Shown: in pieces, positions 1-64,000 of the stretch
Position numbering within the stretch: position 1 is the stretch's first letter
How the letters are laid out: each line of letters starts with the position of its first letter
NCBI GenBank assembly: GCA_021613535.1
Contig: CP075495.1
Location: forward strand, 9,238,001 to 9,302,000
Source of the DNA: Adineta vaga
Lineage: Eukaryota; Animalia; Rotifera
Reading direction: 5' to 3'
Length of the DNA stretch: 64,000 bases
Made by a program: the position numbers and the translations under genes
The notes under the pieces: generated by a model
The model's input: only the letters and a program-made list of their open reading frames with translations
Databases searched by the model: none
Told to the model about the DNA's origin: nothing

Positions 1-3000
1 ATACAACGACATTTGATATCCTAGAAAAACACGGATCTAACAATAGCACATGCGAATTGGAATGTACTCGTGATGAAGTTGATTTTATTCAGCGTCATTT
101 AGGAGAATTAGTCACTCGCGATCATCGATCAATATGGTTTACTTATAAAGCAAAACCAACTGATGAACCATCGGAAAATAATCGAAACTATTTTCCAAGA
201 CCTTTGCCACATAAATCATGGACAGCATTGTATAATTTCGGTGCAATGCTTTCTTATGATATATTTATTGATCATATCAAAAATAATCGATCTCCAGTTT
301 CAATTAAAATAGATAGGGATATACGTGGACGACCAAAAAGTCTTATTTTGCAAACAAAACATACCGAATATCGAATGATATTTGATTTTAATTCGTTTCA
401 TACCGATATACTTGTTAAATATGGTGAAGAAAAGAAAAATGAATCTGTTCAAATTGTATTTATGCTTCAAGGATTACCAGAAATTCAGCGAAAATCTAAT
501 GATGGAAGTTATATCAGGTAAAATAAATATGTTTTCATAGCTGTGCTACTGGTGCATACAATTTACAATCTTGGAAATTCACATGCCAATATTAATATAT
601 TTAGAATATGTCATAAGTCAAATCAGAATATTCCGGTCGAAACTATCTCTGAATGTTCAGATTTGTGGCTACAGTTTGATCATTCTTCGGATGCAATCGA
701 ATTTCTTCAACAATTTTCTACTAATAGTAGCATCAAATCTTTTGTTATAAATTATGCTGATTTTCAAAATGTGCCATCTTCACATTACAATCAGTTACAA
801 TCACCACGATTTAATACCCATGCTTCATCCGATTTGGCTCATTATGCTATAGAAATGCTTCGCTCTCTTGGCTATCTATTTTTAGATAAATATCTTATTT
901 ATGAAAAATTTCAACACATACTCAATTTAGATCGTGAACAATCGCCGAAGGATTTCTATGAACTATGTTTTAAGTTGTGGGATAAACTTAAAAAGAACCA
1001 CTGTTATTCGTTGGAAGATATCTTTAATGATGACGACAAAAGCAACCGTAAATTATCCAAGACTCGATATCAAATTCCACACTTTATTATCACTCCACTA
1101 CGCAACTTAATTCAACCAATGCATGAAACAATTGGTCATCGAGCTATGCGACAGTATACGAGTGAGAAAGGATTTCAATGGATGCTTGTTTATATTCGAG
1201 ATGAAGATGGTTTGAAAAAGATCAATGATATTAATAATAATCGTGAACTTAGAGAACGATATAAGAATCTTTTGCAAGAAGGTATATGTTTAGGATCATA
1301 TTCATTTGAACAACTAACATATTATTACTTTGGTTCATCGGGAAGTCAAATGAAAAAGCAAGAATTCTGGTTTATGTCACCAGTGAACGAAAGTGCAACG
1401 AATGCTGCATCTAAAGTTAATGAAGCTCGTACAATATTAGGTGATTTGAAGAAAATTCGAAATGTTGCAACCTATATTGCTCGAGTTGGCCTTTATTTGA
1501 GCAGTTCAAAATCAACAGATGTAAGCATAAAATACGATTGTCAACAGTTTTACAAGAAGTATTTCTACAGATACAATTAAAATATAATGATGAACCTTGT
1601 TGGTGGCAATTTCTATTAAATAATTTTGCTCCAAAATGGGTGAAATTTTCATCCGATCAAACAAAATATCCAGCTCATCTAATTGAAGATATCGAATGTA
1701 ATGGATATTGTTTTACCGATGGTGTAGGTCTCATATCATTAGGTTTGGCGCGAAAAGTCGCTACATCTATTGGGATTCGTTTTAGTAAAAACGTCTGTTC
1801 ATCTTTCTAATCAAATATGACTTATCAATTCCTAAATTTTATATAGGATGATATTCCATCTGCATATCAAATTCGTCTTGCTGGATGTAAAGGAATGCTT
1901 TCAATCGATCCTCGGTCAACATGCAATGATTATTATGTCAAAATTCGAAAGAGTATGAAGAAATTTGATAATGATGATTGGACATTGGATGTTGTTGATC
2001 ATTCTCGCTTAAGTAAGTCAATAGATAAACTTGCATCATTTATACCGTCATCAAATTATAGTGTGTTTAAGTTTAAATAATCAAATTATCCGTCTCTTAT
2101 ATGATCTTAATAATAAAAATAAAGCTGTCTTTGAATCATTACAAAATCGATGTGTCTTACATGATCAATGGCATCCACCAGAAGAAAGATATTACAATAT
2201 TTTTGATTCACAAGATACCGATCGAATTAATGATGAAAAGAGACGACGAAAATATTTGAATGCGTAAGTCTAATAGGTTTTTTTCCTCTCTGCTTCATAT
2301 TCTTTATTTATATACCTATTTTATGTAGAAAAGATTTTTTATGTCGTAATCGAATTCCATTACCTGTCGATGAAGCTCGTTATCTATTTGGTATTGCAGA
2401 TGAAACGAATTCATTGAAGGAAGGTCAATGTTTTATTCAATATCAAAAAATGAATAGAAAAACTTATGAAGTTGTAACAGGTAAATGAATCGACTACAAC
2501 TTACAGATAGATCTTTGTTCTATGTCCAAATCCTACCATTTACACAAATTGATTCTAATCACTATTATTGACACCATGATTATTTTTCTTTTGTATAGGT
2601 GAAGTTTTAGTAACGAAAAATCCATGTCTTTATCCAGGTGATATTCGTCGGCTGCAAGCTGTCGATATTCCAGCACTTCGACCATTTATTCGAGATTGTA
2701 TTGTATTTCCTGTTAGAGGTTCACGACCACACTCTAATGAAATCTCGGGATCGGATCTTGACGGGGATCAATACTGGGTATATTGGGGCAAAGATCTTAC
2801 TATTAATGAAATCATACCACCTTTATCTTATACGCCAGCGACAAAGAAAACAGTGCCGAGCGTAACACCTGATGTAATTGTCAATCATATTTTGGATACA
2901 ATGGATAATCAAACAACGGGAATTATTAGTAATACACATTCAGTTATAGCTGATAGAGCAGTAGATGGAACGAAATCTACCGATTGTAAGTTTTTGGCCG

Positions 3001-3437
3001 ACGTTTTTGCTCGAGCAATTGATTCTATTAAAACTGGCGAAGAAATTCATATGAAAAAAGTTCTGGAGCTACGAGAAAAGTGGTGTAAGGAATATCCATC
3101 GTGGATGATGAAAAACAATAAACCTAAATACAAAAGTGAATCGATCAATGGATACTTATTTGAAAAAGTTCAAAACTTACGAATTGAAGGACGTGCTTAT
3201 AAAAATATACACAAAAAGTATGATAGAATCAATGCAGAGACAAGAATAGATATGGAAAGAGAAAATGGTAATGATGATACGAATGAGCAACGATCTCTAA
3301 TATATATAACAAGATTTATATCGAATACATTGCACAGGATGTCACGAATTCATTTTCATCGTCAGTTTCTGTTTCTAAAACTTTCATTGGCTTTTTTACT
3401 TATATTTATATTTGTACTGTATTCTCTTATAGAATAA
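1..3437 (+). CDS. Cellular (RNAi-type) RNA-dependent RNA polymerase, 5' end outside the window; exons approx. <3-517, 605-1520, 1571-1792, 1847-2013, 2062-2263, 2329-2480, 2599-3437
   Basis: Phase-consistent GT-AG splicing gives the RdRP motifs in order: YYFGSSGSQMK, ARVGLYLSSS, FTDGVGLIS, PSAYQIRLAGCKGML, LNNQIIRLL, LFGIADET..LKEGQCFIQ, KNPCLYPGDIR, and IVFPVRGSRPHSNEISGSDLDGDQYWVYW (catalytic DLDGD at 2754-2768). Confidence 0.96.
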
Positions 3438-3783
3438 ATATACGAAAACTCAAATTAATTATTTACCCAGTTGCTCAACATTGGACAGGTTGGTTCAATC
3501 AAGACTAAGACACATATTTTAGCGTAGATAGCAAACATTGTTCTTTGGAATTCATTCTGAAAGATGCTTTTCTCCATCATTTCGAGTTTCTTTCTGATAT
3601 TACGATAGTAGCTCAAGTTAACCTCTAAAATGATCATTGATATATTTTACTCTATGTACCTCTTCCTTTTCTATGCATGTACTTTTTCGTTATCAATCAA
3701 TTACAAAATACTTCCGTTACTCTCATATCTAAATAAATAATTTATTTTCTACAAAATTAGTGTGAAAAAAATTCCAATGGTAC

Positions 3784-4233
3784 TTAACAAATACAAGTTT
3801 TGTTTTCATAATAAACATGCAATGCATAGGCACTGACAAAAAAGATGCTACTACCTGCTGAAAGAATGATACGAATAGGCAAATTCAAATTTTGATCATT
3901 ATAAGTTAATTGTAAATAGAAAAACGTAAACATCAAAAGAAATATTATACAAACAATAAGAAAATGACGATAAATTTGACAATGCTGAGCAATTTTTTTT
4001 AAACATTTATATGTTAAAAGAAAACCCAAACAGAAATAAATAATACAATCATATGGTATATAATAATTTCTACCCATATATGGATCTTTACTTAAAATAT
4101 TTCCAATTGATAATAGAAATGCAATTGTAATTAATATAATATCAAAACAAACGATATAATTAATAAAATTCACAAATGGTGATAGGAGATTATTACATGA
4201 TCGATGACTTCTATTCGTATGATTAGAAGCCAT
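3784..4233 (-). CDS. Hypothetical 149-aa membrane protein with about 4 hydrophobic segments, single exon
   Basis: ATG-started stop-free 450-nt ORF in very AT-rich DNA, with a polar N-terminus and four ~20-aa hydrophobic stretches. No family recognised. Confidence 0.5.
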   Translation of the reverse strand: MASNHTNRSHRSCNNLLSPFVNFINYIVCFDIILITIAFLLSIGNILSKDPYMGRNYYIPYDCIIYFCLGFLLTYKCLKKIAQHCQIYRHFLIVCIIFLLMFTFFYLQLTYNDQNLNLPIRIILSAGSSIFFVSAYALHVYYENKTCIC

Positions 4234-5874
4234 GTTTCACAATAAATAATAGATGATTAAATTGATAAATTTTAGAAGATTCCTATCGATCTAAATTAAA
4301 CAAAAACAAAAAGTTTTCTTCTAAATATCTATCATCAAAGACGGATATGAGTTGAAAAAAAAAGACATTATATTTCAAGGACTTATTAATAGTTCCAGAA
4401 ATTGTCTAGACGATTCAATTATACGGTTTAAACTATGATTAAAGCAATATCAACAAAAATTAAATATCATCAGAAACTCTTTCAAATACGAAATAATAAA
4501 TAGCTATGGAAAATAATCAGACAAAAAACTATCTTACATTGGCGATCAAAATAGACTGATCAGAATAAATTAAAAGTCAAAGAAAAGAGAGAGACGCAAT
4601 AGCTGATTCGAAAGGATATGCATGAATGAATATCATGGTTGATTTTATGATTTATAAGAAGAAGAAAAAACGTCATATGTTGAAATGTGTCATAAATATA
4701 CCGTTTGTCACAAGTGTGAGTATTTATAAACGTATTTAAACAAAAAAATATGGAACGAAAATATATACTAAGTATCACATCCATTAGATATTCAATTCAT
4801 TATCATGCAAACTAATTTCTGGTTCTATTAATACATTTGTGAAATATTGATATAGATAGTTGTTTTATTATTAGTGTATTTTTTTTGTATATTCCATTAC
4901 TATCTTTTGACATCTTTATAGCATTATTTTTGTATAATTTATGAATCATTTTTTTTAACACTGTTACTTGATTCCATGAAAAATAGGATTAATCAAACGA
5001 ACACATACAAATAAATATGCATAAGAATTAATCATTATTAACTACTTTCTATTCAGTCAAATCTCTCGAGAATATAAACAAGATGACTGAAGAGAAAGTA
5101 GTTTTCCTTTTTCTCCGTCAATATATCACGAAGTAATATATTCACTATGAATAGACCATTTATTCTATAAAAAACCGGATTGATACATAAAACTCATGAA
5201 TTTCTACTGAATATATCCATCGTCATTTTGTTGTTGTTGATACTATATTCCAGAGATGTGATATTTCCAATTGAAACTAACGTAAGTAGAACTCGACTTT
5301 TATTAGAAACATAGATATCTTAATATAGTTTCCGTTTTGATATAATGATTATTCAAACTACTCATAGTAATAAAAACTTCATCATTATACTAAAAGTCAT
5401 GTTTAGTTTGTAAATGGAAGTGCGTGTCTGTGATGATTTCACATAATATGAAATAAGAGGATACTTTTTATTCGAGAAGATAAGAATGTTATACAAAAGC
5501 CCAATAACAAGCATTTAAAAAAAAGAAAAGGAAGGTCCTTTTTTGTTTTCATTTTCACAGAATAATTTCATTCGATAATCAACAAGAAAGAAATCATTGT
5601 ACTGTAAATTTCTAGATAACAATGATAAAATGGAAAGAAAGAAACGCGAGAATATGTTTGATGAAATTACATAAAGAGAAGAGCAAATGACAATGAAATT
5701 TGTACAGTCATAATTATGGCAAGAAGAAAGAAACGTATTGAAAAATACTGATTCACACATTTCTTCATGAATTTGTTCACACTCAAGATGATATCATATA
5801 ATTAAGAGAGAAAAGAAATATATATTAATACACAAGAAAATAAGGCATTTTCCAATAGTCAATGGACGGTGTAT

Positions 5875-8800
5875 TTAAATAATGTCTTTGAGAATATCGA
5901 TTACGTGGAAATTGCTTGTTTGATGTTCAATGCCATGAAGTTTGTATGCTTGGCTGAGACACTCGTCTTCCTGTAGTTCTCTGGAAAAGAAAACACAAAA
6001 ATAAGTTAAGATCTATCGAAAATGATTGAAAAATATGCATAGCAGGAAAACAAAAACTAATTTGTTCATACGACAAAAATTAGCATATGAGCAAGAAACA
6101 AGACAACACATACGGAAATAGGAGGATGATTAGCATGCGAACTAGACATAAAAGAAGAATATATTGATCAGAAATAACATCGTACCACAGAAACTATGAT
6201 TTTCATATTCAAAAACCAGACATTCGACAAACTTCTCCTCACCTTTATACATTGATGCTATCACTCCTGAGAAGAAAAAGTGATTAGAGATGAACAAGAA
6301 TATTTGTTATCAAGCAAAGGTAAATTCAATGAATGTCATAATGATTGTTAAGTATGTATAGATTTTGTTTTTGATTTCTATCTTACCGTATTCTCATTTG
6401 ATCAAGATCTGTTGTTAAACGATTTTTTGCTTCAACTAATCGAGCAATTGCTCTTATCAATTGTTCTTCACGTTCTTTATCTTTTGCTGTTTTTTGTTCA
6501 TCTAAATTTAACAGAAAAACGAACAGTTGTTTATTTTTTCTACAAAAAATTGAAATATAAAACATAAATATCTTCGAAAATAGTTAAGTTTTCTGAGAAC
6601 AATCATATGGTTAGGATTGATTATAGATAAAATCATATGGATGTTTTTAGTAACTATGAACATCAAGTTTCCACTTTAATTTGATAATCAATCTGTCAGG
6701 TTTACATGAAATCTCATTTATCTTTGCGCGAAGAGGATAAGAAGAAAAATCAGTCTCTATATTCGACAACAAGAACGATGTCTTAACTAATACTATTAGA
6801 TCATATTGAACTTTCAGCTAAAAGAACATTAGAAATCTTTTGACCGACAGTTTTACCTGGTAGATAAATTAATTGTCTATATTCATGTTCTGCTCGAGCA
6901 CGTTCATTTTCCAATGTTAATCCACGTTTTGCCATAGATAATTCTTCTTCTCGACGTTGAAGTGTTGTTCTTTCACGAACTGAACATAAACATTCTCTTT
7001 CCCAATAGGATCTTTTCATTTCATTATTTGTACATGAATCTAGAAGAAGAATAAAAATCATTTGATCCAACCTTTTTTCTAACAATAAAATCGTTTTACT
7101 TAGATTTTGTCGTGCGATTTGATGACGTTTCTCTAATTCAATACGTTTTTGTTCAAGTTCATCGAGTTCACGTTGAATTTCTTGTGAACGTCGAAAACGA
7201 ACTAATTCTTTTTGTCTTTCATCTCGTTGTTGCCGTCGTTCATCACTAGAACGTTGTTTTTCATCATCAATCAATGATTGTGAAGACGATGTTGTTGTCG
7301 TTGATAATGATGATGTCGATGATAGATTTAAATTTGATTGAGGTTTGAGAAGTTTTTTCTTCTTTTGATTTGTTTCTTCCAAATTTCGATTCGTTGACAA
7401 TGTCATTTGATAATCCGTAGATGGTAAGGGTGATGACGGACGATTTCGTCCACGTCGTTTAAAACGTTGTTTACTCAATTCATTTGGTGTTTGCTTCGAA
7501 TCCGTATGAAAATTTTCATCATTATCAATTAAATGAATTGTTAATGTCTCATCAAATGTTTTACTACGAACAAGTGTTGATGATGATTTTCGATCAGATT
7601 CATTGGAAACAGATTGATTGATGCGTTCAAAACCAATACCTTCTCGTTTTTTCTCATTATTAGGTATATTTACAACATTAAGAGGATGTGGTTTATGACT
7701 AAGAGCATCTTTCAATGATGGATATAGACGAACATTATGATTCCATTGCGTATTTGTATTAACATGTGATGATTGTATTAAATTTGGATAAATATTTGCT
7801 GATCGGGGTTCTATTAAATTGTAAAAAAAAGAAGAAGAAATACAAAAGTTGTTAAGATGATTTCATATTATTAAAAATTTATTTTATTCTTTTGCGTAGC
7901 AGAGAAATTTCTTATTAATATATTGTTCGAAATAAATTGAATGACTTAAAAAAAGTAACACTAGTATATGTACCCATTATGAAATCATATATTACTGAAG
8001 AATATAAATAATATATGTAAAATCAAAGCAAAAAATGATCTATTTAAGTTTTTACTAATAAATTCTATTCTTTAAGAAGAAAAACAATAAAATCATGTCA
8101 ATTTAATTATAGTTATAAGCAAAAAAACAAGCATCTTGTTTTTTAGTATCGATTACTTGAACAAATAATAGGTTGTAGAAAAGAAAACTCATATTTCTGA
8201 ATTACTTCCTTCGTTCACAAATGATCAGGTACAGACAAAGATATCATAGAATGACTAAATAGACAAGAATCGTAAGTGTTTTTTATCATGTGAACATAAT
8301 TGACGATTAGGAAGAAATATGAAGTCTTTCTGACGTCGATACTAATTCATCAACTGAAGAAAAAAGAAAACAAGTAGAATAGCTTTTCTTAAGCATATAA
8401 AAGCATATCAATAATTCATTTTTATCTATTGACATCGCGTCGAAACTCGAAAGAAATCAACCTAGTTCTATGAAGTAGTATTCATTAGATCGTTCATTCG
8501 TTGTTTTTTTTTTCATAAGAAAGATTTCATATAATAGTTCGCGACTATTTTTATCGTCTTATTAAAAGAATTACGTTCTTTAGTAATATTTTATAAAGTT
8601 CTTTCTTTCAATTTCTATCTCTGAGCTTTTATGATTTTAAATATCTCAATAATAAATGAAATATAGAGTTTCTCTTTTTTTTGTTTTGTTTCATATCAAA
8701 CCTTGTTGAGTAACAGTCGCTAATGTTGTTGTTACTTGTTTTAGACGACTTTTACAAAAATGTAAGGTACAATAGAATTGATATGTTCCATTCGATGATA

Positions 8801-11800
8801 AATCATGATAATTATATTCACTTTCTTTTAATGATTTTTCACATGAATAACAATGTAAACATGTTTTATGGAAATATTGTTTATCAACGACAACTGTAGA
8901 TGATTCATCATATGTTGAACCACCACATATTCGACAGGGTGCACGAAAATATGACTAAAAAAAGAAGCGAGAAAGTTTTAACTTTTTTTATTGAGAAATT
9001 TCTTCTTCTTCTTCTTTTCACATTCGATTTAACTATTAGTTTACTTCTTACATGACGTGATAATAATAACATCTTAGAAGATAAGGTTTAAGTCTCACGA
9101 GTGTTCATAAATATATTTCAATTATCAGAAAAGCACGAGTTTTCTTCTTCATCGAACGACATATTAACTTACGTAGGAGATCCGGTCTGACTTTGTTGAG
9201 GGTGTTGCTAACACCTGTTGATCTAATGGAGAGACAGATGATGGTGAAAGGTCAACAGGTGATGGAGATTCAGATTGAATATGACCCGAATCTAATTGAA
9301 ATAAAGTAAGAATTTATTCTTTGCCGATCGAAAATATATTACCAATGCTTAAAAATTGTTTTCGTTCGGCAAATGATTTTTTCTCATTCGTTGTTTTCGA
9401 TATCTCGGTCGTTGAATCACTTTTTGATGTATCCAGTTTTAAACTAGAAAAGGAAGAAAGAAAGATATAGATTAGACAACAGGAAATATTCATGTCTACA
9501 CATCTTCGCATGTTCCAAAATCTAAAAATGTCGAATGAATAAACGTATTATTTGATTCTATATAGTTTTTTTTCATTGATTCGTAACAGTTCAAATCGGA
9601 ACTTTTTTGTTTGTTTGCATAGACAACTAACAAAGCGAATAATAAGTAGTTTATTAACCATTAGAAAAAAAGAGAAAAAAAGAGAATTGCTTGTTAGTTT
9701 GCTTGTTCATACATTACACATTGAGTAAATGAATATAGAAAGAACTTCTATAGAATTACGCTTTGTACTTTCCAATAGTAAGATTTTTAGTAGGAAAAAA
9801 AAGAGAATTTAGTTTAGAATCTAGATCAAGGAGAAAAGAATGAATACTCTATGGAGCATGCTGATATCTAATAGAATTGTTTAGCGTTTGATTGTTACCA
9901 ATTGGTTTATTTCGATATATATTCTAGTTTAAAATCGATGAGAGGTGAAAGTACAAATTTATTCTTTCTACACTCACTCATACCGACGTTCCTACAGTAT
10001 AGATCGAGAGAAGTTTTTTCTAAGACAGGTAAATTAGTAATTTCTCAATAAAACTATCACTTCGTTCGCTGGAATATAGAACGCTTACATGGCTCATAGA
10101 TTCTACTCTGTTATGTTTGTATTCGCATACATTTATGAGTCTTTCCACGAAACAATGAAAATGTAACCTATGATTGATTTTCTAATATGAAATAATAGAT
10201 AGTGAACCTTACTTTGTTACAAAGAAAAAATATAGACATGAGATTCGAAGAGTACTACGGATAGTTCTCTTGACAAGTTTAAAAGGACTTTTTTCGAATC
10301 TAATGGATTTATAAGGAGTTCAAGATAATCCTGTAGATTCGTAAGAAACCATAAAGGATCATAGAAAATCATGCGCAATATTGAAAATCTAATGTTTGAG
10401 GATTCAATGCTTCCTCCTCTCGACTTACACTGAATCGTCATCTTCATTGTTGTCTTCATCATCATCATCATCTTCTTCTTCTTCTTCATCGTCGTCATCG
10501 TCCGATTGATCGTCATCATCATCATCATCAGTAGTTTCTTCGATTGAAGAATTCGTTAGATTATCATTGGTTTTTGCTGATGTTTGTTCTCCATCGTCAT
10601 TTCTTGAAAATACAATCATATACTTGACTTACTCAATAAATATCTACTTACATTCTATTCAATGGTGAACCGTAGACAACTTCATCTTTTTCGTTATCAA
10701 CAATGTCTTTTTCGAGAGTAAATGAAACACGTTCATAAGTTTTTGGATTATCTAAATGACATGCTGATGATAATTGTTGATTGGATGATTTTTGTTTGTT
10801 TATATCAAGGCCTATTAAAATATAATTAACATCAATAGGAAAAGAAAACAGCGTTTTTTGTTTTTTTATTTATTTTCATCCGATTTTAGATGTCCTTGTT
10901 CGAGACTAATTTTTGCTTATCTATAATCAGACATTAAACATTCAACAATGTCAATCGTTCAATAATCGAAGGTTTTTTTTCATATTATTCAGTCGGTACA
11001 AACATATATATATATACATTTGTAAATTAAACGAAGGTAAGACAAAGATTTCGAGAAGAAAGAAGAGAAAAAGCGAGCGAGAATGAGAATATACTCATTC
11101 GTCATTTTCCATAGTGCTTCATTTCCTTCTTTCTCTCCGTCTCTCTATTTTCATCTCTATCTTCTCTTCATTTTCTTTTTTCTTTATTCAGAATGCAGCA
11201 GTAAGATAGTTAGTTAGTTAGTTAGTAACAAACAAAGAATTACGACAATATCATGGATGATACCGCACGTAATGCAACCAGAGGTTTGGTACGTGCTATA
11301 TTAGCTCTAACAAACGTAGAACGAAATTCAGCAAGCGTACAATCAACATGTCAATATATTCATTGTGTATTTTTTCTTAATGATCATGGTGATCATAATA
11401 GTACATGCCGTGTAACATCATCCATATCGGATGAAAATAAAATTGAATTACCATATTTTTCAATTTTTGCCAAATATATTCATTTATATGTTTATCCATT
11501 CTTTATTTTAATGGGTATACTTGGAAATAGTTTATCATGTTTTATCATGTTTATGAATGTTCGACGTAGTGGTTTTCCAACAAGTCTTTATTTAACATTA
11601 TTAGCCTTTGTTGATTGTTTATTTATATTAGGTAGTGCACTACCTGATTGGCTTTCTCAACTTAATTATAGACTTGATATAAAACTTTTATCAGATTTTT
11701 CTTGTCGATTTGTTTATTGGTTTGGTCATTTTACAACACATTTATCTGCTGGTCTAGTTGTTGGTGTTACTGTTGAACGTTTTATTGCCGTACAATATCC

Positions 11801-14800
11801 ATTAATTGCACATAAAGTTAATACAGTTACACATACACGAATTGTTTTAATTATTTTAATTATTTTCTTCTTCTTACTTGATAGTCCAGTATTTATACTT
11901 GTTAAAAAATTAAATGAAAGTGTTCATATTGTTTTAACATGTAATAACGATACACAAGCTAGTTATGAACGACGTGATATGCTTCGTTGTGCACTTACAA
12001 ATCAACGATATAAACAAGCATGGGTTTATGTTGATTTTGCGGTTTATACATTGATACCATTTTTAATTATTGGAACATTAAATTCATTGATTATTCGTCG
12101 ATTAATTGATGCACAACGTTTTCGACAACGTATGTTTCGATTTCATAACAATGTTAATCGATATGATCATGAAGATATTAAACATCGACATTATTCTGCA
12201 AGTCATGACGCTATTGAATTAATAGATAATCAGCATCGACCTTCGAAACGTTGTCAAACTGTACTTGAAACTCAACCACTAGCTATTATGCTACGTCCAC
12301 AAATTAGTAAGTGAATTTTTGTTGTCATCTTTCTGTAGAAAACAAAATTTCCAAAAACTAGGTCAAGTTGATGAACGACGAATACGTTTCAATACAAAAC
12401 TCTCGAGTATTTCAACAGAATTATCAACCTTATCATTCGAATTAAAAGCTCGTTCACATCATCGATTCAACGTATCATCCCTACGACATAAAACCATGCA
12501 TCAAACTAATTCGAATAATACGCGTTTAACAATCTTATTATTATTTGTCTCATGTTCATTTCTTGCCTTAACATTACCAGCCGTTGTATTAAATCTATTC
12601 ATGTCAACTCGATTAAAGTCACCTTCATCAACACTTTACAATCATCATTTAAATTCCATTGCAACAAATAATATTCAATCGGATACCGTTTTCTATTATA
12701 CTCTGGCACGATTATTAATGATTATAAATCATTCCATTAATTTCATTCTCTATTTCGTTCTCGGCAAACGTTTTCGTCGTGATTTAAAACAATTATTTCT
12801 CGGTTATTGGAGAAAATTATATCGACGAAGACATTCATCAGTAAAACAAATAACTAAATAACATACCTTCAATTGTTCGTTGAAGATTTTCATCATCCTA
12901 TTGTACAGAAGAAATATATATGTAAATAAAAGTTTATCGAAAAAAAAAGTTCATTTACTTTGTTTATTTGAGTTAATTTGTGATATCGACAATGAAATGT
13001 CGTTTTACCTGTAATCGGATCAATAAATAGTTGATAGTTTGTTTTACGTAATTGTAAATGACATGTTTCACATTTGAAACATTTGACATGTAAAACATTT
13101 TTCTCAACAACAAACCAATCTTGAATGGAAACTTTTTCTTTACAATAAAAACAAAATGTTGGCGCACGTTCTGTTTGTAAATTGAGAAAATTTGGATTCT
13201 AAATCAAAGCAAAAGTCAACGTGCAAAAAGTTGATCTTGAGAAATAAAGATACATATGTTGTCTCGACATCAGCTGTTAAATTATACTTTGATATGCCTC
13301 GATTAGAACACATCATTATAACGTCTGATTGAGAATATAATTACGACTCATCCAATCTATTAATATCAACATCTAACTCATCTCATGCGGAAAACGTCAA
13401 AAATTCTTTTTTGGAAAATGAATACATACATTCGTTGATGATATTTCACCACTGGAATAATGAGCAACAAGTGCACTAACTTTTTTCGTAGAACTATTAT
13501 TGTTATTAGTTTGATCGGATGGTTGTTGTATAGGTTGTACTGTTGGAGTTGAAGTTTCAAGAATAGGTGTACTTGAACGATGTCGTTGTAATAGTTGTTG
13601 TTCACGATGATCTTGTGAAAATGCGTATATAATAATTGAAGAATAACAAGAGCTGATTGTCGTACACGTTCTTCGATGGAACTTTTCATCGATAGAATAA
13701 GACTATTTTGTAATTTTCGATCGAGTGGTAATGATAACTGATCATGCATTACATCAAATAACTATAACAAGATGAAAGAAATCAATTGAGAAAAAGTTTT
13801 GTTAAAATTCATAATTATTTACAATTTGAAAATTACTAATCGGTCGATCAGGTTGTAAAGATTTAAAATCACTAAAAACAAAAGAAATAAAATTATACTG
13901 AACGATTCGTCTTTTAACTTATCCTACATTAAATCTGGTCGATAATGATGTATAATCGCACAAAATGCTAAACTATTTTGAAATGCCTTGGAATCATTTT
14001 TAATTTCAATTGCATAGGAATCAACAATTTCTTCACACCAATCAATGAATACTGTTTCTTTTTCAGTAGTTTCTAAAAACAAAAGTACATTTTTCATCGA
14101 AAAAAAAACGTCTATCTTCATACCATTTAACGGTAATGTTGACGGTACTTGTTTAGTACTTTGTGCACGACGAACAGGTGTACGATTCGTTTTTGTTGAT
14201 GTTACATAATTGTTATTCATATCAATTGTTGGTATACTATCGGAATCATATAAATGACGAATTTCATCGATTGTACAACTTTTGGAATTTAAATTTCGAT
14301 ATCGTGTAGCAGGATTGATTGAGTATAATTGATGATTACTTTTAGTATTCTCTGGTGTACTTTGAGATAACAAATTATAAACACTTTCACGTTCAACAAG
14401 AACTTTAAGTGCATGTTCATGTTTAGCAAATTTCAGAATAGACCAAGCAGTATCAAATAAACCTAGAAAACCTAAACCAGCACCGGAACCAGTTGGCCAG
14501 AAACTCTAGAGAAATAGAAGAGGATCGATAATTGATTAAATTCTTTAGAAAATATTTACCTCGAGTAAACTATCACCAACAAGACCCATAAATATTTGTT
14601 TACCATTACGTTCAACAATACGAGATGCATTCACAGCATGAAATAATGATGTAAAATCAAACATTTGAACATCGGCTGTACCATAATGATTTTCCTATGA
14701 GAATATAAACGTGAAATGAAATTCCAAATTAACAATTTTTCTAATTAGAACAGTGTAAATTACAATCTTTTATATATGAGAGAATTGATGAATGAATTAT

Positions 14801-17035
14801 TTACACATCATCGATACAAAAATAAATGAATATCGCTTACGGCAAATTGAAAAGCAAATTGCGATGATGATTTCGTTGCAAATTGTGCTGCTTCACAAGC
14901 AAAATTACATAATTGTGTAAAATCAACATTATCTCTTGCTAATAATCTTGCAGCATCAGGATAATCTTGTAGAATAACATTTTTATCCAATAACGATTGT
15001 TTCTTTGCAGTCATAACAAAATAATGTGTTTCATTTTTATAATATACAATATTTTCTAAATCAATCGATGTTTGTTGTTGTAATTCATTAAAAAATTGTG
15101 GATTATAAATTTTTGCTACACCACTAATTTCTAATAATAAAATATAAAAGATTGTATCACATCTAGATCATGAATGATATGAATCAGACCTTCAAAATTT
15201 TGTTCTTCACGTGTATTATGATTGACAAAATTACACGTGATACCAATCGCTAATTTACCACGAAATTCTTTATGTTGAAAACCATGTAATGAATTACGAC
15301 GACCATCAGCACCAATCAAAACATTAAATTCATAAGTTGAAACCACCGGATGAATTGTCGGTTCGAAATGAGCACGCCATCCTATTTCGACTAATTAATA
15401 TAGAAATTCGAAAATGATATGTTTTATACCTTGTTGAGTAGAAACGGGTTCAATGACATCAATAAATGTGACATTTGAATAGATTTCGACACCCAGTAGA
15501 AGTGCAATTTTCAATAGAATACATTGTAATTGTCGAATGCCTATTAGAATAAATTTGTATTTACTTATTCTATACATAATATGTGAATTTACATACTAAT
15601 ATGTTCAATTTGTCCAGTAGCAAATTTTCCATAGAAAACTTTGGCACCAAGATTCTTCAAATCAGTAATCACATATGGCCATAAATGTAAAACATTATGA
15701 CGTGAAAATCTAGATAACAAATTATTCAATAGATAAAATCTACAAATCAATCGAAATGAAACCTGTCACGTTTTTCGACGACTACACATCGTGCACCAAG
15801 TAATGCACATTCAATAGCAAGTCGAAGACCAACGGGTCCAGCACCCACAATGCAAACCTTAAAAGAATAATTTGAATATTTATATATTTGTTGATGAGAA
15901 AGAAACCTTCTCTATTCTCATGTGTCAATGATCGTTTTTGATTACAATATCTCCGATCAAAATTTATCATATAGATACCAATCAAGTTAATAGCATAATC
16001 AGAATACATTCTATGATTAAATACTTCTGTTTTCTTTCGTTTATACAATTTACTGTTTGTTCATATATATATATATATATATCGAGTGATTTTCTTTCCT
16101 TTTACCATTCATATCCTCATATATACACACATATATATAGCGCCTTTCCTTCTTTCCAATTATCCTTTCTCTCTCTCCTTCTCTTTCGCTGTATGTCTTT
16201 CATTGCCTTCACTATGAGTATATACACATTCATATACACGCAATGTAATCTCACACTGCACACAAGTGTCGATGTGTATGTGTGTTATATACAACGATGG
16301 TTGGAGAAAGAGAGAGAGAGATTAGAGAACTGGTAGTGATTGATGGTTGGGACAAAATGATGAACGGTGACTGTAATATAGGAGAGAAAAAGAGAAGAAA
16401 AAACCGCATAGGGGTAAAAAGAAATTCACCATGCCGAGAGAAGAAAAAAAGCTGCATACATGCATCCAGGGTCGAAAAAAAAACTTTAAGCAAGGATTTA
16501 TTAATTTATTGGTTTTTGTTATTATTGTTCTTGCTTAAACGAACCAAAATGAAACTCATGCAAACGATTAAAAAAGAAAAAATCTTTCGATTTTGAAAAA
16601 AAAATTGATATAGATATAAATGAAAAGCGTTCACGCACGCTTACATATAGCCTTTTTTCCCTTTTAGTAGAAGATCTAGATATGAAAAATAAGTTAGATG
16701 ATTGCATTTGTTATTTTGTTATTATTCATACAAATTAAACGAAAAGATAATTGAAAAAGATAATTTACCTTCGTATCAGCACAAGCATGTCCATTCTCAT
16801 ATTCTTTTTGTAAACCACGTTTATCAATTTTTGTCCAAAGACTTTTACATTTCCATGATGTTAATTTACTTGTTAAAGTTTTATACAGAGATCGTTTGTC
16901 ATAACCAATTATTGAACGATCAATACGAAGTAGTCGACATAGATCATCAAATGAATGAAGAATTGTTTTAAATGTTTGAGCATTGACAAATCTTTCGAAG
17001 AGTTCATCAGGGGTATTTCGAACGTTTGTTGGCAT
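5875..17035 (-). CDS. MICAL: MICAL-family F-actin monooxygenase (FAD monooxygenase, CH, two LIM, acidic tract, C-terminal bMERB coiled coil), multi-exon
   Basis: [99 protein letters not shown] domain at ~13700-14070, LIM exons at 12959-13170 and 8702-8954, bMERB-type end ([16 protein letters not shown] ... MRIRELQED), stop at 5875-5877. Confidence 0.95.
10425..10535 (-). repeat. GAT/GAA trinucleotide tract encoding a poly-Asp/Glu stretch in a MICAL exon
   Basis: [26 protein letters not shown] in the MICAL reading frame. Confidence 0.8.
11253..12861 (+). CDS. Class A (rhodopsin-like) peptide-type GPCR nested in a MICAL intron; exons 11253-12306 and 12362-12861
   Basis: GILGN (TM1), LAFVD (TM2), [12 protein letters not shown] (DRY-equivalent), TM5 IPF, TM6 [18 protein letters not shown] (TM7/H8). 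A 55-nt phase-1 GT-AG intron joins the two ORFs. Confidence 0.93.
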
Positions 17036-17346
17036 AATAATGAATCATAGGACAATGATAAATTCCAATGAGTAAAAAAAACAGAACATGAATTGAATAA
17101 AAGTAGATTGATTTTTGTTTCTCTTTCTTGTTAACTAAGAGTGTATGTCGACGACGATGACGAACAAGTAATAGTAATAGATTGCTTTCTATTTTTTCTT
17201 GACGAATGAAAAAATCATTACAAAAGAGACATCTATCATGCAAAAATTTCCATTGGTTTGAAAAAGTTCATCAGTGTTTATTTATTATTTGTTCTGTTCT
17301 GAAAATTCTGGTTTGTTTTTTAAGAAAACGACGAGAATTGAACAGG

Positions 17347-19200
17347 ATGCCAAGTCATCAGAATCTCGCGGAACAAACACGATCTCTAATTGATTGTCTT
17401 AATGCTCGACAAACAGTTATTTCTAATCAAATAAAAACAATTACAAATGAAACACCAGGAATATTAAAGAAAAGCAAGAGTGTAACGTTTCTTGGCGATG
17501 AACAATCTGATTCGAAGGTAGAAATTTCGTTTCATAGATATCATTTGTTTAATTTCTTGGATTTTATCTAGATATTACCACCACGTTCGATTTTAAAGAA
17601 ATCAGATGATGCTGATGATGAAAAATGTCCGCTGGAACCATTCGTTGTTAATATTCCGGATAATATTTCTCGTGTTGATATTGATCAGTATTTAGAAGAT
17701 GTTCAAGTTCAACGACGAAAGGGTTTGAATTATTCCTATAATACTGATGATGAAGATGATTATAACGAAGAAGATGATGATAAACAAGAGGAAAAGATTG
17801 AATCTTCGAAAACTTTATCAAAAAAGAATGAACCCTGGAATGAAGTTAGTTTTATTTTTCTTCTCGAGTTTTCTTTCAAATGTTGATCTCTAATATTAGC
17901 TCAAACATTGGCATTCATTATTTGATGAAGGTAATGATCGAGATGTTTATTACAATACATTACGTACACCAAGTAATCAATCACAAGTTTGGACTACAGA
18001 TAGTGTTGAACAAATCAAAGTTTGTTTCATTTATTTAACATAAATTCTTTTTGAGATTTTTCGTTGTTGTTGTTGTTATTTAAAGAAACGTATTCATGAA
18101 CGACAAAATATGTCATTGAAACAACAACGAAAATCGACGAGTATTTCACCAAGAAAACAACAACCGTTAGTTAGTAACCGTCAAAAAGTTCTACTTGGTT
18201 ATGATTTTGTTGCTGGAATACTTGAGAATGAAAGAGAATCTGTATTAACAAATGAAAATTCTCTATCCGATTCTTATATTGATGAATTAGTAACATTTCG
18301 AAAGAAAAATTTAGATCAATCAACATCATATTCTTTATCAAAGTATACAATAAATAAAAATATATTAATTCTTTATTGATACCTAAATAACATTATATTT
18401 TAGTGAAGCTGATCTTGTAGATTTTTCTAAAGAACTTGAACTCATTCCTCCAGATGGTTATCAACATTCACATACTTGTAAATATGCACTAACAAATAAA
18501 AACAAAAAATATCTCTATTGATTGTATTCTGTTTTCATACTTGCAGGTATCCATAGTTTTACTGTGAATGATCGACTTTTCACTGTTCCTACTAATCCAG
18601 ATGTAAATGGACAAAGTTGTTGTCCAATATGTTCCTCATTACGTAAAGGTCCTAATGCTTGTGAACCACAATATGCACGGTAATAACAAAACTCTTCTAA
18701 TCAATAGAAAATAAAAATTTAATTCATTTCTCCATAGGGTTAGCATTCCGAAATATCGTGTGAATTCTAATACATACAAATTCCGTCCACCAAAACGTGC
18801 TCATTTATCAGATCTTACAACAGATAGTGTTGCACTTGCTAATGTAATACAAGCAAAGAAAAAAAGAGTTTCTAAAACTAATCCTATATCTATATTTTTA
18901 TTTTAGCATTGTTTGGCTGGTTTTAATACTGCTCGAACAACACCTTTGGATAAATCAGCTAAAAGTCTTGATCTACGTACTGATTCAGATACACAATTAG
19001 AATTGAGAAAAATGTCATTAGATGATGCTCAACGTCTTGGTTCTAACCATGATATGTGTGAAAATGATCTTCGACGTCGAAGTACATCACTTCGATATCA
19101 TATGAATACATTATTTCAAGAACGTTTACGACGTTTACGTAAAACAACAAATGGCGCAGATAATAATGCGAGTATTATTTCTCAAATTGATGTTCGTTAA
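17347..19200 (+). CDS. MIIP: Migration and invasion inhibitory protein (MIIP)-like, multi-exon
   Basis: LLGYDFVAGIL, ELVTFRKKN, HTCIHSFTVNDRLFTVP, CPIC, RVSIP, DSVALANHCLAGF match my recollection of the conserved MIIP C-terminal domain. Short GT-AG introns. Confidence 0.8.
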
Positions 19201-19802
19201 AAATGAACAGTTGGAATCATTCAGTTTTTATTTGCTTGTATTTGATCTAATTAAACATTCCATATCCGTCCTTGTGTGTGTGTGTGTGTGTGTAGTTTAA
19301 TTTTATAAAAATATTATAAACTTAGTATTCATAGAAAGTAATGAAACATCGTTTTTTATGCATGTTTGTAGATTGATGAATTAGTCTAAAGTGATGAAAT
19401 TATTATTCTAAGCGAAGGTAAGTTTTTCTATGCGTAAAGAGACAGATTAAATGTTTACTGTGTATGTCTTTTTTTTCTATATAGATACGAACGGTTGAAA
19501 TTAATGCTGGAGAAATTGAACATTTAATGAGTTCATCGACAATCAATTGAAATTATTATTGTAAGTTATAAAAGAAATGATTAGTAAATCGTTAGATTTA
19601 TGCCGTTCTATGAGCTTATCGATCACGTTACTTCATTTTTCTATTGATTTTTGTTGAAGACTGAACATAGGTTAAATGAAGAGATTGGACGGTATCGATA
19701 GCAGATATCTAAATGGACATTCAATACTATTGTACTCTTGTAAAACAAAGCAAATAGTTGTTTTAAAGGGGAATCAATTTCATGACGAAATTGGATGATT
19801 CT

Positions 19803-20078
19803 TTAATTGGAGAGTAAACAGGCTGGTTTTGTCCAGCAAGCAACTGAATAACGATTTGTTCGACAAAGTGTTGTCTGATCCGATTTCTTATAAGTATTTT
19901 CATGAACAGTAGTGAAAGATTTTTGAAGACAGATTTCTTCATAATTTGCATAATTATCATTTTCATCATTATCATCGATTATTGATATTGTTTGAGAAGA
20001 AGAATCCGAATAGAGTATATGACGTTGGTGAAGATCTGCCGTTGATGTACTTGAAGATAAACTGATTTTCGATGACAT
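19803..20078 (-). CDS. Possible small hydrophilic orphan protein (91 aa)
   Basis: ATG-started ORF with codon style like neighbouring exons (Ser/Asp/Asn rich). No family recognised. Confidence 0.3.
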   Translation of the reverse strand: MSSKISLSSSTSTADLHQRHILYSDSSSQTISIIDDNDENDNYANYEEICLQKSFTTVHENTYKKSDQTTLCRTNRYSVACWTKPACLLSN

Positions 20079-20397
20079 TTGTTTTCTTCAACATTGATGA
20101 GCGCGGGAAGATTGATTTATCATTCTTTTTAATCGAATATAAGAATAATTTAATCATAAATTAGATTGTATATGTAAGAGAATGATGTTAGTTTGAAGTA
20201 ATTCATTATCTTTAGTGTAAAAATGATCTGATTGATCTTTTACGTATGAATGAATTCTAAATGTCTTTCTTTAGATTTCTGAAAATAATTCCTAAAATCG
20301 AAGTGTCGATTAAAAATTGAAATTGGGGTTAAGTATTACAATAGTATTGTAAATCATATTTTGTTTATTTTCAGATGTTAAATAGATATTTCCTATA

Positions 20398-23070
20398 ATG
20401 ATACCATTTCGTAGTGATCAATGTAAGTATTCTTTTCTCATCCCTCAATGTTTTTTGCACTTATATTTCATTTTTTTTTATACAGTTGACCATTTCAATA
20501 ATGGACAGCCTGTTCATCGGCATGTTTTGATGTTTCCTCAACAACAACAACAACAACATCTAGTACAACCTGCACAACTAATGTATCACACACAAGTTCA
20601 TAATTTCCCTCAACCATATCCTGGTAATATACCAATGCACCAGCAACAACAACAACAACAACAGCCGTTACTTACCTTTGTACATACCCGACCTCATTCA
20701 CAACAGTCATGGATAATGCCATCTCCACCCATGCCACCACCACCGCCAGCATTTATTCCAGCACCACTCACAACTTTCCATCACATTCAAACACAGCAGC
20801 CATCGTTCATTAGTAGTGGTAGTGGCATTCCTCAACCGTCATTTAGTGGAGGAACTGGTACTTCTCCGACATCATTCAATAACGCACCTAATTCTCTACA
20901 ACTTTCGTTCGGTAGTGGTAGTGGTATACCACAACCTTCATTCAGTGGTGGTACAGCTTTCTTAAAACGAAAAAGTCATTATCTTGAAGAATCCGATTCA
21001 GAATCCCCTGTAAGTTTACCTCAACATTTTCTTTTCTTTTTGGTATTCATTATATTGAACAGAGTGAAAAACATTAAATTACTTTTGTTTGTTTCAGCCA
21101 CAATTTCACAATGAAAATATGAAAGAACTTCCATCTTTGATGAATATTCCAAGACAACCATACGCTAGTAATCATCAACAACATCAACAATTTCGACCGA
21201 ACAATCCGAGATCGCGATTTCCACCACCAAGAGAATCACTTAACGTACATCTACCAAATTCTAATTGGAATAACAGCAGTGATTGCCAGACATATCCTAT
21301 GCCTTCGCAAATGCCACAAATATCTCATAATGACCAACAAATATTGACTAGTCAACTTTTTCAAAAACATCAACTTATTTCTGTATTATCTTTGACTATT
21401 ATATTCTCTATAGTAATCAATATTTTTTGTCTTCTATAGATCGATACACTTCTTAAAGAACCTGGTCGATCACAACGATCATCACAAATTATTATTTTTA
21501 TGCGTGGTTTACCAGGTATGTATCTTTATTGTCATTTCTCTTCACATTTTGCTATTTTTTTCTCCTAGGTTCTGGAAAATCATATGTTGCCGATCTCATC
21601 AAAGTAATTTTATTACATCTATATATCTAATCATTTATTGTTCATCTCATTCTAGAATGAAGAAGAATTACAATCAAAAGGTACCAATAAACCAAAAATT
21701 TTTTCCATTGATAGTTATTTTATAACTGAAAATCAACGAGAAACGAAAGATCCTAAAACTGGCAAAATCACAAAAACAACTGTGAGTTAATACTCTGCTA
21801 TTGTATGTCTTTTTCTATCTGAAAATTTGTATAAAGTTAATGGAATATGAATATGATGCTAAAATGGAAGAAACATATAGAAAAAGTCTCATCAAACAAG
21901 TACGAAAATCGATTGATGATCGTTTTTATCCATTTCTGATGGTTGATCAAAATAATGAACAAATTGCACATTTTCGTGATATGGCAGATTATGCTGAAGC
22001 GAATCAATTTAAAGTTTATTTTGTTGAATTAAATAATGATCTCAACTCATGTATACAAAGAAATATCCACAAACGATCCTCCGATGACATTAAACAAGTA
22101 AATTGCATTATTGAAAAATAAGAACTGACTTGATTTTGTCTGGATTTCTATTCATAGATTCAAACGCGTTGGGAACAATTACCACTTCGATATGAAATTC
22201 TTGATATTCGTTCATTACTTCAATCCGATGCGATTGAGGAAGTATGTCTCTATATTCGTGATTTTTCACAAATATTTTCCTTTGATTTCTCTCAGGTTGA
22301 AATGGACGATGCTCCTCCAGTAATTCCAAATGAAGAGAATGAAATTGAAGAAGAGGAGGAGGAGAGTCAGGTAATTGAAATAGACAGATTATTAAAAAAA
22401 TGAAAGTAGTTGTTCATGAGTTTTGTTTTTCTTAAATGAGTATGAGAGTATGGAAAAGGTAAGTACATTTGTTTTTGACTTTGTCTATGGGTATATGTGA
22501 GTTCAATCTGATCATCGACGAAACAGCAGAAGCACACACAAATAATTATTCTAGATTACAAAGAAAAGTAAATGGGAAGCAATGATGGAAACTAATCCCG
22601 GTACGCTATAGTTTCTTTTTTTTCTATTCTTATCAACTCTTTTTCAATTGATTTTTGACAAAATTTATTCGATAACGTATAATTTATTTCTATTTCAATC
22701 AATTTAGATCGTTTGGATGGTTTATATCAACGTCGTAATCCATCATCAGAATCAGCATCACCACCAATTGAAAAACGTTTGAATAATACGACAATTAGTA
22801 TTGATGAGTTATCAACAAATGAATTATCGCCGAATCTTCAGTCGAAAAAGAAGAAAGTTCGATGGGCTGATATTGAAGAAGATGTTCTTCATCAACATAA
22901 AAAAGCTGGTAGATTTTGAACTTCTATCGAAAACAAAAACGTCCGATCTCATTGTTATCTTTTTTTTACATTTAGTTGGCTTTGTAGTCGGTCAAACAGA
23001 ACAAGATTGGCAACGTATGAGTGATGATTACGATCCAAGTCAAAAGTTAAATCGATATAAATATATTTGA
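20398..23070 (+). CDS. YLPM1: YLP motif-containing protein 1 (ZAP3)-like P-loop protein, multi-exon
   Basis: Q/P-rich N-terminus, IIIFMRGLPGSGKSY P-loop, FSIDSYFITE, MEYEYDAKMEETYRKSL, KKKVRWADIEE (RVxF/W PP1 motif), and C-terminal VGFVVGQT..DW. Confidence 0.9.
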
Positions 23071-23229
23071 TTCTTTCTGTTCATACCACTTTTTTTTTCT
23101 TTTATTTGTAAAATAAAGAAGAACAACAAACTTGAAGAATTTCAATGCATTTTATTTCTAGATAGAATAGGCGCGTTACTTTTCCTAATGGAAATCATCT
23201 TTCTTATTTAATTGATAAAAACAAAATCC

Positions 23230-24873
23230 ATGGCATATCCACCATCTCTATCAGCAAAAGATGAAAAGTATGTTCGATACACTCTTTTTATTTGATTTTA
23301 ATCTATTACATAGATCATATGCATATGAAACCATCAAAGATCGTCTACCATTGATTGTCACACGAATTGTAGATTTTCTTGCCCGACATCGAGGAAATAT
23401 CACCAAACAGTACGGTGATGTGAGTTCAATTTCTTTTTCTTTTTCGATAAGTATTCGAGATTCTTTTTTTTCGTAGGAAGCAGAAAATGAATGCAAAGCT
23501 TGTATTGGTGCAATGGATAAATTACGTTATGAAATAGCTCGTGTAAGACAATCAAATGAATATTTTCATAATGTACAACTTTGTTTTCTTTTTGTTAAAG
23601 GATAAACCAATTTTTTTATTGAGCGATAATCATACTGATGATATAAGTATATGGAATGAATGTTTACAGAAAGAAATGGATCAAGGTATATTATAATGAA
23701 ACAAATTTTTTCTAAACATAAAAAAATCTCGAATATATTCAGGTAAAGTTATTAGTTGGTTTCAAAGTAGTTGGTTACTTGTTGAGTGTTATATGTATCG
23801 AAAGATTGCTGAAGCATTTTATTTAACGTAAGAAGAATTTCTTTCGAATTTCTTTTGTAATTTATGTTTGAAATTTTAGCAAACATTTACAACATATAGA
23901 TCCATTTTTTGAATTGAAACAAAATAATTTTTATTTATCTGCTAAAGCTATTGATGTTGTTCTGTCTCAATTAAATGCAGATATCGAACAAAACTTAGAT
24001 GTTGTGAATAATAAATCAATCATTGAACAGCAATTTTACAATTATATGGAAGTAAGACATTTTCTTTTTAAAATAAATCATCTTTCAATTTCTTTAGATT
24101 TCTCTCTGGGGTAATCAATGTGATTTATCACTATCAGCTGGAGCTGATAGTTCACAAAAACATGATCCATTTCATCAAATAATTGAACTGAAATCTCATA
24201 TATTAATTAATCATCAAACATCTGTTTTTAATTATCTTTATGATCTACAAGCCTATCTAATGAATTTAGATGTGTGTATTGATTTCGTTCTTGATAATGC
24301 TGGTTTTGAACTTATAACTGACTTAGCTCTAGCTGATTTTCTCATATCGAAACGTTTATGCTCACGAATTATATTATATTTAAAATGTTTTCCGTGGTTT
24401 GTATCAGATGCAACAAAAAATGATTTTTCCTGGCTTCTAGAACAATTAGGTGATTCATCGGCGGATCCAGTCTGGCAAAAAACTGTAAAACGATGGCAAG
24501 AATTATTCAGAATGGTCAATGGATTGTACAAACACATCGATTTTTTACATTATCATATGATTATTCTCATATGCGACAAATCTCTCCCGAACTTTATTCA
24601 GTTATGTCGGAATCAAAATTAATCATATTCAAAGGTGATTTAAATTATCGAAAACTAGTCGGTGATTTACGTTGGCCATTGAATGAACGTTTTGAGACAG
24701 CATTACGTGGTTTTCAACCAACATCATTCGTAGTTCTCCGAACCTGTAAAGCTGATGTACAACTTGGATTGGATCTTACACTAGTACAACAAGTGACCAA
24801 ACTTGATCCCAGATGGATGGTCAATGGTAAATGGGCAGTAATACAAACATATTTTAAAAACGAAAAGGACTGA
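23230..24873 (+). CDS. ARMT1: Damage-control phosphatase ARMT1/DUF89 family, with an apparent 1-nt frameshift near 24500-24507
   Basis: PPSLSA..SYAYETIKDRLP, SWFQSSWLLVECYMYR, DPFFELK, SLWGNQCDLSLSAG, LDNAGFELITDL, PWFVSDAT, IFKGDLNYRKL, LRTCKAD, WMVNGKWAVIQ. Confidence 0.92.
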
Positions 24874-26022
24874 AAGATCTAACTGAAATTTAGTCATTTG
24901 CATATATAATCCAGTGCTTTCTTATTTCAGTAAACTTTTTCAAATAAATCATATAAGTTATATCACTTTAGTTCATTACATGACAAGTTCGAACAGTCAG
25001 CATGAATATGAGGATAGACAATAAAATAATCATAAAGGATTTAGAAATAGTGTATGAATTGTAAAAGATTTTTAATTATTTCGAAAAATATGAATATAAA
25101 ATGAATTCTAAATCTAGGCATACGTTGAATATAAACAAATGAAAAAGGTTATGAGAAGTCGTCATAGATGGAATAGTAGTGTTTTATTTTTTTCTAAATG
25201 AAAGCTACTTTCTATTTTGATCGCATATCTTTTATATTGATTTGATAGTCATGTACTTGCTCTATTAAAATGTATACGAGTATTTCCATTTCTGAATGAA
25301 CTTGTTATTTTAGGTAAAACAATGCGGACAGCATTAAGAAAAGAAGCAAAATTGATTGTTAATATAGTTTCGATCACAGAACTGATACTTTATACAAGAT
25401 ATCCGATAACCTATATGTATGTTTACAGTTTTATAAAGTAAAATATCGCAAGTTTTTGCGAAATACGATAACAAACATATTGCTAAAAGTGAGATGGTAC
25501 CTAAAAAGTTTCACTGTATAAATTTTTCTGACAAATTCCCATGAGCTACAAATATATATTCATATGTTTGCAAGGATATTCGTTTCTTCTGAACTAAACT
25601 ACGAATCGATCGCAAATTTCTACATTACAATCTTACTGAGTAGTGTTTAATATGTTCAGATGATTTTTTCATATCGAAACGCTGGTTTTAGAACAAAACA
25701 TAATCACGATCAACGATAAAAATAGACAAATCATTGCCGATAGTGCATGTATATATTATTCATTCTTCTCCATCAATATACTTTTATATTTTAAGTAAAA
25801 GATAATTTGAAGAACAAACAAGAATATCCAATGTTTGCGAACTCGAAATCCAGATGGATGCATAGACATAAAAGTTTTTTACTAAAAAAGTATATGGCAA
25901 AACAGAATAAGCAAATAAAAAAAAATTGCACAAAAACAAAACAGAAAAAGAAAACGAAAAAATTATGGAATGTAAATAGAATAGAAAATCAAACACATTG
26001 TGAGATTCTGTTATCTTTTATT

Positions 26023-29000
26023 TCAAAAATTCGATTGTAAACGTTTAGAAACACCGCCAACACCTTCACTAACCGATGGAGTTGCAACATTTGTAATATC
26101 ATAGGACATTTGGAGATTTCGATTGATAGATGAACGAAGAGGTTTCTTAGTTATTATCGATGAAGAAATTGATTGTTTAGTGGTCGAGATTGGTGAAGAT
26201 GATGGAGGATCCTTAGGAGATTTTGTTTGAAATGGACTAACTTTTGCAGTAGGACGTTTATGATGATGATTTATATCCGATGTTGAATGTTGAGAAGTGT
26301 TCGTTAGAATAGGACGATGATTGGAGACATTATTATTTTCATTGTAAGAATGAGATGAGGGCTGTGGAGGTGGAGGTGGAACTGGCGGTAGTGGTGGTGG
26401 CGGTGCTGCTGCTGCTGCAGAATTGCTAGAATTTGTTGAACCATCATAAAATCGAGCTGAGCCAACTGTATAAGTCGAAAGTGGCTAAAATCACAAAAAA
26501 AATGCATTGTTAATAATGTTTTCAAAAGAATCCATTCTTACTCGATGTGTACGTTCATTGGCTTTCGGTGAAGTACACCGTGCTTCAATAGTTGTTCCAC
26601 TTAAATAAATTGCTGCTGCTGCTGCAGATGGGGAGACAGGTGCTGTTGTACCAGTAATACCATTATTTGCTGCTTTAATTATACCTCGAATAGGTCCTGT
26701 GCCAGTGAGCGCACCACAAATTGATCGTGCATCTCCTTTTTCAATACGTTTGACCGTTGTCGATGATTTTATTTGTACATCATTGTGTCGAAGTACAGTC
26801 GTTTGTTTTTCTTTTGAATTATCACTAAGTAATTCATCGAGAAAAGTAACCGATTTTGAACGTTTCTTTTGTAGCGTTAAATTTGATGCCGTGAGAGATT
26901 GATTGTGAATTTGGGTATCTTGTCTTGATGCAATTTCTGCTTGAAGTTCAGAACGTATTTCATCCAGTGTTACTGTTGGTGCTTTCATATGTGTTTCATT
27001 CGATAATTTACCCATACGAGATGAATGTTGATTATTATTATGATTATTATTATCATTAACAGTAGTAGTAATAGAATTAGTTGTTGGAATTTCATCATGA
27101 ATAATATGATCATAGATATGTGCATCTTCATTTAATTTTACATTTAAATGATTACTTTCATCATCATCGTCGTCACTCATCATTAATAAACGTTTAGTTT
27201 TCAATTCTTGAGCTGCATCATTAAGCATCTTTTTATTCCATTTTTTTCTTCGTTGTTCAGTTTGTTGTTTTTCAGCTTCAGTATCACTTGCAAAATCTTT
27301 TTCAATTTTTCGACGAAATAAACGAAAACGATGATGTGATGATTTATTGCTCGTTTTATTTAAACTTGTAGCTGTTTGAGTCGAACAATTGGAATCAATC
27401 GATGTTGTATCATCATCACCTGTATAACTCAATAGAAGATTACCAGTTTTCTTTGCTTCATGACGTGCTTTGATGCTACGCAGTGTTTTTTTCGTTTTTG
27501 TATCGATGATATTAGATGGATTTGTTTCTTGAATAAATTCATTGGTTGTCGATTCAGTATTTAAACGTTCAAGAGATTTATTTGATCGTGTTAAACGATT
27601 AATTGTTGAACGAAAAAAATTCGCTGGTGCAGCTTTTGATGGAATTACTGGTGCTGGAATTTGATTTTCATCATCATCGAATGAATCTTCATCGGTATTA
27701 TCATTAGAGTTCAGAGTTTTTTCTATCTTCGCATTATCATCAACAACTAAATCATCATCAAATGAATCATAATCAACTGACGGATCTTGCTGAGATGGAA
27801 CGGGAACATTCGCTACAGCATAGAGTGATTCAGGACGGGATGGCACATTTTGCTTATTATTATCATTTGCCGAAGAAATACTCGATGTTTTACTTGTATA
27901 TGAATTAGAATTACTACTATTGGTAAATGCAAGTCCATTTTCATTAGAATAAATATGTTGATCATCTTGATGAGGTAGATTCATATAATTAGGTTCAGAA
28001 AGAGTAGTAGTCGGTGTTGTTGACGAAACAACAGGTGAAGGTTCAATAATAGCTGTTGGTTTTCGAAATGGTTTAGGTATACCATTACAGATGGGACCTG
28101 CTGGTTGTTTAAGTGTAAAGTCAAGTGTTTGAGATAAAGAAGGTTTCGATTCGACGGATGCAGAAGGATGTTGTAGTTCAAGATTTTGATAAACAAGTGT
28201 TGTTGATGATTGTTTAGTTGTAGTTGTAGTTGAAATTGTTTTTTCAGGTTCCTGAGCGTTTTTAGATGTAAATGGAAGAAAAACACCAACTGGCCGTCGT
28301 ATGGATGGTGGTGTAGTTGAAGCAGGTCTTAAGAAGAAAAAAGAAAGAATCATTTGCAATTGACTGAAATATCGGATGTGTATCTTACTTAGACATTGAA
28401 GATTGATCTTGTGGAATTTTTGGTGCCTGTTGAGATTTTGATCGTTGATTTGTAATAGTTAATGGTGTACGTGAAGAAGATGAAGATAAACGAGTACTAC
28501 TGTTCGATTTATATAATTTATCTAATAGCGATCCTGTTGCTTGTGACATTGAAGATGTTGTCAATTGTTCACGAATAAGATCAACAGTTGTTAAACCAGC
28601 GGATGGTGCATCTTGTGGACGATTAGTTTCATCAAATACTATACCAACTCGATCAATACATTCAGATAAATTCTTCATTGTTACACCAACATCAGGTTGT
28701 TTACTACTTCTTTGAGAATAAAGACTAATACGATCTGCTGTCATCATCGACTGTATTGGTTTGGATTTATTTGTTTGATAGGAAAAGTTAGGAACTGTTG
28801 TTATGGTAGTTGTTGTTGTTGTTGTTGGAAGTGCTGGTCGAGATGGTCGTTGAGAATTATACGAAGAATTTTTTGATAAGAGACTTGGCGATTTTGATGG
28901 AATAATAAATGAACGAGATGGACTAATCGGTGATTTAATAAGATCAATGTGATGTGATGATAAAGGTCGTTCATGATTTTTAATGACTTCTGTATAGATC

Positions 29001-29053
29001 ACTTCACTATCAGTAGACGGTAACTTTGTTGGTGGAGGTGGTCGCGGTGGTGG

Positions 29054-29088
<35 letters not shown>

Positions 29089-32000
29089 TTGAAGATGAAT
29101 TTGAAGTGCTTTCCGATAATACAGATGATTGTTCTATATGTGTCTCAGCTGGTGGTATTCGCGTAGTAGAATGATTGAGGGTAACAGCTGTGTTAGTAGT
29201 GGTGGTAGCGGTAGTAGTCGTGGTCACGCGTTCTTCCAAACGATTTTCAACCGATAATGATGACGATAGACGAGGAGAATTATTCTTCATTGCACTCATA
29301 ACAGTTCGTTGTTCATGATGAATTTCAATAGGAATCATTGAAGGTGAAGATATACTGTTCGCAGTTGTTTTTATTATTCGCTCATCGGTACGACGTTCAA
29401 TAGTTGATTTCGGTATTTGTGAAGTATTGCTCACTGGAGTAGGTAGAACAGATCGTTGATCATGATGTTGTACTTCAAATGACGAAGGTGAACGAATAAT
29501 ATCATCTGCTCGCTTGTCAATAGAGGTTTCTATTGGGGGTGGTGGTGGAACCGGTGGCGGTGATGTGATATAAATTTTCTAAAACAAGATAAAAAATCAT
29601 TGACTATTTACTTTCTCATCTAGTTGATGAACACATACTTTCGGTGAAATGATATCATCCAGACATGTCGCTTTCGTAGAATTTCCTGTTTGACGTGTTG
29701 TATTAGGAATAGAAACGGGTGGACGATGTGTTTGTATTTGTTTTTGTTGTTGCTGCTTAGAAGGTTTCGGTTCTTGTATTGATGTCTCGGATGATTGTTC
29801 AAAAAATGGTTTAATACGTTGAACTAAACTACCATTAACTGTTGTTATAACAGGTTCACTCTCTATATTTGTCGTTTTAGCCAAGGATAAACGTGGTTTT
29901 GGTTGTGGTTTAAAATCATTTCTATACGATAATTAATAATAAATCTTATCATACATCATGGAATCATGTCATTCAGATGTTACATACCTAGTTGGTTCAA
30001 TAGTGGTCATCATCGCAGTGGTTAATGGACGTGTTCCGTTATGTAGTACACCAGTAATAACAGTAGATGATGATGATGGTGTTACCGTTGGAGAATGATG
30101 CCGTCGTTGTACTACAGTTGGTTGACGTATATTATTATTCGATCGTATCGATGGTTGAACAGTAGTAGTAGTAGTAGCATTAGTTGTGTTCGTAGTTGAA
30201 GCTAAGAAAGAAAAAGAGAAAGAAAAAGAATGAACATTATTATAATGCACGTTCGTGTATTTGTCTCTTCAACTCTCTTTCTCTCTTTCTGCATCAAATT
30301 TTACCTATGTGAACGTGTGTGTCTACTAGTAGTGTCCCGTTATTGTTTGCTTGCGTATTATGTGACGACGAAGACGACGACGACGACGAAAGAGATTCAA
30401 TATGAATTTTACCATTGACCTGTTTCGTACTGGGATTGAGTGGTTGTTGTTGATGTTGTACTTGTGTAGGACCATGTTGAATACCAATTGAAGATTGATG
30501 AAGATGTTGATGAGACAATAAAGAACAATTTTCATCGTTTCTCTCAACACTTCCATTAATAGTCATTGTATTCAATAGGATTTGATAACTATTTGTTGAA
30601 TAGACAGAGTTTGGTCTATTTGGACGTTGACGAATGATTAGCGAACTGAAAGAAAAGAATGAGACAAATCGTAGCATTGTTTGCATTCGATGTTTTCTTT
30701 CTATTTGAACTGTATATACCTAAATTGATTTGCGCCTGCTTGATGAATATTAACACCTTTCGTTGATAAACATGTTCTTGCTTCATTAAACTCTTCTTCA
30801 TCTTCAAATGTTAATAACGTTGGTCTTTGTCTAGTAAGCATTGATTTTAATAGGTCTTTATTTAATGACTAGATATGTATGAGAAAAGAAGAAGAAAAAC
30901 ATCGAAGTAATTAATATTATTTAAATGAGAAAAAAATAGATCGATTCGTTATAAATATAAAGTTATTTACCGAAAATAGATACGTTGCGTTAAGATAAAC
31001 AAGAAGATCAGCTTCTGATCGTTGTAGACGTTTTTTTTCAGATTTATCAAGTAAATGACCTTTACCAGTTGTTGTTATAATCAATCTGTCAGGTCTATTG
31101 TAATGGACAAATGTCGAAGTGAAAAAAAAATAAAACAATGAATAGTCATTTACATACTTGAGTTTTGCATGTGGTATAGATGACTGGTCAGTGTCGTCTT
31201 GATCATCATCGCCAATCACAATAAGTAGTTCAACACCCTATATATAGACAGACATATATATATATATGTATATATACATGCATTCCCTTTTGCTTATATG
31301 CATATTTTATTGATCGAGATGATCGATAATCTTATATTTTGCCTGACTGCCTACTCCTCTATGTGTGTCTAATCGTATGTGCATGAACGACACGATGGGC
31401 TAAAACAACAGACGGACTGCAAGCAATGATTTTTATCGTATTGCACGCACATAATGTCGGTTGTAAGCATTTGGCGATCATTTATTGAGTTATGTGAAAG
31501 GAAAAAAAAAGATAGATAATGTTTTTGTCAATACTCCTTCTTACGACGATTACGACATTCTTCTTTCGCAATTAAAATGATCTTTTCAAATTGTTACCCA
31601 CCTAAATACATACGCCTATCATCAACAATTGACATAGACATAGTATAGTCTACACAGATAGTCATTTTTCACCTCTCCAATTTTTTTTGTCGATGAATTA
31701 TGTAATCATTGTACGACTAAGTCAATATAACGACAAGTGCTCTCGTTTTCTCTATCTTGACTTTACTTACTTTATTATCAGGAAACATATTGAGTAGTTC
31801 ATGAAAACGAGTGGGTAGATTTGACGATGATTGGTCGTTACCAACAAGATCAATTTTATTAAAACCATTAAGAATATGAATAACAATTGGACGAAAATTT
31901 GGTCGAAGGCCAAAAGAAATGATAGCCTTGCCGATAGTAAGAACATGAGTTAACAGATCTGTTACTGCCGCCAAAAGACCATCTACTGCATCTAGATAAA

Positions 32001-32634
32001 TAAAAAGACATAAATATAGCACTCAATGATTATAATATACACGTATAACAATGATGAGCTTTCCATCTGCAATGTCTTCCTTTTTTTCTACATCTATGTG
32101 TCAAGATAATATGTTAATCTATAGTACAGACGTACATACGCAAGTGTCAATAAAAATATCAAAACGATTAACACCTATTATTGATTAAAGAAAGGTAGAA
32201 TCGCATTTACTTTGATGTGTTGGTTGTCGTTTATCAGTTAAATGTTTGAGATTTTTAAAAATATTCGCTGTATTATTTGCTAAACTAACAATATTTGTAC
32301 GTATAGAAAACCAATGTTTCCAATTATGTATTTCTTTTAAAGGTGCAGTCCATTTATCACCTAGATTTGGTAATGGTGGATGTGCTGGCAAAGCTTGCAT
32401 CAATTCTCCTAATGCAACCCATTCTAATTGTGCACATTTTTCTGCATGTTCTTCCGACCAATCTTCGGCTTGATGTTCTTCACCACAATAATAAACCATT
32501 TGACATCCGAAACAACGTGATAACGAAGGACCTTGACGACCACATACAGCACAATAACGTCGATCAATTTCATTTCGATCTAAACGTTGTCTTATAATTG
32601 TCTCAATCGACGACCAAGAATCAATAGTACCCAT
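26023..32634 (-). CDS. zf-MYND + MSS51/ZMYND15-type domain protein with a long low-complexity C-terminal extension, about 11 exons
   Basis: MYND finger CAVC..CFGCQMVYYCGEEHQAEDWSEEHAEKC, then LTHVLTIG, IVIHIL, RFHELLNMFP, LLIVIG, ADLLVYLN, GANQFSSL..PN..N.Y. The same exon runs in frame into the S/T/P/Q-rich ORFs. Last exon 26023-26484 ends LQSNF*. Confidence 0.72.
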
Positions 32635-35470
32635 CTATAACAGACATATCAAAAATGAGATTGAGCAATCATATACAGACATATATATATACTACTATAT
32701 CCTCAAAGCAAAGAAGACTAATGATGATGATGAACTCTTAGCTTACTACTATTTCTTTTGCCTACTATTTCCTCATTCTATTCTCTGTAGTTCGCTCGCA
32801 TCTCGCTGAATATACATCATGTACACATCTGTACCTTCTCTTTCTTTCTCTCATATTGTTCAATGAACAAAAACACTCCTACTTTTTTTTTAGGTGACAT
32901 GCACATACATATAGAGAAAGAGTTCATGTTCTCTTTTCTTCTCGCTTATATTGGCCGAGGGTCACCAACAAAATGAATGTCACCTTACCCGCTGCTTTCT
33001 TCTACTCATACTACAAACGCCTTCTGTACAATAATGAATGGCTTTTTTTTCCTTTAATACATTTATATATGTCTATATATATAAACACTTTTGTCCTTCG
33101 AATTGTCCAATGAGCCATGTGATGAACATTAGTTCTGTAAAGATGAAAAGAGAAAAAACCAAGAAATTAATTGTAAAACATGTCACTAATGATGAAGAAA
33201 AAACAAAATGAAAAATTACATTTTTTTCGATTACTCTTGTTATTCAATAACACCTACCCACAACACAATTTCTACACATAGTCATTCGTGTTGCTTCCTT
33301 TTTTTTTCAATGTATGCCGGTGTTAATAAAAAAAAAAGGAACGGTAAAAGAGAAGAAAAAAGTGAAGGAGCCTATTCCTATGTGCACGTTTCGGTAGAAT
33401 AAAACTGAGTAATGAAACTCTTCACCTATACATTGAGACAAACTATAAATTACCTTTACATTTGAAATTATACAATATAAATGTATGTTACGCAAAAAGA
33501 TCAGAGATCAAACAAAAGTAAAAGAATATAATTAAATAAACCTGGCAAGTATTACCAATTCGTTCCGTTCAAAATGTCCGAGAAAAAAACCTGAATATAC
33601 ATACATACATACGATCGACCATCGATGTGAACTAAAAGGTCAATGGAACTGATTATATTAAGATTTTTTCTTTCTTGTTGTATAACTTGATTTCAGATGC
33701 AAGAGCAACGTCGACATATTCTTCTTCCTAACTTTTTTTTCTCTTTGACACGTGTAGTAATGAAGAGTACAGAGAAGAAAAAAAGAAAGGGACGAGAATA
33801 AAAAAAAGAGAGAAATGCTGAAGTGTACTTAGATTTAGAGCACGATGAGAAAAAAAGCAAGGAAAAAAGGATTAAAATCATTGTCAATGAAAGGTAAAAA
33901 AAAAGGAGACCAATGATACATTGTAATTATCCGTTTCTTCTGTCAATTTATTCATGATAAAATGTTCAACATCACAGAAAAAAAGAAAGAACTCATTTGA
34001 ACGATAATCAATAGATTTTATTTCAATTATTTGCACATGTTTAACTAACAAAGAGGAAAAAAAAGAAGAATGATATCCTTGAATGTGTAACAGTTCCTTT
34101 TTTTTTAAAACAGTTTATTTGATTTGAAAAAATAAAAGATATACTTTCCTCCTATTTACTATCTGTCATGAATACAATGAATGCAAATCTATGCATAAAA
34201 TTTGCATTTATAAATCGATGTACTTTTGTTTGATTTCACATCTGGTTAAGATCGTATCTGGATCGATTCAAATTCAGAAGACTTACATAAACATAAATTA
34301 TATATGAGTTGAAGTTTATTCTTCATGAGAAATTTTCTTTCATGTAATCGATTTTGTAAGAAAGACAAGGAAGTATCATATACAGATTAAGATTTGATTA
34401 CGAATCTTACTGAAACCGAGAAATTCAATCTAAAGAAGATTTTTCTTTTCATCATGATCAAGTTTAGATCAAATAACAACAAAGAATAGTTTTCATTAAT
34501 GTGTTAATGTAGATACTTCAAATCGAAGTAGTCAGTAATAAAATGCATCGATAAACATCGAAGAATTAAATATGTAAAAGGTACTTTCTTAAAAATTCAG
34601 ATTTTATCATAATGATGCAATGAAAAACAGTGCTTTCAAGATATTGCATAGATCTCCGATTTTTTCTTCTCATGTAATAAGTCATTTGTTCTATTGAAAA
34701 CTTCAAACTGAAGTGTTCGTAAAATTTTAGATTTCGTTGACTTAATTCAGAGCATATCGTACAAAAAAGAAAAAAAAATGAGAAGTGAAGAAAGATTATA
34801 TTGACAATACAGTATCAATGACATCGATTAGTATCATGACCTTCATATAGTCACAAATAGTAATAAAAAAAGCGATTTGTTTTATCAAAAATTACTGTAA
34901 TCAGATTATGAAATAAAGGTGCGGATCGTTCTGCATAAAAACTAAGTTCGAATACGTATGCACTCGTATAACCTGAAGATGTACCGATTGCGTTAAGTCT
35001 ACTCGAAGTATATAATAGAACACCTTGATTTGAGCGCAAAAGAAAAACGAAGACTAGTTTGTTCTGCTATTAAACGATCTTTAAAACAAGGTATAGGTAA
35101 TGCAAGAAAGACGTGTTATCATTCGGATACCGAATGATAAGATGATATTCTAAAGTCCATTTAACATACATCTAAACTAATATTTTACCGTTCGATAAAT
35201 AAACTATTGTAAACTATCATAGGAAAAGAAAATTTGCTCTAACATCATGATAGTAACAAAAACTAGAAAGATTTTTCTCACTTCTAATCAGTTTTACCTT
35301 GCCTACAGTGACAATTATATCTTCATCATCTTAAAACAATATGAAGGACAAAAATACTGACGTCAGATAAAGGCAAAAAGATATCTCCAACGGCATGATA
35401 TAACAACAGTCCTTTTTTGCGTCTTTCAGTATAAATATTCGTTCTCTATTATCATTTTGCGTATGAAAAA

Positions 35471-35878
35471 ATGACTACTGACAATATATCTTTTCAAAAT
35501 ATTGAAAATTCATCCAATATAATTGTAACAGCAACAACAGCAATAATCAATTCACATTGGACAACTACTAGTAATTCTTTTACCAATGATAAGGATGATA
35601 TGAAACATACTTTAACTTATGCAATTCCATTATCATGTTTCGCAATAGTGATAGTTCTTATAATTGCTCTTGGTATTCATCGTCGTCATCGTGCTTTAGA
35701 AAAATGGTCATCATTAACACGAATGAGAAATACTAATCCTCGATATATTGAACGAGGTGGTCTACGTCGTGATTCCGAATATGAATCGCATAATGATGGT
35801 TTCATACATGTGACTATAATTAATGAAGATGGGCAATTTCAGAAAGAACCCGAATTTCGTTTAGCAAGTATCACATAA
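35471..35878 (+). CDS. Small single-pass membrane protein (135 aa), single exon
   Basis: Thr/Asn-rich N-terminus with N-x-S sequons, one TM (AIPLSCFAIVIVLIIALGI), basic stop-transfer HRRHR, and AATAAA downstream (~36018). Confidence 0.7.
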   Translation: MTTDNISFQNIENSSNIIVTATTAIINSHWTTTSNSFTNDKDDMKHTLTYAIPLSCFAIVIVLIIALGIHRRHRALEKWSSLTRMRNTNPRYIERGGLRRDSEYESHNDGFIHVTIINEDGQFQKEPEFRLASIT

Positions 35879-36440
35879 TAATGAGGAGAATTTCAGATTT
35901 TATTTGATACTATGTTATTATATTGTAAAATAATCTCCATTCATTTTCTTGTTGTTTTGTGAATATTCAAAAACAGTGTCTTCCTATATTTTCATATGTT
36001 GACTTCACAGTTATATAAATAAAAAGTTGCATTAAGATATTTTATGTAAAAATACACTTATTTCAGTAAACACAATTCTTTATCAATCAAACATCAATAT
36101 CATACACTCCATAAGAGTAATCGAATGTTTCAAGAATGAATAAACAAACTTGTTGAGTCATATACAGTTAATGATTGATATTATTTTCTTTCTAATAAAA
36201 ACATCATCTGTTCGATCATATCGAATTTTCCCTCTATGATCTACTGTTAACTTACTGAAAAATATTCCATATCAAAACAGATAAATAGTACTTTCTTTTT
36301 TTTTCCTTTTTAAAGCACGAATAAAAAAAACACACACAGCATACGAATTTGTCAATGAAAAAAAAGCAAACAGAAAAACATCAATATATTCAATTCACTG
36401 TTTCTACATGCAGAAATAGGAGAAAAAAAGACTATGACTA

Positions 36441-38581
36441 TCAAACGGGAAGTATTTCGTTTAAATTGAGTGTTATTGGTAAAATTTCAGGCATAACTGA
36501 ATGATGTGTTAATAGAGAAAGTAAGGTTGGAAATTGTTTAATTGTTCCTTTAATACGATAACTCGACGTCGTTTGTGTTGTCATTATTTTTTCAATTAAA
36601 TAATGAGAAATATTTGATTCATGAGCAAATTTTGGTACTTTAACTGATAGAGCATAACAATCTGGATGAGTTGTACTCTTGCGTACAACAAATGCACCGT
36701 ATTCAGCTTGTTGAAGAGCTTGACAAATGGCTTCTCTATTATAGAAAATTAAGTAAAGATTTTGTAAGAAAATATATATATAGCTAAAGAAAAGTGAAAT
36801 TTACCGTGAGAGATTTGGTTTATACCAACGTAATACCGATGTTAAATCATCAGCTGTCGATGAAAGTCTGTAATAATAAAAAAATTCTTTTTTTAGAACA
36901 AATTCATTTAGTTAGCGAAAGAAACAAACTTTAAAGGAATTATACGTTTTTTCTTTGTATGCTTCTTTTGCTGTTGGTGTTGCTGCTGTTGTTGTTGTTG
37001 TTTATTCAAATAATCATCTTTTGGATTAACATCAATCTTCGTTATAGATTTTGTTCCGATAACTGATGATAAAGATAGTGTTGGACATATTGTCATGGTC
37101 GAATAGAACTTATTATTACATAAACAATGATTATTAATCTCAGCTTCTATCATATCTGAAGGAGCTTGTCGAGAATAAGTTCCTGGAAGATGTGAACGTG
37201 ATGAATGTGTCGAAGATTTTCGTCGTCGACGTTCAGTTTTTGTGGAAAAATACGTTGATGATGGACAAGTGCATGTTACACAACGTATATCCGTAGATTC
37301 TGTTCGAGTCACATTCACCGGTATCAATGTACATGATATTAAATGTACGGGGATGAATTTTGATGATACCATTGGCATATCACAATAACCAGAATCTGCC
37401 GAAATTGATGATGTATTCGTTGAACGACGTGGTGTACGTCGAATAAAATTCCCAGTTTGTGATTTGTTATTATCATCAAATAGATATCTTATACAATTAA
37501 GTGGATCATCGTCATCATCATTCGCAACAGTAGCATCATCATCAGGTTTTGTAGGTGAAGAGACTGAAGACGAAGAAGAAGGAGAAGGAGATGATTCTTC
37601 AGAAACATCGAAATCAATATAATCAACAACAGATATAGATTTGTGAAACTCCGAAGTTGACGACGTATTTGTTACTTGTTGTTGATGATGACAGGTACAT
37701 TGTAATGTTGATGATTGAGTAATTGGTCCATGACAACGATAGACAGGTTGAGATATATCCGAACTACTATGAGAATATACAATTAATTGTTGTCGTGGTT
37801 TTGTAGATAATTTTGAAAGTGATTGATGATGATGTTGTTGATGAGGGTGATTATGATGAAATGAAGGATTCTCTCGTGTAAGATTATCAAGCTTGAAAAA
37901 TCAAGGAAGATTATGAAGAAAAGTTTTATATTTAATAATTAATTTTCTTTACTTTAGATTTGATTTCCATCGGTGATAAATAACCATCTTCGTCGAAACG
38001 TTTTGAATGATGATTTAAAAATTCATGATGTGAATGAGTTTTATTCATCTGGCAACATGTTTCACGAATTTTCTCATTAGAAGTCGTATTTCGACGTGCA
38101 CGATGAAGTGTGATCAGACGTCGTGCCTAAAAGAAAACATAGAAATACATATTTTTGTAAGAACAATAGAAGAAATACTTGCCCAATCTCGACTTTTTTC
38201 AAATAAACTTATACGTCGTTTAAGTGAACGTGTTGAACGAGGTAGAACAAGTTTATCATTATCCATATCAAATAATTCTGCTTCTTCAGCAACAAGTAAC
38301 AATGGATGTTGTTGTTGTTGTTGTTTTTGTTGTGATGATGATGAGAATGATGATGATGGTTGTGATAGTGGAGGTAATAAACGAGTACACATTGATAAGT
38401 TACTAGAATATGTCATTGATGGTATATGATCATTAGAAATCATACTGTAATTTTCGATTTCTTCGTCGTCACTACTGTCGTTCTCGTTTATGTCTTTCTT
38501 ATTAATAGTTTTGGAAAGAAATGAGGCTGATGTTAATGAATAATGATTCGATGGCATAGTTAAACGGTATGTATTCGACAT
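36441..38581 (-). CDS. SH2-domain adaptor (disordered N-terminus, C-terminal tensin/EGFRAP-like SH2), multi-exon
   Basis: Spliced C-terminus WYKPNLSREAICQALQQAEYGAFVVRKSTTHPDCYALSVKVP..ISHYLIE..YRIKGTIKQFPTLLSLLTHHSVMPEILPITL. FVVRKS is the FLVRES equivalent. The start may lie further upstream (acceptor at ~38590). Confidence 0.85.
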
Positions 38582-41500
38582 AACATCACCTAGAATATGA
38601 CAGAACTGAGAATAATACTAATAGAAAAAAAAGTTACGGTCAAACAAGTGTGTAAATTTATATGGTATTAATATTGATGATGAGCAAAAAAAGAAAAGAA
38701 AGAAAGAAGAAGAAGATGATGATAATGATGATGTCATCAATACCAGTAGTAATGACACAGTGGGTGCCAATGCATGTAATGATCAAATAAGATCGATTGA
38801 TGGATGGATCTGAATGTTCGTATGAACAGTTATGATATGATGCAACAATTGTCTATGTAACTAATTTTTTTTGCTTGGGATAAAAGTGAAAGATATAATC
38901 ATCAGAGGAGCAAAAAGAAAGCGAGAAGATGATATGTCGAATACAGGACGACAGGCGGCAACCTTCACTCAAGGTTGATAAAAAACGAAAGAATCAACGA
39001 TGATCGATATAATATCATCAACAGACAGTTGAAAAAGATGTACTAATGAATTCTAGAAGTATATCTTAATAGACACACGTAGAAATGTGCTAATAACCGT
39101 TTAGACAATGAAAAGGTCATCAATTCAAGAAGTTCTCATCAATGGCATAATCGAACGAGAAAGAAAGAAAGGGAGAGAGAGAGAATCAGAAGGATAAAAT
39201 AGTAAGAATAACAATGAACAATCACTCTCACCATATGAAATCACATTCTAGTTAACCTTTGTATGCCTTTATGTGAATAAGACAATAGATCACACTTCGA
39301 AATAGACTTACCAGCAGGGATAATAACAATAACAATATAGAAGTAACAAGAAGGAAAGAAAAGCAGCAAAAAAGTTGGTCTCGCCGTCTATAAACGCGTG
39401 GATCAAGTCACTAGTGAGATCGATGACGATTGACATTTTGATAGGAAGAACCTTGAGCATCCGAACGAATTGTTCTTCATGACTATGAACTTTGATAGAA
39501 TTTATGAGAGGATTAACGAACAAGAATATATGTTGTTCTAATTCGCGTACTTCTACTTATTCTTTTGTTCATATAACGTCCCTGAGGAAAGAAAAAGAAA
39601 AAAGAGAAGAAAAGAAAAGGAAAAAGAGGATTGAATTACAGTTTCAACTTGACTTTTAACGTACGAGAAGAAGCATAAACGAATACACACACACATTTTC
39701 ACGCAAGAAATATATACTTGACGTTGGAGAATAATGAGCAAGGTAGCAATGTGTCATCCATTGTGCTTCATAGAACTGAATAGAATATGATTATCAACAA
39801 ATATCGATAGCGGAAGCAACATGTGTCACTCGATCTATAAGCATATGAAAAAAAAAGACAAGTTTGCTCCTGTTGAATACACATAAATAAATATATATAT
39901 ATATATATATATATGTATATGTACATATGTGCATACAGAATACATACACACACACACCTTGTACTACACGTAGAGATCAATCACATTTTGTCACGATATA
40001 TATGTGCATACATACGAATGTTCGAAAAAAGAATATGAATATATATATCTAAATGAAGGTACGAAGATGAAAAAGAAGCATGTCCCCGAAAGGCGACGAT
40101 AATGACAACAGACCACTACCATTCAATGCGAAACAGTATGATGATGTAATTTTGAATGAGAGAATATTCGCATACTTACATCCGTACGCATCAAACCGTC
40201 ATCTTCAACATATCTATCATATGCAATGGTTGGTCACCGTGTAAATGACAGAAACACATTTTACTCCTCTTCTTTTCTCACTATTGAATGTTTTCTATAC
40301 ATCAGTCATGTTACTAGACTAGAAGATCAGATGACGGACTCTTTTGAATCTATATGTGTATGTATTTACTACAAGAAGAAAAAGAAGCCGCTGTTGATCA
40401 ATACAATTCATCGTTCGATGATGAGTGATATCTATATGATGACTGTCTTCAGTTCTTACTTGAATGCTTTTCTTTCTCGTCATATCAATCGCTCAATTCA
40501 GAATACTTATTCCTGATTAGTTCTCACAAAGAGTGAGCAATGACAATACCTTCAATTCTCCACTAAACATTGATGAAAGATTGATGGATCATCAATATAT
40601 CTATAAGTAATCCTATGTACATTCCTAGATTGTTATTGTTAGTTAGTTAGTTACGAGGAATTCATTCATTTGGTTGATAGAAAAAGAAAATGAATAAATG
40701 AATAGCTGACTATGGGAACATGATGTGATGACCTTGTATTAGCAATGGCCAATCGAGAATGTATACAAAACGATGGGTTTGGTTCTTCCTTGTTCGTACA
40801 CTCACTTGTTTGCTTGCCTTCCTCGCTCGCTCGCTCGCTCACTCATTCATTTCCTTGCATGTCAGACACAAAACGAGAATCAGAAACGAATAATGATGAA
40901 CGAGAACGGACAGTACATGTTTGTCGGCAAGAGAAAAAAATCGAGGGTACTCTTATACAAATCTCTATAGTGACATCCAATGTGATGTGATGATCGCCAT
41001 TCTCTGTCTTCTTACTTCACATAGCCTTAAGAGGAGTGAAGAAGGCAGAAGAAGAAACGAGAATAAACTGGGTTGGGCATCACGCAATTTGTATGGAATA
41101 TGGGAAGAGAAAGGAGAGAAGAAAACAAATACAAACTATACCATTCATTTCCACCTTTTTTCTATTGCTTCCAATTGCTGTCAGGCAAACAAACAGATGT
41201 CAGTTAGAATGATGATGATGATGCCGATTGATCCTCTTTTTTTCTTCTCTCAAAATATCATTATCTAAATACATGTATACATACAGGAGAAGACCCTCAC
41301 CTCATTGTATTCTCACAATAGATATTCAAAACAAAAATCAACGAACAAATATATATAAATATATATATAGAGATATTTATCCATATAGAATTTATAAACT
41401 AATTATACGATTACGGCCTCTGTGTGGTCCATATGCAAATGACTCAATGGGGTGCATGTATGCAATTTTGTTTTGTTTGTGCACTCTAGCTAGACACTCG

Positions 41501-41736
41501 AACAATTGCTCACTTCTTTGTCTTTTTCTTTTTCATTTCTCTTTCATTTTTCTTTTTCTATTCTAATCAGTTGACCAACAAATGACTTAGACGAATGGAC
41601 ACTTAAGATGAGTCGTTTTCGAAGGATAAACTCTATACATATTGAACAGGATTAGCTGTTTTTACCACACCATTGATTGATTCAGTGATTGACGACATGA
41701 ATGGTATATGTATATATGCATAAGCTTTTCGCACAT

Positions 41737-41761
41737 CTCTCTCTCTCTCTCTCTCTCTCTC
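41737..41761. repeat. (TC)n microsatellite; others at ~19273-19293 (TG) and ~39891-39913 (AT)
   Basis: Directly visible dinucleotide runs. Confidence 0.85.
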
Positions 41762-43616
41762 GTTTCATCAACAACACAAAACAAAAAATAACTTTGAAAG
41801 AAATCAAGAAAAAAAAAGACAAATAGCAAATAGATATGTGTATATACATATTGTGAGACCTTGATAATACTAGTTGAAAGAAGGACAGTATGTCTATATA
41901 ATATTTTACCTAATAGTGTCTGTCGTATGTCAACGGAAAAAAAGAAGCATCAATAACAATGTTGATAGAGACATGGTATGTTATTTCAATTCTATGCATC
42001 GCAATATAGACCCTAGATCAAGTTGCCCACCTATCATTCTTCGATTAGATACGCAATGATATTGACAAAAAAGAAAAAGAAATCATATTGAAAAAATCCA
42101 TCATGATGTATCGATTTAAAACCTTTTAATATCTTATCTTAATGTCTAGGGGGCACATAAGCAGCCTAAAAAAGAAAGAAAAGGAATGTTATTAAATAAA
42201 TATACACATATGTATATCATCAAGGTACAATATTATTTATCGAAAAATGTCATTTATTTCTAATCATTATACAGATAAGTTTTTAAATCATAAAGATTCC
42301 AACAATATCTTGATAGAACATCAATTCCATAAGCGAATACATATATTAAAGAGGATGTCCTTTCTACTTTAACTAATTTGTTAAAATCAAACAAACAAGA
42401 TAAGATTATATCAATGGGAAACTTTTTCAAAACATTTTACATAACATACGAATGTACATTAGTGAGAGAGAGAGAAAAAAAACACAGAATTGTTTTAAAC
42501 GAAGTTTAATATATTCATCAAATGTCGTTCTTTCAAGATTGATGAGAAAGAATTGTAATTAAACTCTATCCTATTACATCATATCATGACAAGTAGATTA
42601 TCATGATTCTTTTTTTTCATTGTACATATTTCTGATGTTTATTATCATGACAGTATAGCATTCATCTGTGAAGAAGACATAACATTTAAATAGATAAATT
42701 AATAATATCAATCTTTCAATTGATTCTCTATGCGAATATAAAATATAATTTATGTTCTTTTCTTAACATGTACTATCTACGTAATAGTTCTTCTTCTTCT
42801 TCTTTTTACAGAGATGATGATGATGTTCTATTGATTTCATTAAATAGTTTTATTACACATCCTACATATTACGTCAACATCTATTTGAAGATGACATTCA
42901 TTTACTCGAGTAATTCAATTGGAAGAATTACAACGTATTGATAATAAGTATTCGATTGATTGAAAAAATAATGTGCCTATTTACATGACAGAATTGAGTT
43001 TGATTATCAATTGTATTCTTTTTTCATTATGAAGGACAAGATATTGATATTCTCTAATCTTTTTTAAATAGTGATTTAAATCTTTTAAATAATATTAGAA
43101 TATTAAATGTTGATTATAAAGAATGTTTTATTCAAATAAATACCATCGTACACGTTTTGAGGCGGCTGGCTTTTTTACGTATATGACATGATGATTTATA
43201 GTCTTCGTCTTTGAGATATCTGCTGAATGTAGCTATTATTTAGAAAATTAGACAAAATTAATCAGTCTTTATATTAATAATCTATTTCCTGATGATAAGA
43301 GAATAATATGGCGGCAAAGAAATTTTCATCGATTAATGTTTTTTCTTCGTCTGAAAGAATAATTACAAAGTATATTTCAACCTAGAGAAAACTACTACGT
43401 ACAAAGATTCTTTTATTTGATAAAAATAAATTCACGAATGGAATTAGTACATAATATACTTGTCAAATTTGTCAAAAGTTCATATAATTTCACCTCCGTC
43501 TATCTGACAGGCATACCATGGGATTCATCTTTATTTGTTTCTGACGTTCTGTATGAGATTTCTTCTTCTTATTTTAATGAATTTTCTCATATATATTGAT
43601 GACAAAAATATGATTT

Positions 43617-44900
43617 TCACATTGTTGAAGTTCTGTATTGATGACGATGATGGTGATGATGATGATGGTGATGCTGAGAATTTGGAGAACATGATCCACG
43701 ATTGGTCATAGTTGTATGAGTCATAGTAGCTGAAGTATTCTGACAAACTGGTACTGCAGTATATTGTCTGTTACAAAGAATATATCGATGATAGAAAATT
43801 TTTAAATTACGTGAATATTCATAAAATGTTTGTACTGTTGCTCGACGAAAACGTTGACCAGCAAAACAATAAAAGATAAAATTTGTCTATTTAATATAGA
43901 AAAACATGATGGTATAATGAGATACGTTTTTTGATGATTTTTCGAAGAACTTACCGCATTATTTAATTGAAGGAAAATAATAGTAATTTGGTCCAAAACA
44001 AATGTTTGTTTAATTTCATATACTGAACGACTTTTTGATCGATTAAGTTGTATTATATATATAATCGATGCTGGTGTTGTGAATAAATAAAATGATAAAC
44101 TAACAGTTAAAAGCATAATTGTTAATTGTCGTTGTTTTCGATTGAAATTCACATCACAAATGCGTATTTCAGAGTTTTCTGTATTTGCCATAGACACTGA
44201 GGAAAGTCGATGTCGTCGTTGACATAAAGCTCCAACAGTGAATAGATTTGATAGAAGAAATAAATCTGGTATAGCATAAAATATAATTGGCTGATATACG
44301 CGAATAATTGAACGACCACGGAGACTTAATGTACATTTTCCTTTTGCTGATGTATTAATTATTTCATGTGTAAGGGGAAATAATGCTGTTAAAAAGATAA
44401 TCGCAATTGTTAGAAGTATATAGATTGAATATCGTGCTGAATCGATTGTACAAAACCGTTTGGCAAGAAATGGAGAGAAAACTGCAACACAACGTTCTAG
44501 AAATATAATTTATATGTAAATCATTCATTGATTATAAGGATGGATAGTTACCTAATGTTATAATAACAAGAATCCAATTAGCACAGAATATTGATAAATC
44601 TCTCAGATAATCTAGAGAACAATGTAGAAATAGATAACCATGAAATCGAACTAAATTTGAAGCATTTAAAAGTAAAACAGCTGTATCAAATATTCCCATA
44701 TAGGTTATAAATACAGCTGATGATGTATTTTTTAATGATTTTCGATTGATAACGATCATAGCGAGAAGATTTCCAAGTATACCAACGACACAAATAAATC
44801 CTTGAACGAATGCCATAATACGATTGACATCATCAAGATATTGTTGAATTTCATCGCGACGACTGGTTGAAGATGATGATAATGACGAATTATTGGACAT
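43617..44900 (-). CDS. Class A GPCR, 3 exons, His-rich C-terminal tail
   Basis: GILGN, MGIFD, TLERCVAVFSP, YAIPD, MLLTVSLSFYLFTTP, NNATNFIFYCFAGQRFR. Tail contains QHHHHHHHHRHQ. Confidence 0.88.
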
Positions 44901-47900
44901 TTTTCTTTTGTTTATAAGAATCTTTAATTTATATATAAAGAAAGAATTGAGTGGATGTTTAGCTTTTCTTGTGGAAACAAACAACTCTTTATATTATTTG
45001 TCAAAACCTAGGCTATCAACGAAAGTACTATTGTCTATATCTGTCTATCTAGTTTCTAAGGACAAAAAAATGGATACACCAGAGAATATGCCCAATTATG
45101 CTATATGTCTAACTATTTTTATTTTAGTCGATTGTTATTCGTTTCTAAATCTTGCATAACTTTCTCGTTTGAATTACACGAATGAATATTCGTCAGTACT
45201 CTCCTACCTCTGTTTCGATTGAGACAAAAAAAAACAAAATGTCCTCGCTGATTCTTGACAACGAATTTTTATTTCAAAATATTACTAATAACAAGTCTAA
45301 TTATATTATCATTAATGGCATGTAGAAGTTTTCCTCATACAACTAAGTGTCGTCGAACTATCCTCAAGAGAGTAAGAAAAACAAAAGAATGCCTAAAAAT
45401 ATTGACATAGAAAAATGTTGTCAATTACAATACATGTTTCAGTCTATCTCAAAGGACAAGTGTATAGAATATGACGTACGTTTCGTAGATAAATTGATTC
45501 AACAGTTGTGCAAGGGTTATTTCACAAGAGAATAAAATATAGGACGAAGAAATTCAGAAACTGTCAAAAAATATTTACATCAATATTTTTCAAAGTTCTT
45601 TTCTCTAAACATAAGAACAGTTATTATTAGTCATTAGAATAACTACTAGTTCGCACTGAGTTAATCAATACTTTTCAAAATAAAGAAAGAAATAACAAGA
45701 CTTATGTTGAACGAGTGATTGGCGAACGAATGTAATTCATGGTTTTATTATAACAAGCTGATGCCATATATAACTTTTGAACTAAGCAGAAAACTTTTTC
45801 TAATATGAGTGTGAACTATGCTCTCAATATAAAAAGAATCTCATTTTTCCTAATTAGTAGCGACACAATTGTTGATCTTTATAACGTGTTGAAAATAAAA
45901 GAAGTCAAACGGAAATAACGAACTATTCTTATTCTATATCAGCTAGTTTTTTTCTTCTTTTGTTAGGAGTCATGAGTTAAGATGTAAATTAACTCTTCAT
46001 GAATGAGACAGACAAATAATTAATATGACTCATTAACTAATATTTTTTTAGTAAAAGATAAATGAACTAGTACTGCATTATATTGAATATAGATTGGAAA
46101 TACTTTACTTACAAGATACTTTTTTAGAAGACTACTCAGCTTTTTTTCCCATTACATTCGATATGTTGTCAAGTCGTATTAGATATCTCACTGTATCGAT
46201 ACTATGACATCCTGTCTTATGACGAAAGAAAAGATCAGTTCTTCTGGTACTTTAAAACATGACGATCTCATCTGAAAATATTTATTGGAAGTAAGAAGAC
46301 AAAAAAAAGTACATCTTATCTGTGTGTCACTTGTAGAAAATCTGCTGCGCTATTGTGTTGATGACATGTCATCAAAAAAGAATAAGACATGTTTATAGAA
46401 TAAGATTCCGACATTGTACATTACGATCTTTTATTCTCTACGACAGGAAAAAAAACGAAGAAGACAAAGATTACCCAAAATAAAAGTGGATCGTTCTTTT
46501 TCTTTCTTCGTATCTCGAAAGATAGAAAATTAATAGCTATAACCTATGCTTTTTTCAGTCATCATAAGAAAGGCTTGTATATATAATCATGAAACAATTT
46601 TGAAGGACAGTAATAACAAAGTTACATTTAACATGATGAATTAGATTTTACTATGCTTACAGTAATTGTGTACATGTAGAACAAGAAAAACTATGCAGCT
46701 GTTCTTACAACTCTTCAAGTCAGTTTTTGACAGCACATGTGTTCATTCATCATAAAACAGGAAAAAATCCTTAATTATTGTGATACAAAATGATCAAAGA
46801 CTATTTTATACATTCTGATTAGTTGAGAAATTTAAAATAAAACTATCTAGAAGAAGATTTATCTTAATAAAGGACATATCTGATCTTCAAACTTGCATAG
46901 TCGACATCTAAACTAACAAGATTTATTTACTAATTCGATTACAGACGACGATCAATTGATTACTATAAAAATAGAAAATATGAATAAGTGCATTTTTTTT
47001 GATTGTGTGGATCTTTTCTACACAATTAAAAAGAGATCGATTATCATATTAGTAACATCAAAACAATAATATTGCCTATATGTACGATACTCTTTTTTAT
47101 ATTATCTCAAAATATAGAAAATTTATCTCTATTTTTTTAATGACAAAAATGTCTATTCACAAATAACAAATCATTATTTCTAAATTGCTGCTACATACAT
47201 TCATCTTTATGTCGTGTTTGTTATTGAAATACTTATTGAAGAGAATTTCGTGTGATAATAACACGCTTTTCCATATGTGAAAATAAATATACTTATATAT
47301 ATATATATCCTTTTCCAATGAAATAGCTTATACCCTTATCTGAAAGAGCAGTTAAAAACAGAAACTATAGAAAGAAATGATGTTTATACCAGTATTTCCG
47401 TAAAAAGACATCAATAAATGTCAGTATCAATTGATAGATATTGTATTGCAAATCGAAATCTATATTGAAATGTAGACCTAAACATATGGCGACATTTTAA
47501 GAACATAGTTTTTAATTTAGATATTGATTATGTGTCTGCAAAAGTGAACTTTTCTCATCAATATCCTTATGGTACAATTTCGATGTTATTTATTCGATGA
47601 AGAATTCATTGGTGATTAGTAAAGTTCTCTTTCTAATTCTTGCATCATATTATTGTAAGTAGGTCATGATTACGTTTAGAAAATACTAGTATTTCTTCAT
47701 CGTTGCACAACTTCAAATTCAAAAATAGTTTACGATAAGAAATTTTCATTTCGATTCAATTGAGAAAACTTCGTTCTTGACTTCGCATACAATCGATTAA
47801 CGTATCTTACACGACAATTGATAATCCAATGAGAAGCTGATAGTTGGTATTCACTAACAGTCTTCTATTGTTCTTATTGTTCTTATTGTTATTCTGTAGT

Positions 47901-48776
47901 TATTGTTTTTCGGTTGGAAAAATGACGGTTGACGCAAGCCTTTTTTTTGTCCACGGTGTACAAAAAAACATACGAATAACGACGTAATTTGATAAGATAA
48001 TACAGAGTGAAGAAAAGAACGAAAAAAAACGAAAGAATTCTATGTTTCATTTTGTTCCATATGACAATGCATATGTTCGACAAATGTTATCATAAGTCTT
48101 ATAATTTTCGACATTTTTATTCGTTTCTTCTTCGAGATATTTTTTTGTAAAAAGTGAAATTTTACATGGCAAAATTGTTCCTTCTGTATTAGCCATGTGT
48201 TCCAGGATGTTTATTCTCTGGAATGAGTAATCGTCTACGCCACATCAACAGCCTTTTCTTCTGTTTACCGTCCTCACTTTCAGCTTTACTTTCATCTACT
48301 ACTACTACTACTAGTCGAAAACAGTGTAAAAAAAGAGAAGTCGACAATATTTATTCTATTATTTTTTTAATGTATCCAACTTTCATCGAAAAGTATGAGA
48401 TTCAGATTAAGACGAACAAAAAAAACGTTTTTGTTTTTTTTTCTCAATGATGTACTTGCTTCTGTATTTTCGCACATTGTGAGACTTCTACTTCCGAGAA
48501 AGATAGTATGAAGTATAAATATGTAGTTAAAAAATGTTGACCATTGTAAATTATCAACAAGAAATAATTCTTATCCAAAGAATCCACCACGTGTTCTAGG
48601 ATTATATTCTTTTCGTTTCTTTATGACCTCTTAGTCCTCTTCTTTTTTGTTATGAAAAAAAAGTATCGTATAGTTATGCATGATCGATATTATCTATACA
48701 TTCTTTTTCTTTTTCTTTTTCGTTTTTTCTGTTTGATTTTACATAGAACGACGATTTTTTGTTACATTTAGATATA

Positions 48777-51700
48777 ATGTCAACGGGTAATCAGCAACCA
48801 CAAGTATTAAATAAGAAACAACGACGTAAACTTGCTCGAGGAAGTAATTCACAACCAAGTCAACAGCATGATAATGGTGATGAAGAAGTCAATGAAACTC
48901 AAGGAAATATACCGGTTCAGACACTACCTCAGCAGGAAATCAATGTACCTTTGACCGCTGAAAATGTACAAGAGTCTAACTCAAATACCACTATCAAACA
49001 AGTTGAGGATGTATGTTAATTTTCAAGTGAAAAGTTTTCAGAAATATTTTATTCTTACTATAGCCTATTTTAACAACGACCCTTGAGTCTGACATAACAG
49101 CAAATGGAATAGTAACAGTGATGATATCAGAAAATCTTGAGAACAACAATGGGACTTCTAATGAAGATATAGAACCGTGTTCACCTCGTCCAACACCACC
49201 GACACTACGACGCCGAAATAAACGCTTTCCAATAACATCTGCGATTCCATTATTACCCCCAGTCGAACAGAAACATGGACCTCCAAAAAAGCCAAGCCCT
49301 GGTAAAATTGGTACAGTGATAGAAGTTTTTACGAATCATTTTCCTGTTAAATTGGCACCCAATTTAATGCTTTATCAATATGATGTTTTGGTAGAAAGGA
49401 TGAGTTTTCAATCAACAAGCGGTTGGGAAGAAGCGATGAGTCGTGATCAACGTCGACGATTTGTACAAGAATTAGCTGAGAATAAAGTATTGAATTTTAT
49501 ATATTGGTAAGAGACTACGTGTTTCTTTTCTATAAGAAAAACATATTGCATTAAATTATATTTTCAAAATTTTAAAGGTATGACGAAGGTAAATGCCTTT
49601 ACACCACTCAAAAACTACCATCACGTCAATGTCCAATGATTTGCACTTTGCCAAAAAGTGATCACACTAAGCTTCGATTCTGTATCATTAACTTAGCTGG
49701 TCAATGGTCGACATCAACAATATTCGATTATCTTCGTACACCTGAGAACAATGTTCCATTGAGTGCTATTCGTATTCTTGAAACATTACTAAAGCAAGCT
49801 CTTCTACCGATGACACATTGTGAGGGTTCATTATTTTATCGAAATCGACAAGAACCAGACCAAAGTTTGCCAGATGGTTTTGAACTACGTTTAGGATTTT
49901 TTCAAGCATTACATTTAACACAAGCAGGACTAACACTCAATTTACAAACGACATTAACTAAATTTTATCCTCATATGGATATACTTGAGTTTTTGGAAAT
50001 TAATCTAAGAAAAGATATTCGAAAACATGGTATGACAAATAGTGATTATGATAAAGCTAGACAAGTATTAAATGGTTGTAAAATCACTACGAGACAATCC
50101 AATTATACTCAGGTATACGAGTGAAAATAAAGAATCGATATTTTTTAATTATCCCGTGATTCTTTTTCTCTTACTCAGATTTATCGGATCGGAAGTCTCT
50201 CGGACATTCCCGAACGACAAGTTTTCACATTTGTAAAAGAAACCACTGCTAATGATCAACAAATTCGTTCAGAAATTCAATATAATCTTATACAATACTA
50301 TGACAAGGAGAAAAATATTCAACTTAAATATCCCAAACTACGATGTTTACGATGTTATTTCTTACATGAACGACACGATCCAAAAGATTTACCAATGGAA
50401 TTATGTCGAATTCTTCAATGGCAAGAATGTGAACGTGAAGTAAGTACTTTATACAGTTAGATCATTAAACGACTACTCACAATTATAGTCAGCTAACGAA
50501 CAACGTGATCGTCAAAATCTTTCTATTCCATCCCCTGATCAACGTTATCGAGATATAATGTCATCACTTCGATCATGTACTTATACAGCACCACCAACAT
50601 TACCACTCTGTCAAGCTGTTCAATTAACTGTTGATGATCATGAAATGAAGTTAATCAAAGCACGTATTCTTCCACCACCTGTAGTTAATAATAATCAGGC
50701 AGACATCAATATGGGTCGTATTAATTTACGAGGAAAATTTTTTGAACCTTATAAATTGAAATCCGTTGCATTCGTTTATTTTGGTCCACCGCCACCGCCA
50801 TTATCTGCACAGAGAAAGGCTTTGATGGACAAATTTGTTGATTCATTTCATAAGGTGATACAATCAAATGCCTAAAAATTATCGATTTTTAATTCTTTTC
50901 ATTTCTAGATAGCTAATCAATTTCGTTTAGGACCTATTCAAACAAATAAAAAAGATATTGTTTGGATATCAGAGAATGAACTAGATCGGGAAGGAAATTT
51001 GAAACGTGTGGAGAAATGTTTTCAAACAAGAAAAGAACAGAATTGTGAATTAATGGTTTGTATTATGGATAGTAATTGGAATGAATTAAGACCCACAATT
51101 AAAATGAATGGAACAGTTCATTTCGGTATTGATCATTTCGTTATTTACTATTCATTTCTATTTTCATTTTGATATATGTATTCATTACAGGTATCACTAC
51201 TCAATGTCTTCTTTATTCGAAACTTCAGGAACAAATGGATAGATTTTCTCGTTCACAACGTGGTAGTCCTGATCGTATTTTGGATAATATGTGTGAAAAT
51301 TTATTAAGAAAAGTCAATTTTAAAATGCAAGGAATCAACACACAAGTTAATTTACCATTTACAACCACAAAAGGAAATGTTGCATCAGCACATACGAAAA
51401 AAATTGAAGATGCATGGCAATTTATGGGTGCAGATGTAATTCATCCTGTCTGTCGACAAGATAAACCATCAATTGCTGCTGTCGTTGGTTCAGGTGATGC
51501 ATTATGTTCAACTAGTGCCGTTCGTATTTGTAAACAATGGCCAAGAAATGGTAAATGTGCTATTGAAGCTGTTGTCGATCTACAACAGATGGTAACAGAA
51601 TTACTTGAATATTATCAAGCAGGAAATGATCGATTACCAAACAAAATTGTCTTCTATAGAGATGGTAAACAATAAATTTTATTAAAAGCAAAAAAAAGAT

Positions 51701-52398
51701 TTTATTATAAACTATTTTAATAGGAGTGGATGATGGACAATTTGCACGTGTTCTTAATTTTGAAATTCCACAATTGAAAGAAGCTTTTCGAAGTAATCGA
51801 TTTTTTTGCTAATTTATGTAATCGTATTCATTAAAACTGTTTTAGAGGTCTATCAAAATCAACCACTTCCATTATTAACATTTGTTGTTGTAAAAAAACG
51901 TCATCATACACGATTTTTTACTATTGATAATCGAAATCAAACAGCCAATGTACCTCCAGGACTTGTTGTTGATACAGATATTGTTCATCCAGGTCAATTT
52001 AGTTTCTTTCTTAATTCCCATAAAGCATTACAAGGTACGAATCGTCCTGCACTTTATCATGTACTTTATGACGAAATTCAATTTACTGCTGATGAACTTC
52101 AACTTTTAACTTATTATCTATGTTTTACTGATCCACGCTCATCAATGAGTGAAGCTATTCCATCGTTAGTTCATCAAGCTGATTTAGCAGCAAGTAATGC
52201 ACGTGATCTTTTTCCTGAAAGAGATACGTAAGTTTGTCTATTCGATATATTTCATCCTATTAGAACGATTTTCTTTCATTTAGTTCGACAAATGATGGAT
52301 ACGCAGCTGATGCTCTTGAAGATCCATCACTTACTGACATTGTTACTGAACATTTACGTGTACATGAAAGTATGCGTGATCGACCACATTTTGGTTAA
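48777..52398 (+). CDS. Divergent Argonaute (N, L1, PAZ, L2, MID, PIWI), about 10 exons
   Basis: PGKIGTVIEVFTNHF, LYQYDV, WYDEGKCLYT, GFELRLGFFQAL, LKYPKLRCL, LPMELC, ARILPPP, GITTQC, KVNFKMQGIN, FMGADVIHP, PSIAAVVGS, IVFYRDGVDDGQF, FVVVKKRHHTRFF, NVPPGLVVD, SHKALQGTNRPALYHVLYDE. Confidence 0.96.
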
Positions 52399-52724
52399 AC
52401 AATCGTGAATGAGCGTCTTTTTGATTGACAAAATTTGATTTGATTTGTGTACAAGAGTTCGAATATTTTTACTCATTTTTATAACGTTTTTTAAAAAAGT
52501 TTTCAAACAAGATTCTATCTACGATAAAAAATCAACGATATAAATATCGTTTAGTTATCATTAGTTTATATTAATTCATAGAGAATGGAAATCAAGTAAA
52601 TATCTAACATTTTCTCATCTAAAAAATTGTAATACAACAATCAATCATGAATGAATATTCTCTCCCATACGTCTTATCAATGTTTTCATTTCAATAAAAG
52701 AAAAATATGAACCATTACAATTTA

Positions 52725-54495
52725 TCAACCCTTCTGTGGTGCTGGTACAAGCTGTTCAGTCAATATACCTAAACCAAACATTACAAAAACACCTAGCAAA
52801 TAACCAGCAGTAACACAACCAAAACGGACCCAATCGAAATCTTTCGATTCTGGCATTAGTGTGGGCCACTAAAAGAATATGTATTATATTTGTTTTTAGA
52901 ATGAAAGAAGTAATAAATAACTTACTAAATCAACTAGAGCAATATAAGTAAATATACCAGCTGTCACTGAAAAAATCCATACTCGAGCAGTTTCATTTTC
53001 TGAAAGACTAACACCAACAAAAAAGCCAAGGAAAGCTGTACATGCTGAAAAAAAATTGAATAATAATGCACGCCGTATAGTAAAACCTGATTCGATCAGA
53101 ATCATCATTTCACCTAGATAAAATTATCGAGAACAATAATATTAAGTCGACAGAATTAAAATAAGAAGAAGAATACGAACCAAGTTCACTTGGAAATTCT
53201 TGGCAACCAACGGCAATGGCTTGTGCTACACCAAGAATAATACTATCAGAAAACGCTGCACCAATAGCAAGACCATCAGCAATGTTATGAATACCATCAC
53301 CTATAATTATCATCCATCCAATAGCTAAATCAAATAAGTAAGACAGAGAATAATATTTCAAGAAAACAAAATCCTTTACCTGGTGTTTGCTTATCCTCCG
53401 GTGTTAGAGCATAATGAGGAAATGTTGCAGAGAGAATCGTGTCACTACGATCTCTTATAGGCGTTGGCAATGTACTTATACCTTCGGATGGTAGTTCTTC
53501 ATGATCAAGACTATAAGCTTCCTGTTTATAAATAACAAAAAAAGTGAATAAACTAACAGAAGTCTCGTCTTCTTAAAAATATGTAAGATAAGTTTGCTTA
53601 TAAGGATTTCTCAGATTAAAAGGTCATCTAGATTTAAAATACAAAAAGATTCATGATTTCATTCTTTTCCTCTCTTAATCTAAAAGTATTTGTTTTTGAT
53701 TGCACATACTTTTCTTCGTCGATCTCGATAATTAATAAAAACATTAATCATAATTTCAAGAACATAGAAAAAGTATGCAGCTATTCAAATATAATATGTA
53801 TATACGTTCATATTGTCGATAATAATTACTTACTAAGAACAAGTATAAGCATTTGCCAAAGGAAAAGTGGTACAATTGGTTCATCTTCGTCAGGTTCAGG
53901 TTTTGTATCATTTATTTGTGTGTTATTGATTGATTTCTTACTATGACTCTCGAATTGAATGATCTGTGATTAATAAGTCAATGTTTTAGAAATGTTTCGA
54001 CTCAAGTAGATATACATACAGCTGGAAATAATTCAAAAGCACAATTAGCAAATAATGCACCAACGGCTAGTGAAGTAAAAAATGCATTTAAATATTTATA
54101 ATAAGGTTTTTTTGTTAATGGAAAAACCAATGCACCAACCAATGAAAATGTACTGATAACGGCAACACATAGAAATCCATAACCATATTCTGAAAAATTC
54201 ACAAACAAATCATGAAATCGATTGCGTTATTTTCTATGAAAAATTATTTACTTTGAGCATCAGTAGGACCTGGATGTTCATTTTCTGCTGCATGTGATTT
54301 AAATCCTATTGTATCAATAATAGTTCGAAGAAATGATAAGTGAAACTTGTCTAAAAGTGTACTGGAGTCTGATGTCCTCAATGTAGTATCTATATATATG
54401 ATTTGATCATCTCCATCAGCATTTATACGAACCAAGTATATACCAACGAGAAATAGAAGATAAATAAATTTTGGTAATCGATTGATGTTTATCAT
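52725..54495 (-). CDS. ZIP (SLC39) metal transporter, LIV-1 subfamily, copy A
   Basis: Signal peptide, [45 protein letters not shown]5 CQEFPSELG, ALLFNFFSA, TAGIFTYIALVDL. Confidence 0.9.
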
Positions 54496-55095
54496 GGTCT
54501 TTGAATGGAATGTATGATGTAAATATTATTAATTCTTCTTTCTTGTGACTGTTGCTTAACCTTGCAGATAAGATACTTAAATTTTCATGTTTAACAACTA
54601 GATCTCAATGATAAGCGTATTGTGATGTTGAAAAAAGAAGAGCGAATATAAAACGATAACAAAAAAATAAACAGAAAAGGTAAATACTGATGTTTAAGAT
54701 TCAAATAGAAAGAATTCTTTTATTATTTGACAACTTATTATGATATAACACCTAAATATATTAGTATTATTGTCTAAGAATCTATAATGATGTCTAATAA
54801 ATATCATTACATTTGAGTTTAGAACAACTATACTTAACGTGTGTTTCAGAAATATTTAGTTGATGAATATTAATCATACAGGACAACGTAGATCTTTAAA
54901 TAATTATCTCAGAAAGAAAATTTTCTCAAAAAGAACGCAAATCTTGTTTTGGCATAAACAAGCACTATTGTATTTATCATTTTGGTATAGTATTGAGCTT
55001 TGAGAAGCTTCAACTACGCAGATGAATAGAAAATAGTTGCCAAGATTATGATAATTTGTAGTATCAACACATTTTAAAAAATAACAAAACATATA

Positions 55096-55828
55096 CAGTG
55101 GAGTGCAAAAGTCCTTGCCCCTTGTATGGACCATCCTTCTGAAATCAGATCTCGAGCAGTTTTCTTAGGTTTTTTTAAACAACGTTATCAAAAGTAAGAG
55201 CAGATCAAAATGTATCTATTTACAAGGAAAATCATCGAAAATGGCCTTCGGCTAGAGAGACAAAGTATTCACGAGGAAACCTTACTTCATCAAAAATCGA
55301 AAGAAAATCTCATCTACATTATTGACATGATTGACCGTGAAAATCTTGTCAAAAAGACTATCCGCAGAAAGCTCTACGTCCGAACTGTATAACTATTTCT
55401 TCAAATGACTGAGAGCGATGACGTACGATAAGGTTTAGAGGACTGAAAAAGTACATTAACCTAAAAAAAAGGGCGAAGTCGTCAAATTGACGTTCCACGA
55501 AGTTGATGTTAATTCTCTAAAAACCGTCTAATCCGTCATAAAATCTCATGTTGAGAAGAAAAACTATCAAAAGTGTGTAATTTCGACAAATTTTCTCGTA
55601 AGATGCATGAGAAAACTAGCTGAATTATCCTAAATCATTTTATCAAGTCGGTAGAAACTAGGTATTTGGGTGTGGGCCATTCGAAGAGAAATATAATCAA
55701 ATAATTTTTCTGCTAGTTTTGAAGCTTGAACTAAGCTCTGTCTATGAGTATAATTTATTATTACAGCTGACATATACATGCAGAGAGGGGCGTGCAATAT
55801 TGAGGGCAAAAACTTTTGCACTTTACTG
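55096..55828. mobile_element. Non-autonomous Tc1/mariner-type DNA transposon relic (733 bp)
   Basis: Left end CAGTGGAGTGCAAAAGTCCTTGCCC matches the reverse complement of the right end CAGTAAAGTGCAAAAGTTTTTGCCC (21/25). TA flanks both ends (55094-55095, 55829-55830). The interior is less AT-rich, with a broken peptide containing KKTIRRKL. Confidence 0.8.
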
Positions 55829-56251
55829 TATGTTTCTTTTAATCGAACAAGTTGACAGAAACTATTTGATAATAGATAAGCACAAAGTAAACTAACGTGA
55901 TATCTATCTTCGGTACTTGGTGCATTCTCAACTCTTCAGACTATTAAAATACATTTTTTTTTACAAATCTTGCATCTCTAGTATTGTTGAAATAACCTAT
56001 ATTCTTCTATTTTGGATATCATAAGAAAAAGCGTGTCTGTTTCAATCTATTTTCGATTTACTAAAGAAGTTTTTTCCTAACACGGTTTGTGATGTCATCA
56101 TTAGAAATACATGCCATATAGATAAAACAACAGCAAATATGAACTATCGAATCATTAAAAACTGATCGTTTTTCACATATTTATATTCTACACTCTATTT
56201 ATTAAATCATGATACAGTTTTCAATAAATATACACTAAATAAAAGCTTTTA

Positions 56252-58011
56252 TTAATTTTCACTTGATCTAACAATTCGTTCTTCAAATATTGTTAAAATA
56301 AACATAATAAAAACACCTGATAAATAACCACAAGTTACACAAGTAAATCTTATCCAATCAAATGTATCGGTATGAGGCATTAATGTTGGCCACTATGGAA
56401 ATAGAAGTATTCAAATATCATTTTCATTTATCCGAAGAACTTACTAAATCAACTAAAGCAATATAAGCAAATGTGCCAGCTGTAACTGCAAAAATCCATA
56501 CACGAGCAGATTCATCTTGAGCAACACTTGCTCCAATAAAAAAGCCAATAATTGCGGTGCAAGCCGAAATGAAATTAAAGAGAAGTGCACGTCGTATAGT
56601 AAAACCTGATTCAATCAAAACCATATATTCGCCTATAAATTACAATAAGACTCTTTTGTTTTACAATACATGAATAATCGAGAATAAAAACTCTCACCAA
56701 GTTCAGTTGGTAATTCATGACAAGCAATAGCAATTGATGTTGTTAAACCAAACATTGTGTTTTCAGCAAAAGCTGCTCCAATAGCAAGACCATCAGCGAT
56801 ATTATGAATACCATCTCCAATAATTATCATCCAACCCGTACCTAGGAAATATATTTATAGAAATAAAACTTTCGCTTTTTGCCTACAATACTACATGCTT
56901 ACTTTTTGTTTGTCGTTCATCTGATGTAATCATCAAATTGGGTAGTGTATTAGTAGAAATAACTGAATTATCATGTTGTGAATTCGATATTGTCTTATTT
57001 GGTAAAACACTAATTTCAGGTAATGGTAATTCTTTGTGATCCAGGTCAAATTTAGTCTATTCGATAGTATTAAAAAAAGAAAAATGATTGATAAAAATAG
57101 ATATAATTATATGTATATTTATCTTCACCTACTTTTTTATGTTCATGTTGGTGAAGCATGAATGCATGGATAATCAGTTCAATAATATAAAAGACATAAG
57201 CAGCTAAATGAAAAGCGCTAATTGAAATTATAATTAGAACGTTCTTAACTTACTGAGAACAACAGTCGTCATTTGCCAAAGTGAAATTGGTATATGTAAC
57301 CTACCATCGTGATGTTCTTCTGAATTCTTTCGACTACGTTCATGTGAATGTGATGATGTCATAGAGCTTTGAATTATCTAAAGAATAATAAAAACAATTT
57401 CATCATGAAGAAAACAATAAAAAATTCGCATATTGTGTACATACAACGGGAAATAATTCAAACGCACTATCAGCAAAAAGTGTACCAACTGCAAGAGCAG
57501 TAAAAAACGCATTAAGATATTTATAATAGGGTTTCTTCATTAATGGAAATGCAACAAAACCAGCTAATGACAATAGACTAATGATAAGAACAGCTAAAAA
57601 TCCATATCCATATTCTAAAAATATGAAAAAGAAAAAGAGAATGATTTCATGTTTGATATAAGAAATTTACTATGAGCAAATGATGGATGTTTACGAGATG
57701 AAAGTGTTGATGGCAGACAAGTTTTATTAGTTAGTTTTTGTACAAATGATAAATGACATTGATCAACAAGTTCGATTTCAGTACAATTTATTTCTCGAAT
57801 TGTATAATTTTCATTATTTTTATCATCAATAGATGATATTCTATAAACTGTTGATGGAGACCAACACTAAATTGAAAATAAATAGTTATACCTTCTTTTG
57901 AAAGAGATCACTTACGGTATCTTCATTCTCTTTCGCATTAATAAAACTTAGAAATAATGCACAAACTATGAACCATTGAAAAGAATTTCGAAATGGATCT
58001 ATTCTAAACAT
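56252..58011 (-). CDS. ZIP (SLC39) metal transporter, LIV-1 subfamily, copy B
   Basis: Same exon pattern as copy A: [64 protein letters not shown]. Cys-containing ectodomain. Confidence 0.9.
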
Positions 58012-58644
58012 ATTGTGCTAGGCTAAAATATTAGAATATATGTTGTTGTTGTTGTTGTTGTTGTTCTATTCTAATGCCGTTTAAAACATTGATTTTAATA
58101 GCAAGACAAATATGTACGTGATAAGTCAAATATCATCGATCCAAGTACGATCGAAAAGAGCGAAGATAAAAAAAAAAGAGTACAAATGAACAATTTCATT
58201 TCTAATGTCATTTTTTAATGTACTTTCTTTGTAATGATAAAAGAAATCAGAACAATTGACGCAGAAACCTGAAAAATTCATTCATCAATAGAATATTACA
58301 TAGACAGTAAAGTACAAAAGACACATGTTGACATTATCGGCACAGAAAAACGACAATCGATTAGGTAATATTACTTATCAATTGTTTGCTGCGTATTGTT
58401 GGATTATTACTTTGGTATTTGTCGTTTGAAGACTATTTCAATGAAAGACTCTTGACAATTTTGATATTGAATCAGAAATATACTTTAAGTAAGACAAAGG
58501 TCAAAATCACTTTCATATTCTTTAATATAGAAGATTAATCCTTTCTTTCTTCCTTTTATTTCAGACAATGGATTCGGTTGTATACCGAATGTCATAAATT
58601 AGAAAATTTTTAAGTATCTATTCGTAAAAAATGTTTTTAAAAGT

Positions 58645-60236
58645 TTATATTGTCAATGTTAATCTACCACATGTTCCACTGTTATGAATCACATCAGTCT
58701 GCGCTTGAGAAGCTTCTTCTAATGGATAGATTTTTCCTAAAAATGGTTTGATATAACCATGTTTAAGGCCATTTTGTAGAAAAGCATTAACCATTTGAAA
58801 TTCATCCTAGTTTTTATTATTAGACCAAAATTTTAAAGAATGCATTTCTTTTATCTTACTTCACTTGAACTATATAAAGTAACACCATGAATAGTTGTTT
58901 CTTTAGCCATTAAAAGTCGAGGATTGATATCAATTGTACCACGATTTCCAACAACAACAACTCGACCAACCTTTGCTTTGAGTAATTGTAAATCATTATT
59001 TAGATTAACATTAGCTAACATTTCAATGATTAAATCAACCCCTTCACCATTTATTGAAGCTTTCTAAAGATAAAATAATAGAAAATAGTCAAAATGATTG
59101 AAGAATATTTTACAGCAATATCTTGTAGATATCCTTCTTGTTTATGATTAAAAACAAGATCAGCACCTTGATTAAGAACGGCTTGCAAACCTTGTTCTGT
59201 CGAAGCAGTACCAATCACACGTAAACCAAGTGATTTAGCTAATTGTACAGCTGCAATTCCAACCTATCGATAACCGAAACGTACCATAATATCATCTGTT
59301 TTTTCTCTCTTCAAATCCACTTACACCTCCGCTAGCTCCATGAATTAAAACCGTTTCATTTGGTTTCGCATGGCCTCTATAATATAATAAAGTGAATATA
59401 ATTACAAAGCAAAAAACAACTTCGTTCTGTATAGAATATGTCTCGATTAAGAGTTTGAATACATTCGTAAGAACAATAAGATCATGTCTTAATATTCATT
59501 TTAAAATGCATGTAAAAATCTAATGACGAAGACTTCAAATGAATTTTTTAAATTGAAACGATCTACTTTATTATTCATCCTCATTAATCTGTGACAAGCA
59601 CTGTTCCTTTAGTCTTTTTAACACCAGAACTGACATAGATTTCTGCTTACTTGATGACAAGGGCACGATAGGCAGTGAAATAAGGAACGCCAAGAGCTGA
59701 GCCTTCTTCATAAGAAATATTTGCTGGTAGAGAAAAGACAAAATCACTATGAGCAACACAATATTCTGCATAAGTGCCAGTAACAGTCTTTGCTGTAAAA
59801 ACACGATCACCAATCTAAATAAAATATGCGATACTGTCAATTGATAGAAAAATTTTACTTTAAACTTTGAAACTTCATCTCCAACTCGTTCAATAACACC
59901 CGCAGCATCACCACCAGGTACGTAGGGTAAGTTCGGCAAGCGAGGATAAGCTCCTGATCGAATATACGTATCTACTGGATTGATACCTGCAGCATGTACT
60001 CGAATCAAAACCTAATCATGAATTTTAAAATCGTCTAATTATAATCTATAAAATATCACACTTCTCGAGATTGTATGTTAGGTACAGGCACATTTCCAAC
60101 TAATTTAAGTACACTAGCATCACCTACAAACGAAACATAAGTAGAATTATTATATAGCGATGACACAAGAATTAGATGAAAATTATATTGATGTACCAAA
60201 TTCTTTGACTAAGATTGCACGCATTATATTTGCCAT
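58645..60236 (-). CDS. CRYZ: Zeta-crystallin / NADPH:quinone oxidoreductase (MDR superfamily), multi-exon
   Basis: [106 protein letters not shown]. Confidence 0.93.
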
Positions 60237-61320
60237 TTTTAGAATTTAATTTAATTAACTATTTTCTATAGATACATCTATTTCCTTATATAATAATATA
60301 TTTTTGCATCGTCATGTATGCACATGAAAAGATTTGATAAGAGAGAAGACCAATACGAAAAATTATATCACTGTGCGTCGCTCAAGTGCGGATCACATTC
60401 AAATAAAATGTATTATTCTTATTAGATTCATGTAAAAACAGACTAGTTTTAGTAATTATTTCATTATAAAAAAGAATGAATAAGACATAGAGGGTACAAA
60501 AAAACATTGACCATACTAAATATCACTATTAAAACAAGTGCAACAGATTAAAACGAATTTTTGATTTATTTCAAGTATTTGAAAAATTATGAATATCATA
60601 ATTAAGCTATGAAAAACATTCATATTATTAATAATACCAAAGGAGAACTTTGCTCTTTATATATCTATCACATTAATTACACCCCATATATATATATATA
60701 ACCACCAGCCAATAATCTGATATGCACTTTACTGAGTTCATAGTCAGTACTGAAAAAAAATTCATTTATTCTTAAAAAAAATACCGTAGAAAACGAAAAA
60801 GGTTTGCATCACTTCCTCGTTTTTTGTTATTTTTATTTAGACATAAGATAAGCTTCGATTAAAGCTTTTTTAACAGTTGAACAATAGCTAAAATACCTAT
60901 GGCAGGACTTAAATTGCCCTTTCATTTAAATAAAAGTTCCGCAATATATAAATTATATATTAAAATCTGGAAGAAAAACTTGCCAGAATGTCATAGTTAG
61001 ACGTATGTGATTATATAAGTCAACTAAAACTACAGTTGTAACTGATGTTTGCGACAAAATAGAGAGAATCTTTCAGAATACCATGTGATTCTACATAGTA
61101 TATTTCTCATTCTTTTTTGAATTATCTGCCTTGGTCTTGTCGTTATTAAAGAAAATTGTGTTTTAATTCGTTTGACGCATTTATAAACTTGAAGTAAATC
61201 TGTTTGAAATAAAGCGTTTTTTATTAACATACTCTACGAGAAATGTTATTTTATTAAGATAATATTTAAACATAAACTCTGTTTTACAGTCTCTAACAAC
61301 TACTATTTCTACAAAGAAGA

Positions 61321-62458
61321 ATAATAGCTACCAATTCATCTTCAAACGGTCAATCTTCAGGATCTTCTGGTGGATTTGGAACTACAATTCTTCAAAAATA
61401 TTTGATTCTATACGGTAACATATTTCTATTTCTCTTCGGATACTTTGGTCAAATCAACAGTATTATTGAGTATCTACAAGCTGTTTGTTCATATGCGTTA
61501 CTACAGTATATCAGATACCATATATTTATTAGTTCGTACTTATGATTTTCTTTACATTGGAATTAGTCTTACACCAATTAGTTCTCAAAAAATTCAGATG
61601 CAACCAATGCTCTTTGCCGTTTACGCTCATTCATTCAATCAGTAGCCATATGTACATCAGCTTGGCTTCGTATTCGATTTCCATTTCAAGTTAAACAATT
61701 ATGTACAAGAAAACGTATGCTATTTGGTGCACTTTTTATTGTCCTGTGTGCAGTTGCATTCAATTCTCATCGTCTGCTACCAAGCTTCGGAATTATGTAG
61801 GGATCAACGATTTGTATTCCATTATCAGATGTAACATATACATTCTTTTACAGACAAGTATGTTCATTATTTTTAGTCGTGAGAAAATTGAAATTTCTTA
61901 TTATGATATTATTCTAGGTGTGGAATATTTTATTAGCATGCCTTCAAATCGTTTTACCAACAATCATGCTTCTAATTATAACAATTGCCATGTTTATTCG
62001 TCTAAAAGATCATCAAAGAAAGAGACAAAAATTGAATCAAAATCGTCGTAGTGCTTCTATTGATCGACACATGTTAATAATCATGTTAACAAGTATAATT
62101 TTATTTTTCTTCACCCAAATTCTTTTAAGTTTATTCAACATGCTTATATCACCTGTTTTACGATCTAAATTACCAATAACTAAAGCAAACGAATTAACAA
62201 CAGTCGTCAGTTATATTGCATCGATTAACTACGGTGTAAGAAATTATTTTTCTTCTCAAAACTATGATTTTTATCTTCATTTTCTATAGACAACATTCTA
62301 CATTCATTGTCTGACAAGTGGTTTATTTCGACAAGAATTTTACAATGTAATGCGATATATATTACGATCAAATTGTAGACGCATAGGTGTTGTTTTACAA
62401 ATGATTGGACCAATACAGTTACAAGTAATACAAACAGCCGTGCAAAAAAGTCGAAATA
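61321..62458 (+). pseudogene. Degenerate class A GPCR (pseudogene)
   Basis: TM1 (LFLFGYFGQIN), TM2 (ISDTIYLL), CRLRSFIQSV, TM5-TM7 (IVLPTIMLL, DRHMLIIMLTSIILFFFTQI, INYG) lie in different frames. No ATG at the N-terminal segment, and the DRY region is missing (SAWLRIRFP). Confidence 0.7.
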
Positions 62459-62533
62459 AAGGTAGAATTGAAATTGATAACAACTAAAACTCTGGTTTTT
62501 CATGCGATAATCTTTTTTTTTGTATTTCATTTA

Positions 62534-64000
62534 TTAGAAAAGTTTCTTTCGATATCGTTCTTGACCTGATGTCATATATCGAGCTGCACTCATTGTTGTA
62601 CATGTTGAATATGTAGCACGTTCTTGTCCATGTTGCATATACATATTGGTCATTGTTGTTTTAAATTCATGTTGACTCGAATATTTATATTCTAAATCAC
62701 GTATTAATTCTTGACAAAGTGGGTCTTGTGCAGATACGGATGCACGAATTTTATCTAATTGACCTTTAACTAATTCATTAGCACGTTCATAATCAGTTGT
62801 GTCAACTGCTTGTTTTAATACTTCACTTGTTTCAGCTCGATTACGTTGTATATCAAGTGCATAATTAACTTGTAAAAGTGATGATTGAGGATCTAGTTGA
62901 TTAGGACGAGCAATTGTAAACGATACTGATGGTGTATGAAGTGTTTGATCAGTATTAGCATCAGTATACTCCAATGATACATGACCTAAAAATTCAAATC
63001 GAATAAAAAGACTATTTTTGATCGGTTTGTCGTTTATTTCTTCCTTACCAATCGTATGTTCATCCAAATCATCTGACTCAGATGATTGTAGTTTTGGTAT
63101 TTTTACTTGAAAAACAAGATTTCGACTTTCATCTGCATTCAAATCTGTCATCTTAAATGTAATCTGACGGGATGGTAAATGCTTTGGCTCATAATCATAA
63201 GTTGTATGTGTATGAGTGATCTGATAGTCGTTTTCAAATTCTAATTTAATACGTAGATTTTTAGCAATACATGTAAATAATCCACCAATTGCTGCAGCAA
63301 ATGATGGACCAATTGCATCCATTCGATCAATATATGTAAAAGTACCACCATAACCCTGTTCAGCTATTTGTGATAGTAATGCAGCATTATGATCAGAACC
63401 GTAACCAAATGTGTGGCAAACAATACCGTCAGGCAAAGACTTCATTAAACGACTATAATCATGACTCTGATTATCTTGTCCATCGGTAAGAAGAAGCATA
63501 GCGCCTAAAGGATTTGTTGTTTGACGGTTTCTAAACAAGTCAATGGCCATTTGAAGACCGCTACCAATGTATGTACCGCCACTTGCATGAATTCGTTCTC
63601 TGATTGCGCCACGGACAACTTCTTTCCTTTTGAAAATACATGATATATTAATAAATAAAATATCGAAAAAATGATTTACTTTTGTGTAGTCATCAATTTC
63701 AAACCGTCAGAACGATCGTAGGCATTGGTATCAAATGAAACAATTGCTAATCGATCAAGTGCTGTTAATTGATCAACAATATAATTTAATGTATCTTTTA
63801 GGAGAGATATTTTCTGTCCTCCCATGGATCCACTTTGATCCACCACACAGATAAGATCAATTGGAACATGTAATTCATCAAGTTCTTTTTCATTGGTTAT
63901 ATTTGAAAATAATGAAGGAGCTTTCAAACTCACCATTCCATAAATATTCGATTCTTTCGTTGATTCCTGTGCACCAAATTCCATTGTGGTTGTTAGGGTA
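62534..64000 (-). CDS. von Willebrand factor A (VWA) domain protein, 5' end probably outside the window
   Basis: PIDLICVVDQSGSM (MIDAS DxSxS), DRLAIVSF, GGTYIGSGL, MLLLTDGQDN, HTFGYGSDH, GGTFTYI. Confidence 0.9.

What the first reader, a model, noticed from the sequence alone, without database searches (positions are those of the whole stretch)
3340..3437. RdRP ends in a tail-anchor-like helix that coincides exactly with a potential in-frame 72-nt intron
Seen: the RdRP frame ends HRMSRIHFHRQ-FLFLKLSLAFLLIFIFVLYSLIE*, a basic patch plus ~22 hydrophobic residues at the extreme C-terminus. Also seen: 3361-3432 begins GTCAGT and ends TCTCTTATAG. Splicing it removes 24 codons and gives ...HFHQ* using the same stop codon (3435-3437). 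Known: characterised cellular RdRPs (QDE-1, plant RDRs, nematode EGO-1/RRF) are not described as having TM anchors. Inference: this is a membrane-tethered RdRP, or a splice switch between soluble and anchored forms. It could also be just a T-rich intron that reads as hydrophobic by chance.
Basis: partly seen in the sequence, partly recalled or inferred. Interest (0 to 1): 0.85.

Follow-up and report, generated by a model that had tools for sequence, protein, structure and literature searches.

The report
Membrane-anchored RNAi polymerase of rotifers
Bdelloid rotifers have a family of RNA-silencing polymerases that have lost the usual end domain and finish in a conserved membrane-anchor helix, so these animals probably copy silencing RNA on an organelle surface, which I found described for no other cell's own enzyme of this kind.

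Summary
The hydrophobic tail is real coding sequence, shared across a family; the 72-nt 'intron' is most likely chance. The gene is an intact bdelloid cellular RdRP (PF05183, DLDGD). A hydrophobic C-terminal helix 200-239 aa after DxDGD is found in 34 of 40 rows of its clade (Adineta, Rotaria, environmental; down to ~40% identity) and in one Didymodactylos RdRP. It is absent from 58 other bdelloid paralogues and from all but 1 of 229 other RdRP hits. Tails show second-codon-position T (p=1e-4) and AATAAA just after the stop (10/12). The GT..AG pair is not conserved: 7/12 homologous loci have none, and none has it at the same site. Two low-depth RNA contigs read 3 and 7 nt past the donor unspliced; no junction was seen, but coverage is thin. 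A model of the A. steineri orthologue matches RDR2 and QDE-1 only up to the neck: the head domain is replaced by a linker plus anchor. Membrane location and activity are inferred, not tested. A rare splice switch specific to this species is not excluded (~8%). I found no paper on this. The scan's first stage noted a Cys-type paralogue on another piece of this genome (s1-505306).

The parts
3..517 (+). RdRP coding exon (gene starts upstream of the window); N-terminal region
   Evidence: no stop in frame; tblastn to A. steineri and A. ricciae orthologues
605..1520 (+). RdRP exon; start of PF05183
1571..1792 (+). RdRP exon with the FTDG motif
1847..2012 (+). RdRP exon with the QIR..G.KG motif (skipped by the public model P0080)
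   Evidence: RNA joint 2012>2062
2062..2263 (+). RdRP exon (skipped by the public model P0080)
   Evidence: RNA joint
2329..2480 (+). RdRP exon
   Evidence: RNA joint skipping 118 nt GT..AG
2599..3437 (+). Last exon: catalytic barrel, bridge helix, trigger loop, neck, linker and tail anchor
   Evidence: PF05183 E=1.4e-52; match to RDR2 779-966
2754..2768 (+). Catalytic DLDGD motif, intact
3207..3281 (+). Low-confidence acidic linker, in place of the head domain
   Evidence: pLDDT under 50 at exon residues 203-227; orthologue aligns to RDR2/QDE-1 only up to the neck
3297..3365 (+). Amphipathic helix and basic/His patch next to the anchor
   Evidence: hydrophobic moment 0.72; helix 229-277
3366..3431 (+). 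C-terminal hydrophobic helix (tail anchor); core after the Lys is 3381-3431
   Evidence: KD 2.61; summed insertion score -4.2; conserved in homologues
3361..3432 (+). Intron-like 72-nt GT..AG overlapping the anchor; probably not used
   Evidence: not conserved; no junction, contigs run 3 and 7 nt past the donor
3433..3438 (+). AATAAA overlapping the stop codon (3435-3437); likely poly(A) signal
   Evidence: AATAAA within 50 nt of the stop in 10/12 homologous loci against 11% background

Best explanation
A catalytically intact, head-less cellular RdRP with a constitutive C-terminal tail anchor, one member of an old bdelloid subfamily. Shown: intact reading frame and catalytic motif, conserved hydrophobic last helix, absence of the head domain, transcription and splicing of the gene. 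Inferred: the helix inserts after translation into an organelle membrane with the polymerase facing the cytosol; the enzyme works as a monomer, as head-less QDE-1(377-1192) does in vitro; tethering, rather than the head, brings it to templates such as membrane-bound mRNAs, piRNA precursors or viral RNA on replication membranes, where it makes antisense RNA for small-RNA amplification. By mammalian targeting rules this copy (GRAVY ~2.6, tail charge -1) fits the ER best (my odds: ER 50%, mitochondria 25%, other 25%). The sister type, with a Cys cluster and a +1 to +3 tail, may go to a different membrane. The GT..AG pair is a by-product of T-rich Phe/Leu/Ile codons in an AT-rich genome.
For: Tail in 34/40 clade rows once genomic frames are read, in 0/58 other bdelloid paralogues and 1/229 other RdRP hits. 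Sequence diverges freely but frame, length (200-239 aa from DxDGD) and hydrophobicity hold. T at codon position 2 is enriched, 108/172/117, p=1e-4, and all 8 homologous tails checked frame by frame are stop-free in frame. AATAAA follows the stop in 10/12. No in-frame GT..AG in syntenic orthologues L001, L002, L008, L015. RNA contigs from X19 (has spliced joints) and X20 (has a poly(A) end) run to 3363 and 3367 with at most one unexplained mismatch, where the spliced form would differ at 3/3 and 5/7 bases. Orthologue model aligns to RDR2 at Z 43 up to residue 951 = RDR2 963, and to QDE-1 up to ~1176-1184. QDE-1 377-1192 is an active monomer (PMC9508822).
Against: No localisation, protein or activity data. 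No RNA contig spans the whole tail; the two that pass the donor are at depth 2.6-3.9, unstranded, and could be pre-mRNA. Splice-site scores are within the real range. Head truncations abolish silencing in plant RDR2/RDR6, so activity without a head is inferred from QDE-1 in vitro. Some type-A tails are short (15-17 residues). No dedicated TM predictor could be run. Three clade rows lack a tail (P0011, P0034, P0037) and P0244 was not checked.
Confidence: 0.8

Rival explanations
1. The anchor is ancestral, but this species' gene has also gained a used 72-nt intron, giving a regulated switch between anchored and soluble forms.
For: Donor 5.1 and acceptor 7.3 bits are within the real range; only 0.75% of synonymous recodings give a pair this strong. 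Removal is in frame and covers exactly the helix. Three public gene models of relatives splice out the tail (P0226, P0235, P0384).
Against: Sites are not conserved. The three models use different, non-homologous sites and disagree with sister models of the same species that keep the tail (P0392, P0390, P0383). No junction in four runs, and both contigs that reach the donor read through it. The terminal exon would begin with the AATAAA itself. The 0.75% figure is post hoc, since the finding was picked for this coincidence.
Confidence: 0.08
2. The helix is real and conserved but is not a membrane anchor: it packs on the enzyme or a partner, as a dimerisation or regulatory tail replacing the head.
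For: QDE-1 uses its C-tail to regulate the partner's cleft (PMC9508822). A third bdelloid clade ends in an amphipathic, non-spanning helix.
Against: Uninterrupted 15-21 apolar residues with a favourable summed insertion score (-1.9 to -7.2 in types A and B), basic flanks and Cys clusters, and no conserved sequence face. This pattern is typical of lipid-facing helices, not of protein interfaces (established knowledge).
Confidence: 0.07
3. 3361-3432 is a constitutive intron and the hydrophobic reading is chance; the protein is soluble.
For: GT..AG, T-rich, within the length range of this gene's introns.
Against: Conserved tail in orthologues that cannot splice it; codon periodicity; 0/32 real introns read this hydrophobic; RNA read-through past the donor.
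Confidence: 0.03
4. A membrane-bound but inactive scaffold or decoy, because loss of the head kills activity.
For: Head truncations abolish function in plant RDR2, MOP1 and RDR6.
Against: DLDGD and its surroundings are nearly invariant across the family. All bdelloid RdRPs sampled lack the head Pfam PF26253. Head-less QDE-1 is active.
Confidence: 0.02

Closest known systems
Plant RDR2/RDR1 and Neurospora QDE-1 (cellular two-barrel RdRPs, PF05183)
   Same: Fold from the N-terminal barrel through slab, two DPBBs, bridge helix, trigger loop and neck (Z 43 and 36); DLDGD.
   Different: No C-terminal head domain (alignment ends at RDR2 ~963-970 of 1133); a linker plus hydrophobic helix follows instead. 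228 of 229 other RdRP hits have no such tail.
Bdelloid expanded RdRPs ('RDR I/II' of Nowell et al. 2021, PMC7943196)
   Same: Divergent bdelloid-specific RdRP expansion, about 39 copies per genome; proposed to amplify secondary piRNAs.
   Different: The paper's main text has no occurrence of 'membrane' or 'transmembrane'. I did not map this clade onto RDR I or II.
Hepatitis C virus NS5B
   Same: [quoted passage not shown]
   Different: Unrelated right-hand viral fold and viral function; analogy only, no homology.
Membrane-anchored piRNA factors Daedalus and Gasz
   Same: C-terminal transmembrane segment tethers small-RNA biogenesis to an organelle surface, there the mitochondrion (10.1101/608018).
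   Different: They are scaffolds, not polymerases, and this tail lacks the basic end typical of mitochondrial anchors.
Plant RDR6/SGS3 siRNA bodies
   Same: RdRP-dependent siRNA production linked to endomembranes (PMC4193931).
   Different: The review describes membrane-associated bodies and partner proteins; no anchor in RDR6 itself is mentioned in the passages read.

Membership tests
Cellular (eukaryotic) RdRP, PF05183 | PF05183 hit above the gathering cut-off | tested here: met
   179.7 bits against 23.8 for the last exon; 66.5 bits for exon 2
Cellular (eukaryotic) RdRP, PF05183 | DxDGD catalytic triad in a two-barrel fold | tested here: met
   DLDGD at 2754-2768; orthologue model against RDR2 Z 43, rmsd 2.7 A over 725 residues
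Cellular (eukaryotic) RdRP, PF05183 | C-terminal head domain as in RDR2 and QDE-1 | tested here: not met
   Sequence and structure matches end at the neck; no PF26253 on bdelloid rows
Cellular (eukaryotic) RdRP, PF05183 | RNA-templated RNA synthesis | not testable with these tools
   needs an enzyme assay
Tail-anchored membrane protein | Single hydrophobic helix within ~30 residues of the C-terminus | tested here: met
   KD 2.61, one residue from the end; no other hydrophobic stretch in P0080 or in orthologues
Tail-anchored membrane protein | No N-terminal signal peptide or other membrane span | tested here: inconclusive
   By hydropathy only: the best window of full-length orthologues is the tail; no signal-peptide predictor available; the N-terminus lies outside the window
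Tail-anchored membrane protein | Integral membrane insertion, N-terminus in the cytosol | not testable with these tools
   needs fractionation, protease protection or imaging
Spliceosomal intron at 3361-3432 | GT..AG ends with scores like real introns | tested here: met
   5.1 and 7.3 bits, within range
Spliceosomal intron at 3361-3432 | Junction seen in RNA | tested here: inconclusive
   No joint; two contigs read through the donor by 3 and 7 nt; none spans the segment; low depth
Spliceosomal intron at 3361-3432 | Conserved position in orthologues, as for the gene's other introns | tested here: not met
   Upstream introns recur with the same phases in A. steineri, Rotaria and Didymodactylos; this one recurs in none of 12 loci
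Viral RdRP (NS5B-like) | Right-hand palm fold with GDD motif | tested here: not met
   Fold search returns only two-barrel polymerases at the top; the gene has spliceosomal introns

The most novel reading that the evidence does not exclude
Bdelloids run organelle-specific small-RNA amplification: paralogous head-less RdRPs carry different membrane addresses (neutral or acidic anchor; Cys-rich, possibly palmitoylated basic anchor; amphipathic helix) that place RNA copying on the ER, mitochondria or other membranes, in place of the ping-pong cycle that A. vaga reportedly lacks. In this species a retained-or-spliced 72-nt segment might also release a soluble form.
Probability: 0.3. Interest if true: 0.9.

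Novelty: new variant of a known kind. Interest (0 to 1): 0.74.

Why it matters
Cellular RdRPs are known as soluble enzymes that reach their templates through partners, condensates or Pol IV. A built-in membrane anchor is the strategy of a viral replicase (HCV NS5B) and of piRNA scaffolds, and I found no report of it for a cell's own RNAi polymerase. The function of the ~39 bdelloid RdRPs is an open question (PMC7943196). The tails give a direct handle: tag or delete 25 residues and ask where the enzyme sits and which small RNAs depend on it. The family is also a natural test of what the head domain does, which the RDR2 structure paper calls unclear. In practice, gene predictors mis-splice these tails away, which hides the feature in databases.

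Tried and rejected
Chance hydrophobic intron: rejected. Conserved splice switch: rejected; no homologous GT..AG. Tail-less homologues as counter-examples: four of five checked are model or assembly effects. P0226, P0235 and P0384 have the tail in the genomic frame and P0013 ends at an assembly gap. P0063 (R. sordida) is a degraded copy with a stop before a still-readable hydrophobic stretch. A search for full-length spliced transcripts among Logan and JGI proteins and loci gave none for bdelloids. The careful tree did not finish, so quick trees were used. A+B as one clade is not rejected (p-AU 0.50), and the tests that add Didymodactylos and the amphipathic clade did not finish. Literature searches for bdelloid RdRP plus transmembrane, cellular RdRP plus tail-anchored, and eukaryotic RdRP plus transmembrane domain found nothing relevant; most subscription papers are not covered. 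dN/dS on the tail was not computed: too few close DNA pairs. Exons were searched by reference, the public model P0080 was scored on its last-exon part only, and the full-length fold used the public A. steineri protein P0217.

Full report
Setting. The window is AT-rich DNA with short introns; the best homologues are from Adineta, Rotaria and Didymodactylos, so it is a bdelloid rotifer. The public protein identical to the last exon (P0080) lies on a 16,274,841-base record, which from memory is Adineta vaga chromosome 2; other scan notes also name A. vaga. The RdRP gene starts before base 1 and has seven exons in the window: 3-517, 605-1520, 1571-1792, 1847-2012, 2062-2263, 2329-2480 and 2599-3437. 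Checked exon by exon, phases match and there is no internal stop. Two introns are confirmed by RNA contig joints. The last exon hits PF05183 at E=1.4e-52 and holds an intact DLDGD. P0080 skips 1847-2263, which RNA joints and orthologues show to be coding.

The observation. Both parts are in the sequence. The frame ends in a basic/His patch and 22 mostly apolar residues (KD 2.61). 3361-3432 is a 72-nt GT..AG whose donor (5.1 bits) and acceptor (7.3 bits) score within the range of 33 introns from these genes.

The tail is coding and conserved. Homologues align over 96-100% of the exon and end in a hydrophobic stretch 200-239 residues after DxDGD. In a tree of the catalytic segment alone, 40 rows form a group with 96% SH-aLRT support. 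Of these, 32 have the tail as annotated and 34 once genomic frames are read. None of the 44 long-type or 14 amphipathic-type bdelloid paralogues has it, and only 1 of 229 other RdRP hits passes the same test. There are two subtypes, each supported at 96-97%. Type A, this gene's type, has an amphipathic helix, a basic patch, then the apolar helix at the very end. Type B has an acidic linker, a Cys cluster, the helix and a +1 to +3 basic tail. One Didymodactylos RdRP has a weaker tail and an unresolved position. The tail sequences have little in common beyond hydrophobicity, as expected for lipid-facing helices. In 12 homologous loci T is enriched at codon position 2 (108/172/117, p=1e-4), and AATAAA lies within 50 nt of the stop in 10, against 11% background. 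In this gene AATAAA overlaps the stop codon. Real introns do not mimic this: none of 32 reads through to KD 1.5, and only 4 are stop-free.

The intron is probably chance. Orthologues L001, L002, L008 and L015 (each sharing a neighbouring gene with this locus or with other type A loci) have no in-frame GT..AG over the helix. Seven of 12 loci have no in-range pair, five have one at other places and lengths, and none matches this one. The gene's upstream introns, by contrast, recur with the same phases across genera. Synonymous recoding of this tail gives an in-range pair 13% of the time and one as strong 0.75% of the time. The second figure is post hoc, but it is why I leave 8% for a species-specific switch. 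RNA evidence is thin. No joint appears at 3360>3433 and no contig spans the segment. A contig from X19, a run with spliced joints, ends at 3363; one from X20, a run with a poly(A) end at 3712, ends at 3367. Both are laid in full with five differences, four of them listed upstream. The spliced form would differ at 3 of 3 and 5 of 7 of those bases, so both read through the donor. They are low-depth and unstranded.

Anatomy. The last exon matches Arabidopsis RDR2 residues 779-966 and no further. An AlphaFold model of the A. steineri orthologue P0217 (pLDDT 80.7) aligns to maize RDR2 at Z 43, rmsd 2.7 A, up to residue 951 = 963, and to QDE-1 up to about 1176-1184. Residues 950-1011 are low-confidence and the chain ends in a 23-residue helix. 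The window's own last exon shows the same low-confidence linker and final helix. So the head domain is missing, and a linker plus anchor stands in its place. QDE-1 cut at 1192 is a monomer that is still active, more so than a longer form (PMC9508822), so a head-less enzyme can work. In plants, head truncations abolish silencing and the head's function is called unclear (10.1101/2021.08.31.458351).

How it most likely works (inferred). The protein is released from the ribosome, its tail inserts into an organelle membrane, and the polymerase faces the cytosol on a flexible tether of about 60 residues. There it copies RNAs that gather at that membrane into antisense RNA for small-RNA amplification. 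In mammals, high hydrophobicity with a neutral or acidic tail favours the ER, and positive tails favour mitochondria or peroxisomes (PMC5450235). This copy fits the ER pattern and type B the other, though Cys palmitoylation could redirect type B and the rules are untested in rotifers. Nowell et al. report about 39 RdRPs per bdelloid genome, divergent from other animal RdRPs, and suggest they amplify secondary piRNAs because A. vaga appears to lack ping-pong; their text never mentions membranes (PMC7943196). Precedents for the logic exist: HCV NS5B is a tail-anchored RdRP of unrelated fold, Daedalus and Gasz tether piRNA production to mitochondria, and RDR6 sits in endomembrane-linked siRNA bodies.

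Verdict. It is a member of the cellular RdRP family by profile, catalytic motif and fold, with one family feature (the head) absent and one new feature (the tail anchor) conserved across bdelloid genera. New variant of a known kind. Confidence in a constitutive anchor 0.8; splice switch 0.08; non-membrane helix 0.07; constitutive intron 0.03; inactive scaffold 0.02. Interest 0.74: surprising, directly testable, not found in the literature searched, but with no localisation or activity data yet. A first-stage note on another piece of this genome (s1-505306) describes what appears to be a type B paralogue; I did not see that locus, but type B is shown here from other species.

Noticed in passing
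P0316 cluster (Coffea eugenioides, arabica, canephora RDR1): A plant RDR1 cluster ends in a 20-residue hydrophobic helix after a full-length C-terminus (7 of 8 members; summed insertion score -2.7), the only such case among 229 other RdRP hits; possibly an independent gain of a tail anchor.
   Followed up: partly
P0026, P0027, P0028, P0031, P0032, P0056, P0232 (third bdelloid RdRP clade): Head-less RdRPs ending 186-205 aa after DxDGD in an amphipathic helix (moment 0.6-0.8) rather than a spanning one; may bind membrane or lipid-droplet surfaces.
   Followed up: partly
P0037: Divergent clade member without a spanning helix that ends in CCQNL, a CaaX-like prenylation motif; single sequence.
   Followed up: no
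window 3784-4233 (-): Intronless 149-aa hydrophobic protein with no Pfam hit, convergent with the RdRP, polyadenylated at 3712, and kept next to type A genes in nine loci at 53-72% identity.
   Followed up: partly
L002, L008, L009, L045, L047, L048, upstream of the RdRP: An LRR gene (tropomodulin-like LRR, ~517 aa) lies just upstream of type A RdRPs; Rotaria sp. Silwood1 models P0220/P0221 fuse it to the RdRP, probably a prediction artefact but not checked.
   Followed up: no
window 49636-51675 (+): Argonaute gene pieces (ArgoL1 and Piwi hits) about 46 kb from the RdRP; already noted by the scan as s1-505553.
   Followed up: partly
window 1847-2263: The public model P0080 skips two real coding exons, including the QIR..G.KG motif; RNA joints and orthologues show they are used.
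   Followed up: yes
L047 (Rotaria sordida), around 3710: The type A orthologue looks degraded: model lacks the full catalytic motif and has a stop before a still-readable hydrophobic tail.
   Followed up: partly
window 26491-29434 (-): Two long ORFs (622 and 349 aa) in a G-skewed, higher-GC stretch with no Pfam hit.
   Followed up: no
P0223-P0245 (long bdelloid RdRPs): These carry 470-700 residues after DxDGD with no Pfam hit in the one tested (P0237); a scan note (s1-483060) suggests a nucleotidyltransferase-like domain, untested here.
   Followed up: no
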